Source of the DNA: a virus
IMG/VR virus record: IMGVR_UViG_3300037876_000116
Location: 92,520-156,519 of that record
Length of the DNA: 64,000 bases
Strand: one strand, 5' to 3'
Shown here: positions 1 through 64,000 of the stretch, piece after piece
Numbering within the stretch: the stretch's first letter is position 1
Layout: every line of letters begins with the position of its first letter
Made by a program: the position numbers and the translations under genes
Notes under the pieces: generated by a model
Told to the model about the DNA's origin: nothing
The model's database searches: none
Seen by the model: only the letters and a program-made list of their open reading frames with translations

Positions 1-18
1 TCAGCCGGGGTTTTTTTA
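1..18 (+). terminator. 3' half of an intrinsic terminator (truncated by window edge)
   Basis: GCCGGGG followed by a T7 run; 5' arm lies outside the window. Confidence 0.4.
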
Positions 19-36
19 TGTTTAAAAATCAAAGAA

Positions 37-44
37 ACTATTTA
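37..44 (+). promoter_or_regulatory. Putative late promoter motif ACTATTTA
   Basis: Same motif recurs upstream of most structural genes. Confidence 0.55.
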
Positions 45-118
45 CACCGTAGGGAAACCTACACCATATAGTTTTTAATATGATTAAAAATGGTATAACC
101 AAGGGAGGATTTTAAACT

Positions 119-592
119 ATGGGATCGAAAAGAGTAGGACTTGCAAGAACGCAAGCATTAATTGAAGGTTTAAAGAGAGAGCTACAGATGAATGGCTCCA
201 CTATCAAAGGTGCTGAAAGACAGGTCATTAAATTAACAGGTGCTGGTGCATCACAAACCCTCGTATCTACGGACTCGGGTGCATTGGTAGTTATGGCTGG
301 AAGTAACGCTTCTACCATTACATTACCCGCAGTTCAAGCAGGAGCCGAATTTGAGGTTTTTGCTTTTACAGCACAAGCTCACGTTGTTAACGGTGGAAAC
401 AGCCTTATTTATGGTGGAATTTATGATAATGCAAATGATTCCACCGCGTCACCTGTCGATCGCTCCGCAGTTAACGCTGCAACGTCAATCACACTAGCCA
501 ACCCTGCGGTTGGAGATTGCTTAACGTTTGTCTCTGATGGCACCAACTGGTATGTCAAAGGATGGCTAAACGATACACCAACTGTCTCGTAA
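119..592 (+). CDS. Hypothetical virion protein, beta-rich (head decoration/fibre-like)
   Basis: 157 aa, SD GGAGG, late motif upstream, G/A/S/T-rich, C-terminal GDxLTFVSDGTNWYV typical of phage structural beta-domains. Confidence 0.5.
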   Translation: MGSKRVGLARTQALIEGLKRELQMNGSTIKGAERQVIKLTGAGASQTLVSTDSGALVVMAGSNASTITLPAVQAGAEFEVFAFTAQAHVVNGGNSLIYGGIYDNANDSTASPVDRSAVNAATSITLANPAVGDCLTFVSDGTNWYVKGWLNDTPTVS

Positions 593-620
593 TCTAAACA
601 AAATATAAATCTATATTTAT

Positions 621-648
621 CCCCCTTCTTCGGAAGGGGGTTTTTTTT
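621..648 (+). terminator. Rho-independent terminator
   Basis: CCCCCTTC-TTCG-GAAGGGGG, 8-bp stem with UUCG loop, followed by T8. Confidence 0.9.
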
Positions 649-667
649 GTTTTTTGGTTTATTTACA

Positions 668-675
668 ACTATTTA
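668..675 (+). promoter_or_regulatory. Putative late promoter motif ACTATTTA
   Basis: Recurrent motif, 21 nt before the ATG at 697. Confidence 0.55.
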
Positions 676-696
676 TAATATCCAAGGAGATTTATA

Positions 697-1008
697 ATGG
701 GTAAGAAAAAAAGACAAATGTTTAGGTCGAAATTCGCAGAACATCCGCGCCACTTAAGCAATCAAACAAACAACACAGACACAAATACAGCCGCTCCAAC
801 ACCTGTTGAAGCTAAGAAACCTACACCTAAACCTGTAGAGGTTAAGCAACCGCCCCCAACCCCGGTGGAAATTAGAAAACCCACACCACAGCCTGAGCCA
901 ATTAAAAACCCCGCTGTCATGGCAACTCCAAAGACCGAAAAAAAGAAATCAACTATAAAAACTACGGCTAAAGAAACTTTAAAGCCTAATAAGAAAAAGA
1001 AAAAGTAA
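697..1008 (+). CDS. Lys/Pro/Thr-rich low-complexity hypothetical protein
   Basis: 103 aa, SD AAGGAG, imperfect PTPVExKKP repeats, poly-Lys tail. Confidence 0.6.
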   Translation: MGKKKRQMFRSKFAEHPRHLSNQTNNTDTNTAAPTPVEAKKPTPKPVEVKQPPPTPVEIRKPTPQPEPIKNPAVMATPKTEKKKSTIKTTAKETLKPNKKKKK

Positions 1009-1055
1009 GTTGGTTAGTTAAACAGCGCGTTTTTTACCATTATGTGGTTTTCTGT

Positions 1056-1063
1056 ACTATTTA
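1056..1063 (+). promoter_or_regulatory. Putative late promoter motif ACTATTTA
   Basis: Recurrent motif, 24 nt before the ATG at 1088. Confidence 0.55.
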
Positions 1064-1087
1064 CTCTGATATAGGAGAATACCACTA

Positions 1088-2380
1088 ATGTCAGCACCAC
1101 CTACCTTAACTCCAGTAAGTCAGATGTCGAAGGTGATCTTACCGGCGACAGGGAATACTGATACTGCCGCATCTGGTTCTTTATACGCACTAGGAGTGTA
1201 TGTTGATGATTCATCGGATCTTTATGATGTTAACTTTATTTCAGGCGCAGCAGATCAAGTAACTTACACTTACCGGAAGATCGGAGGCGCAGTATTAGAT
1301 ATCGAGCTTACTGAGAAAGATGTTTATTCTCACTATGAAGACGCTGTATTAGAATATTCTTATTTAGTAAATATTCACCAAGCAAAGAATACTTTACCTA
1401 ACGCTCTCGGCGCTGCAACAGGAACTTTTAATCAAGATGGGCAACAAACATCAGATTCCGCTCTACTAGGCATCACAGCCTCTCTACAGTATCCTGAGTT
1501 TTCTTTTGACTATGCCCTTAGAGTAGGCAAGAAAACGTCTACAGAAGCCGATATAGGGGGTATAGAGCCAATCTATTCTGCTTCCTTCGACGTAGTAACT
1601 GATCAACAAGATTACGATCTTCAAAATATCATCTCTTCATCGGCAGCTACTGATACCAATGCTCTTTATTTCAATCAAGTAGGGAATAAAAGAGTAACTA
1701 TTCGAAAAGTATTTTATAAGACACCCTACGCTCAGTGGAGATTCTATAGTTATTATGGAGGATTGAACACTATCGGCAATATGTCCACTTATGGTCAATA
1801 CGCCGACGACTCCCAGTTCGAAATCGTTCCAGTTTGGCAAAATAAGTTGCAAGCAATGGCTTACGAAGATGCAATCTACACTAGAACATCTCAATATTCT
1901 TATGAAATTAAGAATAATCGATTGAGAATCTTCCCGCCTCCAGAGACACAGAATTTCCCAAGTAAATTTTGGGTTGAATTCACTGTAAAAGCCAACCCTT
2001 GGGTTGAAGACGATGCAGCAGAAAGTGGACTTACGGGCGTCAACAACATGAACACACTGCCTTTTTCCAATCTTCCATATAATAGTATCAACTCGATCGG
2101 TAAACAGTGGATTAGAAGATTTTCTCTCGCTATTTCCAAAGAAACTCTTGGTCAGATCCGAGGAAAGTTTGGCTCTATACCCATTCCAGGTAATGATGTA
2201 ACTCTTAATGCTTCTGATCTTTTATCTCAAGCTCAAACAGAAAAGGAAGCTCTCAGAGAAGAACTTAAAACAGTTCTTGACGAACTTACATATGAAAAAC
2301 TTAGCGAGAAACAAAACAATATTACAACCAACGCACTAGAAACAATGCAAAAAGTACCTGTCGGTATTTTTCAAGGATAG
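1088..2380 (+). CDS. Neck/head-completion protein (T4 gp13-like adaptor)
   Basis: 430 aa; first of three genes before the sheath; C-terminal KETLGQIRGKF..IPIPG..VTLN pattern recalled from myovirus neck proteins. Confidence 0.55.
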   Translation: MSAPPTLTPVSQMSKVILPATGNTDTAASGSLYALGVYVDDSSDLYDVNFISGAADQVTYTYRKIGGAVLDIELTEKDVYSHYEDAVLEYSYLVNIHQAKNTLPNALGAATGTFNQDGQQTSDSALLGITASLQYPEFSFDYALRVGKKTSTEADIGGIEPIYSASFDVVTDQQDYDLQNIISSSAATDTNALYFNQVGNKRVTIRKVFYKTPYAQWRFYSYYGGLNTIGNMSTYGQYADDSQFEIVPVWQNKLQAMAYEDAIYTRTSQYSYEIKNNRLRIFPPPETQNFPSKFWVEFTVKANPWVEDDAAESGLTGVNNMNTLPFSNLPYNSINSIGKQWIRRFSLAISKETLGQIRGKFGSIPIPGNDVTLNASDLLSQAQTEKEALREELKTVLDELTYEKLSEKQNNITTNALETMQKVPVGIFQG

Positions 2381-2391
2381 GAGGATGACTT

Positions 2392-2880
2392 GTGCCAAAA
2401 GATAAATGGACCCAGCCAGATCAACCCCCTCCTCCGCTTTTTCTAGGAGAAAAAGAGCGAGATCTTGTAAAACAAGTCAATGACGAGCTTATTGAGAGAG
2501 TCATTGGACAACAAATTCTTTACTATCCTATCAGTCAGGAACATACAAATTTTCACCCTGTTTACGGCGAGGCAATAAATAAAAACTTTTTGTCTCCCAT
2601 TAGAGTATATGCCTTAGTGGAATATGGCGGTATCGAAACAACAACCGACAAGTATGGATTAGACAAGATTTATTCTATCAACGTACACTTTCACAAAAGA
2701 AGGCTCACTGAAGATCAAGACTTATATGTTCGAGAGGGTGATTTTGTTTTATACGACGACGAATATTATGAAATTGTAACCTTGTCCGAGCCAAGAGAGA
2801 TCTTCGGTCAAGCAGGTAAGAGTTTGGAAGTCTCCGCAGCTTGTATTAAATCTAGAAGAGGAAATTTCGATGCCCAATAA
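2392..2880 (+). CDS. Neck/head-closure protein (gp14-like)
   Basis: 162 aa, GTG start after SD GGAGG; synteny; VREGDFVLY..YYEI pattern. Confidence 0.5.
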   Translation: MPKDKWTQPDQPPPPLFLGEKERDLVKQVNDELIERVIGQQILYYPISQEHTNFHPVYGEAINKNFLSPIRVYALVEYGGIETTTDKYGLDKIYSINVHFHKRRLTEDQDLYVREGDFVLYDDEYYEIVTLSEPREIFGQAGKSLEVSAACIKSRRGNFDAQ

Positions 2881-3718
2881 AGACCTACATGTAAAAGAAG
2901 AATTATTAATGCCTTCTACAATAGAAGATATTGACGCATCGATGCTAGATTATATTAATGATACGTTAAACATCCACACTGAAACAAACAAAGGTTTTAA
3001 AAAAGTTCCTGTAATCTGGGTAGCAGCGGAAAGAGCAGCCCAAATCAAACAGCATAAAGATTTACGAGATGACAATGGCGCTATTATATACCCATTAATG
3101 ACTTTAGAAAGAAACTCTATCACAAAAGATTTAACACAAAAAGGATCTTTATACGCAAACATTCCTCCTATCAACGACGAGAAGCGAGGAAGTATTACAG
3201 TCGCCCGACGAATTAACCAAAAGAAAACAGCAGAGTTTGCGAACGCTAACGCAAAAAGAAGATTTAATCAAATAAATTTCAAAACAAAAAAGCAAAACGA
3301 AAAAATAGTATATGAAACGTATACGATACCTTTGCCTGTGTATATTAATGTAAATTACACAATTTCTATTACAACAGAATACCAACAGCAAATGAACGAC
3401 ATTACAACTCCGTTTCTTACAGTTCCTGGCGGCATCAATTATTTTCAGTTAAAAAGAAACAACCACATGTATGAAGCTTTCATTGATTCAGATTTTTCAG
3501 CAAACAACACTGTTAGCGATCTACAAGATCAAGAAAGGAAATTCATAACTGAGATTGATATACGAGTGTTAGGTTATTTGATAGGCGAGGATAAAAATCA
3601 AGAGACCCCTAAAATAGTAAAAAGACAAAACGCAGTTGAAGTTCGGTTTCCAAGAGAACATGTTATTTTTGGAGACATTCCAGAACCTATTGGCGACGAC
3701 GGATTTTATAAACCTTAA
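2870..3718 (+). CDS. Tail completion/terminator protein (gp15-like)
   Basis: 282 aa, directly before the sheath; KVPVIW..ER and PLPVYINVNY patterns. Confidence 0.5.
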   Translation: MPNKDLHVKEELLMPSTIEDIDASMLDYINDTLNIHTETNKGFKKVPVIWVAAERAAQIKQHKDLRDDNGAIIYPLMTLERNSITKDLTQKGSLYANIPPINDEKRGSITVARRINQKKTAEFANANAKRRFNQINFKTKKQNEKIVYETYTIPLPVYINVNYTISITTEYQQQMNDITTPFLTVPGGINYFQLKRNNHMYEAFIDSDFSANNTVSDLQDQERKFITEIDIRVLGYLIGEDKNQETPKIVKRQNAVEVRFPREHVIFGDIPEPIGDDGFYKP

Positions 3719-3741
3719 AAAGTATTTTGGCGTTTTCACTA

Positions 3742-3749
3742 ACTATTTA
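3742..3749 (+). promoter_or_regulatory. Putative late promoter motif ACTATTTA
   Basis: Recurrent motif upstream of the sheath gene. Confidence 0.55.
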
Positions 3750-3801
3750 TAAGAGAATAAAATTATATTCAATCAATCCATAGTAATAGGAGATAAGAAG
3801 G

Positions 3802-6798
3802 ATGTCAGTTAAAAAGTACAAATTTGTTTCCCCTGGAGTTTTCATTAATGAAATCGACAACTCCCAGCTACCGGACGCACCCGAACAACAAGGACCAGTA
3901 GTTATTGGTAGATCCGATTATGGTCCTGCTTTACGTCCTGTAAAAGTTAATTCTTTTTCTGAGTTTATTAGTGTATTTGGTGGACCAACTGCTACAAACA
4001 ATAAAAACGATGCATGGCGTAATGGAGATATGACTGCTCCTCTTTACTCGGTTTATGCAGCCCAAGCTTGGCTGAAAAACAATGGACCTCTTACTTTTGT
4101 TCGCTTACTTGGCGAAGCGAGCCCTGATAAAGAAAGCGGCGGAGAAGCAGGCTGGAAAACAACAAACCTTCTAGGTTCTGGCTCTGGTGGCGCTTATGGA
4201 TTGTTTGTATTCCCATCTGGGGTTCTTGCTGGACCAAAAGCAGGTGCGGCTGTTCAATTAACTGGTGCCCTTGCTGCTGCTTGGTACTTTAACAAAGGAT
4301 ATCCTCTCTTGTCTGGTACTTTGGCGGGACAATCAGGGACTATTCAACAAGGCACCGCTTCGGTTGGTACATTAGTTAAAAGCACACCCGGCGAGAAAGG
4401 GTTCACGCTTCAAATTATGGATAGCGCCGACACTTTACTTGAAAAAATATCTTTCTCATTAGAACGCGCCTCTGATAGGTTTATTAGAGACGTATTCAAC
4501 ACTAGCCCCACCAACACTAACGAATCTTTGACAACTGGCGGAAAAGATTATTTCCTCGGTCAGACTTTCGAAAGACACTATGCAGAATCCTTCGACCGAG
4601 ATGGAGTCAATGTTAACAGCGAAAGCAATGCTTATGGCGTAATATTGCCCTTGAAAACTAGTGATGGAAATTCTGATTATGCGGACAAGAGAAAAGACTA
4701 CCAATCCGCACAAACTGGCTGGTTTATTGCTCAAGACCTTCAGGCTAGACCCGAACAAACTAGCATCATGTCTTATAATCCTGTGAACTTTACAGCTTCT
4801 GCACAACAAAAGTTGTTTAAAGTGTATGCACTAGGACAAGGAAGCTGGGATTCAAGGAATCTTAAGCTATCTGTTACTAATATAAGAGCTTCTACAAACA
4901 ATTTCAATCCATACGGAACTTTCACCCTTCAGCTTAGAAAAATTGAAGACAACGACAATGCTATTCAAATTGTTGAACAATTTGATAATTGTAGTCTTAA
5001 CCCTGACGATCAAAATTACGTTGCTAAAGTTGTTGGTAACAAATACAGAGATTGGGACAATACAGAACGCCGATGGATTGAATATGGGGATTACACTAAT
5101 AATTCTAAATATATCCGTGTTGAAATGAACGGCGATGTAGATAACAAAGTTACTGATGGTAGATCTCTACCTTTCGGTGTCTTTGGACCATTAAAGTGGA
5201 AAAGCATCCAGTGGTCATCAGACGGCGCTCCTACTACTACACCTTTTAATGTAATCGACAGCGGTGGTAATAAAGTCGCAGGCGTATGGCTCCCTCAGTC
5301 AGCGTCTCTTGCTACCACCACAGCTAGACCAAAGTTCTTAACCGGATTAGGTTTGCTCGGAGTCAGCGCTTCTCTAGACGGAGGCATAGGCGACTGGCAG
5401 CAATTGGTCACAGGAACAATTAATTTCCCACAAATCTACCCTAGAGTTAGTAGTTCGGCTGGCGACACCGCAAGCCCAAGCTCCGCTTATTTCGGCGCAA
5501 ACACAAGTCGGGGAGCATCAGGATATAGCATCTATGATGATTCTACGCAAGATGTTCTTTATCCAAAGCCTGTTGGAACAAATGACTTTACGGCAGGTGA
5601 TGCAACGGAACCTAGTTGGATTTTTACTCTTGACGATGTTACAGCGCAAGCTGGAACAACAGCGGCAGGAGATATTCTTCCAAATGCAAATTGGGTTTCT
5701 GGATCTAGAGCAACAGGTAACTCTATTACAGGCTTAACTGGTACTTATCAATCTGTGCTAAACGCTGGTTTTGATTCTTTTACAACTGTTTTTGACGCAG
5801 GTTTCGACGGATTAAATATTCTTGAAAAAGAACCTTTCAACAATTCACGAGCCCTTGCTTCGTCAGTAACACAATTTTCCAGCTATGCTTATTACAGCGT
5901 CAAGAAAGCAATTGACTCAATTAGAGATTCCGAAGTTTTGGAATATAATCTTGCGGCAATTCCCGGCATGACAAACGCCTCTTTGCAAGATGAATTGATA
6001 GATGCTTGTGAAAATCGAGGAGATGCTCTGGCTATTATTGACTTGCCTAAAGTATATCTTCCATCTTTTGATGCAGGAACAGCAGGCGCAAACAGATTCG
6101 GAAATTCTCCTACACAGGCGATTTCTGATCTTAAGTCTAGAAACTTAAACTCTAGCTATGCATGCGCCTACTACCCCTGGGTTCAAATGAGAGACACAAT
6201 TAATAATGCGACTCTTTGGGCTCCGCCTTCAATTGCAGCTTTGGGAACTTTCTCTAGCTCTCAAACGAAAACACGCCTATGGTTTGCACCAGCAGGATTT
6301 AATCGCGGTGGTCTTTCAGAAGGCGCTGCTGGTATCCCTGTTATCGGCGTGAGAGAGAAGCTCACCTCGAAACAAAGAGATGAACTCTACGAAGCAAACG
6401 TTAATCCTATTGCTTCTTTCCCAGCAGAGGGGATTGTTATCTTCGGTCAGAAGACACTACAGGTAACTCCATCTGCTCTTGATAGAATTAATGTAAGAAG
6501 ACTTATGATTTTTGTTAAAAAGCAGATCTCTCAGATGGCTAACGACATTTTGTTTGACCAGAATGTTCAGGCTACTTGGAATCGCTTTGTAGCTAGAGCA
6601 AATCCATTCTTGCAAGGAATTAAGAGTGATTTCGGATTATCTGACTTTAAAGTTGTTTTGGATGAAACCACAACAACACCAGAACTAATCGATAGAAACA
6701 TTCTATATGCGAAAATCTTCCTTAAGCCTGCCCGAGCTATTGAGTACATCGCCATCGACTTCAATATTTCGAACACTGGCGCAGCTTTTGACGATTAA
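3802..6798 (+). CDS. Contractile tail sheath protein
   Basis: 998 aa; N-terminal FVSPGVFINEID; C-terminal WFAPAGFNRGGL, NPIASFP.EGIVIFGQKTL, DRINVRRL. Confidence 0.95.
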   Translation: MSVKKYKFVSPGVFINEIDNSQLPDAPEQQGPVVIGRSDYGPALRPVKVNSFSEFISVFGGPTATNNKNDAWRNGDMTAPLYSVYAAQAWLKNNGPLTFVRLLGEASPDKESGGEAGWKTTNLLGSGSGGAYGLFVFPSGVLAGPKAGAAVQLTGALAAAWYFNKGYPLLSGTLAGQSGTIQQGTASVGTLVKSTPGEKGFTLQIMDSADTLLEKISFSLERASDRFIRDVFNTSPTNTNESLTTGGKDYFLGQTFERHYAESFDRDGVNVNSESNAYGVILPLKTSDGNSDYADKRKDYQSAQTGWFIAQDLQARPEQTSIMSYNPVNFTASAQQKLFKVYALGQGSWDSRNLKLSVTNIRASTNNFNPYGTFTLQLRKIEDNDNAIQIVEQFDNCSLNPDDQNYVAKVVGNKYRDWDNTERRWIEYGDYTNNSKYIRVEMNGDVDNKVTDGRSLPFGVFGPLKWKSIQWSSDGAPTTTPFNVIDSGGNKVAGVWLPQSASLATTTARPKFLTGLGLLGVSASLDGGIGDWQQLVTGTINFPQIYPRVSSSAGDTASPSSAYFGANTSRGASGYSIYDDSTQDVLYPKPVGTNDFTAGDATEPSWIFTLDDVTAQAGTTAAGDILPNANWVSGSRATGNSITGLTGTYQSVLNAGFDSFTTVFDAGFDGLNILEKEPFNNSRALASSVTQFSSYAYYSVKKAIDSIRDSEVLEYNLAAIPGMTNASLQDELIDACENRGDALAIIDLPKVYLPSFDAGTAGANRFGNSPTQAISDLKSRNLNSSYACAYYPWVQMRDTINNATLWAPPSIAALGTFSSSQTKTRLWFAPAGFNRGGLSEGAAGIPVIGVREKLTSKQRDELYEANVNPIASFPAEGIVIFGQKTLQVTPSALDRINVRRLMIFVKKQISQMANDILFDQNVQATWNRFVARANPFLQGIKSDFGLSDFKVVLDETTTTPELIDRNILYAKIFLKPARAIEYIAIDFNISNTGAAFDD

Positions 6799-6812
6799 AA
6801 AAAACTTTAACA

Positions 6813-6820
6813 TCTATTTA
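6813..6820 (+). promoter_or_regulatory. Putative late promoter motif TCTATTTA
   Basis: Recurrent motif, 21 nt before the tube ATG. Confidence 0.5.
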
Positions 6821-6841
6821 ATATAAAGGAGAATATACAAC

Positions 6842-7411
6842 ATGGCACAGGACGGTTTTTGGGGAGGCTCGGCAGGAGCACTAGTAGATCCGAAAAGATC
6901 ATTTAGATGGCTCATTTCTTTTGGAGACAGAAGCAATGACATTAAAAGCTGGTATGCAAAAAGTGCATCTAAGCCCTCTTATCAAGTGGGAAAAACCACA
7001 CATCAATATTTGAACCATAGTTTTCACTACCCTGGTCGTGTAGAATGGCAAGAGATTTCTGTTACACTAGTAGATCCAGCCCGTGGTAATGATAGTTCTC
7101 TAGCTCTAGTTGACTCTTTGCAGCGATCTGGATATTATATTCCAATTAATGAAAACAATGCTTCTTTCACTATCACCAAGGCGGATGCAGTAAGTGCTGC
7201 CGGTAACCAAATTTTCCTTGATCAACTTGGTTCCAATCAAAGTGATATCATTGAAAGATGGACACTTTGGAATCCGTGGATTAAAGACGTTAATTTCGGA
7301 TCATTAGATTATGCGACTGAAGACATGGTACAAATTGAGTTAACACTTGTTTATGACTATGCTACAATTACAGCGGGAGTCCCAACACAGACTCTCCCCA
7401 AATCAGTTTAA
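6842..7411 (+). CDS. Tail tube protein (T4 gp19-like)
   Basis: 189 aa after the sheath; DPKRSFRW, YPGRVEWQEISVTLVDP, WIKDVNFGSLDY, LTLVYDYA. Confidence 0.85.
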   Translation: MAQDGFWGGSAGALVDPKRSFRWLISFGDRSNDIKSWYAKSASKPSYQVGKTTHQYLNHSFHYPGRVEWQEISVTLVDPARGNDSSLALVDSLQRSGYYIPINENNASFTITKADAVSAAGNQIFLDQLGSNQSDIIERWTLWNPWIKDVNFGSLDYATEDMVQIELTLVYDYATITAGVPTQTLPKSV

Positions 7412-7436
7412 TAAACAATACAAATAAGAGGTAAAA

Positions 7437-8312
7437 ATGTCAAGAAACGATTCTCGTCTCGGAGGAAAAAACACTTCCTCTGGAGACGCCAATACACCTG
7501 TGGCTGAAGTTGAAGATACAACAAACAACACTACTCAGCCACTGTCCTTTTCAATCCCTACTGAGCAAGTAGAACTTCCTTCTCAAGGAAGATATTATTC
7601 AGAGAGCCACCCTCTTTACAACGCAGAAACTATTGAAATAAAATACATGACTGCAAAAGAAGAGGACATACTCACTTCTCCAAGTCTTTTGAAAAAGAAC
7701 TTAACCATCGAAAGACTTCTAAGGAGCGTTATCCTAAATAAGAACATTAACCCACAAGACTTATTATCAGGCGACCGTAATGCAATCCTTATTGCTGCAA
7801 GAAAAACAGGGTATGGAGCAGATTACAATGTTACTGTGAATTGTCCTTCTTGTTACACGCCTAATGAATGGGGCACCGATTTAGATGAAATTGGATGTAT
7901 GCACGGTGGCGTTGAAAGCGCTGATGGATATGATGTAGAAGATAATAACGATGGAACATTTAATATTACTTTACCCAAATGCAAGGTTACTGTTACCGCC
8001 AAGCTTCTTACCGGCAAAGACGAGAAAGAAGTAACTATCGCTGCTCAGAAAAGAAAAAAGCACAAACTTGATGAAAACAATCTTACAGAGCAGCTTCGCG
8101 CAATGATTGTTGCAGTAAATGGAAGCTCAAACCACAGAGACTTAGAGAGTTTTATTAATTTTGTCCCTGCATTTGATTCTAAATATTTGAGAAATGCTTA
8201 CTCTAAAATTATGCCTAATGTCGATATGAAGAGCGAATTTGAATGCTCTGCTTGCACATGGGTAGGAGACCTGGAGGTTCCGCTCACTGCGGAGTTTTTT
8301 TGGCCTAAGTGA
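7437..8312 (+). CDS. Tail/baseplate assembly chaperone (T4 gp26-like), short product
   Basis: 291 aa; VELPSQGRYY, MTAKEEDILT, LLSGDRNAILIAAR..GYG, two CxxC pairs; ends EFFWPK on a T7 run. Confidence 0.75.
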   Translation: MSRNDSRLGGKNTSSGDANTPVAEVEDTTNNTTQPLSFSIPTEQVELPSQGRYYSESHPLYNAETIEIKYMTAKEEDILTSPSLLKKNLTIERLLRSVILNKNINPQDLLSGDRNAILIAARKTGYGADYNVTVNCPSCYTPNEWGTDLDEIGCMHGGVESADGYDVEDNNDGTFNITLPKCKVTVTAKLLTGKDEKEVTIAAQKRKKHKLDENNLTEQLRAMIVAVNGSSNHRDLESFINFVPAFDSKYLRNAYSKIMPNVDMKSEFECSACTWVGDLEVPLTAEFFWPK

Positions 8313-8484
8313 AAAATATACTGAGCAAATTTACGAAGAGATATTCCAGCTAAAATATCACGGCTCTTGGAGTTTCATAGAAGCTTACAATTTACCAATT
8401 ATCTTAAGAAGATGGTTTTTACGAAGATTGGAAAAACAATTTCTAATTGAAAAAGAGCAGATAGAAAAAGCTAGAAATAAATAA
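8296..8484 (+). CDS. Frameshift-accessed C-terminal extension of the tail assembly chaperone (+1/-2 frame)
   Basis: Open frame without ATG/GTG start: FFGLSEKYTEQIYEEIFQLKYHGSWSFIEAYNLPIILRRWFLRRLEKQFLIEKEQIEKARNK; entered at the T7 run 8295-8301; terminator follows its stop. Confidence 0.7.
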   Translation, partial: FFGLSEKYTEQIYEEIFQLKYHGSWSFIEAYNLPIILRRWFLRRLEKQFLIEKEQIEKARNK

Positions 8485-8490
8485 ATTTAG

Positions 8491-8527
8491 TGCTTTCCTG
8501 TGCAAATGGGAAAGCATTATTTTTTTT
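8491..8527 (+). terminator. Rho-independent terminator
   Basis: TGCTTTCC...GGAAAGCA 8-bp stem followed by a T-rich run. Confidence 0.75.
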
Positions 8528-8537
8528 ATATAAAAAC

Positions 8538-8545
8538 ACTAATTA
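8538..8545 (+). promoter_or_regulatory. Putative late promoter motif ACTAATTA
   Basis: Variant of the recurrent motif, just after a terminator. Confidence 0.5.
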
Positions 8546-8571
8546 ATATAACGGTATAGGGTTTTAGTACT

Positions 8572-8910
8572 ATGAATAACGAAAAAGATTTGGTTCAAGA
8601 AGAAATTATCGACCTTGGTCAGGCTAAGAGAGGTGTCTTAACTGAAACATCTCTGGCTGCATTTGGTGATCACATCAAAATGATGGTAAGCTGGATTTTT
8701 GGAGAGAATGTATTTTTTCCAAAGAAAATCAAAGGTACAAAATCTGAAGTAGATAAGTTTTTGAAAACTTTATCGAAAGAAAAGAATTACATGAAGTCTT
8801 ACAAAAAATATGGTCTAGCCGATAAAAGAACCCACGACAACAAATATAAGCTTGACAGGGCTGTTCAAGATTTCGAAAAAGAAACAAAGCTAGTGTGGCC
8901 ATTCAAATAA
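8572..8910 (+). CDS. Hypothetical protein
   Basis: 112-aa ORF between the chaperone and the tape measure gene. Confidence 0.65.
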   Translation: MNNEKDLVQEEIIDLGQAKRGVLTETSLAAFGDHIKMMVSWIFGENVFFPKKIKGTKSEVDKFLKTLSKEKNYMKSYKKYGLADKRTHDNKYKLDRAVQDFEKETKLVWPFK

Positions 8911-8923
8911 AGGAATAGTTTAG

Positions 8924-11323
8924 ATGGCTGATGAAACTACAATAGAAGACTTAAAAGCCCGCATCGCCTTGCAAGAAACAGAGATTGGGCTTTTGCGCGA
9001 AAAGAAAGAGTTTCTTGACGACGAAGCTGAATTGCAGTCATCACAGCTTGAGTTAGCTAAGAAAAAACTAGAAGAAACACGCAAGTATATCTTAGCTCAA
9101 GGCAACATTAAAGATCTAGACGAAGCTAGGCAAAAGGCTCTTATGAAAAGTCTTCAGCTTATGCAACAAGAAGTACAACAGGAAGACGCTCGGTTAAAAG
9201 CAATAAAAGCTTCTCAAAAAGCTTCTCAACAATTAAATGAGACTGCTGCATCTTACTTTAGCCAAATAACCATGATTAACGACGGCTGGAAGCAAACTGC
9301 GCTCGGAGGCTTACTACAGGCTTCTAACACCGCAAAAGGGCTTGAAGGCTCGTTTAAGGCTATGGGAACGGCAATTAAAGCGCTACCTATGAAAACATTT
9401 GCTAATATCTTGGGAGAGATAGAACAGCAAACTGTTATGATGGTTATGGGTCTTATGAATGGTGCAGCCGAACTAACCAAGGTAACCGGGCTTATAGACC
9501 AAAATTTTCAAGGTCAAATACAACAACTTGGTTCTGATTTTTCTAATATGGCTTTGGGCATTCAAGAAGCACAAGTAGTACTAAAGTCTTTGTATACTGA
9601 GTTTTCTAACTTCAGAAACTTAACTAAGTCAACACAAGAATCACTTAAAGGTACAACTATGACTCTTGTTGGGCTCGGCGTCGATGGTGGAACAGCAGTT
9701 CAATTTATGGATGATGCAATGAAGACTTTTGGTCTTAGCGCCAAGGAATCAGAAAAAGCCGCTCTAGGTATGTACGCTATTTCAAGAGACTTAAAGTTTA
9801 CAACAGAAGAGCTAATGACTGAGCTTGGAAAGTTTAAGGGTTATTTGGCTGCTTTTGATAACGGAATTGAAATATTTGAAAATCTTGCAATCGCCGCCGA
9901 CCGCGCTGGAATGGAGGTTAGTGAACTGGGGAAAGTAGTACAGCAATTTGATACTTTTGAAGGAGCAGCAAGGGCGGTTGGAAAATTAAATACTGCGTTA
10001 GGGCAAAACTACTTTGATATGCAGCGGATGATGAGCCTTAACCCTGATGAAAGAATAGAAGAAATGAGGAGCCAACTGCTCCTCGCCGCCCCTGATTTTG
10101 AAAGAATGAATTTTCAACAAAAAAGATTCTTAGCAACATCTGCTGGCTTCTCTGATGCTGGTGAACTGATGAAGTTTATGCGAGGCGAAGCTGCGGAAGG
10201 TGCTGACGACCTTAAGAAGTTTGGTATGTCACAAAAAGAAATAGAAGAAATTGCAAAAAATTCCAAAGCTCCATTGCAAGTTATGCAAGCTGCATTACAA
10301 AAATTGGCTATTGCCGCTGCACCACTAGCGAAAACTTTTGCTGACGTTGCTGTGGAAATTGCTGATTTCCTTTCTGAAAATGCCGAAGTTGTTAAATATG
10401 TAGTTTTAACTGCCCTGGGATTCAAAGCATTAACAGGCGCAATTAAAACATTTACTGGTCCATTTAAAGAAGTTAAAGATCTTATGACGGTTGCAGGAGC
10501 CGCAGGAACCACCGCCCAAGCCGCTGCTAATGTTAAGTTAGCAGCAAGCTATCAGGCTTTAGCACCAGCAGCCGCTGCCGCAGCGGGTCCGCTAAACGCC
10601 ATAACCATACCAATGGCTATAATCGCTGTATCAATAGCAGTGGTTGTTATAGCGCTGGCTGACTTGGTTAAGCACGCCATCGACGCAAACGTGCCTTTAT
10701 TGGAAGTAGCAGGTGCTTTCGCTATCCTGGCTGGTAGTGTGGGTCTTCTGGCTCTTGCTTTCGCCTCCGTCGCCGCTGGCTCACCAGTCTCGGCAATAGG
10801 CATTGCAATCGTCGCCGCCGCTATTCTGTCTCTTGGTCTTGCTTTGGCTTTTGTTTCGACGGATGATTTACAAGCCTTAGCAACTATCTTTCAGAGCATG
10901 GCGAAGACCGCCGCAACAAATCCTTTTGGAAGCTGGATAAGCGGGATAAAAGAATTTGCTAAAGAAGCAGATAACTTAAAATCAGATTTATCAACAATTG
11001 GGCAAGCTATCAATCAATTAGAAATGGATGCTGCGAAAGCACAGCCAGCTATCCAATTTGTTACAGCAATAAGTAAAATTGACGATCAAAGCGTTCAAGG
11101 TCTTACACAAGCAAAAGAACTTGTAACTCAATTAAACGCAGGAGTTAACGTTGAAACAGTAAAAGCAATTCAAGAATTAATAAAATCTGTTAATGCATCC
11201 ACAGCGCAAGCCGCGACCCCAACCAGTGATCGTCCAGTAGAAATAAAGTTAGATGGCAAAGTATTGGGCAGGTTTGTGGGTGGAGTCGTGAAGAAAGGCG
11301 TAAATTCCCCACGGATAGCATAA
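8924..11323 (+). CDS. Tail tape measure protein
   Basis: 799 aa, helical and Ala-rich with hydrophobic stretches, C-terminal IKLDGKVLGR; position downstream of the chaperone. Confidence 0.85.
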   Translation: MADETTIEDLKARIALQETEIGLLREKKEFLDDEAELQSSQLELAKKKLEETRKYILAQGNIKDLDEARQKALMKSLQLMQQEVQQEDARLKAIKASQKASQQLNETAASYFSQITMINDGWKQTALGGLLQASNTAKGLEGSFKAMGTAIKALPMKTFANILGEIEQQTVMMVMGLMNGAAELTKVTGLIDQNFQGQIQQLGSDFSNMALGIQEAQVVLKSLYTEFSNFRNLTKSTQESLKGTTMTLVGLGVDGGTAVQFMDDAMKTFGLSAKESEKAALGMYAISRDLKFTTEELMTELGKFKGYLAAFDNGIEIFENLAIAADRAGMEVSELGKVVQQFDTFEGAARAVGKLNTALGQNYFDMQRMMSLNPDERIEEMRSQLLLAAPDFERMNFQQKRFLATSAGFSDAGELMKFMRGEAAEGADDLKKFGMSQKEIEEIAKNSKAPLQVMQAALQKLAIAAAPLAKTFADVAVEIADFLSENAEVVKYVVLTALGFKALTGAIKTFTGPFKEVKDLMTVAGAAGTTAQAAANVKLAASYQALAPAAAAAAGPLNAITIPMAIIAVSIAVVVIALADLVKHAIDANVPLLEVAGAFAILAGSVGLLALAFASVAAGSPVSAIGIAIVAAAILSLGLALAFVSTDDLQALATIFQSMAKTAATNPFGSWISGIKEFAKEADNLKSDLSTIGQAINQLEMDAAKAQPAIQFVTAISKIDDQSVQGLTQAKELVTQLNAGVNVETVKAIQELIKSVNASTAQAATPTSDRPVEIKLDGKVLGRFVGGVVKKGVNSPRIA

Positions 11324-11348
11324 GTATAAATAAGAGAGGAAAAATTAA

Positions 11349-12260
11349 GTGATATTTGGAACAGATATAGATAAAGAAAAAACAACAACTCAAACCACGG
11401 CAGACGACACGCCCACTGGAATTCGACCAGCCGTTGTTCAGAAGGTAGTTAAAAAGAAGCGAACATTGTCTGGTATTGATGTAACTCCAAGACCTTCGCG
11501 GTTTGTCGATGGTTCTGTTTCTTATGAAAATGGCTTAAACAATCTCGGAACAATACAATTCTATCACATACCCACTGGTAAAGAAATGTACTTTAAGGCT
11601 TTCATAGAAAATTTTAATGATTCTTATACATCTGCTTGGCAAGAAACCCAAGTTTACGGGCGCATGGACCCCATACCTACCTTCGAAAACACTACAAGAA
11701 CAATTACATTAGACTTTACGGTTCCTAGTTCTTACGTTGCCGACGCCATGTCCAACATGAACATAATAGATACTTTTATTCAGTGTTTATACCCTGTCTA
11801 CGAAGACGCAGGCGATGCTGGCGGCGCTAAACATGTCTTATCCACAGCACCAGTTTGGAGAGTAAAATTTGGTAATTTAATTTCTAAAAGCAATAGCGGT
11901 AGCACCAGCGTAAAAAAAGATGGACTTGTAACTTATATAAAAGATTTCAATTTTCAACCCAATCTTGACGAAGGGTTTATGTTTTTTGAAGACCAAATGT
12001 ATCCCAAATCTTTTAGTGTAAACTTAAGTTTAACTATTTTGCATGAACACATACCAGGGTTTGTGAAGGAAAACACGCCAAAATTTGCTTCTGGGAAACA
12101 CAATTTCCCTTATGGTGTTGGCGATCCCGATGATGTCACATCCGCCGATAAAGGAGTAACCAATGTAGTCCAAGGACCTCCTGTCGCTAACAATGCTCAA
12201 AGTAGAACTCCAAGAAACGGCTTAGATAAGCGTCTGTTAGAACCTCGTCTGAACGCATAA
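11349..12260 (+). CDS. Baseplate/tube-initiator protein (gp48/gp54-like)
   Basis: 303 aa, GTG start; W.ETQVYGRMDPIPTF.NT.RTI.LDF pattern; follows the tape measure gene. Confidence 0.55.
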   Translation: MIFGTDIDKEKTTTQTTADDTPTGIRPAVVQKVVKKKRTLSGIDVTPRPSRFVDGSVSYENGLNNLGTIQFYHIPTGKEMYFKAFIENFNDSYTSAWQETQVYGRMDPIPTFENTTRTITLDFTVPSSYVADAMSNMNIIDTFIQCLYPVYEDAGDAGGAKHVLSTAPVWRVKFGNLISKSNSGSTSVKKDGLVTYIKDFNFQPNLDEGFMFFEDQMYPKSFSVNLSLTILHEHIPGFVKENTPKFASGKHNFPYGVGDPDDVTSADKGVTNVVQGPPVANNAQSRTPRNGLDKRLLEPRLNA

Positions 12261-12274
12261 AAAGAAACTATAAT

Positions 12275-12610
12275 ATGAGAAACAACTTTAAAAAAACATT
12301 TATCAATCGCACCCGACAGTACAAGGAACTTTTTAAAAAACGCAAGGTGAAAAGACCACTTCAGTTTGCTACCCCTGTGTTGAAAAACGTATCTGATAGC
12401 GACCTTAAAGATCTTAATCTGGTTCCTCACATATGGAAAACAGGAGATAGGTTTTTTAAATTGGCTGCAAAATTTTATGGTGATGCTGAATTGTGGTGGG
12501 TCATCGCGTTTTTTAACTATAAGCCAACAGATAGTCATGTTACAATGGGTGAAACTATTTATGTCCCCCTTCCATTAGAGAAGACACTTCTTTTAATGGA
12601 TTATCAATAA
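12275..12610 (+). CDS. LysM-like baseplate wedge protein (gp53-like)
   Basis: 111 aa; HIWKTGDRFFKLAAKFYGDAELWWVIAFFN..GETIYVP. Confidence 0.75.
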   Translation: MRNNFKKTFINRTRQYKELFKKRKVKRPLQFATPVLKNVSDSDLKDLNLVPHIWKTGDRFFKLAAKFYGDAELWWVIAFFNYKPTDSHVTMGETIYVPLPLEKTLLLMDYQ

Positions 12611-12626
12611 ACACGAGATTAACGCC

Positions 12627-15600
12627 ATGGCTTTAACAAAAGAACAAATAAAAAAACTATTTAAGGCACCTCGAACAGCTTTACAAAGCGCCCAATCTCT
12701 GATGGGTGTCACTCAGGATGAAGCCTTTCAAAGCGGCGATGATGACGCACGCCAGCTAATTGAAGAAAACAATAAGACTTGGGTAAGCATTACCAAAAGT
12801 CTTGTTACTAATGAACCTCCGTATATCATAGATGCAGAAGACAACAAAATTGTACTTAAGGATTCTATATTTCGGCTGTCAACTACAGACTTTAATGAGT
12901 TTTTAAACAATACCAACGTCGATGGTTGCCTGAAAAGCGAATCCAGCGTTTTTGATGTTAACCGTGCATTCGCAACTTTCTACGCCATTTTATGGCAACA
13001 ACAAGGAAGAAAAGGTCCCGGTCAAAACCAAGATATACTTTCATACGGGTCAACTTTATATGAAAAAGGTTTAGATTTTTGGAAAAGCTATGAGAAATTA
13101 TCAGCCGAGTTCGGATCTAAGTGGGTAAAGCAAAAACAATGGATCGCTCCCTCGCCCACCGAGCAGCAGGTCAGAGCAGTCACCTACACAGGGTTAATCC
13201 TACCTGTTCATAGGGCTTCCGATGCACGCAACGATGACTTGCACGGATGCAAGAACGAAACGCCTGTAAATACTGATACCGCTGGACAAGGCTACGCAAA
13301 TGTATCAGGATGGCGCGTAAACCGTACTGATTCAGAACGAAGTCAATATGATGGAAGAGTACATACTCCTACATGGCTTAATTATCAAATGGCTTGCACG
13401 AATCCTAGAAAAACACCATACGGCTCTCCTTCTTTGTGGGCTAGAGTTAAAGATGATTTTTTTCAATATTCCAATTCACTTGTGATGCAAGCAAATAAAG
13501 AAACACAAACAAAAGGCACTTTAGAATATGCTACTGTTGAAAAAGCGTATGAGAATGGATTCAATAGAAGTCCAGACTGGTTTGCATACACCACCCTCGG
13601 CAACCGAAAGAGTATTATGGAAGTTGCTCCTAGAAACGAAGGTTCCTGGTTGGACAATGTAGAACATTGGCAGTATTATGACGATTATTTGCCTTATTGG
13701 AATTTGGTTCATTCTTGGAGAAAAGTGAATAATAACGAGCAGCCAGGGATACCGTGGTTCGCAACAAAAAACTTTTCTCCTAATACCAGCGATTATGACC
13801 ACGCAGATCAACCCGATGGAAAAGGGAACAAACCTTTTAAAGAATATGTTACAAGCGGAACAAGGAAATTAAACCTGAAACATGGTTCTTTATATGGTAC
13901 GGGAATGCCTGCAAAAGATTTTAAATTTCCGCAATCAGCAGCCGAAAATATAAATAATTTTGGCTTTATGAAGAATGGGCTTTTTGACGGCGATGGCTCC
14001 AGCGACGGAGTTTTAAAAATTGCTGGAGATATTTACGGATTTGGAAAAAAGAAGTTGAATGGTAAGTCTTATGACACCGACGATGTTCCATTTGATTTAA
14101 TTATAGATTTTTTTAAGGGTCAACGCATCTCGAACAAAACCACTGATAGTGTTTGTGGGTTTAGTGAATTCGAGCTTTCCCGAGCCCCATGGGAAGCACA
14201 AAATTTATTGCGTCAAAATTATTTTGGTTTCGATAGAGAAGCCAAAGCGAACGGCTGGGAAGGTAATAGAGGAGGCATGGGCTACGCTCTAGAACCGTTA
14301 AAATTTGTTGCTTTGGACAAAAAAGAAAAAGGGAAAGATGTATCACTGAAATTTCAAACGGCGTTTTACTTTTTTTCTTGGGCTTTTGAATTGCTCGCCA
14401 AAACTATTGAGGAAGGTGCATCCGTTTTCACTATGGAAGATATTCCTTTTAACGATCCATCCGCATCCAGATATCCGATGACAGAAAGTGAAAACCGCAA
14501 GCAACACGCATTTTATGAATTTTTATTAAATTTTGTGTATGATTTGCTTTATTTTTCTAAAATACAAATAAAATCAACCATCCCAGATAAGCTGCCCGAG
14601 CCATCAAAAAACACCCCTTTGATCGGCAAAGGCGATACTTTTAATGATGCAGCAAAAAGACAAATTATTGAGAATGCCCAATGCTACATGCTTAATAAAA
14701 TCGACATTTTTGCGAGAGAACATACAAACTTCACTAATGGATTTAACCTACAATATGATTCAATATTAATTACTCAAGAAAAGTCTGGAAGAGCAAGCCC
14801 TGCTTTTGGCGGTGTTAAGTGCGATCATTTCTTAAATCTTCTAGGAAAGAGAGATGATGTGTTGGATAAATTTTTGAATATTCGCCCTGCCGATTTAGCG
14901 TTACTCCAGCCTCGAATTAGATTATTTAAACAAAGAAAAGTGACCAATCCAAAAACCGGCACACAAGATCAAAAACCTGTTAGAGTTCAAGTCCCAGGTC
15001 CATTTGAGACGCATATCAACACTGAGTCTATCAATAGCATCCTAGCACAGCGCAAAGGAAGAATGCTTGGTGCAGGAATCACAGAAATTAATATTCGTTC
15101 CGAAGGTGGGAACAAAGCCTGGGACAGGGATTCTTTAGTGACGGCTGAAATTAAATTTCATTTCAATAGACTAGAAGAAATATTTTTAAATTGGCCAGTT
15201 TATCCGAACAAAGAAGATGGAACAATTGACTACAACAATCCAGATTACCCTTTTGGTATAAGCCCAGGGTATACAAAAGAAAATGCCCCTGCATCGATTG
15301 CAGAGCTTGTTTTCCCTCCAAGAATGAATCCTGATGATATAACTTTAGGGAAATTTACTGATTTTGGAGCACCAGATTTTCAAATAATGCTCGAAGTAGG
15401 CTGGTCAGTTCCGAGGAACTTTTTTGATAATGGTGGGAATGGTATCGCCGCTGACATTATTAAACAACTGCAACAAAAAACTTTATATAAAACTTTCTTT
15501 TTAAGACCACACAGTTCAGAGTTTGACATAGCAGAAAACGGAACAATTGGACTGACGGTTGAGTATTATGATATTCCTGACACGTTATTGGGAACTAGAA

Positions 15601-17471
15601 AAAATAAACTGTTTCCGTCGCTGTTTTTAGATAATTTCGATGCAGATGTTCAAAGATCTGTTACTAAAAAACGACAACAAATCTCGGATATTAAAGAGAA
15701 ACAAGAAGGACCTCTCTCCCTCGCTGACCAGTCTAAAATTGTTAGACTTAAATCTGAAATTAAAAGCGAAGTTGAATCAGCACAAGACGACAAATTAGCA
15801 AACTTTCTTCACAAAAAAGTAGCCATGCTTTTTGGTTATTTAATGGGGCTTAAAGGTGGCGACTTCAACGGCGACAAAGGCGCTGTACCTCAACAAGATC
15901 CAAATAGGCAGATAAATCATCGAATAAACCTGCCTTACACCCTTTTGGGTATTTATGGAGATAAGAAAAAGGTTAAAAGATGGAAACCTTATAGAGAGCT
16001 AGGTAATCTTAGTGATGTAAAATTTTATAGAACGACGCCTGGTAATGAAGCGTTAGTTTTCAATAAGGATGGACTGGTGCCAACGAGCAATGTTCTTAAG
16101 AACGGCGCCGCCACCGCCTCCAATGCAGCCAAGATTTTGCAAGATACGCGCAGAACATTAAAAAACAACGACAAAGCAACTGCTATCAAATACAAACAAA
16201 AAGCCAATAAACTTTTAAATTCTCTCTCAACAGATTCTTTAAACTCTATAAATGAAGGTAATAAAGATTCTGTTTCCATTGATTTTGTTTATTTTGGAGA
16301 TTTTGTTCAAACTTTGATAGACGTATCACACATGGATGGAAAGAGTTTCATTGAAGAAGGACATAGAGTTAACAGGGAAGATTTAATTAATCTTATTTTT
16401 GGTTGTTTGTCCATCCCTCTTATAGGTCGCAAGGGTGTCATTCGAACCGTCCCAGTTAAAGTTACAGACATACCGATTGTTTCGAATATTTTAGTAGATT
16501 TTATTGTAAATTATATGATCAAGACAGAAAAATACGATGTTTCTTATATTGGTCTTGCCGTCGCTTTTTACAGATGGTTTTTGAAAACATATTTTAGTAA
16601 TAAATGTTTCCTTGGTGTTAGAGAGATAACAACGATGCATCCAGAAATTAACTTTTTTTCTATGTATGGATTAGACAAAACTGCCCCTACAAACCCACAC
16701 CCACTTACATTTTGGGAACCACACGAAAGTAATCCAACACAGTTAGATCTGAGGTCCAAGGGCATAGCTTATTCGCCTGGATCTTTTTCTCAGAAGATGG
16801 ATGAATATGATCAAAAGATTAAAGATGGTCAGTACAACAAAAACGCTTCTTACCATTTTTGTTATTTGGGTGGTCAAACTGTCGGAGAGGGGACTTATAG
16901 TTACAAGGACGATCTTGCAAAGAATATATATCACTTTTACATTGGTAGAGATTCGGGGATCGTGAAGAACATACAATTCAAAGCATCAGAACTTGAAGGT
17001 CGAGCAGAAGCTGAGTGGTCTGTGACGGGAGATAGCCTTAATCAAGCTATGTTTATGATTCCCCGCGTCTATGATGTTACTGTGACTCTCATAGGAAACC
17101 ATCTGTTTGAACCTGGGCAGACGTTTTTTGTTAACCCCACATTAGGAACATCTCTATCGCTTGTACCTGGAAAAGAATTATCTCAAAGTGAAATTTTGAA
17201 AAATACAGGTTTAGGCGGGTACTATTATATCAACAACATGGAAACTCGCGTCAAGGAAGGGCTTTTTGAAACAGTGATCGAGGGCATAAAGATTGGTCTG
17301 GCTTCCAGCAAAGACGTCGGCATGACTTTGAACTCCATCACTGCCGAAGATTTCACACAGGCTTCTATATCGGATCTTCAAGAACAAATGGATAAAGAGA
17401 AAAAACGAACTGGTGAAACACGCGGCTTCGGGGATGAATTGAGCGATTATTGGAGAGATCTTACTGACTAG
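12627..17471 (+). CDS. Large baseplate hub-type virion protein
   Basis: 1614 aa; C-terminal SGIVKNIQF..VTLIGNHLFEPGQTFFVNP..GGYYYI resembles a gp27/late-control-D hub; N-terminal ~680 aa not recognised. Confidence 0.5.
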   Translation: MALTKEQIKKLFKAPRTALQSAQSLMGVTQDEAFQSGDDDARQLIEENNKTWVSITKSLVTNEPPYIIDAEDNKIVLKDSIFRLSTTDFNEFLNNTNVDGCLKSESSVFDVNRAFATFYAILWQQQGRKGPGQNQDILSYGSTLYEKGLDFWKSYEKLSAEFGSKWVKQKQWIAPSPTEQQVRAVTYTGLILPVHRASDARNDDLHGCKNETPVNTDTAGQGYANVSGWRVNRTDSERSQYDGRVHTPTWLNYQMACTNPRKTPYGSPSLWARVKDDFFQYSNSLVMQANKETQTKGTLEYATVEKAYENGFNRSPDWFAYTTLGNRKSIMEVAPRNEGSWLDNVEHWQYYDDYLPYWNLVHSWRKVNNNEQPGIPWFATKNFSPNTSDYDHADQPDGKGNKPFKEYVTSGTRKLNLKHGSLYGTGMPAKDFKFPQSAAENINNFGFMKNGLFDGDGSSDGVLKIAGDIYGFGKKKLNGKSYDTDDVPFDLIIDFFKGQRISNKTTDSVCGFSEFELSRAPWEAQNLLRQNYFGFDREAKANGWEGNRGGMGYALEPLKFVALDKKEKGKDVSLKFQTAFYFFSWAFELLAKTIEEGASVFTMEDIPFNDPSASRYPMTESENRKQHAFYEFLLNFVYDLLYFSKIQIKSTIPDKLPEPSKNTPLIGKGDTFNDAAKRQIIENAQCYMLNKIDIFAREHTNFTNGFNLQYDSILITQEKSGRASPAFGGVKCDHFLNLLGKRDDVLDKFLNIRPADLALLQPRIRLFKQRKVTNPKTGTQDQKPVRVQVPGPFETHINTESINSILAQRKGRMLGAGITEINIRSEGGNKAWDRDSLVTAEIKFHFNRLEEIFLNWPVYPNKEDGTIDYNNPDYPFGISPGYTKENAPASIAELVFPPRMNPDDITLGKFTDFGAPDFQIMLEVGWSVPRNFFDNGGNGIAADIIKQLQQKTLYKTFFLRPHSSEFDIAENGTIGLTVEYYDIPDTLLGTRKNKLFPSLFLDNFDADVQRSVTKKRQQISDIKEKQEGPLSLADQSKIVRLKSEIKSEVESAQDDKLANFLHKKVAMLFGYLMGLKGGDFNGDKGAVPQQDPNRQINHRINLPYTLLGIYGDKKKVKRWKPYRELGNLSDVKFYRTTPGNEALVFNKDGLVPTSNVLKNGAATASNAAKILQDTRRTLKNNDKATAIKYKQKANKLLNSLSTDSLNSINEGNKDSVSIDFVYFGDFVQTLIDVSHMDGKSFIEEGHRVNREDLINLIFGCLSIPLIGRKGVIRTVPVKVTDIPIVSNILVDFIVNYMIKTEKYDVSYIGLAVAFYRWFLKTYFSNKCFLGVREITTMHPEINFFSMYGLDKTAPTNPHPLTFWEPHESNPTQLDLRSKGIAYSPGSFSQKMDEYDQKIKDGQYNKNASYHFCYLGGQTVGEGTYSYKDDLAKNIYHFYIGRDSGIVKNIQFKASELEGRAEAEWSVTGDSLNQAMFMIPRVYDVTVTLIGNHLFEPGQTFFVNPTLGTSLSLVPGKELSQSEILKNTGLGGYYYINNMETRVKEGLFETVIEGIKIGLASSKDVGMTLNSITAEDFTQASISDLQEQMDKEKKRTGETRGFGDELSDYWRDLTD

Positions 17472-17479
17472 GGTAATTA
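17472..17479 (+). promoter_or_regulatory. Putative late motif GGTAATTA (leaderless position)
   Basis: TANTTA core 4 nt before the ATG, no SD. Confidence 0.4.
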
Positions 17480-17483
17480 TCAT

Positions 17484-18824
17484 ATGGAATTTTTTGGACA
17501 AAATAAGTTAAACTCAAAGATGTCTTTCCAAGAGAGAGCACTTTTTAAAGAATATGGGATGGCTGAGTATCAAAACTTGAATTTGAGTGATTTCTTGTAT
17601 AAAAATCCATATTATGGGAAAATAGACAGGAAAGGATATTCAATTACCCCGCGACCTGAGTTCTTGAAAGAGTTGAGTGTGGGCAACAATATATATGTGC
17701 TAGACTTCGTTGCCGATGCCTTTGAAGCCTTCAGAAATTCTTTTACTTTAGAAGCTCGGGATAGAAATATATCTAGCAGCACCTCTAAATATTTAAATCT
17801 TATCCCCTCTCAAGGTTTCCAGAATTATGAAGACTTGTTTTATAACCACACTAAAGCCGTTTTTGAATCTATGTTTCAGGTCTTAACCGACAGTCCTTTG
17901 TTGCGAAAAAAAGCTTGTAATTATAAAAATTTCTTAAAATTTTATTTTTGGTTTTTAGAGTATATAGTTCCTGAAGCCCCTATCACTAGACCAGCTTTTG
18001 CGATGAGCAGGTTTTGCCCCACACAATCTACAGGTCTAATTATTAACTTGGATGCCAAGGCAAATCCATCTGATGATTTTGAGAAGAGAGAAGTCTATAT
18101 AAAAGACCCTTTGTTTAACGCATTTGTTCGCAAAGCAGCACAATATGGTTTTTCCGTGGACAAAAACAACCCCGCAAGACTCGTCGCCAGAATAAATGAG
18201 CCACAAATGAAGTTCTTTTTATCTTTAAACAACTCTAATCAAAAGAACTTATTTGAAAAGTATTATTTAAAAACTCATATCGGTGATTATAATGACTTTA
18301 AGGAAAACAGTCTTGTTTTTTATAATTCTTTTATTGAAGGATTTCCAGTTGAACATGTTCCGCATCAAACTAAAAACGGCTACGTTACAAAAGAAAGAAA
18401 AAGACTTTACGCCGACCAGAATGATCTTGAGGACATGGGAGAAGAATACTGGTTTACAAAGTATTTCTTTTTTAGATACTTGGAAAAACACGGGCGCACT
18501 TCAGGAAAATTTTACAAGAACTCACTAAGAAAGCATCTAAAGATTTTAAAAATTAAAGGTGTAGAGAAGACTATTGAAAAAATGGAAAGAATGTTTGCAA
18601 AGCATCCCCCCGAAGCTAATCCTAACGTTAGACAACAGATGTTTGATTATGGAATTCTTGATATAGAATCTGCCATTTATTATGGAAAGACTCCCAAAAC
18701 AAAAGAAGACATTTTGAGAACAATATTAAACCCTAGAAAAATTATCACCGCCGCCAATGTTACACAGACCGCTGCGGTCTTTGCTCAAGGAACAGGAACA
18801 ACTCCAGGCGTCAGCGGCTACTAA
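17484..18824 (+). CDS. Hypothetical protein, probably virion-associated
   Basis: 446-aa ORF following the baseplate genes. Confidence 0.65.
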   Translation: MEFFGQNKLNSKMSFQERALFKEYGMAEYQNLNLSDFLYKNPYYGKIDRKGYSITPRPEFLKELSVGNNIYVLDFVADAFEAFRNSFTLEARDRNISSSTSKYLNLIPSQGFQNYEDLFYNHTKAVFESMFQVLTDSPLLRKKACNYKNFLKFYFWFLEYIVPEAPITRPAFAMSRFCPTQSTGLIINLDAKANPSDDFEKREVYIKDPLFNAFVRKAAQYGFSVDKNNPARLVARINEPQMKFFLSLNNSNQKNLFEKYYLKTHIGDYNDFKENSLVFYNSFIEGFPVEHVPHQTKNGYVTKERKRLYADQNDLEDMGEEYWFTKYFFFRYLEKHGRTSGKFYKNSLRKHLKILKIKGVEKTIEKMERMFAKHPPEANPNVRQQMFDYGILDIESAIYYGKTPKTKEDILRTILNPRKIITAANVTQTAAVFAQGTGTTPGVSGY

Positions 18825-18832
18825 GAGGCTAA

Positions 18833-20017
18833 ATGCTATTTCAAGTACTAGATGATAAAGAAGAATGCCCAACGGTTTATCTTGACGGCAAGATTGTGCG
18901 TGAGCCCGACATGTCTGGCTTAACCAAGACGTGGCAGTGGAAGCCATCACTTGGTGACCTTCCTGTCGAGTGCGCTTATCTTTGGGCAGGAGGCAAGACA
19001 CTTAATGACCTTTGTCCCGAAGAGTTCCAAGAAGAATGGAGCAATCTAAAAAAGAAGTCCGCTGCCTTTAACATTGCTTTTAAAGAAGCTAAAATCCAAA
19101 CAAGAGATGTATGCCGAGACCTTCTTATGCCCGAAAGGTTCTTTAAGGAACTTTGTTTTCTAAAAAATAAGATCTCGGAGCATATCTTTAGCACTTACGA
19201 AAAGCCTTCCAACTATGATTTCCTTTTTGATCTTACTAAGGTCTTGGAGGAAATCAAATCCCAACCTCTTCGCATCGTGCCTTATAGTTTGGATGATAAA
19301 ATGGCTGCATACAAAACCAGGAAGTTTGCTCAAAAACTGCGTTACCTCCAACCCTATATTAATTACGATGTCTTTGGAACAGTCACAGGTCGCCTTACAA
19401 CAAAAAGAAATAGCTTCCCTATTCTTACCCTTGATAAAGACCACAGAGATATTGTCCACCCTAACAATGATGACTTCATCGAACTAGACTTTAATGCAGC
19501 CGAGATCCGCACGTTTTTAGCCCTAGCAGACATCCCACAGCCAAAAGGGGACATTCATGCCTGGATAAATGAAAACGTCTTTAAGGGGCGAAAGACTAGG
19601 GATGAGACGAAAAAGTCTGTTTTTGCTTGGCTATACAATCCAAAAGCATCCAACAAAAAACTTGAACAACTATTTAAAAGAGACGAAGTAATCGCCAAAT
19701 ACTTTGACGGAACGCACGTCAACACTCCTTTCGGTCGTAGGATAGAAACAACCAAGGAGAAGGCATTAAACTACATTATCCAATCAACTTCCTCGGACCT
19801 TTTTTTGCGAAGAATGATTGAGGTTCACAAGAAACTTAAAGGAAAAGAGACAAAGATTGCTTTTTGTATTCACGATTCGCTTGTTTTAGATTATAATAGG
19901 CAAGACAGAAAGATGTTGGAAGAAGTAATCAACATATTTGAAGAAACGGACCTTGGAGATTTTAAAGTAAATGTCTCTACAGGCAAGAACTTCGGCAAGT
20001 TAAGAAAGATTTTATAG
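18833..20017 (+). CDS. Family A DNA polymerase, minimal (polymerase domain only)
   Basis: 394 aa; GTVTGRLT, motif A LDFNAAEIR, motif B RDETKKSVFAWLY, TPFGRR, NYIIQSTSSD, motif C IHDS; no exonuclease motifs. Confidence 0.85.
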   Translation: MLFQVLDDKEECPTVYLDGKIVREPDMSGLTKTWQWKPSLGDLPVECAYLWAGGKTLNDLCPEEFQEEWSNLKKKSAAFNIAFKEAKIQTRDVCRDLLMPERFFKELCFLKNKISEHIFSTYEKPSNYDFLFDLTKVLEEIKSQPLRIVPYSLDDKMAAYKTRKFAQKLRYLQPYINYDVFGTVTGRLTTKRNSFPILTLDKDHRDIVHPNNDDFIELDFNAAEIRTFLALADIPQPKGDIHAWINENVFKGRKTRDETKKSVFAWLYNPKASNKKLEQLFKRDEVIAKYFDGTHVNTPFGRRIETTKEKALNYIIQSTSSDLFLRRMIEVHKKLKGKETKIAFCIHDSLVLDYNRQDRKMLEEVINIFEETDLGDFKVNVSTGKNFGKLRKIL

Positions 20018-20023
20018 GTATAA

Positions 20024-20860
20024 ATGGAAACTATCATAGGATTAGGCAACGCAGGTTGCAACATAACAAAAGTCTTCTCGCAATATCCTCAGTACAACTG
20101 TTATTACATCGATTCAGAGGCAAGGAAAGAAGAAAACTTCCTAAAGATACCCAAGAGGACCTCTCACGAGAAGTACGAAAGCTCATTTCCAACAAGGAAA
20201 GCAGAAGAGTTCCTTAAGAAAGTAAAAAAACCTACTCTTTTAGTGATTGGTGGCTCTGGAACCATTTCTGGTTGTTCCTTACGTCTATTAGAGCTTTTGA
20301 AAAAGAAAAAGCCCCACGTTCTTTATATCAAACCAGACTTAACTACCTTGTCTGCGGATAGAAAGCTACAAGAAAGATCAGTATATGGTATTTTACAGCA
20401 ATACGCTCGTTCTGCCCTCTTAGAACGCATGTTCGTTGTAGACAATACAAAGTTAGAAGAGGTCTTGGGTGATGTTCCTATCATGAACTACTACAATAGC
20501 TTAAACCGTTTGCTCGTGTCTACAATACACATGACAAATATTTATTCTAACACAAAGCCCCTAGAAACTAACTTCTTTGGACTTCACCCAACAAGCCGCA
20601 TAGCAACATTTGGTATGCTAGACCTTGAAACATCGCAAGAAAACCTTTTCTTTGATCTGGAGAACCCAAGAGATAAGACAATCTTCTATGCGATTAATGA
20701 AGAAAGCTTGGAGAAAGACGGCAGCCTTTTCAAAAAGATTAAGCAACAAGTAAATCAGTTTTCGGACGAAAATACAAACGTTTCTTACAAAATCTTCTCT
20801 ACAAATTACGATGATGATTATGTTTATTCGTTGTCTTACGCCTCTTTTGTACAAAAATAA
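20024..20860 (+). CDS. Tubulin/FtsZ-family GTPase (PhuZ-like)
   Basis: 278 aa; IIGLGNAGCNI, divergent signature GGSGTISG, VVDN. Confidence 0.75.
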   Translation: METIIGLGNAGCNITKVFSQYPQYNCYYIDSEARKEENFLKIPKRTSHEKYESSFPTRKAEEFLKKVKKPTLLVIGGSGTISGCSLRLLELLKKKKPHVLYIKPDLTTLSADRKLQERSVYGILQQYARSALLERMFVVDNTKLEEVLGDVPIMNYYNSLNRLLVSTIHMTNIYSNTKPLETNFFGLHPTSRIATFGMLDLETSQENLFFDLENPRDKTIFYAINEESLEKDGSLFKKIKQQVNQFSDENTNVSYKIFSTNYDDDYVYSLSYASFVQK

Positions 20861-20869
20861 ACTTTTTGC

Positions 20870-20897
20870 TTGAATCTTAGATAGCTGCGCTTATAAT
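20870..20897 (+). promoter_or_regulatory. Sigma70-like early/middle promoter TTGAAT-16-TATAAC
   Basis: One of 10 copies with an identical 16-nt spacer. Confidence 0.65.
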
Positions 20898-21000
20898 ACT
20901 ATTGTGTTTTTGATACACGATAGAAAATCATACGAAGAGTATAGAGGTTCAACCTTATTTTTAGTAGAATTTTTAAATAATTTTTTTAGGAGATAATAAT

Positions 21001-21726
21001 ATGGCTTTAGATATGAAAAAAATGAAAGCAAAGTACACTACTTTGCAAAATCGCGGTCGCGGTAACAATAAGAGTATGTGGTTCCGTCCGCAAGACGGAG
21101 AACAAGTTATTCGCATTGTTCCTACTGCCGATGGAGATCCGTTTAAGGAGTTTTGGCTCCACTACGGTGTTGGAAAGAACCCTGCTTTCCTTAGCTTGAA
21201 GCGTAACTATGGGCAGGATGACCCTATTGATAATTTTGTTCGCGCTCTTTATAATGAGGGTGACGAAGAAAGCATCAAGATGGCTAAAAGTATTTCTGCA
21301 AAGCAACGCTTTTTCTCACCTGTTCTTGTTCGAGGAGAGGAAGAAAAAGGTGTGCGTATCTGGGGATACGGCAAGATGGTATACGAGCAACTGCTCAATC
21401 TTGTTCTTAACCCTGAGTACGGGGACATTACTGATGTAGAATCAGGTACTGACCTCACACTTCAGTATGGCAAGCCTGCGGGAGCACAGTTTCCAGTTAC
21501 TAACTTGACTCCTCGTCGCAAGTCTTCTGGTTTGTCGAAGGATACAGATACTACAACAGGGCTTTTAGAGTCCATCCCGTCCATCGAAGAATCCTTCGAC
21601 AAGAAGAGCTTTGATGAAATGCAAACTATTCTAGATAACTTTATGAATGTTGCAGATGATTCGGCTGGCACCAGCCAGTATGGCGGTAACGCTATTGATG
21701 ACGCTCTTTCAGATTTAGATAGCTAG
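21001..21726 (+). CDS. Single-stranded DNA-binding protein (T4 gp32-like)
   Basis: 241 aa; WFRP..GEQVIRIVP, DPFKEFWLHY, YGDITD..SGTDLTL, acidic C-terminal tail. Confidence 0.8.
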   Translation: MALDMKKMKAKYTTLQNRGRGNNKSMWFRPQDGEQVIRIVPTADGDPFKEFWLHYGVGKNPAFLSLKRNYGQDDPIDNFVRALYNEGDEESIKMAKSISAKQRFFSPVLVRGEEEKGVRIWGYGKMVYEQLLNLVLNPEYGDITDVESGTDLTLQYGKPAGAQFPVTNLTPRRKSSGLSKDTDTTTGLLESIPSIEESFDKKSFDEMQTILDNFMNVADDSAGTSQYGGNAIDDALSDLDS

Positions 21727-21733
21727 ACTGTCT

Positions 21734-21767
21734 GTCCGCAGGGAGGCACGGGGTTACAGGTGTCTCA
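21734..21767 (+). repeat. Intergenic repeat copy 1 (candidate pseudoknot RNA element)
   Basis: GTCCGCAGGGAGGCACGGGGTTACAGGTGTCTCA. Confidence 0.85.
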
Positions 21768-21842
21768 ACATTTATGGTAACATTAATGTTCAATTTATCT
21801 AAACATAGATCGATTGAATAATTCACACACAAGGAGATAATA

Positions 21843-23084
21843 ATGTTTGAAAGATTAACAATGAAACAGTTTTTTTCGCAATATGCACCAGATAAGCATC
21901 GAACAGTAGCACCTGCTCAAATCCAAAGGATGCCCTGTTGGCTTGATAAAAATAAGCGCGAATATTTAAAATCATTCGCCGCAAATCGAGCCGAGCTATC
22001 ATCTTTTATTTTAGCAGATACTAGAAAGTCCAGAGATTTCTGCATTAACGAAGGAAGACCTGAAGACGCACGTTGGTTTGATAGTTTTCTTCAACAAGGT
22101 ATAGAGTTTTTGATTTTAGATGGACAAAATCGCATTGTAGCTTTGACCGAATTTATGAATAATAAGTTCAGTTTAACTGGAGATTTTATCGACCAGGATG
22201 GCAATCCCTGCACAATAGAAAACACGTATTTTAAAGACTTACCACCTCGATTGAAAGATAAGTTTTATACAGATTCAAAAATTTCTATTGCAACTGTAAA
22301 AGAAGCTACAAAACTAGACCTGCTAGAAATTTTCTTAGGCTATAATGAGGGAGTTCCTCTTAATGATATGCAAAAGCGCGATGCTACTTTCGGAGCAATT
22401 GGAACGTGGGTACACGATCTAACGGACCAATACGAAAATACTATTAGGCGTTTTGTCAAAGACGAAAACATGAAAGCTTCGGAAAGTTTACAATTTATTT
22501 GTAATGCATCAATGCACCTTATGCAGGAGTATAATGGATTTGAAGACAGTTTTAAGACTTTCACCAAAAAAACAATGGACAAATGGTATAATATTGGCTT
22601 TGATTATTATGATATTCATGATATGAATTCTCCATACCTGCCAGAGCAGCTAGAGAGAGTTGAAAATATTTTAAAAGATGTTTTTAATGTGATTGAAAAA
22701 CAAAAAATCACTCTATCTCGCGATGGAAAATTGTCTACACGCATGGTCTGGGCTGTATTGATGACTTGCGAATGGCTGTACGATGAAGGTTATGTTTATC
22801 AAGACGCAGCAGAGTTTTACAATCAGCTATATAATATCGACAAAAACCTTAGAGAAGATTCAGAGGTGCAATATGGAAAAGATCTAGAGAAGTATCGTAT
22901 TTCTGTGATTAAGGGTCAAACTGACTTAACTGAGCCAAAGGTAAATCAATACTATTCTCATATAGCCAATGTCCACAAGCAGCGAGTCACTAGGGCAAAC
23001 CGTTTCAAAATGTTGCTTGAAGAGATTTTAGAAAATTCTCGCCAACTCACAATACGAAAAAATGTTGTAAAACACGCAGCTTAA
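21843..23084 (+). CDS. DUF262 (ParB/Srx-like, GmrSD N-terminal) domain protein
   Basis: 413 aa; IQRMPCW and ILDGQNR motifs, IF..YNEGVPLN. Confidence 0.7.
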   Translation: MFERLTMKQFFSQYAPDKHRTVAPAQIQRMPCWLDKNKREYLKSFAANRAELSSFILADTRKSRDFCINEGRPEDARWFDSFLQQGIEFLILDGQNRIVALTEFMNNKFSLTGDFIDQDGNPCTIENTYFKDLPPRLKDKFYTDSKISIATVKEATKLDLLEIFLGYNEGVPLNDMQKRDATFGAIGTWVHDLTDQYENTIRRFVKDENMKASESLQFICNASMHLMQEYNGFEDSFKTFTKKTMDKWYNIGFDYYDIHDMNSPYLPEQLERVENILKDVFNVIEKQKITLSRDGKLSTRMVWAVLMTCEWLYDEGYVYQDAAEFYNQLYNIDKNLREDSEVQYGKDLEKYRISVIKGQTDLTEPKVNQYYSHIANVHKQRVTRANRFKMLLEEILENSRQLTIRKNVVKHAA

Positions 23085-23089
23085 TTTAA

Positions 23090-23123
23090 AACCGCAGGGA
23101 GGCACGGGTTAATAGGTGCCTCA
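23090..23123 (+). repeat. Intergenic repeat copy 2
   Basis: AACCGCAGGGAGGCACGGGTTAATAGGTGCCTCA. Confidence 0.9.
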
Positions 23124-23149
23124 TTTCACAATAAAAAAAAGGAACAAAA

Positions 23150-23347
23150 ATGAATAACGATACAAGTACACCAGACACACTTACTAATATGATTACCCTT
23201 CTAGAAGAAGTGCGAACGGATTATAATAAGTTTTATGTTGATGGAAATGCATCCGCAGGCACCCGAGTCCGCAAGGCAATGCAGCAGATCAAGACCGATG
23301 CTCATTCTGTACGTACTCATGTGCAGTCAACAAAGAACGGCGGCTAG
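23150..23347 (+). CDS. Histone H1-like (Hc1 N-terminal-type) small protein
   Basis: 65 aa; KFYVDGNASAGTRVRKAM matches the GNxxAGTRxRK motif. Confidence 0.7.
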   Translation: MNNDTSTPDTLTNMITLLEEVRTDYNKFYVDGNASAGTRVRKAMQQIKTDAHSVRTHVQSTKNGG

Positions 23348-23365
23348 CTCTTCAGTTAGTCGAAC

Positions 23366-23398
23366 ACCGCAGGGAGGCACGGGTTAATAGGTGCCTCA
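23366..23398 (+). repeat. Intergenic repeat copy 3
   Basis: ACCGCAGGGAGGCACGGGTTAATAGGTGCCTCA, identical to copy 2. Confidence 0.9.
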
Positions 23399-23426
23399 TT
23401 TTTTCACACACACACAAGGAAAAGAC

Positions 23427-23909
23427 ATGACTTTAAAAGAAAACCTAACTAAACTAAACTTAGAAGATACTTCTGTTGTTACCTTCACCTTCGAAGAAGG
23501 CACAGATGTTTTTCATTTTAATGAGACACATGTAGACACTGCACTCGAAGAAACCACAGTAGTGGATAAACTCGCGGAAGCGATTACTGCTGGTTTGGAA
23601 GTGGCTACAGAATACGGACACAACCCTCTTAATCAGCTTCGAGATTCTGAGCTTTTAAAAGGTTATGTACGTGGCACAGGAGAATTTACAGAGTTTGTAA
23701 GCTCTGTTATTAAAGAAAACTTCTGGGATGCAGATCTTGTTTCAGAAAGTACTGAACATTATGATCACAAACGAGGTTTTACAACGCTTTCTACAACCTT
23801 AACCGCGCCAGCCAAAGAAGTTCTTAGCAACTCTGCTTATGGAACTACATTCTCTGGATGGACAGCACAAGTTAATGTTAACGGCGGCACATTCTCGTTT
23901 ACTGTTTAA
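23427..23909 (+). CDS. Hypothetical protein
   Basis: 160 aa from the ATG at 23427 after SD AAGGA; the track's GTG start lies inside the repeat. Confidence 0.7.
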   Translation: MTLKENLTKLNLEDTSVVTFTFEEGTDVFHFNETHVDTALEETTVVDKLAEAITAGLEVATEYGHNPLNQLRDSELLKGYVRGTGEFTEFVSSVIKENFWDADLVSESTEHYDHKRGFTTLSTTLTAPAKEVLSNSAYGTTFSGWTAQVNVNGGTFSFTV

Positions 23910-23915
23910 ATAAAA

Positions 23916-23950
23916 ACCCGCAGGTAGGCACGGGGTATACAGATGCCTTA
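23916..23950 (+). repeat. Intergenic repeat copy 4 (divergent)
   Basis: ACCCGCAGGTAGGCACGGGGTATACAGATGCCTTA. Confidence 0.8.
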
Positions 23951-23974
23951 CTTTCACACACAAGGAACAAAACA

Positions 23975-24406
23975 ATGAGCACAGTTGAAAAAGGTACAAA
24001 AATTAAGATTCACTATAAAGGAACGCTTGAAGACGGAACAGAGTTTGATAACTCTAAAGCTAGAGGTTCTACCCTTGACTTTGAGGTTGGGGCAGGTCTA
24101 ATGATTCAAGGGTTTGATAACAATGTCCTTGGAATGGGCGAGGGAGAAGTAAGAACTTTCACTTTAGCCCCAGAAGAAGCGTATGGTCCAATCATTGAAG
24201 AGGCTTACCGCCTTTTTCCAAAAGAAGCATTTGGCGATAATAGTATCGAAATCGATTCCGTTGTAGAAGGTCACAATGGACAAGGGCAACCTATGATGGC
24301 TAGAATTGCAGATATTTCTGATGAAGGAGTGCTCCTCGATCTTAATCATCCTCTAGCAGGTAAAGATCTAACATTCGAAGTAGAACTTATTGAAATCGAA
24401 GAATAA
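23975..24406 (+). CDS. FKBP-type peptidyl-prolyl isomerase (SlyD/FkpB-like)
   Basis: 143 aa; HYKGTLEDGTEFDNS, PEEAYG, DLNHPLAGKDLTFEVE. Confidence 0.92.
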   Translation: MSTVEKGTKIKIHYKGTLEDGTEFDNSKARGSTLDFEVGAGLMIQGFDNNVLGMGEGEVRTFTLAPEEAYGPIIEEAYRLFPKEAFGDNSIEIDSVVEGHNGQGQPMMARIADISDEGVLLDLNHPLAGKDLTFEVELIEIEE

Positions 24407-24417
24407 AGGAGGATTAC

Positions 24418-25512
24418 ATGTCAGTAGGTAAAATGTCGCCAGACGACATAAGAAAACTTTTAAATAAAACTGCTGGACAGCAAATCTCCCACAATCTTAA
24501 TAAAGATAACCCTACAAATGTAAAAGAATGGATTCCAACTGGCTCGCGCTGGTTGGATTCCATTACTTGTAGAGGGAAACTTGCCGGTATTCCAGTGGGA
24601 AAAGTAACAGAGATTGCTGGTTTAGAATCAACTGGTAAGTCTTATATGGCTGCTCAGATAGCCGCCAATGCCCAAAAGATGGGTATACAAGTAGTGTACT
24701 TTGATTCTGAATCAGCCCTAGACTCATCTTTTCTTGAGAGGACCGGATGCAATGTAGATGATATTATCTACACTCAGGCAATCTCAGTTGAGAAAGTTTT
24801 AGAAATGATTGAAATGTTGATGATAAACAATGAAGGAAAGATGTTGTTTATTTGGGATTCGTTAGCTCTTACTCCGACAGAGAAGACTATTGAAGGCGAC
24901 TTCAATCCTCAGTCTTCTATGGCGGTGAAGGCACGAGTTCTTTCAAAAGGAATGCAAAAACTTACCGTTCCCATTGCAAACACTCAAAGTACAATGCTTG
25001 TTTTAAATCAGTTGAAAACTAACATTACACGCAATGTTGCAGAGACTCTAACCACACCCTATGTAACACCAGGCGGCAAGACACTTCCATATACTTACTC
25101 TTTGCGAGTGTGGCTCACATCCAGAAAAGCTAAGAACTCTTTCGTCACAGATGACAAAGGATTTAGGATAGGGTCAGAAGTTAAATGCACTTTAAAGAAA
25201 AGTCGCTTTGGAACACAAGGTCGTCAATGCACCTTTAAGATTCTATGGGGCGATAAGATTGGTATCCAAGATGAAGAAAGTTGGTTTGAAGCGGTTAAGG
25301 GAGCATCACAGATTGAATCTAAAGGTGCTTGGTATACTCTAACTCATAAAGACGGCAAGACTGAGAAGTTTCAAGCAGCCAAATGGATGGATAAACTTAA
25401 AAGTGAAAAGTTTAAAAACCGCATCGTGGAAATCATGGATGAAGAGGTTATAATGAAGTTTGACACCAGAGAAGGTAATGCATCAGATTTTTACGAAATA
25501 GACGAAGAATAA
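24418..25512 (+). CDS. recA: RecA/UvsX-like recombinase
   Basis: Walker A GLESTGKS, YFDSE, Walker B FIWDS, VLNQ, TPGGKTLPY. Confidence 0.88.
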   Translation: MSVGKMSPDDIRKLLNKTAGQQISHNLNKDNPTNVKEWIPTGSRWLDSITCRGKLAGIPVGKVTEIAGLESTGKSYMAAQIAANAQKMGIQVVYFDSESALDSSFLERTGCNVDDIIYTQAISVEKVLEMIEMLMINNEGKMLFIWDSLALTPTEKTIEGDFNPQSSMAVKARVLSKGMQKLTVPIANTQSTMLVLNQLKTNITRNVAETLTTPYVTPGGKTLPYTYSLRVWLTSRKAKNSFVTDDKGFRIGSEVKCTLKKSRFGTQGRQCTFKILWGDKIGIQDEESWFEAVKGASQIESKGAWYTLTHKDGKTEKFQAAKWMDKLKSEKFKNRIVEIMDEEVIMKFDTREGNASDFYEIDEE

Positions 25513-25520
25513 ACTATTTA
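25513..25520 (+). promoter_or_regulatory. Putative late motif ACTATTTA (leaderless position)
   Basis: 5 nt before the ATG at 25526. Confidence 0.5.
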
Positions 25521-25525
25521 TACTT

Positions 25526-25858
25526 ATGGATCATATCGTAGAAAAAGTGTATAGACGAATAGTAGAAGCCGTCGTTGCAGATGAAAAAGATCTTTTAAAG
25601 CTGAATGCTCAAATTATTATCAGCACCAACTACCAGATCTCCGACATTCTAACTACTATTCGTGCCTTCTCCGGCGTTGTTATTGTATCACCAGGAGGAG
25701 ATTCTAGAAAAATGGGAGAGCTTAAAGAAAAGTCAACTCTCAAGATGAAGATCTTACCTCCTTCTGATTTAAAAACGTACATCGAGGCGCTAAGAGAGAA
25801 GATTAACTCTATACCAGGAATTCTTTCTTTCAAAATGCGCCCAGCACGCAAAGAATAA
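25526..25858 (+). CDS. Hypothetical protein (ACT/ferredoxin-like fold possible)
   Basis: 110 aa; beta-alpha-beta-beta-alpha-beta-like pattern. Confidence 0.6.
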   Translation: MDHIVEKVYRRIVEAVVADEKDLLKLNAQIIISTNYQISDILTTIRAFSGVVIVSPGGDSRKMGELKEKSTLKMKILPPSDLKTYIEALREKINSIPGILSFKMRPARKE

Positions 25859-25873
25859 AAAAAAGAGGTAAAA

Positions 25874-26857
25874 ATGTCTGATAAACGAGTGATTGTTCTC
25901 GATATGAACAACTTGTTCTTACGGTCGTATATTATGGACCCGACCCTTTCGTTAAATGGAGCAGAGATTGGAGGCATACGAGGTTTTTTTCGTTCCCTTC
26001 AAAAGATTTGTAGAGAGTTGAACCCAACAAAAATTGTTGCTTGTTGGGATGGCGAAGGCGGTTCGCAAAAGCGCCGCAAGATATCGAAAGAGTATAAAGA
26101 AGGTCGCAAGCCTTTAAAGCTCAATCGCTCTCTTAGCGTTCTAACAGAAGAACAGAAAAAGAAAAACCAAATGTGGCAAAACATGAGGGTAATGGAGTAT
26201 CTTAATGAAACTCCCATCATCCAGTTTGGTTTTCCTGGCGTCGAAGCTGACGATGTTATCTCCAATGTAGTCCAGTCAAACAACTTGGCTGATTACAAGA
26301 AGATTATCGTTTCAGCCGATAAAGACTTTTGGCAGCTTGTAACCGATGATACGATTGTTTATCGCCCCATCGGCTCAGAGTTTGTTACAAAAGAGTTTGT
26401 CTTAGAGAAGGAAGGTATTCATCCTACTAACTTTGTTTTAGCACGAGCAATCGCAGGAGACAAAAGCGACAACCTTCCAGGTGTCCCAGGCGCAGGTCTA
26501 CCTACAATCGCCAAAAGAATACCTTTCTTGAAAGAAGAGAAAGAATGTTCCATTATAGAGATTCTAGATTATGCAGAGAAAATGTGCAATGAATCTAAGG
26601 TTAAGTTCTATCCAAAAATAATAGAAAACAACAAGCTCATCTTGAAAAACTACAAAATGATGCAGCTTAAAGCGCCTATGTTAAGTGCTCAAACGGCGAT
26701 AGCTATTCGTCGCACTTTACAGGAGGCAGAATACAAGTTTAATAGAACAAATTTTAGAACACATATGGTCAAAGATGGCTTTAATATGGAGAAGAATAAC
26801 TTTTCTGAACTTTTTGCTTTCTTTAACAACATCTGCCTTGAAAATAAGATTATATAG
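25874..26857 (+). CDS. 5'-3' exonuclease / flap endonuclease (T4 RNase H or PolI N-domain-like)
   Basis: LDMNNLF, WDGEGGSQKRR, YKEGR, EADDVI, SADKDFWQL, GDKSDNLPGV. Confidence 0.92.
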   Translation: MSDKRVIVLDMNNLFLRSYIMDPTLSLNGAEIGGIRGFFRSLQKICRELNPTKIVACWDGEGGSQKRRKISKEYKEGRKPLKLNRSLSVLTEEQKKKNQMWQNMRVMEYLNETPIIQFGFPGVEADDVISNVVQSNNLADYKKIIVSADKDFWQLVTDDTIVYRPIGSEFVTKEFVLEKEGIHPTNFVLARAIAGDKSDNLPGVPGAGLPTIAKRIPFLKEEKECSIIEILDYAEKMCNESKVKFYPKIIENNKLILKNYKMMQLKAPMLSAQTAIAIRRTLQEAEYKFNRTNFRTHMVKDGFNMEKNNFSELFAFFNNICLENKII

Positions 26858-26865
26858 ATTATAAT
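26838..26865 (+). promoter_or_regulatory. Promoter TTGAAA-16-TATAAT
   Basis: Recurrent promoter architecture. Confidence 0.7.
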
Positions 26866-26884
26866 ATAAGGACGGAGGAAAAGA

Positions 26885-35786: not shown

Positions 35787-38700
35787 ATGACACGAAAAAA
35801 CCCTTCCCTTCCTTTTGTAAACTTACACGGACATTCAACCTTTAGCATCAACGATGGCTTTGGGTTCCCTCAAGAACACATGGACTTTGCTTACGACAAC
35901 GGCTGTGATGCTCTTGCTTTGACCGACCATGGGCACGCCAATGGTATGAGTTATCAACTGTTGCATGCCAAAAAGATGAAAGAGCAAGGTAAAGAGTTTA
36001 AACCAATCTTTGGTGTCGAAGCATACTTTTTGCCATCCATCGAAGATTGGCTAACAGAGGTCGAAGAACTTAAAGAAGACAAGAAAAAAGCAAGACAGCT
36101 TAAGAAACACACCGGCACAATGGAGTCGGAAGATGAAGGCGAGACAAAAGATAGTAATCGCGTCCGCAACCGCAGACGACATTTAATTCTTCTCGCACAA
36201 AACCAAAAAGGTTTGAGTAACATATTTAAACTTATCTCGGAAAGCTTCACAGAGAATAACTTTTATCGCTTTCCGCGTATTGACTATAAACTATTGGAGA
36301 AATATAATGAAGGGGTTATGGCTTCATCTGCTTGCCTTGGTGGTGTTTATGCAGGTGACTATTGGGCTAATCGTGACAGCGGCGGTGATGCTGTTCTAGA
36401 CGCGATGAGGCGCACAACAACAAAGATGCAATCCATCTTTGGTGATCGTTGGTTCGGTGAAGTACAATGGAATAACATTCCAGAACAACACGAACTAAAC
36501 AAATACATTTTACAGGTTAAAGACGAGTTTAACTTGAAGGTCATTTCCACAGCAGACAGTCATTATCCGACCGATACTGCCTGGAAAGATAGAGAACTAT
36601 ACAAGCGCCTTGGGTTTCTTAATCGCCCAACTAAGCCTGAATGGTTGTCGGATCACCTTCCAGAAGACATTGATGAGATTGGTTACGAGCTTTACCCAAA
36701 GAACGGTGACCAAATGTTCGAGTCTTATAAAAAGTATTCCGCTGAATGTGGTGTAGAATACGATGATGAAGTGGTAAAACAAACTATTACAGACACACAT
36801 CGCATCGCTCACGAAGTCATCGAAGACTTCATGCCTGATGATGCAATCAAACTCCCTGACTTTGTTATCCCAGAAGGTATGGAAGCAGAGACGGTTCTAG
36901 AAGAATACGCTCTCTTGGCTTTGAAAGAAAAAGATCTTCACTTAGACAAAGAATACTCCGATCGTTTGAAGCATGAACTTAAAGTAATCAATGGACAGGG
37001 CTTTGCTAAATACTTTCTTACAATGAAAGCCATTGCTGACAAAGCCAACGAAGGATGGCTGACAGGTCTCGGGCGAGGCTCTGCTGCTTCGTCTCTTGTA
37101 TCTTATGTCTTAGGCATTACACAGATTGACCCTATCAAGTACAATCTAATCTTCTCTCGCTTTATGTCAGAGAATCAAGCGCAGATTGGTATGCCTGATA
37201 TTGATTATGACGTAAGTGACCGCATGGCTCTTACAGAAAAACTGATTAAAGATTGGGGTGAGACATCTGTTGTCCCTATCTCCAATTATAATACTCTTCA
37301 GCTTCGTTCACTCATTAAAGACATCTCTAAATTTTATGAGATCCCTTTTACCGAGGTGAACAAAGTTACAGGCGCGATGATTAATGAAGCGATGCCGCAC
37401 GCCAAAGCCAAGCACGGGATTAAAGCAGGTGTGTACAATCCTACTTTTGAGGAAGTAAAAGAGTTCTCCTCCACCCTTCAGGCATTCTTCCGTAAGTATC
37501 CCCACGTTGCTACCCATGTTGATGGTATCTATGGCTCTATCCGCGCCGTCTCCCGACACGCTGGCGGCGTTGTGATTGGTCAAGAGTTAGACAAGCACAT
37601 GCCTCTTATCTCTTCTGGTGGGGTCCGACAAACTCCCTGGTCAGAAGGAATGAATGTTCGTCACTTAGAGCCACTCGGCTTCATTAAGTTTGACTTACTT
37701 GGTCTTTCTACCTTGGCTATGATGGAGAATGCTATCAAAGCAATCTTAAAGCGCCATCACGGAGTAGAAGACCCAAGTTTCCAAGACATTAAAAAGTATT
37801 ACGATGAGACGCTTCATCCTGATGTCTTAGACTTCGATGACCAGAAGGTATACAAGACTGTATTCCACAAGGGTAAGTTTGTAGGAACGTTCCAGTTCAC
37901 TCAAGCAGGCGTTCAGAGCTTCTGTAAACGAGCCAAACCTACCTGTCTTGATGAGCTTTCAGCTATTACATCTATCTACCGTCCTGGTCCTCTCAGCGCT
38001 AAGGTAGATAGATTATATACCGATGCCAAGAACAACAAAGACAGCGTAAATTACCTTCACCCTCTAATCGAAGAAGAAACCAGAGAAACATTCGGCTTTG
38101 TTCTTTATCAGGAGCAGATTGCTACAATCACTCATAAGATTGGCAAAGATATTACGCTTGACGAAGGAAACATTATTCGTAAACTTCTTACCAAGAAAGG
38201 TACAGGTAAAGAAAAACAACTTAAAAAGTTTCATAATAGGTTTATTGACGGTGCTTTAGAGAAGGAGATAGACAAGACTACAGCAGAGAAGATCTGGCAG
38301 ACTCTAGAGAACTTTGCTAAGTATGGGTTCAACAAAGCTCACTCGACCTCTTACGCTGCTATTTCTTATCAGTGTGCGTGGCTCTACACTTACTATCCTT
38401 CCGAGTGGATGGCGGCGTTCTTGGATAAAGAACCAGAGGTGCGAAAAGAAAAAGCCATCAATATCGCCAAGTCTTTTGGCTTTAACATTCGCGGGTTAAA
38501 TATAAACCTTTCAGGAACTGAATGGGAGATTGATCCAGATGACGATAAAACTCTTATCCAGCCTCTTGACTCTCTTAAAGGGTTAGGAGACAAAGCTATT
38601 GAACAGATCTTAAATAATCGTCCATTTAGCTCTGTAGAAGACTTAATCTTCAGTGAAGAGATTGTTTATTCTAAACTTAACAAGAAGGCATTAAATGTTT

Positions 38701-39248
38701 TAGCATTAAGTGGAGCATTAGATTGTCTTAAAGACGATCGCTTTAATGGAATGAAGCACTTCTGGTCAGCAATCGTGGTGGACCGTCCGAAGAACAGGAA
38801 GAAACTAGATGAAAATATTCAAACCTACGAACAAGAAGCAGAGTTTTCTATTGATGAAAAAATCGCTAACCTTTCTGATCTTACTGGTATCTTTCCTCTT
38901 GATCTCGTTATAAATGATGTATTACACCAACGCTTTCGTGACCGCGCTATCCCTCCGCTAGGAGATGAAGACAATAGATTTTCTTACCGCGCAAGCAGTG
39001 GCGATGGGTACATTACATGGTGCATCCCTCGGGAGATAATCCAGAAGAAAACCAGGAATAAAAAGGACTTTTGGATTGTTAGAGTGACAGACGAGACGTG
39101 CGTGGACAACAAGATTAAATGTTGGGGCGTAAACTCAGATAAAGATAGTCTTTATTTGAACCGTCCGTACATTGTAAAAGTAAATTTCAGCGACCAGTGG
39201 GGTTTCTCTACCAAAAGAGGCACTTCTCACTGGAAATTAATGGGGTAA
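35787..39248 (+). CDS. dnaE: Family C DNA polymerase (DNA polymerase III alpha subunit)
   Basis: PHP domain LHGHSTFS/LTDHG, GRGSAASS, PDIDYD, SRHAGGV, KFDLLGL, YRPGP, YGFNKAHS. Confidence 0.95.
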   Translation: MTRKNPSLPFVNLHGHSTFSINDGFGFPQEHMDFAYDNGCDALALTDHGHANGMSYQLLHAKKMKEQGKEFKPIFGVEAYFLPSIEDWLTEVEELKEDKKKARQLKKHTGTMESEDEGETKDSNRVRNRRRHLILLAQNQKGLSNIFKLISESFTENNFYRFPRIDYKLLEKYNEGVMASSACLGGVYAGDYWANRDSGGDAVLDAMRRTTTKMQSIFGDRWFGEVQWNNIPEQHELNKYILQVKDEFNLKVISTADSHYPTDTAWKDRELYKRLGFLNRPTKPEWLSDHLPEDIDEIGYELYPKNGDQMFESYKKYSAECGVEYDDEVVKQTITDTHRIAHEVIEDFMPDDAIKLPDFVIPEGMEAETVLEEYALLALKEKDLHLDKEYSDRLKHELKVINGQGFAKYFLTMKAIADKANEGWLTGLGRGSAASSLVSYVLGITQIDPIKYNLIFSRFMSENQAQIGMPDIDYDVSDRMALTEKLIKDWGETSVVPISNYNTLQLRSLIKDISKFYEIPFTEVNKVTGAMINEAMPHAKAKHGIKAGVYNPTFEEVKEFSSTLQAFFRKYPHVATHVDGIYGSIRAVSRHAGGVVIGQELDKHMPLISSGGVRQTPWSEGMNVRHLEPLGFIKFDLLGLSTLAMMENAIKAILKRHHGVEDPSFQDIKKYYDETLHPDVLDFDDQKVYKTVFHKGKFVGTFQFTQAGVQSFCKRAKPTCLDELSAITSIYRPGPLSAKVDRLYTDAKNNKDSVNYLHPLIEEETRETFGFVLYQEQIATITHKIGKDITLDEGNIIRKLLTKKGTGKEKQLKKFHNRFIDGALEKEIDKTTAEKIWQTLENFAKYGFNKAHSTSYAAISYQCAWLYTYYPSEWMAAFLDKEPEVRKEKAINIAKSFGFNIRGLNINLSGTEWEIDPDDDKTLIQPLDSLKGLGDKAIEQILNNRPFSSVEDLIFSEEIVYSKLNKKALNVLALSGALDCLKDDRFNGMKHFWSAIVVDRPKNRKKLDENIQTYEQEAEFSIDEKIANLSDLTGIFPLDLVINDVLHQRFRDRAIPPLGDEDNRFSYRASSGDGYITWCIPREIIQKKTRNKKDFWIVRVTDETCVDNKIKCWGVNSDKDSLYLNRPYIVKVNFSDQWGFSTKRGTSHWKLMG

Positions 39249-39251
39249 CAG

Positions 39252-39356
39252 ATGAGTGATTTAGAAATAATGGCAGTATTCTTTGGATTGCTTGGCGGAT
39301 TGATTCTCTTTCCTGTTGTTCTTATGAAGATTCAGGAGATTAGAGATAGAAAATGA
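39252..39356 (+). CDS. Small membrane peptide (34 aa)
   Basis: MSDLEIMAVFFGLLGGLILFPVVLMKIQEIRDRK. Confidence 0.55.
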   Translation: MSDLEIMAVFFGLLGGLILFPVVLMKIQEIRDRK

Positions 39357-39475
39357 AGTGGAAAACCAAAGATAAACTAAGAAAAGGAGGCTTTATTCTT
39401 TTTCTTGTTGTCTGGAGCTTAGCGATTGGTTATTTCTTTACAAACTGTCAAGATACTCCTATAATAAACTTTTAA
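39353..39475 (+). CDS. Small membrane peptide (40 aa)
   Basis: MKWKTKDKLRKGGFILFLVVWSLAIGYFFTNCQDTPIINF; ATGA overlap with the previous ORF. Confidence 0.55.
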   Translation: MKWKTKDKLRKGGFILFLVVWSLAIGYFFTNCQDTPIINF

Positions 39476-39484
39476 AGAGGAAGT

Positions 39485-40276
39485 ATGAAATCTCCACTAA
39501 GGTATCCAGGCGGTAAGACAAGGGCTGTGAAGCACATCTTGCCCCATATACCAAAAGGCATAAAAGAGTTTTGCTCGCCTTTCTTCGGCGGCGGCTCCCT
39601 TGAGCTTGCCGTCGCAGACAGGGGCATACCAGTTTACGGCTATGATATCTTCCAGCCTTTAACAAACTTCTGGCATCACCTTTTAAGAACTCCCATGTCT
39701 TTGTCTATACTCTCTGATTCTTATAGAACAAGCAACGGCACTCTTAGAGGCTTGACACGGCATGACTTCTTGCAGTTTAAGCAAGATCTAATGTCTGCGC
39801 CAGCTAAGTCAATCACAGACGCAGCAAAGTTCTACGCTCTTAATAGAAGCTCATTTTCAGGAGCGACTTTATCAGGAGGCTATTCCAAGCAAGCCGCTTA
39901 TAAAAGATTTACCAATAGCTCTATTTTGAGGCTTTGGACGTTCGAGACTTACAACCTGGAAGTTATGAAAGCCGGTTTTAAAGAGTCCATCCCTAAACAT
40001 CCTGATGCTTTCTTGTATTGCGACCCTCCCTACATGTTAGAGAAGAACAACAATCTTTATGGAAAGAACGGTGATACTCACGCAGGCTTTGACCACGAGG
40101 GACTATTTAATCTACTGAATGAAAGAAAAGGCTGGGTCTTATCTTACAACAACTCTCCACAAATCAGAGAGATGTATAAGGATTATCAAATCATAGAAGC
40201 TGAATGGGCTTATGGAATGAAAAATGTTACAACAAAAACAATGGGTTCCAGTTCAGAAATACTAGTTATAGGGTAA
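39485..40276 (+). CDS. dam: DNA adenine methyltransferase (Dam/D12 class)
   Basis: KSPLRYPGGK, SPFFGGGS, YCDPPY; target site not determinable by eye. Confidence 0.88.
   Translation: MKSPLRYPGGKTRAVKHILPHIPKGIKEFCSPFFGGGSLELAVADRGIPVYGYDIFQPLTNFWHHLLRTPMSLSILSDSYRTSNGTLRGLTRHDFLQFKQDLMSAPAKSITDAAKFYALNRSSFSGATLSGGYSKQAAYKRFTNSSILRLWTFETYNLEVMKAGFKESIPKHPDAFLYCDPPYMLEKNNNLYGKNGDTHAGFDHEGLFNLLNERKGWVLSYNNSPQIREMYKDYQIIEAEWAYGMKNVTTKTMGSSSEILVIG
40261..40268 (+). promoter_or_regulatory. Putative late motif ACTAGTTA inside the dam 3' end
   Basis: 7 nt before the ATG at 40276. Confidence 0.45.
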
Positions 40277-41682
40277 TGGATATGAATAAAAAACTATGGA
40301 ACGAGTTCCTAAAAACTCCACAAACTAAAAAAGAAAAAGAAACTCTTGGTGAAGCTGTTGTTGCGATAGTTGAAGAAACTAAAGAAAGACTACATGAAGG
40401 TCAACAAGGGATGGCTTTTGAAGATGTTCTAGTTGCCGTAGCCAAAGGCGAAGAGTCCTACAACAAAGACGAAGCCGCTCTCAAAAAGGGCAAACGACCA
40501 AACAAAGCAGGAGGCGGTAAGTGGAAAGAGCTTACTCTTTATGATCTAGCAATGATAACTTTAAGAATAATGGGCTACACCGATGACGAAATCACAAACG
40601 GCGTAGATCCAAATGCCAGAGCTGTTTCAAAGTCAGGGATCTCAGGCGACCCCAAGACAGATGTTATTATCAAAGAAAAAAATATTTCCTTAAAACTACC
40701 AGGAGGAATCCAGCTAGGCTCGGGAGAAGGAGCTTCGACTAAAGCTATTTTTGATTTAGTTATGGAAGAGTATCTTGAGACGATGGGGATGAGAGCCACG
40801 ACTGATGTAAGAGAAATGGTAGAGAAGAGCGCTAGCTCTGTGATTAAAAAACATGTTGAGGAGTTTTTAGATTCTTTAGCGGAAACAACTGGCAAAAGAT
40901 ATTATCCTACTCAATCATCGTCTGTTACAAAGGGGGAGTGGAAAAAAAATGTAGATGAACAAACCTATGAAGGCTTATTGACAGCAAGGGCTGCATGGGA
41001 TTGGGACCATAACAAATATCCCAGCGATGGTATTCCAAAGGCATGGAAAAAAGGACCTAAAGGGACAGAGACTGAAGATCCACAACAAGCTATTGTTCCC
41101 AGCACGATCGGGTCTACCAAGGAAAAACGACTATTCCCCACAAAAGAAGCTTATGTGAAAGCTTTTATCGAACGAGCAGTAGCCAACCAAGCCAAACAAA
41201 TGGATAAACGAAGCTGGGAAGAGATCAAGAAGACACTTAAAGATACAGTCAATAAAACAGTTGCAAAAGTGGCTGCTGAAGATCCTCTGTTTTATGACCT
41301 ATTGATAGATGAATACTTAACTGGCAGGCGTCAGTTTACGAACAAAGATCACATAGCAACTTGGTACTTATCCCCACAAGGATTTTATCCAATAAGAACA
41401 AGAGAAGAGACTGCAAAGCTTGCGAAAGAGATCAAGGATTATCTTAAATGGGATGCTCGTGGAAAAGGAAGAAAATATCTAGGGAAAGCGGTGTCTTTTC
41501 GTATTGATTTCAACCAGGCGGCTTATTATAAAGCCATCACCAAAGCTTTGAAAGAAGAGCAAAAAAAGGCGACTCAAGATATGTCTGAGCAAGAAGAGGA
41601 GAGTTCTACGGAGACTAGCCTAGAAGACAAAATAACGAATAATCTCGTAACATCTGTCTTGCAGAGTATAAAAATTTCTTAA
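40276..41682 (+). CDS. PD-(D/E)XK restriction-endonuclease-like protein
   Basis: 468 aa from the ATG at 40276; G.AFE helix, then PKTDVIIKEKNISLK..QLGSG. Confidence 0.55.
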   Translation: MDMNKKLWNEFLKTPQTKKEKETLGEAVVAIVEETKERLHEGQQGMAFEDVLVAVAKGEESYNKDEAALKKGKRPNKAGGGKWKELTLYDLAMITLRIMGYTDDEITNGVDPNARAVSKSGISGDPKTDVIIKEKNISLKLPGGIQLGSGEGASTKAIFDLVMEEYLETMGMRATTDVREMVEKSASSVIKKHVEEFLDSLAETTGKRYYPTQSSSVTKGEWKKNVDEQTYEGLLTARAAWDWDHNKYPSDGIPKAWKKGPKGTETEDPQQAIVPSTIGSTKEKRLFPTKEAYVKAFIERAVANQAKQMDKRSWEEIKKTLKDTVNKTVAKVAAEDPLFYDLLIDEYLTGRRQFTNKDHIATWYLSPQGFYPIRTREETAKLAKEIKDYLKWDARGKGRKYLGKAVSFRIDFNQAAYYKAITKALKEEQKKATQDMSEQEEESSTETSLEDKITNNLVTSVLQSIKIS

Positions 41683-41728
41683 CTTCTCTTCTGCGAATAG
41701 ATACAATAATAAACATAAAAGGTGGTTT

Positions 41729-43183
41729 ATGAAAAACTTGTCTCGCTCGGAGTTAATCCGACTTTCTCTTTTGCGTCAAGAGAACGAAGCAAAACTTACA
41801 AACAACGGCGCACTTGTGGTGAACACCACCCCCCATACAGGGCGCTCACCAAATGCAAAGTTTATCGTAGAGGATGAAATAACAAAAGACTTGGTAGATT
41901 GGAAAAACAACCAAAAAATGACCAAGCCAAATTTTGAGACTTTTAAAAAAGAATATAAAATCCCCAACGATCTTTTTGTTCAAGAAGTATATGCAGGAGC
42001 AGACCCAGCACACCGCTTAAAGGTTCGCATCCACACCAAAAACGCTTGGCACTCGGTCTTTGCACGGAACATGTTCTTCCTCCCTACGGAAGAGGAACTA
42101 CAAGACTTCGAACCAGAGTTTAATCTCTATTATATTCCCGATAATACAGCAGAGCCACGAGTTATTATTTCCATGAAAGATAAGGAAATATACATCTCGG
42201 GGACTTCTTACGCTGGAGAGATGAAGAAGAGTGTCTTCACGGTGCTTAACTTTTTATTACCACAGAAGGGTATCCTTCCGATGCACTGCTCAGTGAATGT
42301 ATCGAGACATAGCGCATCTCCCACAGTGTTCTTTGGATTATCGGGGACAGGGAAAACAACCTTATCAGCCGACATAGCCAACTGGCTTGTAGGCGACGAC
42401 GAACACGGTTGGTCAGATGAGGGTGTATTCAACTTTGAAGGTGGTTGTTACGCAAAGACGATTAACTTATCTAAAGAAGACGAGCCGCTCATTCACAGAG
42501 CAACACAAAAATTTGGAACTGTATTAGAAAATGTTGTAGTAAACGACGGAGAGCCTGGTTTTTTTGACGACTCAATCACCAACAATAGCCGAGCTTCTTA
42601 TCCTTTGGAGTTTGTTAAAAATATTTGGACGGAAACCCACAGTAGACATCCAGACAACGTTATTATGCTTACCTGCGATGCCTACGGGGTTCTTCCTCCT
42701 GTCGCTCGTTTGACTGAATCAAACGCCATTGAGCAGTTCCTGCTAGGCTACACAGCCAAAGTAGCAGGCACCGAGAAGGGAATAACAGAGCCCCAAGCAA
42801 CTTTTTCACATTGCTTTGGCGCTCCTTTTATGCCCATGAGACCAAAGGTTTATGCCGAGCTTTTAAGACAAAAGATTAAAAAACACAATGTTAACTGCTG
42901 GTTAGTCAATACTGGCTGGACTGGCGGTCCTTATGGCGAAGGAAAAAGAATGCCTATCTCTCTTACGAGACGCATTGTAACCTCTATTCAGAACGGATGG
43001 ATGAAAGAATTTACCTTCAAGAAGCATACTTATACTGATCTAGAGATACCGATAGACTGTAAATGGATGCCAGAGGAGATTTTAAATCCAGAACTAGGCT
43101 GGAAAAATAAAGAAAAATATGTTGCACAAGCTAATAAGTTAATGAGCATGTTTATAAAGCAGCTTAAAAAAGGTACATTTTAA
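41729..43183 (+). CDS. pckA: Phosphoenolpyruvate carboxykinase (ATP)
   Basis: TGRSP, YAGEMKK, MHCS, GLSGTGKTTLS, GDDEHGW, NFEGGCYAK, NSRASYP, CFGAPF. Confidence 0.95.
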   Translation: MKNLSRSELIRLSLLRQENEAKLTNNGALVVNTTPHTGRSPNAKFIVEDEITKDLVDWKNNQKMTKPNFETFKKEYKIPNDLFVQEVYAGADPAHRLKVRIHTKNAWHSVFARNMFFLPTEEELQDFEPEFNLYYIPDNTAEPRVIISMKDKEIYISGTSYAGEMKKSVFTVLNFLLPQKGILPMHCSVNVSRHSASPTVFFGLSGTGKTTLSADIANWLVGDDEHGWSDEGVFNFEGGCYAKTINLSKEDEPLIHRATQKFGTVLENVVVNDGEPGFFDDSITNNSRASYPLEFVKNIWTETHSRHPDNVIMLTCDAYGVLPPVARLTESNAIEQFLLGYTAKVAGTEKGITEPQATFSHCFGAPFMPMRPKVYAELLRQKIKKHNVNCWLVNTGWTGGPYGEGKRMPISLTRRIVTSIQNGWMKEFTFKKHTYTDLEIPIDCKWMPEEILNPELGWKNKEKYVAQANKLMSMFIKQLKKGTF

Positions 43184-43197
43184 AGAGGGAATAATGT

Positions 43198-43425
43198 TTG
43201 AACGTAGGAGATTTAATAAGATGGCATGAGCCCATAGATGGTAAAGAATACTATGGTATGGTTGTTTGCGTCGATGTACTGACCAAATACGAGAATACCT
43301 TTTTGATTGAGATACTTCACGAACTCGACATTCATGAACTTGTAGAGATTTATTGGTTTGAAGATAAATTTACTGAGCTTATTTGGAAAAGATACTTAGA
43401 AGTTGTTTCTGAGTTTAGCCCTTGA
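43198..43425 (+). CDS. Hypothetical SH3/KOW-like protein
   Basis: 75 aa, TTG start, VGDLIRW..GMVV. Confidence 0.55.
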   Translation: MNVGDLIRWHEPIDGKEYYGMVVCVDVLTKYENTFLIEILHELDIHELVEIYWFEDKFTELIWKRYLEVVSEFSP

Positions 43426-43449
43426 AAAAATAGCGATAGTGTTTATAAT
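43422..43449 (+). promoter_or_regulatory. Promoter TTGAAA-16-TATAAT (leaderless position)
   Basis: -10 ends 6 nt before the ATG at 43456. Confidence 0.7.
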
Positions 43450-43455
43450 ATATAA

Positions 43456-43734
43456 ATGAGTAACAATTTAAAGCGCAAGCTCAAGCGCAAAAAAAAGAGG
43501 CAAGCCCAAAAGGAACTGACTGCGAAAGTTTCTTTGTTTGGTCGTCTTGGTGACCAATGCTTGGTTTGCGCCAAACCTTTCGATAAAAAGGACAAAGAAC
43601 AAGTAATGTCTTGGTCCGTGGTTGTTAAGAAAGAAGAAAACCAAGTTAACCTATACTGTCCCGACTGTTGGAAGAAAGCAGCCGAGATTGTTGACGATTT
43701 CAAAAAACGAGTGGAGGAAAGAAATGATCGTTGA
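43456..43734 (+). CDS. Basic Zn-ribbon-like protein
   Basis: 92 aa; CLVC...CPDC. Confidence 0.65.
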   Translation: MSNNLKRKLKRKKKRQAQKELTAKVSLFGRLGDQCLVCAKPFDKKDKEQVMSWSVVVKKEENQVNLYCPDCWKKAAEIVDDFKKRVEERNDR

Positions 43735-44182
43735 ATATGCTAGACTAAGAGAAGATGTGATGCCCCCTACAAGAGGTAATCCAAGCGATGCTGGGCTGGA
43801 TGTTTATTTTAACCCAGAAGATGGAAACAGCGTTTCTTTAAATCCTGGTCAAAGCGCAAGGTTTCAAACTGGTTTGCGGTTCGGTATTCCACACGGTTAT
43901 ATGTTGCAAGTAATGAACAGGTCCTCAGTGGCAGCTAAAAAGAACCTTGTTGTTGGAGCCCATGTTGTTGACTCTGGCTACGATGGCGAGGTCTTTGTTG
44001 ATATGCATAACATAGGAACCACGCCTCAAACCATAGCGCCTCAAGTTAAGATCGCCCAGGTGGTTTTAATCCCAGTAATTCCTTTCCGAGCCCTTGAAAC
44101 AAGCTCAGGAAACCTTTACGACTGGTATCCAATCACAATCTCTGATAGGGGCGATGGAGCCCTTGGGAGCACAGGAGAATGA
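43724..44182 (+). CDS. dut: dUTP pyrophosphatase (trimeric)
   Basis: ATG at 43724; DAGLD, NRSS, VVDSGYDGE, KIAQ, RGDGALGSTG. Confidence 0.93.
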   Translation: MIVEYARLREDVMPPTRGNPSDAGLDVYFNPEDGNSVSLNPGQSARFQTGLRFGIPHGYMLQVMNRSSVAAKKNLVVGAHVVDSGYDGEVFVDMHNIGTTPQTIAPQVKIAQVVLIPVIPFRALETSSGNLYDWYPITISDRGDGALGSTGE

Positions 44183-44457
44183 AAGGAATAGTACCACCAG
44201 GTTCTTACACCGCCCTAGCCGGTCACGACATGGGCTTTGGAGATGTAAAAGAAGAAAAAGTTGACCACCCGGCACACTATAACGCTGGGGAAATGGAAGT
44301 TATTGACGTGATTGACGGTCTTGGTTGCACCGAAGGCTTTTGCGTTGGAAACATAATCAAGTATGTATCACGCTATAAACACAAAAATGGCGTCCAAGAC
44401 TTGGAAAAAGCGAAATGGTACATTGATTATTTGATAAAGAAGGAAAATGAAAAATAA
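44179..44457 (+). CDS. DUF3310-like protein
   Basis: VDHPAHY..MEVIDVI..FCVGNIIKYVSRY.HKNG.QDLEKAKWY. Confidence 0.85.
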   Translation: MKGIVPPGSYTALAGHDMGFGDVKEEKVDHPAHYNAGEMEVIDVIDGLGCTEGFCVGNIIKYVSRYKHKNGVQDLEKAKWYIDYLIKKENEK

Positions 44458-45034
44458 ATACCAACACAACGACGATGGAACAACCTTTATCTTTATGGAA
44501 AGCAAGAATAAACTCTGCCCAGGTAAACACGCAGTCATTATAGACACAGAAGATTGGGATAAAGCTGAAGGGTACAAGTGGCGTATCTTGGGTACTAAAT
44601 CCACTCCTTACGCCCGTACCGACATCCCGCATCCAAACGGAGGTAAATATATACGCCGAGATGATGGATATCCACGAAAGCGGATGACCTCTCTTTTAAT
44701 TCATCACCTTATAATGGGCAAGCCCCGCGAGGGAAATAATGTTGACCACATAAACCACAATGGGTTAGACAACAGAAAAGAAAATTTAAGGTTCGTGACA
44801 GTAGCCCAGAATCAACAAAACAGCCGATCCCAAAAAAAATCCTCCTCTGTATACAGAGGGGTTAGTTGGCACAAGCCAACCAACAACTGGCAAGTAAAGA
44901 TCTGTCACCAAGGAAAACAAATGCACATCGGTTACTTCGTGTGCAAGCATCAAGCCGCCCTTGCTTGGAACAAAAAAGCCACAGAACTATGGGGAGAAGA
45001 ACACACCCTCTTAAACAAAGTGGAGAAAAAATGA
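44447..45034 (+). mobile_element. Free-standing HNH-AP2 homing endonuclease
   Basis: IHHLIM..VDHINHNGLDNRKENLR..QN; AP2-like YRGVSW..WQVKI..HIGYF..AALAWN. Confidence 0.85.
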
Positions 45035-46098
45035 TTAACGCACTCGGTCCTCACGATTGGTCGCTAGACAGATCTTTTAAAGAAGCAGTATCGTTTGACG
45101 ATGTTCTTCTCGTGCCTCAATACAGCGACATAGAAAGTCGCTCTGAGGTAAACATTAACAGTGACTTAGACGACAACATCACCCTTCATCTACCAGTCAT
45201 TTCCAGCCCTATGGATACGATCACAGAATTGGCTATGGCTCAAGAGATGAGCAGGTCAGGCGGTCTTGGTATTATCCACCGCTACAACTCTCCCAGAGAA
45301 CAAGCAGAGATTATCGAAGAAGCAGTTGTTCAACTGGTTGATAGTCCCGCCGCAGCTATTGGGGTAACAGGAGACTTCATGGAAAGAGCCAAAGCCCTTG
45401 TCGTAGCAGGTGCAAAGGTCCTCTGCGTTGATGTTGCTCATGGTCATCACATTATGATGAAGAACGCTTTAACTAAACTTAAAGCAGAGTTCGGGAAAGA
45501 GGCTCACATTATGGCTGGTAATGTCGGCACCCTAGAAGGTCTGAATGCACTAGCCGAGTGGGGCGCTGATTCTGTCCGATGCGGCATTGGAGGAGGGTCT
45601 ATCTGCTCTACCCGCCTTGTTACAGGTCACGGCGTACCAACTTTACAAAACATTATTGATTGTGCTCGAAGCCATCATGATGTAAAGATCATTGCTGACG
45701 GCGGCATCAAGAAAAGCGGAGACATTGTAAAAGCTCTTGCTGCTGGTGCTGACTTTGTAATGGTTGGCTCTATGTTCGCAGGAACAAAAGAAACCCCAGG
45801 ACAGGTGTTTACAAGCCAGTCAGGCAAGAAGTATAAAGTATACAGGGGTATGGCTTCGAAAGATGCTCAAACGGACTGGAGGGGTAAATCCTCCACGCCA
45901 GAGGGGATCTCAACCACAGTCGCCTACAAAGGTTCAGCCAAGTCTGTTCTAAAAGACTTAGACGGCGGTATTAGAAGCGGGCTTTCTTACACCGGAGCTA
46001 GAAATCTATTCGAGTTGAGAACAAAAGCTCAGTTCATCAAGCAAACAAATGCAGGTCAGCAAGAAAGTTTCACTCACATCCTCATGAGGAACAAGTAG
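45031..46098 (+). CDS. guaB: IMPDH/GMP reductase family protein without CBS domains
   Basis: ATG at 45031; [43 protein letters not shown]; IMPDH versus GMPR unresolved. Confidence 0.85.
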
Positions 46099-46448
46099 TG
46101 GGAAGCGCCAAGTATCCACCAGCCCCTTCGGAAGAGGAACGTAAGAAGTTTATGTTCTATGATACGGAGAAGAATCAAATTGACCTTCGTATACGTCTCC
46201 AGTATGATGGGATGAACCAATCCAACTTCTTTCGAGCTATGATTGCAGGATACTTGGAAAAAAATGAACACATTATGGAATACATTTCCGATTATAAAGA
46301 AAGGTATATTGTCCATAATAAAAAGAAACGCAAAGAAACAGCAAAACTGCTCGAAAAAGGCAGAGAGCTAGAAAAAGATTTTGCATTAGACGAGGATGAC
46401 ATTGAAAACATCTTCGATATTTTAGAAAAGGAGCACCCAGATTTATGA
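46098..46448 (+). CDS. Hypothetical protein, possible DNA-binding
   Basis: 116 aa, GTG start; LQYDGMNQSNFFRAMI ribbon-helix-helix-like segment. Confidence 0.5.
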   Translation: MGSAKYPPAPSEEERKKFMFYDTEKNQIDLRIRLQYDGMNQSNFFRAMIAGYLEKNEHIMEYISDYKERYIVHNKKKRKETAKLLEKGRELEKDFALDEDDIENIFDILEKEHPDL

Positions 46449-46753
46449 AAAAGAAATGCTTTCAAATGTGCGTCGATGAAGAGATTACATGCCCAGTAAA
46501 AGATTGCAGGTTTTGGATAAACTATAAGCAGGATTTAAACTGTACGATTGTGTGCGCTAACCAAAATGGACCTTTATCTTTACGAGAGGTATCAGACAGA
46601 ATGGGCGTTAGTTTTGTGAGGATTAAACAAATACAAGATGTCACTGTAGACAAGTTTGTAAAAAGGCTCGCGAGGGATGGCGTCAAGGAGACAGATGTAA
46701 CGGCGGTTTTAGCTTCTCTCAAGAGTGGCGAAGAAGACCATTCATTGATGTAA
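46445..46753 (+). CDS. Sigma70 region-4-like HTH protein with Cys-rich N-terminus
   Basis: GPLSLREVSDRMGVSFVRIKQIQ; five Cys upstream. Confidence 0.65.
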   Translation: MKKKCFQMCVDEEITCPVKDCRFWINYKQDLNCTIVCANQNGPLSLREVSDRMGVSFVRIKQIQDVTVDKFVKRLARDGVKETDVTAVLASLKSGEEDHSLM

Positions 46754-46780
46754 TAAAAAATGCTTTTCCATTTATTCCAG

Positions 46781-46788
46781 ACTATTTA
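46781..46788 (+). promoter_or_regulatory. Putative late motif ACTATTTA
   Basis: Recurrent motif. Confidence 0.55.
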
Positions 46789-46830
46789 ATAGAGACAAAT
46801 GCTGTTTTTCACTTCAAGGAGTCACACAAA

Positions 46831-47538
46831 ATGAGCGACAAGAAAATGTTAAATGAAGCGGCTATACGCAAGATGATGAAGCTTGCCAACATCCCTTCCC
46901 TCACAGATAAATTTATTAAAGAAAACTATTTCGACTACCCTCCAGTAACCGAAGAAGAGCATGAAGAACTTGACGTTGAACTTGACGCCGAAGCTCCTAT
47001 GGACGACGCTCCGATGGAAGAGCCAGAGATGGAACTCGATGCCGAATTAGACATCGAAGAGCCTGCTGGCGACGATCTTCCGGCGGCTGAAGATCTTGTT
47101 CAAGATCTTATGGGTGTCCTTGAAAAGCATTTTGATGAAGTCGATTTTAATGTTGAAGTTGAAGGTGATGACGAACCTATGGACGAACCTATGGACGAAC
47201 CTATGGACGAACCTATGGACGAACCTATGGACGAACCTATGGACGAACCAGCGATGGACGCGGAGCCAGAAATGGACCTCGACGTAGATGTCGATGAAGA
47301 AGAGCCCATGATGGAAACTGGTCTTGATGAAGAAGAAAGCTTCGGCACAGGCATCGCAGATGCTGCCGGTGAAGAAAGTGAAGTAGAAGCGGACAAAGCT
47401 TTCATGGAAGAAGAAACACTCGAAGAAGAAGAACTAGAAGAAATGGAAGATGACGGCGCTCATAGTGCCCTCATCGACGCCATTGCAGCCAAGGTTGCTG
47501 AACGTCTTCTTGCCGAGGCAAAGAAAACAAACAAATAA
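46831..47538 (+). CDS. Highly acidic protein (scaffold/prohead-core-like)
   Basis: 235 aa, D/E/P/M-rich; MLNEAAIRKMMKLA; C-terminal AAKVAERLLAEAKK. Confidence 0.6.
   Translation: MSDKKMLNEAAIRKMMKLANIPSLTDKFIKENYFDYPPVTEEEHEELDVELDAEAPMDDAPMEEPEMELDAELDIEEPAGDDLPAAEDLVQDLMGVLEKHFDEVDFNVEVEGDDEPMDEPMDEPMDEPMDEPMDEPMDEPAMDAEPEMDLDVDVDEEEPMMETGLDEEESFGTGIADAAGEESEVEADKAFMEEETLEEEELEEMEDDGAHSALIDAIAAKVAERLLAEAKKTNK
47170..47250 (+). repeat. 12-nt tandem repeat (GACGAACCTATG) x6 plus a partial copy, encoding (DEPM)6
   Basis: Direct reading of the sequence. Confidence 0.95.
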
Positions 47539-47569
47539 TTTAATAATAAAAAAGTTTGTTAAACAAGTT

Positions 47570-47600
47570 AAGCCGGGAAAAATCCCGGCTTTCTTTTTTT
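47570..47600 (+). terminator. Rho-independent terminator
   Basis: AAGCCGGGA-AAAA-TCCCGGCTT followed by a T-run. Confidence 0.9.
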
Positions 47601-47642
47601 AATTTGGTGTTTATAATATAGGCAAAGTTTTATGGAGGATCT

Positions 47643-48020
47643 ATGGATTTTTGGACAGCCTTATTTTTATTTCTAGCAGGCGTCTTTTCACACCAGCTTG
47701 GAAGTTATCTTTTTATGGAAACAAAAAAGATTTTGTTTTTCAATGATGTTGCTTTTGGAAGTTTAAGAATCTTTAAGTTTGTTGTTGAAGCCGCCGAGAT
47801 GATGCATAAACTTAAGTACGACGAAATGGAAAAGAATAAAATCTCTGAAGACGAGATAGAAAAAGAAAAGGACAATGATAGAAAAATGCTTGGTGTTTGG
47901 AAAGAGGTGGCTATAACAGGCATTAGGCAGATGTTGCCGCCAAAGATCCAACCATTGTTAAGATTTAGCACCTGGGAAGAGGCGATGAGACTACTTAATA
48001 ATAGAGACAAAAAGGAATAG
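47643..48020 (+). CDS. Hypothetical protein with an N-terminal membrane anchor
   Basis: 125 aa, SD GGAGG. Confidence 0.65.
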   Translation: MDFWTALFLFLAGVFSHQLGSYLFMETKKILFFNDVAFGSLRIFKFVVEAAEMMHKLKYDEMEKNKISEDEIEKEKDNDRKMLGVWKEVAITGIRQMLPPKIQPLLRFSTWEEAMRLLNNRDKKE

Positions 48021-48024
48021 TGTT

Positions 48025-48741
48025 ATGCCCTCCCTAACCCCTGAAAAACCAAAAAAGACAAGAAAGAAAAAATCTAAACAAAAAGAGGTACAAGAAGACG
48101 CTCCTGGAGAAGAGCTTCCAGGTATTCCCGATTTTCCGATTATCTTTAACATGGATTCGGCTGGTTCTAGCCCCAAAGAAGAAATTAGAACCATTGGCTT
48201 ATATGGAACAATCAAGGAAGAAGTGTGCGCAGAAATTGTATACTCTCTTATAATACTTGATAAAACGGCTAAAACGATTATTCCACCACCACTTGATGAT
48301 CCAGAAGGACCAGACGAAGAAATTAATTTACCTATTGAATTAATTATCTCATCTTATGGTGGCTCTGCTGCTGACATGTTCTCTGTCTATGACACAATGA
48401 GAGATGTAAGGCAGCGTTGCGATATTGAAACACAAGGTCTTGGAAAGATAATGTCCGCAGCGGTTCTTCTTCTAGCAGCAGGGACTAAAGGAAAACGTAA
48501 GATTGGTAAACACTGTCGTGTCATGATCCACGGCGTTATCTCAGGTCAACACGGACACATTTCAGATCTTGAAAACGAAATGGAAGAAGCCAAATGGACA
48601 CAAGGGCAATATGTAAGGGCGCTTGCTTCTGAAACAAATATGACTGAAAAGTATATCAAAAAACTAATCGATAAGAAAGTGAACATTTATCTAGACGCAG
48701 AAGATGCAGTAGATTTAGGGATTGCTGACATTATCGTATGA
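48025..48741 (+). CDS. clpP: ClpP-like protease subunit
   Basis: ISSYGGS, IMSAAV (Ser), MIHG (His), YLDAEDAVDLGIAD. Confidence 0.85.
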   Translation: MPSLTPEKPKKTRKKKSKQKEVQEDAPGEELPGIPDFPIIFNMDSAGSSPKEEIRTIGLYGTIKEEVCAEIVYSLIILDKTAKTIIPPPLDDPEGPDEEINLPIELIISSYGGSAADMFSVYDTMRDVRQRCDIETQGLGKIMSAAVLLLAAGTKGKRKIGKHCRVMIHGVISGQHGHISDLENEMEEAKWTQGQYVRALASETNMTEKYIKKLIDKKVNIYLDAEDAVDLGIADIIV

Positions 48742-49631
48742 GGTGTATTATGAGTTGGCGAAAGAATTTTTATAACAAACGCTCTGCTAAAAAGCTAGGA
48801 TGGCAACCTTCTTGGTTTGGCACAACAGGCTTTAACACAGAACTAATCGCGAAGATCATGGCTTTTCAAGAAGACCATGACCTCGAAGCAGATGGTATGT
48901 GTGGAGACATGACTTACCGCCGCAAGATTGCTACGCGACAAATGCTTGTCCTTAGCGATGAGGAGGTAGATAGTGTTGACAACGAGAACTTTATTTACTG
49001 CGACGGATTTAAAAAAAGGATTATTTGGGATAAAGTCAAGACTTCTTGGCTTCCAAACCACTGCTACAAAACCTACACAAAATACAGGAAACCTACGATG
49101 GTTGTAACCCATTGGGATGCTGCCCTCTCGGCGTCCTCTTGCAAACGTATCTTAGAGAAGAAAAAAATCTCTACACACTTTGTCATCGACAACGACGGAA
49201 CAATTCTCCAGCTTGTTGATACAAACCACGCTGCTTGGCATGCAGGTATTAGAAAAGTAAACAATGCTTCTATTGGTATTGATTTTTCTAATGCTGTTTA
49301 CCTCAAATACAATCTTACCTACCAGCGAAGAGGTCACGGATTGCGCCCAATCATTGAGGATTGGCGCGTACACGGACGCAAGATTAAGCCCTTCCTTGGG
49401 TATTACCCTGTACAGATAGAAGCCTACAAGGCACTATTAACCGCCCTTCATGAGCATTATGATATAAAGCTAGAGTGCCCTCTTACAGAAAACGGCAATC
49501 TTGTGCAGGGAGTTGACTCTGCCGCAAGAGGTGGTAAGTTTGAAGGAATTGTAAATCACTACAATCTAACAACAAAGAAGTGGGATTGCTCAGGCTTGCA
49601 ACTTGATGAAATCTTAAAAGAAATCACTTGA
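48738..49631 (+). CDS. Modular endolysin: PG-binding domain plus N-acetylmuramoyl-L-alanine amidase
   Basis: AFQEDHDLEADGMCG; VTHWDA, STHFVID.DGTI.QLVD, AWHAG, SIGID; start 48738 or 48750. Confidence 0.85.
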   Translation: MRCIMSWRKNFYNKRSAKKLGWQPSWFGTTGFNTELIAKIMAFQEDHDLEADGMCGDMTYRRKIATRQMLVLSDEEVDSVDNENFIYCDGFKKRIIWDKVKTSWLPNHCYKTYTKYRKPTMVVTHWDAALSASSCKRILEKKKISTHFVIDNDGTILQLVDTNHAAWHAGIRKVNNASIGIDFSNAVYLKYNLTYQRRGHGLRPIIEDWRVHGRKIKPFLGYYPVQIEAYKALLTALHEHYDIKLECPLTENGNLVQGVDSAARGGKFEGIVNHYNLTTKKWDCSGLQLDEILKEIT

Positions 49632-49655
49632 AATCTTTTACAATGTGTTTATAAT
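49628..49655 (+). promoter_or_regulatory. Promoter TTGAAA-16-TATAAT
   Basis: Recurrent promoter architecture. Confidence 0.7.
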
Positions 49656-49679
49656 ATAGATTAACACAACGAGGTATAA

Positions 49680-51251
49680 ATGTCTAAACACTACCAGTCC
49701 GGTACAGGGCTAAATGAAAAGATCCTTAATGGGATCAACAAGCTTGCTGATAATGTAGCAAGCACACTTGGTCCAAAAGGACGAAATGTTATTTTACACA
49801 AAAAGGGTGGGTCACCCATTGTCACAAAAGACGGTGTAACTGTTGCCAGGTTTGTTGAGTTCGACGATCCATTTGAGAACGTCGGCGCACAAATTATCAA
49901 ACAAGCGGCGCAGAACACCAACACAAACGCTGGAGACGGGACAACGACTTCGACAGTGCTGGCGAGAGAGATTCTTGTCCAGGCGCAGAAGTATTTAGCC
50001 ACTGGTGTATCGCCAGTTGAGTTGAAGAGAGGTATGGATAAGGCTGTGACCGAGATTGTTAAAAATCTTGAGGAGCTTTCCATTCCCGTCTCCAGCCTCC
50101 AAGATATTAAGCACATTGCTACTATCTCGGCTAATGGCGATGAAACCATAGGCGACCTCGTTGCAACTGCTATTGACTTGGTAGGTAAAGACGGCTCGAT
50201 AACTATCGAAGAAAGCAAATCCCTCACAACGACGTTAGACACCGTAGAAGGTTTTCGTTTTGATTCAGGTTACTTCTCCAAGTCTTTTGTAACGGACGAG
50301 CGTAGAGGCGCAGTGGTTTATGATGATCCACATATCTTGGTTACAGACCATCGCATCGAACAACTAGAAGGAATTTTGCCTATCCTTGAGGTAGTAGCAA
50401 GGGAAAATAAGCCTCTGATCATTGTCGCTGAAGAAGTTGAAGGTCAAGCCCTAGCTGCTCTTATTATGAATACTGTGCGGGGTTCTATGAAAATCGCTGC
50501 TGTTAAGGCTCCTCGTTACGGAGAAGAGCGTAGGGGCATCCTTCAGGACCTTTGTATCTCCATAGGCGCGACTTTTATTTCTCGTTCAGGAGCACTCAGT
50601 CTTTCAGAAACAAAGCTGGAACATCTTGGTCGAGCGAAGAAGATCGATGTAATAAAAAATAATACTACTATTATTGATGGAGAATCTGATTGGGATGAAG
50701 TAGAAAAACGCATTGCTTCTCTGAAAGAAGAAATCACTCAGACAGAAGACATTCATGAATGCGAACGCATCCAAGAGCGTATCACTCGTCTTGCATCAGG
50801 CGTAGCCATTATCAAAATCGGTGGCGCAACCGAGATTGAGATGATGGAGAAAAAGCATCGTGTTGAAGACGCACTCGAAGCAGTTCGGTCTGCTCAACAG
50901 GAAGGGACTGTTACAGGCGGCGGCACAGCCCTTGTCCGCGCCGCACATAAGTTAAAGGTAACAACCGACAATAACGAACAAGCCATAGGGGTGGAGATTA
51001 TTAAACAGTCTCTAACAGGACCAATCAAACAAATGGCTTTAAACGCGGGGGAGTCGCCAGATTTAATCATCGACAGGATTCTTAAGACTAAGAACGTAAG
51101 ACAAGGCTGGGACTTTTCCACAGGCAAGATGGTTGACATGTACGAAGCAGGCATTATAGATCCTAAGAAAGTTACGAGAAACGCGATTGAAAATGCCACT
51201 TCAGTGTCTTCCACCCTACTTACAACGAGTTGTGCCATAGTGGAGGAATAA
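49680..51251 (+). CDS. groEL: Group I chaperonin GroEL
   Basis: TLGPKGRNV, TKDGVTVA, AGDGTTTSTVL, GIIDPKKV; no GGM tail. Confidence 0.96.
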   Translation: MSKHYQSGTGLNEKILNGINKLADNVASTLGPKGRNVILHKKGGSPIVTKDGVTVARFVEFDDPFENVGAQIIKQAAQNTNTNAGDGTTTSTVLAREILVQAQKYLATGVSPVELKRGMDKAVTEIVKNLEELSIPVSSLQDIKHIATISANGDETIGDLVATAIDLVGKDGSITIEESKSLTTTLDTVEGFRFDSGYFSKSFVTDERRGAVVYDDPHILVTDHRIEQLEGILPILEVVARENKPLIIVAEEVEGQALAALIMNTVRGSMKIAAVKAPRYGEERRGILQDLCISIGATFISRSGALSLSETKLEHLGRAKKIDVIKNNTTIIDGESDWDEVEKRIASLKEEITQTEDIHECERIQERITRLASGVAIIKIGGATEIEMMEKKHRVEDALEAVRSAQQEGTVTGGGTALVRAAHKLKVTTDNNEQAIGVEIIKQSLTGPIKQMALNAGESPDLIIDRILKTKNVRQGWDFSTGKMVDMYEAGIIDPKKVTRNAIENATSVSSTLLTTSCAIVEE

Positions 51252-51253
51252 AA

Positions 51254-51529
51254 ATGGAAGACCACCAGAAAAAATTAGTTGAGCTAGAACAAAAGTTTTT
51301 GCTTTTCGAACAAAAACTTTTGAGTGGTATTGACAGTATTCAGGATAATCAAAAAGAAGCGGTGGTAGCTATTGTTCAAATGAAAGAAGCTATCTTCGAT
51401 CCTGATAAAGGCTTGTTTGCTCGCGTCAAAGAAGTAGAAAACTGGAAACAAACATCCAGTAAGCTTCTTTGGATTATCACAACCTCTACGGTTGGTTTAG
51501 TTGTAGCACAACTATTTAAAATAATGTAA
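51254..51529 (+). CDS. Coiled-coil protein with a C-terminal TM helix (holin/XhlA-like candidate)
   Basis: ATG at 51254; LLWIITTSTVGLVVAQLF. Confidence 0.45.
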   Translation: MEDHQKKLVELEQKFLLFEQKLLSGIDSIQDNQKEAVVAIVQMKEAIFDPDKGLFARVKEVENWKQTSSKLLWIITTSTVGLVVAQLFKIM

Positions 51530-51538
51530 GGAAATGAA

Positions 51539-51862
51539 ATGAGAACAAAGATAGAATACTCAGTTGATTTAAAAAACGTCCCAAGAGAAGTGAAAGAAAA
51601 GCTATTAGAAATATCTGATAGCTTAGATGCACTCAGCAAATACTCATTTGCCCTATCGGAAGATCTAGAACTAGATTCTCTTGGTCCCATCTTAAGAAGA
51701 GCCGACAGTTTGAGAAAAAAACTATTTCAAGTTGACAGCTCTTTGGAAGACTGCATGCGCGCTCTTGCGAACTACGGCGATACAATAACTCAGCTTCAAC
51801 AAGAACAAGCAGCACAACAAGCTCCTCCTGCTCCTCCAGAAGAAGCGGGGGATGATGCTTGA
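51539..51862 (+). CDS. Hypothetical coiled-coil protein
   Basis: 107-aa ORF with SD. Confidence 0.6.
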   Translation: MRTKIEYSVDLKNVPREVKEKLLEISDSLDALSKYSFALSEDLELDSLGPILRRADSLRKKLFQVDSSLEDCMRALANYGDTITQLQQEQAAQQAPPAPPEEAGDDA

Positions 51863-52073
51863 TAAGGTAACAGAAGGCGATTTAGTTTGGGTTCCTTCTA
51901 ATGTAAAAGCCCATGCTAGCTTTGCAAAGTCTCTCATCACAAAAGTACCGAGAAACTTTCTTGTTACTGAAGTTGGGAATAACTTTTTAAACATTCTTAT
52001 AGACGGTCAAGAATGGACCGTTAACAAAAATGATGTCTATCCATCTAGAGGCAATAACGTTGGAGCAAAATAA
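51852..52073 (+). CDS. Hypothetical SH3/KOW-like protein
   Basis: 73 aa; EGDLVWVP. Confidence 0.55.
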   Translation: MMLDKVTEGDLVWVPSNVKAHASFAKSLITKVPRNFLVTEVGNNFLNILIDGQEWTVNKNDVYPSRGNNVGAK

Positions 52074-52416
52074 AAAGTATGTCTTCTCTTTTGAGACCAC
52101 AGAGTTGGAGAGAATCTATGATGAGTGTTGCGGTCAAGCCCGCATTGCCAATGGACTACTAGAACAATACTACGTGGATGCGCATGATGATAAAGAATAC
52201 TTATGCCTTTTATGTGAAACTTATTCCATAAACTGGAAAGTGAAAGAGCAGCTAGAGTATTGGTTTGATGCGATGCCTTTCTCAAATAAAGACGACAAAG
52301 AAATCGTAATGGTAAACCAAGCAGAGGCCATGCTTTTAGAAGCCGCAGTTCTTGCGAAAGATCAGGTTAAAAAAGAACTCTCAAGACATTATAATATTTC
52401 GAGCACTTACAACTAA
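52030..52416 (+). CDS. Hypothetical protein
   Basis: 128-aa ORF; start uncertain. Confidence 0.55.
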   Translation: MMSIHLEAITLEQNKKYVFSFETTELERIYDECCGQARIANGLLEQYYVDAHDDKEYLCLLCETYSINWKVKEQLEYWFDAMPFSNKDDKEIVMVNQAEAMLLEAAVLAKDQVKKELSRHYNISSTYN

Positions 52417-52417
52417 T

Positions 52418-52672
52418 ATGTTTAAAGAATATCTACTCTATACCAAAGTAAACTGCCCTTTTTGCGTCAAAGCTATTGCGACGCTTGTGGATAGAAAAGT
52501 GGACTATAAGGTGCTAACAGCAGATGTATGTCCAACCAAGTTTATTCAATCGCTTAAAGAAGCCTACAGCCATCCGTCTTTTCCTATGGTTTTCGGGGTC
52601 GATAGAGACACAGGAACTTATACTTGGATTGGCGGATGTGATAATCTAATGGAACATTTAGATAAAAGTTAA
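52418..52672 (+). CDS. Glutaredoxin
   Basis: ATG at 52418; CPFC, SFPMVF, WIGGCD. Confidence 0.85.
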   Translation: MFKEYLLYTKVNCPFCVKAIATLVDRKVDYKVLTADVCPTKFIQSLKEAYSHPSFPMVFGVDRDTGTYTWIGGCDNLMEHLDKS

Positions 52673-52785
52673 AAAAATCGATGTAAATAAGACTTTTGAA
52701 ATAAAAAAGCATATTTACTTATGGGCGTGCGAAAACTTTTTCGCACTAAAGCATCGCACCCATCTTTACCATCTTGGAGGTAGGA

Positions 52786-53418
52786 ATGTCGCATACCGTT
52801 AAAGCAAAGTATCTTTCTTTCTTAACAATCTTTACACTCGGCACCTACTTCCTTATCCAAAACATTGTCTCCCACCAGCACGAACTCATTACAGAGCTGG
52901 ATTCAGCAATCCCTTTCATGCCCCAGTTCGTTTGGATTTATCACAGTCTTATTCCTGTGATTGGAGCAACCTTGTTCCTCCTTGTTAATCAAAGGAGAAA
53001 CTTTTTTAATACCTTCTGGGCTTGTATCGGAGCCAGCGTAATCATTCACATGATTTACGTGATTATGCCTTCGTTCTATCCCAGACCAGACATTATTCCC
53101 GATGGATTGTCCGAACAGCTTCTAGCTCTTACTTACGAGATCGACAATGGCAGCAACACCTTCCCCAGTGGACATGTATGCTATGCTTGGATTTTGTATC
53201 TTGGTGTAAGATGTTCAGAGCAGGCGAAAAAAGTATTTGGTTTGCGAAACTTATTTCTTCTTTGGGCAGTTGGAGTTACATTGTCTACCTTAACTCTCAA
53301 AGTTCATTATGTAGTCGATGTCTTTGGTGGCTTGGTCTTGGCTTTCATGGCTTTTTATTCTGTAAGGTATTTATTTAACAAGTTTAATACTTATAGTAAT
53401 GAAGAAAGTAATACTTAA
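52786..53418 (+). CDS. PAP2-superfamily membrane phosphatase/phosphotransferase
   Basis: Multi-TM; YPRP, NTFPSGHV, STLTLKVHYVVDV. Confidence 0.8.
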   Translation: MSHTVKAKYLSFLTIFTLGTYFLIQNIVSHQHELITELDSAIPFMPQFVWIYHSLIPVIGATLFLLVNQRRNFFNTFWACIGASVIIHMIYVIMPSFYPRPDIIPDGLSEQLLALTYEIDNGSNTFPSGHVCYAWILYLGVRCSEQAKKVFGLRNLFLLWAVGVTLSTLTLKVHYVVDVFGGLVLAFMAFYSVRYLFNKFNTYSNEESNT

Positions 53419-53821
53419 CAACGACCTATTATCTCTACCGTGTGAAGACGTCTCTCTTAAGGAGGGAAGCGAAATCGCCACCACCTTAATCGCTTCTCTA
53501 CCGGAGGATGCAGTGGGCATCGCGGCAAATCAAATAGGTATTCAGAAAAGCGTTTGTCTTATCGCAGCGCCACAACCTGTTGTACTCATCAATCCTAAGA
53601 TTGTGAGAGCCCATGGTTCAATAAAGTTTGTGGAAGGATGCTTGTCTTTTCCAGATGATAGCGTGACAACAGAGCGTTTTACTTCTGTTACAGTTATTGC
53701 AGATAATCACGAACAACCTCTTAACTTTAGTGAAGAAAATCTGTTAGAATGTGTCTGCGTTCAACACGAGATTGACCATCTAAATGGCATCACAATGTTT
53801 GATAGGCAATACAAAAAATAG
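53399..53821 (+). CDS. def: Peptide deformylase
   Basis: GIAANQIG, EGCLS, QHEIDHLNG. Confidence 0.93.
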   Translation: MKKVILNNDLLSLPCEDVSLKEGSEIATTLIASLPEDAVGIAANQIGIQKSVCLIAAPQPVVLINPKIVRAHGSIKFVEGCLSFPDDSVTTERFTSVTVIADNHEQPLNFSEENLLECVCVQHEIDHLNGITMFDRQYKK

Positions 53822-53823
53822 AA

Positions 53824-53831
53824 ACTATTTA
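53824..53831 (+). promoter_or_regulatory. Putative late motif ACTATTTA (leaderless position)
   Basis: 5 nt before the ATG at 53837. Confidence 0.55.
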
Positions 53832-53836
53832 TATAG

Positions 53837-55804
53837 ATGAAACAACTTATTGAAAACTGGAATAAATTTGTTATAAACGAGTCATCGTTAAGCAGGCTTC
53901 ATAAACACATTTCCGAACATGACACTGCTGTCATAACAGCGTTTAGAAATGACCCAACTGATGCAAACGATTGCAGCGGAGAAGCATCTGCTTCAAGCGA
54001 AGAGCAGGACGCACTTAAAATAAACAAAGAGCGTAATAGAGAGCTTAAAGCCACTCTTCTGCGCAAAGGATATGGCGTAACCCGCGTCGATGGCTCTTAT
54101 ATCGAAGACTTTGGTGATGTAGACAAACAAAAAGAAGTAAGCGAAGAAAGCTTCTTTGTTGTTAACCTTAAAGACGCAGCAGATTTTAACTCTACTGTTG
54201 CCCAGTTAGGGCAGATGTTTTGCCAAGATTCAGTTTTGATAATACCGCAGGGAGGAACCGACGCTTATCTTCTTGGAACTAACAATAGTTGGCCAGGACT
54301 TGGTGTCCAAGAACCAGTTGGAGGCTTTGCTGGCGGCAAAGAAGCAGAGTTTATGAGCCGCGTTAGGAAGCGTCCTTTTACTTTTAACGAGATAAACGAA
54401 CAAGAAAAGTACTCAGACCTCGGCAAGAACGCAAAGTGGGCAGTCGCGAAAATAGCAGAGAGAGTCTGGAATAGACAGGTTCTAGAAAATAAAATAACTG
54501 CTACCATGAAAGCTACAGAGGAAGGAATGCCTTGTCCAGCACCAACGCAAGATCTAGAGCTAAACACAAAGAACCGAGACGCTGCTATCCAAACAGAACA
54601 CATCCAGTACGGACCACTTAATGTTGATGAACCAGGAGACTACTGGAAAGACATAGCAGAGTATTGGAATACAACAGAAAAAGCCGCACAAAAGTCTCTT
54701 TGTGGAAACTGTGTAGCCTTCGATATTTCTCCAAGGATGGATGAATGTATGCCGGGTGAGACTTCAGACGACGACGGTCGGCTTGGATACTGCTGGATGC
54801 ATAAATTCAAATGTCATTCTGCCCGCTCTTGTAGAACCTGGGCAAAGGGCGGTCCCATCACAGAAGATAAAACTTCTTACGACTGGCAGGAGAGAAACCA
54901 GTCTGATATGGAAGAAGGTAAAATTTGCCCGAAAGGAATAGCTTGGGCAAAAAGAAACTATGATAAATGGCCATCCGCATATGCCTCTATGGGCGCAAGT
55001 AAATACTGCAAGGACCCAAACTATGGAAAAGGCAAGAAGAAAGATGAGTCATTACAAGAAGACGAGTTAGACGAATGCTGGAGTACGCACGAGCGCGTAC
55101 CGGAAACAGAAAAAGGCGCTCCTGGCTCCTGTAGAAAGAAAACTAACGAATCTGAAGCACTTGAAGAAAAGGGCGACCTCGCAAAATGGCGTGATGAAAA
55201 ATGGGTTCAGTCAGATGGTACTCCATGCGGTGATGCCAAAGCTCAAAAGAGCCCAAAAAGATGCAAGCCAAAATCCAAGTGGGCTACGATGTCTAAGGGA
55301 GAGAAAGCCGCCGATAATAAAAAGAAAAAGGCTGGTGGCAAGAAAGGAAAGCAATTTGTTTCTGCTACTAAAAAAGGTAAAGTTACCAAAAGCCACACAA
55401 AGGAATCTAAAGAAATGAAAATCTCTAAATCAAAACTTGAACAAATCATTAGAGAAGAAGTCGAAAGCCTATTCGAAGAAGACTTCTATGAAGTAGACGC
55501 CATCGACGTCAACGAAGAGTATTGTCCTGTGTGCAGAGAGGCACAAGAGCTTGAAGAAAAGAAAAAGAAAGCATGCAAACCCTCTAAAGGCAAAAGATTT
55601 GCTAAAAGAGTAGATGGTAAGTGCCGTTCCTATGGACAATCAGGCAAAGCAAAAGACGGCGGTGACCGTATTCGACCGGGCACAGCGAAGGCTGATGCTT
55701 ACTGTGCTCGCTCGGCTGGCATTAAAAAATGTAAGAACCCTCCTTGTGCTAACACCCTATCCAGAAAGAAATGGAAATGTCAAGGTAAGCGTTCGGTAGT
55801 ATAG
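53837..55804 (+). CDS. Multi-module, Cys-rich putative head-internal polyprotein
   Basis: 655 aa; basic Cys-rich modules separated by Glu-rich linkers; internal MKISK..IIREE leader. Confidence 0.6.
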   Translation: MKQLIENWNKFVINESSLSRLHKHISEHDTAVITAFRNDPTDANDCSGEASASSEEQDALKINKERNRELKATLLRKGYGVTRVDGSYIEDFGDVDKQKEVSEESFFVVNLKDAADFNSTVAQLGQMFCQDSVLIIPQGGTDAYLLGTNNSWPGLGVQEPVGGFAGGKEAEFMSRVRKRPFTFNEINEQEKYSDLGKNAKWAVAKIAERVWNRQVLENKITATMKATEEGMPCPAPTQDLELNTKNRDAAIQTEHIQYGPLNVDEPGDYWKDIAEYWNTTEKAAQKSLCGNCVAFDISPRMDECMPGETSDDDGRLGYCWMHKFKCHSARSCRTWAKGGPITEDKTSYDWQERNQSDMEEGKICPKGIAWAKRNYDKWPSAYASMGASKYCKDPNYGKGKKKDESLQEDELDECWSTHERVPETEKGAPGSCRKKTNESEALEEKGDLAKWRDEKWVQSDGTPCGDAKAQKSPKRCKPKSKWATMSKGEKAADNKKKKAGGKKGKQFVSATKKGKVTKSHTKESKEMKISKSKLEQIIREEVESLFEEDFYEVDAIDVNEEYCPVCREAQELEEKKKKACKPSKGKRFAKRVDGKCRSYGQSGKAKDGGDRIRPGTAKADAYCARSAGIKKCKNPPCANTLSRKKWKCQGKRSVV

Positions 55805-55819
55805 GAAACCAATCGCGCC

Positions 55820-55827
55820 ACTAGTTA
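55820..55827 (+). promoter_or_regulatory. Putative late motif ACTAGTTA (leaderless position)
   Basis: 7 nt before the ATG at 55835. Confidence 0.45.
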
Positions 55828-55834
55828 TTGGTGT

Positions 55835-56278
55835 ATGGTTACTCTACAAAAGCTTGTTTTTACGCTCTTCGCACTCTTGATTATTACGTCTTGCGTTTCA
55901 TCTCAGTGGAGTCCAACCACCATCTATCACCCCGAGACTGAGAACATCCAGACCACAACTCCGATAGCCGGGGAATACATCGTCATGATATACAGTACAG
56001 ATTGGTGTTACTGGTGCAAGGTCGCAAAGAAGTGGATGAAAAAAGAAAAAATAAAGTTCTTGGAGAGAGATTATGACGACCCTTTCCACAAAAAAAAACT
56101 CAAAGAATACGCAAAAACAATAGGATACAAAGGGGACCTAAACTCTGTTCCTATTTTTGTCATTGGTAAAAAAATCCTTACTGGATACAATCCAGATCAG
56201 ATTTTATGCGAGATAGGAAGAAGCAAGTGTAGCTCTCAACTCTTTAGCTCGTGGCAAACTCCTTTAAAACAAGATTAA
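55835..56278 (+). CDS. Glutaredoxin/thioredoxin-like putative lipoprotein
   Basis: Signal peptide ending IITSC; WCYWC active site; SVPIFVIG. Confidence 0.7.
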   Translation: MVTLQKLVFTLFALLIITSCVSSQWSPTTIYHPETENIQTTTPIAGEYIVMIYSTDWCYWCKVAKKWMKKEKIKFLERDYDDPFHKKKLKEYAKTIGYKGDLNSVPIFVIGKKILTGYNPDQILCEIGRSKCSSQLFSSWQTPLKQD

Positions 56279-56286
56279 ATTTATCG

Positions 56287-56314
56287 TTGAAGTATGCTAC
56301 AATGTGATTATAAT
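56287..56314 (+). promoter_or_regulatory. Promoter TTGAAG-16-TATAAT
   Basis: Recurrent promoter architecture. Confidence 0.65.
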
Positions 56315-56337
56315 GTATAGGAAGCAAAGGAGATATT

Positions 56338-57336
56338 ATGCTTGCTGATGTCGTTATTGGTCTTCAACACGGAGACGAAGCAAAAGGTAAGGTGACCCAC
56401 CACCTCTGTAAGAGTGGAGAATACACACACGTATTAAGATACAATGGAGGATGTAATGCAGGTCATACAATTTATCACGAGGGAAGAAAATTTGTTACCC
56501 ATCACATTCCTGCTGGCGTATTTTATGGTATCAAATCTGTAATCGGTTCAGGCTGTGTAGTCAACAAAGAGCAGTTCTTTAAAGAGATTGGCGAGCTTGA
56601 AGAAGGTGGCGTCAGCACCAAAGGACTTATCTTCATTGCCGAAAACACGCATGTCATTACCGACGCTCACCTAGAAGAAGACAGTAAAGATACTAAGATT
56701 GGAACGACAAAGCGCGGCAACGGTCCTGCTTATCGAGACAAATACAGTAGAGATGGTCTTCTTGCTAAAGACGACCCCGACTTAGAAGAATATACACTCA
56801 ACCTATACGAAGAGTTCCACGAAAATGAACAAGTTAAAATATTATGTGAAGGAGCCCAGGGGTTTGAGTTGGATATTGATTGGGGAGATTATCCTTATGT
56901 CACTTCTAGTCATTGCACAACGGCTGGCGCTCTCTTAAACGCAATCCCTCCCAGTTGGGTTAGAAATGTTTGGGGCGTAGGCAAGATCTACGAGACCTAT
57001 GTCGGAGCCAAGAAATTTGAGCCAGAGCAGCCAGTATTTAGCCGAATGCGCGACCTTGGAGAAGAATACGGTGCAACCACCGGACGACCAAGGCAATGTA
57101 ACTGGCTCGATGTTACTCGCCTGATACGGGCAATCAAAGTAAACGGCGTCACTCATGTAGTCCTTAATAAAATGGACATCTTACGCCAACTTGACGCCTG
57201 GAAGATCCTTCTAGGTGGAGAGGTAATAAACCTTGGGAACGAAGATCAAGCAAAGCTAGTTATTGCTAGAGCGCTTGAACTTGGTGTTCCTCATGATATT
57301 AAAGTGTTCTTTTCGGATAAAAAAGACGCAATTTGA
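56338..57336 (+). CDS. purA: Adenylosuccinate synthetase, short form
   Basis: GDEAKGK, GGCNAGHT, GTTKRGNGPAY, EGAQG, YPYVTSS, GATTGRPR, NKMD; 332 aa. Confidence 0.9.
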   Translation: MLADVVIGLQHGDEAKGKVTHHLCKSGEYTHVLRYNGGCNAGHTIYHEGRKFVTHHIPAGVFYGIKSVIGSGCVVNKEQFFKEIGELEEGGVSTKGLIFIAENTHVITDAHLEEDSKDTKIGTTKRGNGPAYRDKYSRDGLLAKDDPDLEEYTLNLYEEFHENEQVKILCEGAQGFELDIDWGDYPYVTSSHCTTAGALLNAIPPSWVRNVWGVGKIYETYVGAKKFEPEQPVFSRMRDLGEEYGATTGRPRQCNWLDVTRLIRAIKVNGVTHVVLNKMDILRQLDAWKILLGGEVINLGNEDQAKLVIARALELGVPHDIKVFFSDKKDAI

Positions 57337-57369
57337 GGATAAATAAATGACCAAGAAGGAAGGAAACAA

Positions 57370-57678
57370 ATGGGTTTAAGGACAGTCGGCTTCGGGAACA
57401 TGCTCGATGAGATAAAGCAAGCCGAAGATGATGTGTGGGTTCCTAACTTTGCGACTGTTATTGAGTGTGAAAAGTGCGAGACAAAACTTTATCATCACGA
57501 TATGATAGACAAGAAAGAAGTGAAACCCGCCAGTTGCGAGTGCGGAGCAATCAAGATTGAGCCTATTCCGGCTACTCTCTGCCGCTACAAACACTTTATC
57601 GGTGTAAAACCTAATGGAGTAGAGCCAAAAATCTACGATATACCTTATGAAGATTATTTAAAAATCAAAGATACTTAG
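57370..57678 (+). CDS. Hypothetical Zn-ribbon-like protein
   Basis: CEKC...CECG. Confidence 0.6.
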   Translation: MGLRTVGFGNMLDEIKQAEDDVWVPNFATVIECEKCETKLYHHDMIDKKEVKPASCECGAIKIEPIPATLCRYKHFIGVKPNGVEPKIYDIPYEDYLKIKDT

Positions 57679-57697
57679 ATAAAGGGGGAAAAGGTAA

Positions 57698-57853
57698 ATG
57701 TCTGGAAAGAAAGAAGATTTATCTATTCTCCTTAACAAAACAAAAGAAAGAATTTATAATTTAAAAAAACATGGAAACGCTTTTGTCGTTGACTGGTCGT
57801 TGATTGAGATCGTAGAAGATATAATCTCCCACCTTGACCAAGAAGAGCAATAG
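57698..57853 (+). CDS. Small hypothetical protein (51 aa)
   Basis: MSGKKEDLSILLNK...DQEEQ; purine-rich RBS. Confidence 0.5.
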   Translation: MSGKKEDLSILLNKTKERIYNLKKHGNAFVVDWSLIEIVEDIISHLDQEEQ

Positions 57854-57861
57854 ACAAGTTA

Positions 57862-57927
57862 CCTTCAGTCTCGTAAAGACCCCTTTGTTATACTATTTTC
57901 CCTTGTTTGTCCTTACGAGACTGAAGG
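57862..57927. repeat. 19-bp inverted repeat (18/19 match) with a 28-nt pyrimidine-rich loop
   Basis: CCTTCAGTCTCGTAAAGAC ... GTCCTTACGAGACTGAAGG followed by ATTTTTT. Confidence 0.9.
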
Positions 57928-57985
57928 ATTTTTTACAAAGTCACAATAAGTAGTTTACTATTTTGTAGAGAAAGGAAAATTTTTC

Positions 57986-58150
57986 ATGAGAGTACACGTT
58001 CCTACGAGGAGCACTAAACTTGTTGATAAGGCAATCGCAGATTTATACTTACTTAAAGAGTCTGTTGACCATGTTAAGCCAGAAGTTTTAAAAGAAAGAA
58101 TAAATAAAATAAGAAAAACTCTTCTAAAATTCAAAGAAAACAATAGTTAG
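57986..58150 (+). CDS. Small hypothetical protein (54 aa)
   Basis: MRVHVPTRSTKLVDKAI...; SD AAGGA. Confidence 0.5.
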   Translation: MRVHVPTRSTKLVDKAIADLYLLKESVDHVKPEVLKERINKIRKTLLKFKENNS

Positions 58151-58158
58151 GATTGAAA

Positions 58159-58377
58159 ATGGATATAGCTATCGTCATTTATGAGAACAATGAGGGAATG
58201 AATGTATTTCCTTGCAAGAACAAAGAAATAGCAGAAGCATTTGCTCTTGCTATTATCCAAGACAAAAGAAATCAACATAATATTTCAAAGAAAATGTCTG
58301 ATAAAGAAGTTCTAAAGAACTGGGACACCTTAACAGGCGAAATGCTTTTTATACAAGACGTAGAAGTTATAGAGTAG
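58159..58377 (+). CDS. Hypothetical protein
   Basis: ORF; ATG at 58159 preferred. Confidence 0.55.
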   Translation: MDIAIVIYENNEGMNVFPCKNKEIAEAFALAIIQDKRNQHNISKKMSDKEVLKNWDTLTGEMLFIQDVEVIE

Positions 58378-58388
58378 GAGACAAGTAA

Positions 58389-58562
58389 GTGAACGAACAA
58401 GTCGAAACCTTTGCGAAAAAGATTGCGGAAGCAACTTCCAATACAGAAGTTTTAGAACTATGGAGTGACTTCGGAGATACAAACTCTACGGAAGAGATTG
58501 TAGAGCTTTATAAAAAAGTCGCTGAGAAAATCTTTAACGCTGTAAAAGAAGTTGTTGAATAA
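58389..58562 (+). CDS. Small hypothetical protein (57 aa)
   Basis: GTG start after SD AGGAG; MNEQVETFAKKIAE... Confidence 0.55.
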   Translation: MNEQVETFAKKIAEATSNTEVLELWSDFGDTNSTEEIVELYKKVAEKIFNAVKEVVE

Positions 58563-58582
58563 ACTCTTTTTGTGTTTACAAT
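58555..58582 (+). promoter_or_regulatory. Promoter TTGAAT-16-TACAAT
   Basis: Recurrent promoter architecture. Confidence 0.6.
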
Positions 58583-58611
58583 ATTATTGTAATAAACCTT
58601 TGGAGAGGGCA

Positions 58612-59232
58612 ATGAACGCTACAAAAATCCAAGAAACTTTTGATTTCCTATCCACCAAGACGCTTGTGGGTTGGGATCTAGGTTTTATTGAATCAGTAAC
58701 AGACTTTTTCGAGCGACACAACATGCTCTCAGAGCGCCAATGGACACTTCTCTGTAAAATTAAAGACAAGTTTAGCCCAGAAGCAGTGAAGCAGCGTGAA
58801 GAGTGGGCAAAAGAATACCGCGATAAGCATTTTGCCGATGCAAAGGTGGTTGCTGCTTACTACGCCCCCACAGGATACTTCACCGCCCTCGCTCGGGATA
58901 TCCTGTATGAGCCTGAATTCGTTCCTTCCAGACGTCAGTGGGAAAAACTTGCAGAAAATAAGTATGCTCAAAAGGTCTTGGAAACCTTTCACAAGCAGCC
59001 AGATTACGTCGTGGGAGATCTCGTCTGTTTTCGTGAAACCGCCGAGTTTCGGACCCTCATGCGACGGCACAAGCTCACATCGAACGCCGCCATGGTGGTT
59101 CAGTATCTAGGAGAAGTCGTTAGCCCTGCCAAAGGCGCAAAGCCTCTAATGGTCCTCCCGATGGGTGCTGTTCAAGCGGTTAAAACAGAAGAGCGTTACC
59201 TTAAAAAGTTTCGCAAACAAAAAAAGGAATGA
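58612..59232 (+). CDS. Hypothetical protein with a C-terminal SH3-like segment
   Basis: ATG at 58612 after GGAGAGG. Confidence 0.65.
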   Translation: MNATKIQETFDFLSTKTLVGWDLGFIESVTDFFERHNMLSERQWTLLCKIKDKFSPEAVKQREEWAKEYRDKHFADAKVVAAYYAPTGYFTALARDILYEPEFVPSRRQWEKLAENKYAQKVLETFHKQPDYVVGDLVCFRETAEFRTLMRRHKLTSNAAMVVQYLGEVVSPAKGAKPLMVLPMGAVQAVKTEERYLKKFRKQKKE

Positions 59233-59399
59233 TTGAAACATATACGATGCCCAATACTATCTTTTATCTTCCCAAGAGGATAACGCAAAGATACACCAAG
59301 GTACATCGTATAGAGGAAATAACAGAACAAGAAGATTTTGTTGAAGAAAGAAAAAAACACAAGAACAAACTGATAGAAAAGTACTTAAAATATGAATGA
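59229..59399 (+). CDS. Small hypothetical protein (56 aa)
   Basis: ATGA-type overlaps at both ends. Confidence 0.5.
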   Translation: MIETYTMPNTIFYLPKRITQRYTKVHRIEEITEQEDFVEERKKHKNKLIEKYLKYE

Positions 59400-59721
59400 A
59401 AAAGATCCGCAATTTTATGATGTAAAACACATCATTGAAACAAACAGAGAGAACAACCATTATTTTTTCAATGAAACAACCATTGAATACATGGGCATTA
59501 AGTTCTATCCACATGTCTTTCACCACTGTTATTTTATTTCATCAGAGATGTATCCTCATCAATCACCATCCGCCGTAGAGAAATACACTATTCGACGCGC
59601 CGATGTCGAAGGTGCAGTTGTATCAGTAGGTCCTTTTGGGAGGTTCGACACGCTCCAAGATGCCTTGGATAATATTGAAGAACTCATTGCCGAAGATAAA
59701 AAAGAAAGAGGTATCGAATAA
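59392..59721 (+). CDS. Hypothetical protein
   Basis: 109-aa ORF. Confidence 0.6.
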   Translation: MNEKDPQFYDVKHIIETNRENNHYFFNETTIEYMGIKFYPHVFHHCYFISSEMYPHQSPSAVEKYTIRRADVEGAVVSVGPFGRFDTLQDALDNIEELIAEDKKERGIE

Positions 59722-59975
59722 TGAAGCTTTATTTACTTGAGCAAGACGAGAACCAAAGCGAAGGCTCCATCGTATCCTGCGTGGTGGTGGCTTCCTCTAA
59801 GGAGAATGCCCAGAAAGTTCACCCCTTTTCAGATTGGGATAGGGTGGAGGTTTGGACATACGACTCAGAGGATGTCAAGGTCACATACCTCGGAAACGCT
59901 CGAAAAGATTTAGAAAAAGCGGGCTTCTCTGATAATGTAAACAATGTTGTATGTCTTCACAGATGTTACAGCTAA
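59721..59975 (+). CDS. Hypothetical protein
   Basis: 84-aa ORF, TAATG coupling. Confidence 0.6.
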   Translation: MKLYLLEQDENQSEGSIVSCVVVASSKENAQKVHPFSDWDRVEVWTYDSEDVKVTYLGNARKDLEKAGFSDNVNNVVCLHRCYS

Positions 59976-59985
59976 GGAGAATTAA

Positions 59986-60195
59986 ATGGTAAAGCTTACT
60001 TACACCAAGACGTCACCTACTTTCCATGTCTATCCTGATAGGAACGGGGACGAACTTATTCAGATTACATGCGCCGATCTAGACGCTTGTCTAGACACCG
60101 TGAAGGGGCACCGATTTTACCCTGCGGTAATCAAAGACCCCAACAACGAAAAAGAATATTACATCGATGAAAAGAGGAATGTAGAAGAACGCTAG
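59986..60195 (+). CDS. Hypothetical protein
   Basis: 69 aa, SD AAGGAG; its TAG overlaps G1 of the tRNA. Confidence 0.6.
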   Translation: MVKLTYTKTSPTFHVYPDRNGDELIQITCADLDACLDTVKGHRFYPAVIKDPNNEKEYYIDEKRNVEER

Positions 60196-60270
60196 GGCTC
60201 TTAGCTCAGTGGTTAGAGCTGTCGGCTCATAACCGATAGGTCGTTGGTTCAAATCCAACAGAGCCCACCA
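60195..60270 (+). tRNA. tRNA with anticodon CAT, probably tRNA-Ile2 (lysidine type); elongator Met is the alternative
   Basis: 76-nt cloverleaf: GGGCTCT/AGAGCCC acceptor, CT-CAT-AA loop, GGTTCAAATCC T-arm, encoded CCA; no C1:A72 mismatch, so not an initiator. Confidence 0.9.
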
Positions 60271-60285
60271 CCAACGAGGAATACT

Positions 60286-60738
60286 ATGAAAGAAGAAAGA
60301 CCCATAATCGCACTTTCAGGAGGTTTCGATCCTCCAAGGAAAGATCACATAACCCTTATTCTAGACGCCTCTAAGATAGGAGATGTAGTTATTATCCTAA
60401 ACAGCGACGACTGGTGTTCACGCCACAGGTGGAACAACAAAGTATTTGCTAAATACGAGAACCGAGCATCAGTTCTAAGTAAAATCCCTGGGGTTACGAA
60501 GATAGTTCCAGCAGATGATGCTGATGACACGGTGTGTAAAACCCTGGCACAACTAAAGCCAGATTTTTTCGGAAATGGTGGAAGCAGAGACATGACAAAC
60601 ACGCCCGAGGTTCAGCTTTGCAAAGAACTGGGTATCGGGATGATGTGGTATCTTGGGGATACTAAAGATGAAAAGGTTTTACAAAAAGCCGAGAGCTATT
60701 TAACTATAGCCATTCAAGAAACTTACAATGCGGGATAG
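60286..60738 (+). CDS. Cytidylyltransferase-like (HIGH superfamily) protein with an altered signature
   Basis: ALSGGFDPPRKDH, VVIILNSD.W, NTPE..LC.ELGI. Confidence 0.75.
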   Translation: MKEERPIIALSGGFDPPRKDHITLILDASKIGDVVIILNSDDWCSRHRWNNKVFAKYENRASVLSKIPGVTKIVPADDADDTVCKTLAQLKPDFFGNGGSRDMTNTPEVQLCKELGIGMMWYLGDTKDEKVLQKAESYLTIAIQETYNAG

Positions 60739-60801
60739 CTCAGTCGGTAGAGCAGACGGCTGTTAACCGTCCGGTCGCAGGTTCGAGCCCTGCTCCCGCA
60801 G
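60729..60801 (+). tRNA. tRNA-Asn (GTT)
   Basis: TGCGGGA/TCCCGCA acceptor, CT-GTT-AA loop, GGTTCGAGCCC T-arm, G73; CCA not encoded. Confidence 0.92.
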
Positions 60802-60822
60802 CACTTTCAATTGGAGGAAACA

Positions 60823-61041
60823 ATGTCTAAAAGAACAGTAACTTATCAAAACAACCTTTGCAAAGCAGCCATGGCTCATTTCACAGCAAAGATTGAAGAA
60901 GCAAAAGCACATCTTGAAATTCTCTTCAACTATTCAGTGGGTATTGGTGAACACACCAACCTTCTAGATGAAGTAAAAAGATGGACAAAAGAACTTGCCG
61001 AAGCCGAAGAAGGCTTGGCGACATTAGAAGAAAACTTTTAA
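60823..61041 (+). CDS. Hypothetical helical protein
   Basis: ATG at 60823 after GGAGG; SVGIGEH motif. Confidence 0.65.
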   Translation: MSKRTVTYQNNLCKAAMAHFTAKIEEAKAHLEILFNYSVGIGEHTNLLDEVKRWTKELAEAEEGLATLEENF

Positions 61042-61050
61042 GGTTAAGTT

Positions 61051-61245
61051 ATGCGAATCGTAAATGGACTTACAATCCATATGACCAAACAAGAAGTCAA
61101 AGAAGCTCTGATGAATTATCTTATAAAAAATGAAAAGAAAGCAGAAGCAGAGCACCTAAACAATAACATCTGGAGCTTCGATTTTATGGCTCGTCAAAAA
61201 CATTGGGTCTTAGATGTCAGAGGAGAGTTCAATGAAGACGGGTGA
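61051..61245 (+). CDS. Hypothetical protein
   Basis: 64-aa ORF. Confidence 0.55.
   Translation: MRIVNGLTIHMTKQEVKEALMNYLIKNEKKAEAEHLNNNIWSFDFMARQKHWVLDVRGEFNEDG

Positions 61246-64000: not shown

Follow-up and report, generated by a model that had tools for sequence, protein, structure and literature searches.

That the tail assembly chaperone gene is recoded into the +1 frame close to its 3' end is strongly supported by comparative analysis of the window (the whole stretch of 64,000 nt of viral DNA that was analysed), considering that both the site and the extension encoded beyond it are conserved, that the codon periodicity changes frame at the site, and that in-frame long forms of the protein occur only as a second paralogue. 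The conserved site, the frame switch and the existence of two-gene equivalents also back the proposal of an earlier note on this DNA, according to which a recoding site of other than the -1 type had been overlooked by ORF callers here. As the mechanism we favour, with a probability of about 0.65, a ribosomal +1 slip of the P-site tRNA on UUU or CUU followed by U, often accompanied by a GC-rich hairpin just upstream.

The chaperone gene and the reading frames at its 3' end

The ORF 7437-8312 matched the PF12322 (T4_baseplate) profile with 47 bits (cut-off 24.5) over profile positions 9-218 of 219, and the PHROGs family phrog_150 ('baseplate hub') with an E-value of 2.7e-14. Membership in PF12322 was taken as a match to the family HMM above the Pfam gathering score and covering most of the profile, and, judged by this profile, the ORF is a protein of the T4 gp26/gp51 family. 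The genes follow each other in the order sheath, tube, chaperone ORF, a 112-aa ORF and tape measure (Table 1), which is identical to that in Mel-JY01, immuto, SP-15 and HSE3; the location of the ORF between the tube and tape measure genes is thus typical of a tail assembly chaperone. The designation given to the gene in the earlier note therefore fits both the family and the position, with the correction that the family is that of T4 gp26/gp51 and not that of lambda G.

The AF2 model of the short form in the window was obtained with a pLDDT of 89, and that of a natural long-form relative (P0100) with a pLDDT of 90, the extension of the latter being folded into three helices. The P0100 model gave 64 matches at E<=0.001 in BFVD, annotated as baseplate hub or hub assembly proteins, the baseplate hub subunit of SP-15 and a 'baseplate hub assembly protein, T4-like' being among them. 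Neither Foldseek nor phmmer against the PDB sequences revealed a solved relative in the PDB, and blastn of the locus against GenBank phages returned no match. Family, position and the analogy with lambda G/GT and T4 gp26/gp51 suggest that the short and long forms act jointly on the tape measure protein in tail tube assembly; this protein would be held by the N domain common to both forms, and a further tail component would be brought in by the extension. Complex prediction for the tube protein and the extension scored 0.00, which was counted neither for nor against binding.

Table 1. Positions of the features discussed, in the coordinates of the window.
Feature	Position	Strand	Remarks
Tail sheath gene	3802..6798	+	phrog_23 at 4.3e-69; Pfam Phage_sheath_1C
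Tail tube gene	6842..7411	+	phrog_4542 tail tube at 1.4e-23
Tail assembly chaperone, short form	7437..8312	+	291 aa (P0001); C-terminus ...AEFFWPK before the stop; PF12322 and phrog_150
Putative long form	7437-8300 joined to 8302-8484	+	348 aa (P0005)
Hairpin UCCGC-UCACU-GCGGA	8279..8293	+	ends 1 nt before the U run; in the GC-rich stretch; overlaps SD-like GGAG 8291-8294
Putative shift site, U7 run	8295..8301	+	E-site UUU 8295-8297; P-site UUU 8298-8300; extra U 8301; re-pairing 8299-8301
Frame-0 A-site codon UGG (Trp)	8301..8303	+	first +1 codon GGC 8302-8304
Frame-0 stop TGA, short form	8310..8312	+	read from the sequence
+1-frame extension	8302..8484	+	60 codons and stop
Intrinsic terminator-like 14-pair hairpin and T8	8488..8529	+	directly after the +1 stop
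Tape measure gene	8924..11323	+	phrog_167 tail length tape measure at 8.2e-10
Contig X2	7460-8839		1380 nt; spans the T7 run
Contig X4	7919-8359		441 nt; spans the T7 run

In frame 0 the gene ends with GAG TTT TTT TGG CCT AAG TGA (8292-8312), where the T run counts exactly seven bases. The -1 frame is shut at once, the four codons GTT TTT TTG GCC being followed by TAA, and reading through the TGA is terminated after three codons (K-I-Y). The +1 frame, which is also that of a -2 shift, is open over 8296-8481, i.e., for 62 codons including the two Phe codons (FFGLSEKY...ARNK), with the stop at 8482-8484 and the strong terminator-like hairpin at 8488-8519, with its T8 tail, right behind it. The chance of such a 62-codon open stretch in the shuffled window was about 0.013. 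No ATG or GTG start is present in this frame, its only TTG is codon 46, and the ORF listing of the window holds no ORF of at least 40 aa started by ATG, GTG or TTG in the +1 frame of the extension. The features of the 3' end that the earlier note gives, the terminator among them, were all recovered as described.

The T7 run was spanned with 0 differences and 0 gaps by contigs from two other seawater metagenome studies, and the identity of the run in two independent seawater assemblies excludes a sequencing error. Thus, the possibility raised in advance in the earlier note, that a homopolymer error hides one continuous ORF, found no confirmation in the assembled contigs X2 and X4, where T7 is unchanged. 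Metatranscriptome contigs with the phage, originating from one RNA run, cover 7587-7751 and 7824-7974. Contigs of other, divergent phages align just to 8268-8312, indicating nucleotide-level conservation of a 40-nt island that surrounds the site.

Conservation of the site and of the extension among relatives

The scan of IMG/VR revealed 80 loci with 36-60% protein identity, which together with the window made up 81 sequences; these comprised 74 distinct contexts with the +1 arrangement, 72 of them full-length and distinct. Over the 12 bases around the site, TTTTTTTGGCCT was found in 66 of the 81 sequences, and the minor variants were TTTCTTTGGCCT (6 sequences), TTCTTTTGGCCT (3), TTTTTTTACCCT (2) and TTTTTTTTTCCT (1); in L043, L044 and L046, which represent two distinct sequences, the run is broken (TTCTTCTGGCCT) and the extension stands in the other frame. 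The T7 run is accordingly kept in 66 of the 81 loci, and its loss in homologues, which would have spoken against the earlier note, was not what the scan found. Nine loci carry the interrupted runs TTTCTTT or TTCTTTT and keep the extension in full. Both TT_T and GGCCT are invariant in all 74 distinct contexts.

The constraint on the site is exerted on nucleotides rather than on amino acids, since T occupies the third position of the two Phe codons in 96% and 100%, respectively, of the 74 contexts and precedes the run in none of them (0/74), while in the window TTT makes up 67% of the Phe codons and GAT 58% of the Asp codons. The P-site codon begins with either T (92% of the contexts) or C (8%), nothing else having been observed; TGG occupies the A site in 72 of the 74 contexts, the others having UAC or UUU there. 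The frame-0 stop is situated 3-8 codons past the W codon. Conserved and variable positions are spaced according to frame 0 up to the run and according to frame +1 from exactly there on, and over the following 55 codons the +1 frame contained no stops in 72 of 72 relatives, as compared with means of 5.5 in frame 0 and 3.4 in frame -1.

The alignment of the 72 extensions displayed the motif FFGL..Y....IF.L.Y..GG.SF.E.YNLP..LR.F, and when 1.84 billion proteins were searched with the extension profile, 1538 cluster representatives were recovered at E<=1e-3. About 140 of the best 150 matches were 'ORFs' of 56-132 aa in which the match begins a few residues in; in these the extension had been called alone from a spurious start. 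In eight of the best 150, a long protein carries the extension as its C-terminal part, six of these proteins being full-length (293-318 aa) and two being shorter fragments (237 and 171 aa); a word-indexed search for longer proteins bearing the extension had found none, and it was the exhaustive profile search that retrieved them. Each of the three long-form loci inspected turned out to contain two tandem PF12322 genes, a short and a long one. The short genes end in FFWPDAGV, FFWPSLGEIN and FMWPNVS, retaining W-P with CCG or CCA as the Pro codon; their runs are degraded (TTCTTTTGGCCG, TTCTTCTGGCCA, TTTATGTGGCCA) and the +1 frame is closed. In the long genes the extension stands in frame, with the junction FFGI, IFGL or VFGI. 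Phages devoid of the slip site thus have two genes, like T4, and an uninterrupted T run together with CCT for Pro is kept only where both products have to come from one gene. As far as can be read from these arrangements, the extension is part of a fusion protein and not a gene of its own.

In T4 itself, both gp26 (208 aa) and gp51 (249 aa) are full-length matches to PF12322, gp51 being about 48 residues longer at the C-terminus. Alignment of the extension profile with T4 gp51 by hhalign placed it on the expected region (224-244) with a non-significant E-value of 0.63, and 2 of the 72 extensions matched phrog_634; homology between the extension and the C-terminal end of gp51 is thereby weakly supported. 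No annotation of a fusion was present in the GenBank records examined, in which the extension appears as a separate small hypothetical gene or is omitted; a simple rule could let annotation pipelines mend the mis-called extension.

The proposed ribosomal slippage and its alternatives

In the proposed ribosomal mechanism, most ribosomes would read FFWPK and stop at 8310, yielding a short, gp26-type form. A small fraction is supposed to stall with tRNA-Phe on the P-site UUU (8298-8300) and UGG in the A site; the P-site tRNA would then re-pair one base forward, with UUU 8299-8301, and decoding would resume with GGC CUA... for 60 more codons, the resulting 348-aa long form consisting of the shared N domain and the predicted three-helix C-terminal extension. 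The weak E-site UUU probably aids the slip, as would a GC-rich hairpin or other duplex directly next to the E site (8279-8293), in the manner of the internal SD at prfB. The pause that would drive the slip is assumed, UGG being an ordinary sense codon: UGG and GGC account for 1.37% and 1.86%, respectively, of the codons in the window.

Several observations favour slippage by the ribosome. The sole invariant element is YUU_U (Y = U or C), that is, P-site slip codons, and a +1 slip onto UUU is known for both CUU and UUU from prfB (PMC10885494). Furthermore, the loci with interrupted runs keep the extension, distant relatives apparently slip at UUU_C or CCC_N, and the register of the run predicts the direction of the shift. 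The distant +1 extensions at UUU_C or CCC_N, lacking a long run, were found in SP-15, LIS04, HSE3, GXN1, L095-L100 and L003. These relatives are Firmicute phages and a huge uncultured phage.

The dependence on register was revealed by eight jumbo-phage relatives (RAS14, XacN1, Atu_ph07, PA5oct, pEa_SNUABM_47, RaK2, PBECO4 and XaC1), in which the homologous extension lies in the -1 frame. Here the run is in the register U_UUU_UUY, a canonical -1 heptamer, the preceding codon always ending with T; a downstream hairpin accompanies seven of the eight sites and, in most, there is nothing upstream. The register thus predicts the direction in 8 of 8 cases (-1) and in 74 of 74 (+1). The lack of T before the run in the +1 group fits the ribosomal view as well, since a T in this position would create the -1 heptamer U_UUU_UUU. 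With the proteins of RAS14 and HSE3 as seeds, the scans of IMG/VR retrieved 0 and 6 loci, respectively. With more reservation than conviction, we propose that the Phe-Phe U run of gp26-type chaperone genes may serve as a frameshift site in either direction: in jumbo phages, U_UUU_UUY with a downstream hairpin would lead to -1, and in a very large group of marine and freshwater myoviruses, (not U)UUU_YUU_UGG with an upstream GC-rich hairpin would lead to +1, constituting an undescribed stop-codon-free, hairpin-helped ribosomal signal in more than 1500 protein clusters.

The region upstream of the run deserves separate consideration. In the +1 group, the 22 nt preceding the run have a GC content of 55% versus 35% for the gene, and GC3 in the ten codons before Phe-Phe reaches 0.46-0.92 versus a baseline of 0.2-0.35. 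In the window, the minimum free energy of these 22 nt is -8.4 kcal/mol, which is better than in all control windows of the same gene. Hairpins of differing sequence, with -4 kcal/mol or better and ending 0-5 nt (mode 3) before the run, were predicted in 34 of the 74 contexts, and the upstream regions proved more stable than the shuffled ones (Wilcoxon p=0.0019), much of the apparent stability of the hairpin being traceable to the local GC content. No single hairpin register common to all relatives was found. Considering this and the share of base composition in the stability, a role of the hairpin can only be inferred. As for the SD-like motifs to which the earlier note drew attention, GGAGG (8273-8277) and GGAG (8291-8294) are indeed present, but poorly kept among the relatives (G at -10 in 14 of 74). 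The recurrent upstream element thus appears, from these comparisons, to be a GC-rich stretch, often a hairpin, rather than an SD. With E. coli 70S ribosomes in vitro, +1 frameshifting increases and -1 frameshifting decreases when a hairpin adjoins the E site, and weak E-site pairing favours the +1 shift (PMC6321510); the GC-rich upstream hairpins of the +1 group mirror this effect.

The same geometry could, however, point to the polymerase. According to this explanation, which we regard as unlikely although it survives better than the others, RNA polymerase would realign forward on T7 owing to a hairpin (8279-8293) formed in the nascent RNA beside the rU:dA hybrid, and a few per cent of mRNAs with U6 would direct synthesis of the long form. 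The GC-rich hairpins before U7 in 34 of 74 contexts, the GC3 peak just upstream, the window hairpin separated from U7 by 1 nt and the retention of T7 in 66 of 81 loci are all consistent with it. It also has a precedent in Roseiflexus IS630 (Penno, 2015, in PMC5009743), where a GC-rich hairpin likewise lies directly 5' of a U-rich run and a net loss of one base leads into the +1 frame. That event takes place at U5C5, whereas here the nine loci with interrupted runs and the clades of Firmicute phages with UUU_C or CCC_N keep the +1 extension without a slippery homopolymer. Moreover, the polymerase is blind to the register, by which +1 and -1 are nevertheless predicted, even if the conserved Phe-Phe partly fixes the register. 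Finally, the run is only T6 at six of the eight -1 sites, and about a fifth of the relatives have no upstream hairpin (16 of 74 with 0.0 kcal/mol). Interrupted runs and the register rule thus point to the ribosome.

Even on the ribosome, the same frame could be reached by a -2 shift of the Mu type, with the P-site tRNA moving two bases back to give ...EFFF-GLSEK with one extra Phe. On T7, tRNA-Phe would re-pair perfectly two bases back, and such a shift is documented for the chaperone pair of Mu (PMC5009743). We nonetheless hold it to be quite improbable here, since the natural in-frame long forms have xFFG or xIFG at the junction, i.e., the spacing of the +1 product without the extra residue, the TTC TTT TGG variants would have to re-pair on UCU, and known -2 sites need special stimulators, while no downstream stimulatory structure was found either in the window (z=0.09) or on average (mean z=-0.42). 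Considering that the FFG spacing equals that of natural long forms (xFFG) and that TTC TTT T variants pair poorly after -2, a +1 shift is favoured over -2 in these alignments, though not proven. Least probable of all is the absence of any recoding, i.e., an assembly error of T7 within one long ORF or a separate small +1 gene with its own start: although the extension was called separately in about 140 of the best 150 matches and is labelled a hypothetical protein in GenBank records, the T7 run is identical across independent assemblies and present in 66 loci, the +1 frame in the window has no start codon except TTG at codon 46, +1-frame conservation has its onset precisely with the run, and in-frame long forms occur only beside a separate short paralogue.

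Comparison with known recoding systems

The closest known counterparts are T4 gp26 and gp51, the short and long tail assembly chaperones of T4, which are separately encoded (Vladimirov, Gautam and Davidson, Virology, 2022, as related in papers citing it). They belong to the same family, PF12322, and in both cases the short form ends in the FF motif and the long form, putative in the window, adds about 50-60 aa at the C-terminus; T4, however, has two separate, divergently transcribed genes, whereas here one gene would be used with a shift into the +1 frame. According to a citing paper, the 2022 study describes poly-T slip sequences in 'TAC-N genes of T4-like phages' as -1 signals, and part of the present finding may hence be published already.

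The G/GT chaperone pair of phage lambda is produced by a -1 frameshift (Levin, 1993; Xu, 2004, 2013, 2014; in PMC5009743). As here, the gene is located just upstream of the tape measure gene and the signal is conserved despite low similarity of the proteins; as presumed here, the two products share the N domain and the stop lies only a few codons past the recoding site. The protein family is different, and the -1 shift of lambda at G_GGA_AAG stands against a presumable +1 shift at UUU_UUU_UGG.

In its anatomy, the site is more reminiscent of CUU_UGA in prfB, encoding RF2. At both sites the P-site tRNA would re-pair from CUU or UUU to UUU and a duplex would abut the E-site codon, and the window has GGAG, one codon and then the P-site codon, which is the prfB spacing. 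Unlike prfB, the site has a sense codon, UGG, in the A site (72 of 74), the stop being 3-8 codons further on; with a sense codon instead of a stop there would be no RF2 feedback. Besides, the SD-like motif is unconserved here, and an mRNA hairpin appears to replace the SD in many relatives.

Other chaperone shifts that are not of the -1 type are known from HSTV-2 (+1) and Mu (-2), and the tail shaft gene of the Listeria phages PSA, A118 and A500 uses +1 at CCC_UGA (PMC5009743). In these systems, as presumably here, the +1 frame is reached by P-site slippage and a longer tail-related protein results. The families and sites are different, though, and PSA relies on a stop codon or pseudoknot, whereas the site discussed here would make use of a U run combined with a sense codon and with a hairpin upstream.

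The features that appear to be new are the +1 signal in the gp26/gp51 family, the resemblance of its anatomy to that of prfB although no stop codon is involved, the hairpin often found upstream, and the putative use of one Phe-Phe run for either direction depending on the register. To our knowledge, programmed +1 frameshifts are few in bacteria and phages, prfB dominating the catalogue, and the known ones need a stop or a rare codon. If our interpretation is true, a large series of +1 sites in which the A-site codon is a sense codon exists naturally among the relatives of the window; provided that the direction-by-register reading holds, it would rank, after prfB, among the largest sets of bacterial-type +1 sites found in nature. 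The two-gene phages without the run and the relatives using the same run for -1 would serve as natural controls, and the series could reveal what sets the direction and rate of the shift: the upstream duplex, the weak E-site codon or the A-site codon. The requirement for two forms of the chaperone would also be extended in the gp26/gp51 family well beyond T4. The window belongs to a marine phage, and the signal is common to hundreds of related uncultured phages.

Extensions in the +1 and -1 frames of cultured phages

In 6/6 cultured phages of the +1 type, whose hosts are Microcystis, Flavobacterium, Bacillus, Streptococcus and Listeria, the +1 extension lies 3' of the 'baseplate hub subunit' gene and carries no fusion annotation; these phages could be used for a bench test. 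The cultured jumbo phages possess U_UUU_UUY a few codons 5' of the stop in their gp26-type gene, and a conserved extension of 55-80 aa in the -1 frame, a downstream hairpin being usual at the site. In their GenBank entries the extension either appears as a separate hypothetical ORF or is left without annotation.

The slip run is gone in a variant clade of three loci (two distinct sequences), where the site reads AAT TTC TTC TGG CCT and approximately 7 additional bases are present 3' of GGCCTTCC. The +1 frame of these loci stops after 8 codons, and the homologous extension (PVDPEYKP...) is found in the -1 frame. The sole candidate shift site seen is UCC_CGG_UAG, at which a P-site -1 slip would occur at the stop codon.

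Features and relatives of the chaperone region
Feature	Location	Description
Cultured phages, +1 type		L001 (Mel-JY01), L002 (immuto), L005 (SP-15), L006 (GXN1), L007 (HSE3), L008 (LIS04)
Cultured jumbo phages, -1 type		L009, L101-L107 (RAS14, XacN1, Atu_ph07, PA5oct, pEa_SNUABM_47, RaK2, PBECO4, XaC1)
Variant site region	L043:2205-2330; likewise L044 and L046	
Island 1	window 8268-8312	slip-site region
Island 2	window 7632-7663	encodes KYMTAKEEDIL motif
Terminator-like hairpin, strong	window 8488-8529	14 pairs + T8
112-aa ORF	window 8572-8910	3' of the chaperone's terminator, 5' of the tape measure gene

Conserved islands and environmental contigs

Against contigs of other, divergent phages from these metagenomes, the window has matches of at least 90% in the two short islands only; such islands can seed chimeric assemblies. 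In X20, a seawater metatranscriptome library, two contigs reproduce stretches of the chaperone gene without a difference (window 7587-7751 and 7824-7974). This library may contain DNA, and therefore its contigs do not prove transcription of the gene.

The region preceding the tape measure gene

The terminator-like hairpin sets the sheath-tube-chaperone unit apart from the tape measure gene, and the chaperone may therefore be produced at tube/sheath levels rather than at those of the tape measure protein. The 112-aa ORF had no Pfam or PHROG matches; Mel-JY01, immuto, SP-15 and HSE3 have small ORFs at the same position.

Follow-up and report, generated by a model that had tools for sequence, protein, structure and literature searches.

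The window analysed here is a stretch of 64,000 nucleotides of a marine phage genome (IMG/VR record IMGVR_UViG_3300037876_000116, positions 92,520 to 156,519). It contains a variable interval between the genes of a gp32-like SSB and a UvsX/RecA-like recombinase, and a repeat of 33–35 nt, named E here, occupies four sites within it. The genes and promoter-like sites of this part of the window are as follows:

20870-20897, + strand, sigma70-type promoter TTGAAT-16-TATAAT, ahead of the SSB leader
21001-21726, + strand, gp32-like SSB, 241 aa (PF08804, E 4e-13; phrog_1192)
21814-21841, + strand, promoter-like site TTGAAT-16-GATAAT, between the first E copy and the DUF262 gene (consensus match only)
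21843-23084, + strand, cassette gene 1, DUF262/GmrSD_N-like, 413 aa (weak Pfam match, below the curated cut-off)
23150-23347, + strand, cassette gene 2, Hc1 histone-H1-like, 65 aa
23427-23909, + strand, cassette gene 3, 160 aa, without a family match
23975-24406, + strand, cassette gene 4, FKBP-type peptidyl-prolyl isomerase
24418-25512, + strand, UvsX/RecA-like recombinase, the core gene closing the variable SSB–UvsX interval

In related phages, the corresponding promoter ahead of the SSB leader reads TTGACA-17-TATAAT, and the leader contains a conserved hairpin that is different from E. The four copies of E reported in the first-pass annotation were recovered both by reading the sequence and by a pattern search:

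21734-21767, + strand, E copy 1 (covariance model 54.6 bits)
23090-23123, + strand, E copy 2 (61.5 bits; stem S1 AACC/GGUU, stem S2 GAGGCAC/GUGCCUC)
23366-23398, + strand, E copy 3 (57.5 bits; S1 ACC/GGU, S2 GAGGCAC/GUGCCUC, then A and U6)
23916-23950, + strand, E copy 4 (49.6 bits; S1 ACCC/GGGU, S2 UAGGCAC/AUGCCUU)

The pattern CCGCAGGKAGGCACGGG matches the window at 21736, 23092, 23367 and 23918, always on the + strand; shuffles give a chance expectation of 0.05 matches. No copy of E beyond these four turned up when the entire genome (185,507 bp) was searched by pattern and by covariance model. A fifth pattern match, at 54245, was rejected; it has three mismatches, lies inside a gene and lacks the 3′ half.

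The pairings described earlier between the 5′ flank and the loop (S1) are present in all four copies, as is the second stem, S2, with its G–U pair in copy 1. In copy 1, S1 is formed by GUCC (21734-37) and GGGU (21751-54), wobbles included, and S2 by GAGGCAC (21743-49) and GUGUCUC (21760-66); the linkers are GCAGG (L1), G21750 (L2) and UACAG (L3), and an A follows at 21767. Copies 2 and 3 have a rare variant of L3, AAUAG, in common. The hairpin of copy 2 has a folding energy of −12.8 kcal/mol (z −2.7). The spacings were also given correctly: the upstream stop codon precedes the CC of the element by 9, 7, 19 and about 8 nt in copies 1–4 (9 nt from the SSB stop in copy 1, 19 nt from the Hc1 stop in copy 3), and S2 ends 76, 27, 29 and about 26 nt ahead of the next ATG. 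Copy 2 lies between the DUF262/GmrSD_N gene and the Hc1 gene, and the ATG following copy 3 is that of the 160-aa protein. The long distance from copy 1 to the next ATG is likely explained by the promoter-like site at 21814-21841. No copy is found between the FKBP gene and uvsX in this genome.

The S2 of copy 4 is weakened by an inner C·A mismatch and an outer U·U, and the fold has a z-score of −0.21; the first-pass annotation does not mention this weakening. This copy combines a 5′ half of GGCAC type with a 3′ half of AUGCC type. Since close relatives (L132-L134) have GGCAU/AUGCC at this position, copy 4 is read as either a point mutant or a recombinant of two covarying E types. A C>T change at 23931 is present in assembled contigs of RNA run X10.

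E is a family and not a private repeat of one genome. A metagenome search, suggested in the first-pass annotation, brought up over 250 additional copies, all sense-oriented, on contigs from marine viruses and metagenomes, with covariation in both stems; the H-type topology and the RNA-level, sense-strand nature of the element, both proposed there, are upheld by these homologues. The covariation shows E as an H-type pseudoknot, in which the loop of a 7-bp GC-rich hairpin (S2) pairs with 3–5 nt upstream of it (S1). The conserved linkers are GCAGG, G and (U)UACAG, followed by an A and a U-rich, G-free tail. S2 pairing reaches 99.3% among the 147 distinct covariance-model matches from metagenomes, and four of its base pairs show double changes (G-C/A-U, A-U/G-C, A-U/C-G and C-G/U-A, the last in a ratio of 83 vs 64). 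In the same set, the S1 pair 8:29 is AU in 74 matches, CG in 34, UA in 11, UG in 11 and GC in 3, and all slid registers of S1 fall to 30–50% paired; a further relative (L167) shows a C-G to G-C swap in S1. The purines at the junction are coupled as well: 112 distinct cores have G..G in 96 cases, A..A in 16 and a mixed pair in none, and the switch accompanies a change in loop 3. G–U pairs occur often, at one position of S2 in 37 of 147 matches, which argues for the sense strand and RNA, as the opposite strand would have C·A mismatches. One loop position tolerates a variable hairpin, 1-nt indels occur in loop 3, and in one subfamily (L012, L040, L050, L055 and L088) a hairpin sequestering the SD abuts S2.

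Several other readings of the conserved letters were rejected. A competing hairpin, CCG...CGG (CCCG/CGGG), is excluded by the covarying flank base, which pairs in the S1 register, and by the A..A variants, which would break the hairpin. A coding explanation does not accommodate the 1-nt indels in loop 3 and the hairpin insertions. A hidden SD role of GGGAGG is contradicted by its variable base, which covaries with an intramolecular partner and also occurs as A and U. The complementarity of CCGCAGG to the 3′ strand of helix 45 of 16S rRNA is regarded as a coincidence, as the linker variants CCACAGG and CCACGGG, both occurring in the family, lose the complementarity.

A check against Rfam, likewise suggested earlier, revealed no Rfam 15 family matching E. 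At gathering thresholds, the whole window contains two tRNAs only; at E ≤ 10, positions 21600-24100 contain two chance matches (a snoRNA and U4), neither of them on E, and no match to hammerhead, twister, twister-sister, pistol, hatchet, HDV-like or hairpin ribozymes. Neither the region nor a 45-nt probe of E has a DNA match in the INPHARED set of isolate phage genomes, and the closest RecA in isolate phage genomes is 31% identical. A literature search for the core sequence of E returned nothing relevant. A catalogue of about 10,000 candidate viral structured RNAs has been published (PMC10690425); its main text covers only motifs upstream of gp32, and E may be contained, unnamed, in the catalogue itself.

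The usual site of E is directly after the gp32-like SSB gene. When loci were chosen by the SSB protein alone, 71 of 72 matches lay on the gene strand just past the SSB stop, the remaining one being noise at 12.8 bits. Genomes carry one to four copies each, usually one or two, and E recurs before each gene inserted between SSB and UvsX/RecA. Judging from these contigs, hundreds of uncultured marine phages carry E after the SSB gene and beside each inserted accessory gene. The host phages belong to an uncultured marine clade and are not T4-like; they carry PolA and, presumably, DnaE. The gap from the stop codon to E is 6–13 nt in 102 of 127 copies, and the distance from the end of E to the next start codon has a median of 25 nt (IQR 22–28), being 18–31 nt in most copies. 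By Pfam, 72 downstream proteins include RecA (19), FKBP (11, which makes it the commonest accessory gene adjoining E in relatives), ClpP (4), Hc1 (2), Dam (1) and VWA (1), and many have no family; sorting of downstream genes into same and opposite strands is too noisy to use, owing to spurious antisense ORFs. Other contexts include a MoxR-like AAA gene with a VWA protein, thymidine kinase and cytidylyltransferase. E also closes transcription units just ahead of sigma70 promoters (L048, L119, L198 and the third copy of L108), stands ahead of a tRNA gene (L222) and occurs as tandem E–E pairs. Three phage records with E, all incomplete, have no detectable homologue of the SSB of the window in 72–211 kb. 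The initial picture of a private four-copy cassette co-regulating five particular genes is not borne out; E instead marks gene boundaries in general, across a large clade of marine phages.

Two further readings of this placement were discarded. The spacing of E to the stop codon looks right for stimulation of read-through or frameshifting. Such a role is rejected: the gap has no frame preference (mod 3 = 34/45/48), E follows many unrelated genes, and the extension would add a few junk codons. A private phage promoter is incompatible with one to four copies per genome, a normal sigma70 promoter at the SSB gene and RNA-type covariation. Contig breaks at E in assemblies of two weakly matching RNA runs are repeat-induced and are not taken as RNA ends.

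Comparison of the window with its closest relatives, L132-L134, reveals a feature that they lack:

21768-23366, + strand, 1.6-kb insertion with the promoter-like site, the DUF262/GmrSD_N gene, E copy 2 and the Hc1 gene

This insertion is bounded by copies 1 and 3, and its junction falls inside the core of E, the 32-nt overlap being the core itself. The E–Hc1–E unit is 92% identical to that of L142/L079, against 70% for the flanking SSB and 67% for UvsX. The relatives can be arranged in a series from SSB–E–FKBP (L135) through SSB–E–unk160–E–FKBP (L132) to the arrangement of the window, and in L108 an E-flanked FKBP gene is located at a different site. The presence of four copies in the window is thus explained by the insertion of E-flanked accessory-gene cassettes. 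The core is nearly identical in many phages and can therefore serve as a patch of homology; these loci show it, at the level of sequence, as the apparent site of cassette insertion, loss and exchange in the SSB–UvsX interval, the exchanged genes (FKBP, Hc1, DUF262 and ClpP) being promoter-less. Identical cores are found in 14% of copy pairs within one locus vs 1.3% of random pairs. E is conserved in sequence across phages whose proteins are only 40–60% identical, and part of this conservation may reflect recombinational homogenisation and not function.

The tail of E resembles that of a terminator. An A stands at +1 in 83% of copies; at +2 to +7, U makes up 43–66% and G about 1%; and the spacer past E is rich in A (43%) and T (28%) and poor in G where it adjoins E. 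A U-run of at least five is present in 35 of 128 copies, and 36 of 128, including copy 1 of the window, have no run of at least three U within 12 nt. The first-pass annotation had set a terminator aside for want of a U-tract, which is correct for copy 1 and incorrect for copy 3, with its U6, and for the family, with its U-rich tail. In three relatives (L154, L169 and L190), a canonical hairpin with U6-8 occupies the slot of E and is followed directly by an SD and uvsX; since canonical terminators fill this slot and the family tail is U-rich, the terminator option is revived. The loop limit of the terminator scanner is below the 9–10 nt of the E loop.

We therefore prefer, with moderate confidence, to regard E as a pseudoknot-reinforced, terminator-like 3′-end or insulator module that doubles as a recombination linker. 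E would be a structured RNA module of 33–35 nt, transcribed within the SSB operon and acting at the 3′ end of the preceding cistron. It would work as a partial intrinsic terminator (attenuator) and would close the upstream message with a compact fold that resists exonucleases. As a result, SSB mRNA would reach higher levels than the mRNA of the genes behind it, and every cistron would be structurally insulated from its neighbour. A block to 3′ exonucleases, close to this explanation, was among the mechanisms listed in the first-pass annotation. The same core of about 32 nt would let promoter-less cassettes enter, leave and swap. Termination at E must be leaky, because the downstream genes mostly have no promoter of their own. 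An A stands between the stem and the U-tract, and in one relative (L078) a canonical terminator immediately follows E, so E alone may not terminate there.

Neither termination nor 3′ protection would require more than a plain hairpin; the linkers, nearly invariant, and the G..G/A..A switch go beyond that need and suggest that the tertiary fold is precise or that a specific partner exists. Because a plain terminator needs neither the invariant GCAGG and ACAG linkers nor the coupled junction switch, it can tentatively be proposed that E has its own activity and represents a functional RNA of a new class, perhaps a self-cleaving ribozyme of about 34 nt or a pseudoknot sensor of a phage or host factor or a small molecule. 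Large marine phages would then use it to punctuate and tune polycistronic messages, its spread with cassettes being a consequence.

E might be a translational operator of the T4 gene-32/gene-43 type, bound by a phage replication protein, most obviously the SSB encoded upstream. The bound protein would extend across or block the A/U-rich spacer and the SD 8–18 nt downstream, and translation of UvsX and the accessory genes would track the free SSB pool. The near-invariant loops suit recognition by a specific protein, most phages show close linkage of the element to the SSB gene, the end of E lies close ahead of the start codon with an A/U-rich, G-poor spacer between, and its architecture parallels that of the T4 gene 32 leader. 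We nevertheless consider an operator unlikely: E lies downstream of the SSB gene and not in the SSB's own leader, as in autogenous control; it is present at operon ends before promoters, a tRNA gene, a terminator or another E, where there is no RBS; three (incomplete) records combine E with no detectable SSB homologue; and canonical terminators replace it in relatives.

The compact pseudoknotted core, near-invariant unpaired nucleotides, covarying non-Watson–Crick junction and variable hairpin at one loop position are typical of small ribozymes, and copies are repeated at phage gene boundaries, where hammerhead and twister ribozymes are also found. E may accordingly be imagined as an RNA processing site, namely a new small self-cleaving ribozyme or the specific target of a host or phage endoribonuclease, where a polycistronic message is cut into units with defined ends and the hairpin is kept on the upstream product; the single-stranded A–U-rich tail may resemble RNase E-type sites. 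This is unlikely, as no known ribozyme family matches at E ≤ 10, 33–35 nt is smaller than any known natural self-cleaving class, and no candidate cleavage site is conserved outside the fold.

The indel junctions inside E, the movement of E-flanked cassettes between phages and sites, the chimera-like copy 4, the partial homogenisation within a genome and the adjoining uvsX gene would agree with a DNA recombination site, double- or single-stranded, read by the phage machinery or by a dedicated, integron-like recombinase, the RNA fold being incidental. However, compensatory changes occur in both stems and the G–U pairs work only on the sense strand, so it is a single-stranded sense molecule that is under selection. 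Copies of E invariably point in the direction of transcription, ten ORFs scanned around the element (18833-26857) include no integrase or other site-specific recombinase, and the junctions are accounted for by homologous recombination, which any conserved patch of 32 nt permits; a dedicated DNA site is improbable. A small pseudoknot riboswitch, whose S2 hairpin and U-rich tail would form a terminator with read-through tuned by a ligand-stabilised pseudoknot, is highly improbable: the size and topology fit known minimal aptamers (preQ1-I, guanidine-III), the invariant junction nucleotides could form a pocket, the hairpin is terminator-like and five relatives have the SD-sequestering hairpin at S2, but the downstream genes (RecA/UvsX, FKBP, ClpP, Hc1, Dam, VWA-domain proteins and small unknowns) share no metabolic theme, there is no conserved alternative (anti-terminator) pairing, and no riboswitch family matches at gathering thresholds or at E ≤ 10.

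E is thus probably a terminator-like gene-boundary signal that is also a crossover point for gene swapping. If so, one tiny RNA fold gives order to the replication and recombination operon in a large uncultured clade of marine phages with genomes of 180–200+ kb, and this fold is better conserved than the neighbouring proteins. It would set the relative expression of SSB and the downstream genes and provide accessory genes that lack promoters with a docking site that is safe and portable. A well-supported pseudoknot motif would be added to the known phage RNAs, with strongly covarying alignments of more than 250 sequences ready for a covariance model, and an autonomous boundary or insulator element of 34 nt would be useful for the design of synthetic operons. 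Were E a ribozyme or a sensor instead, it would be among the smallest natural examples.

E can be compared with several known systems. The preQ1-I, SAM-II and guanidine-III riboswitches are, like E, of about 34–50 nt and H-type, with conserved loop nucleotides and a location close to an expression signal; E differs from them: its short stem lies 5′, the regulated genes form no coherent set, and there is no conserved alternative fold. As with intrinsic terminators and 3′ stabilising hairpins, E has a GC-rich hairpin (7 bp) and a U-rich tail a few nucleotides past the stop codon, and it is positionally interchangeable with canonical terminators in relatives. Unlike them, it has a conserved loop of 9–10 nt pairing with the 5′ flank, an A before the U-run and a U-tract that is often short or absent; its sequence conservation across phages is not a property of ordinary terminators.

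Integron cassettes resemble the arrays described here, being promoter-less single genes in one orientation with folded repeats between them and a promoter upstream. Their attC sites are imperfect palindromes of 57–141 bp, conserved in structure and not in sequence, and are recombined by IntI. E, in contrast, is short and conserved in sequence, has no integrase nearby, and its junctions are explained by homologous exchange.

The leader pseudoknot of T4/T2 gene 32 is autoregulatory (mechanism summarised in PMC3014915). In the T4 sequence, the pseudoknot is H-type, its first stem is xxCC/GGxx, its second stem has 7 bp and its third loop 5 nt, and an A/U-rich unstructured run extends from it to the RBS. 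All of these features are shared by E, together with the association with a gp32-family SSB; E thus combines an H-type pseudoknot with an A/U-rich region at the RBS, as the operator does. The T4 element, however, is located in the leader of gene 32 itself, 67 nt upstream of the AUG, and has a 1-nt loop 1, whereas E follows the SSB gene, its loop 1 is conserved and 5 nt long, its junction is 1 nt, it has no sequence in common with the T4 element, and it is also found with no RBS behind it.

The promoter-early stem-loop cassettes (PeSLs) of T4-type phages (Arbiol et al. 2010, PMC2839356; Comeau et al. 2014, PMC4122927) are about 100 bp long and consist of a strong sigma70 early promoter and a simple stem-loop with a G/C run. 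E has 33–35 nt, a covarying pseudoknot and near-invariant loops. A promoter within E is excluded by the short distance to the next start codon, which leaves no room for one; promoters after E occur in a few loci only (L048, L119, L198 and the third copy of L108, with a candidate at 21814-21841 of the window), and E cassettes are promoter-less like integron cassettes and unlike PeSLs. The stem-loop of PeSLs has its counterpart in the nearly always paired S2, with its −12.8 kcal/mol hairpin in copy 2. Both are short conserved intergenic motifs; the genes beside them are non-essential or ORFans and lie in a hyperplastic region bordered by core genes. In both, the indel junctions between related phages fall inside the motif, as seen for the window and L132-L134. 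For both, a role as terminator or attenuator and homology linker at once is proposed; if this applies to E, the PeSL idea of regulatory cassettes as recombination linkers would extend from T4-like coliphages to unrelated phages of the ocean.

The 33–35-nt intergenic element E is a conserved sense-strand RNA pseudoknot, anchored to stop codons, with a U-rich tail, a terminator-equivalent position and recombination junctions inside it. The four intergenic copies reported by the first-pass annotation were recovered as exact + strand matches to CCGCAGGKAGGCACGGG at 21736, 23092, 23367 and 23918, where 0.05 matches are expected in shuffled sequence. A fifth match, at 54245, was rejected as a copy; it has three mismatches, lies inside coding sequence and is without the 3′ half. 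Pattern and covariance-model searches of the whole 185,507-bp record found no copies beyond the four. The neighbouring genes were assigned using Pfam and PHROGs.

Copies of E and neighbouring genes in the window
18833–20017, PolA fragment
20024–20860, 278-aa protein
21001–21726, gp32-like SSB
21734–21767, + strand, E copy 1
21843–23084, DUF262/GmrSD_N-like protein (weak match)
23090–23123, + strand, E copy 2
23150–23347, Hc1
23366–23398, + strand, E copy 3
23427–23909, 160-aa unknown protein
23916–23950, + strand, E copy 4
23975–24406, FKBP
24418–25512, UvsX/RecA
25874–26857, 5′-3′ exonuclease

A sigma70-type promoter lies ahead of the SSB gene (window 20861–21000; related loci L138–L194), as TTGAAT-16-TATAAT in the window and in the canonical form TTGACA-17-TATAAT in relatives. 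In many relatives, the SSB leader contains a hairpin whose GAGAnUU loop is conserved, with (U/A)ACUnUAG after it; its stem covaries (GGUUGG/ACCAAC, AGGUGA/UCACCU, AGAGUGA/UCACUCU, AAGCGA/UCGCUU), and this hairpin may be the operator through which the SSB actually autoregulates. The leader of the window's own subclade seems instead to encode an upstream ORF of about 30 codons (..DRKSYEEYR..), the stop of which overlaps the SSB Shine–Dalgarno sequence. In type IV restriction enzymes, GmrSD_N forms the N-terminal domain. The DUF262/GmrSD_N-like gene is an E-flanked phage cassette with its own promoter-like site, absent from the closest relatives, and may serve superinfection exclusion or inter-phage competition.

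The proposed anatomy is confirmed in sequence for E overall: stem 2 is GAGGCAC/GUGCCUC, stem 1 joins the 5′ flank to the loop (GUCC/GGGU, AACC/GGUU, ACC/GGU and ACCC/GGGU), and the unpaired segments between the stems are GCAGG, one G and (U)UACAG. Copy 4 is weaker than had been stated, with an inner C.A, an outer U.U and folding no better than that of shuffles. Its 5′ half is of the GGCAC type and its 3′ half of the AUGCC type, whereas its orthologues carry GGCAU/AUGCC; it is either a point mutant or the product of a crossover within the loop.

Covariation was counted on 147 distinct metagenomic copies. Stem 2 is paired in 99.3% and shows compensatory double changes at four pairs (G-C 109/A-U 25, A-U 140/G-C 7, A-U 145/C-G 2 and C-G 83/U-A 64), with frequent G-U at one pair (37 copies). 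In stem 1, pair 8:29 occurs as A-U 74, C-G 34, U-A 11, U-G 11 and G-C 3 times; two CC/GG pairs are invariant among these copies, and a C-G to G-C change is seen in locus L167. Sliding the stem 1 partner by one to three columns lowers pairing to 30–50%. The compensatory changes in both stems thus bear out an H-type pseudoknot at the RNA level. That the orientation is constant and that G-U pairs are present shows the folded molecule to be the sense strand, that is, mRNA. The first nucleotide of linker 1 and the single nucleotide of linker 2 lie opposite one another where the helices meet. Among 112 distinct cores, 96 have G..G and 16 have A..A at these positions, none being mixed; one mixed case occurs in a further alignment of E copies. 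In the A..A class, loop 3 ends in AUCAG, not UACAG. Loop 3 also tolerates a hairpin insert directly 3′ of the stem 1 strand, with the terminal UA(A/C)(U/A)AG retained. The coupled junction nucleotides and this tolerance indicate a defined tertiary fold and not two independent helices; a purine pair at the junction and loop–helix triples are predicted for it. A sub-family with a 20–25-nt hairpin in loop 3 occurs in six loci (L014, L017, L027, L039, L042, L110), every member having a run of 6–9 C directly 5′ of stem 1.

An IMG/VR scan with a pattern of 14 specified bases gave about 75 complete elements among the matches listed. A more specific pattern was found in at least 120 marine metagenome contigs and in only four MAG contigs in 185,579 species genomes, so E belongs to phages and not to cellular genomes. 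A set of 64 loci was fetched by SSB protein similarity alone, the RNA pattern being unused in the choice. On these loci, the covariance model of E gave 72 matches at an E-value of at most 1, of which 71 are unambiguous copies, each on the SSB strand; the weakest (L173, 12.8 bits, E-value 0.44) was discarded as noise. The first copy lies 7–30 nt past the SSB stop in nearly every sufficiently long locus. One or two copies are present in records that are complete or large, and the window's four is unusual. After the SSB stop of L183 (about 700–760) there is a diverged E-like element, UCC-GCU-GGCAGAC-C-GGUAC...GUCUGCC, alike in layout and different in stem 2 sequence; the family is probably wider than the model detects. 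No isolate phages resembling the SSB–UvsX region were found and the nearest isolate RecA has 31% identity; the phage is present in seawater metagenomes of many studies.

The upstream neighbour of E is SSB in most cases. The 72 downstream genes include UvsX/RecA (19/72), FKBP (11), ClpP (4), Hc1, Dam, a VWA protein and many small unknowns. In some more distant, probably larger phages, E occurs in other operons, for example with a MoxR-like ATPase and VWA protein, or 5′ of ClpP. The stop codons 5′ of 127 copies are TAA 78, TAG 46 and TGA 3, against TAA 29, TAG 12 and TGA 7 for long + strand window ORFs; TGA looks depleted before E, which may be meaningless as the copies are phylogenetically related. 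In 102 of 127 copies, 6–13 nt lie between the stop codon and E. Stem 2 lies a median of 25 nt from the next start codon. It is followed by A in 83% of copies and by six positions with 43–66% U and roughly 1% G; an A-rich spacer and the Shine–Dalgarno sequence come next. The earlier statement that E has no U-tract needs qualification for the family as a whole: a quarter of the copies are without a U-run. A (CA)n run often lies between the U-rich tail and the Shine–Dalgarno sequence (e.g. UUUUUUCACACACACACAAGGA, CUUUCACACACAAGGA), in the window at 21822–21835, 23406–23419 and 23955–23963 and in many other loci; this unstructured, G-free spacer might be a translational enhancer or standby site.

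Three arrangements associate E with the close of the cistron before it and not with the downstream start. In L154, L169 and L190, the SSB–uvsX slot is filled by a textbook hairpin and U6–8 terminator, with the Shine–Dalgarno sequence directly after. In L108 (third copy), L048, L119 and L198, E closes a transcription unit and a sigma70 promoter follows; in L222 (9113–9230), a tRNA gene stands about 30 nt past E in place of a protein-coding gene. Window copy 1 keeps the 9-nt gap to the SSB stop, yet 76 nt, including a promoter-like site, separate it from the next ATG. Against a strong terminator are the absence of an own promoter from most downstream genes, the U-run missing in a quarter of copies and the canonical terminator that follows E in L078.

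Window 20000–26000 was compared with its closest relatives by BLASTN. In L132–L134 (84–86% identity), window 20001–21767 aligns through the end of the first E, and 23367–26000 picks up again where this E begins. As both alignments meet in one E, window 21768–23366, containing the promoter-like site, DUF262, E copy 2 and Hc1, is an insertion with the 32-nt E core as its junction. Gene orders form a nested series: SSB-E-FKBP-UvsX (L135), SSB-E-160-aa protein-E-FKBP-UvsX (L132) and SSB-E-Hc1-E-FKBP (L142/L079), and the window unites all these genes and adds DUF262. Between the window and L142, identity is 92% for the E-Hc1-E unit, against 70% for SSB and 67% for UvsX, which indicates recent lateral cassette exchange. 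In L108, an E-flanked FKBP sits 5′ of the SSB promoter instead. Identical cores are found in 14% of same-locus copies versus 1.3% of random pairs. Tandem pairs 9–13 nt apart, with no gene between, occur in L213 (2317–2403), L215 (2367–2453) and L236 (90–164), usually with a GGAAGGCAU-type copy beside one of type GGGAGGCAU or GGUAGGCAC; such pairs might be cassette sites without a gene, or double terminators.

We consider it about evenly balanced whether E is a transcription attenuator and/or 3′-exonuclease cap, a cistron insulator and a homology patch. E would attenuate transcription and/or cap the upstream mRNA segment against 3′ exonucleases, insulating neighbouring cistrons, and its conserved core would let cassettes be exchanged by the phage's own recombination system. 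The main weakness of the attenuator or cap reading is that a plain hairpin would be enough for it; so precise a tertiary signature suggests that mechanical robustness is needed, or else that E has a specific partner or activity. A protein operator of the gp32/gp43 type is unlikely, although the T4 gene 32 leader, as read in its sequence, resembles E strikingly in pseudoknot geometry and continues into an A/U-rich run (mechanism described in PMC3014915). A search of the available sequence of three records from the more distant phages with E (G007, G009, G010) detected no homologue of this SSB. A ribozyme or RNase processing site is slightly less likely again. A purely DNA-level recombination site would account for junctions inside E, and is improbable for an element with G-U pairs and compensatory changes. 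A riboswitch is the least credible, at a very low probability.

The Rfam scan that the first-pass annotation had proposed was run and no family matched E. A literature search by the core sequence gave no relevant paper; E may be among the roughly 10,000 unnamed viral RNA candidates catalogued in 2023. That E is something categorically new seems rather doubtful, and it is classed among the regulatory or terminator-type linker elements of phage hyperplastic regions. The nearest described system in behaviour is PeSL, the promoter early stem-loop of T4-type phages, an intergenic motif beside variable genes through which modules are shuffled (PMC2839356, PMC4122927). Both are intergenic, form a stem-loop and flank variable genes. 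E, however, lacks the promoter that defines PeSL, has a third of its size, folds as a covarying pseudoknot and is carried by phages unrelated to the T4 type.
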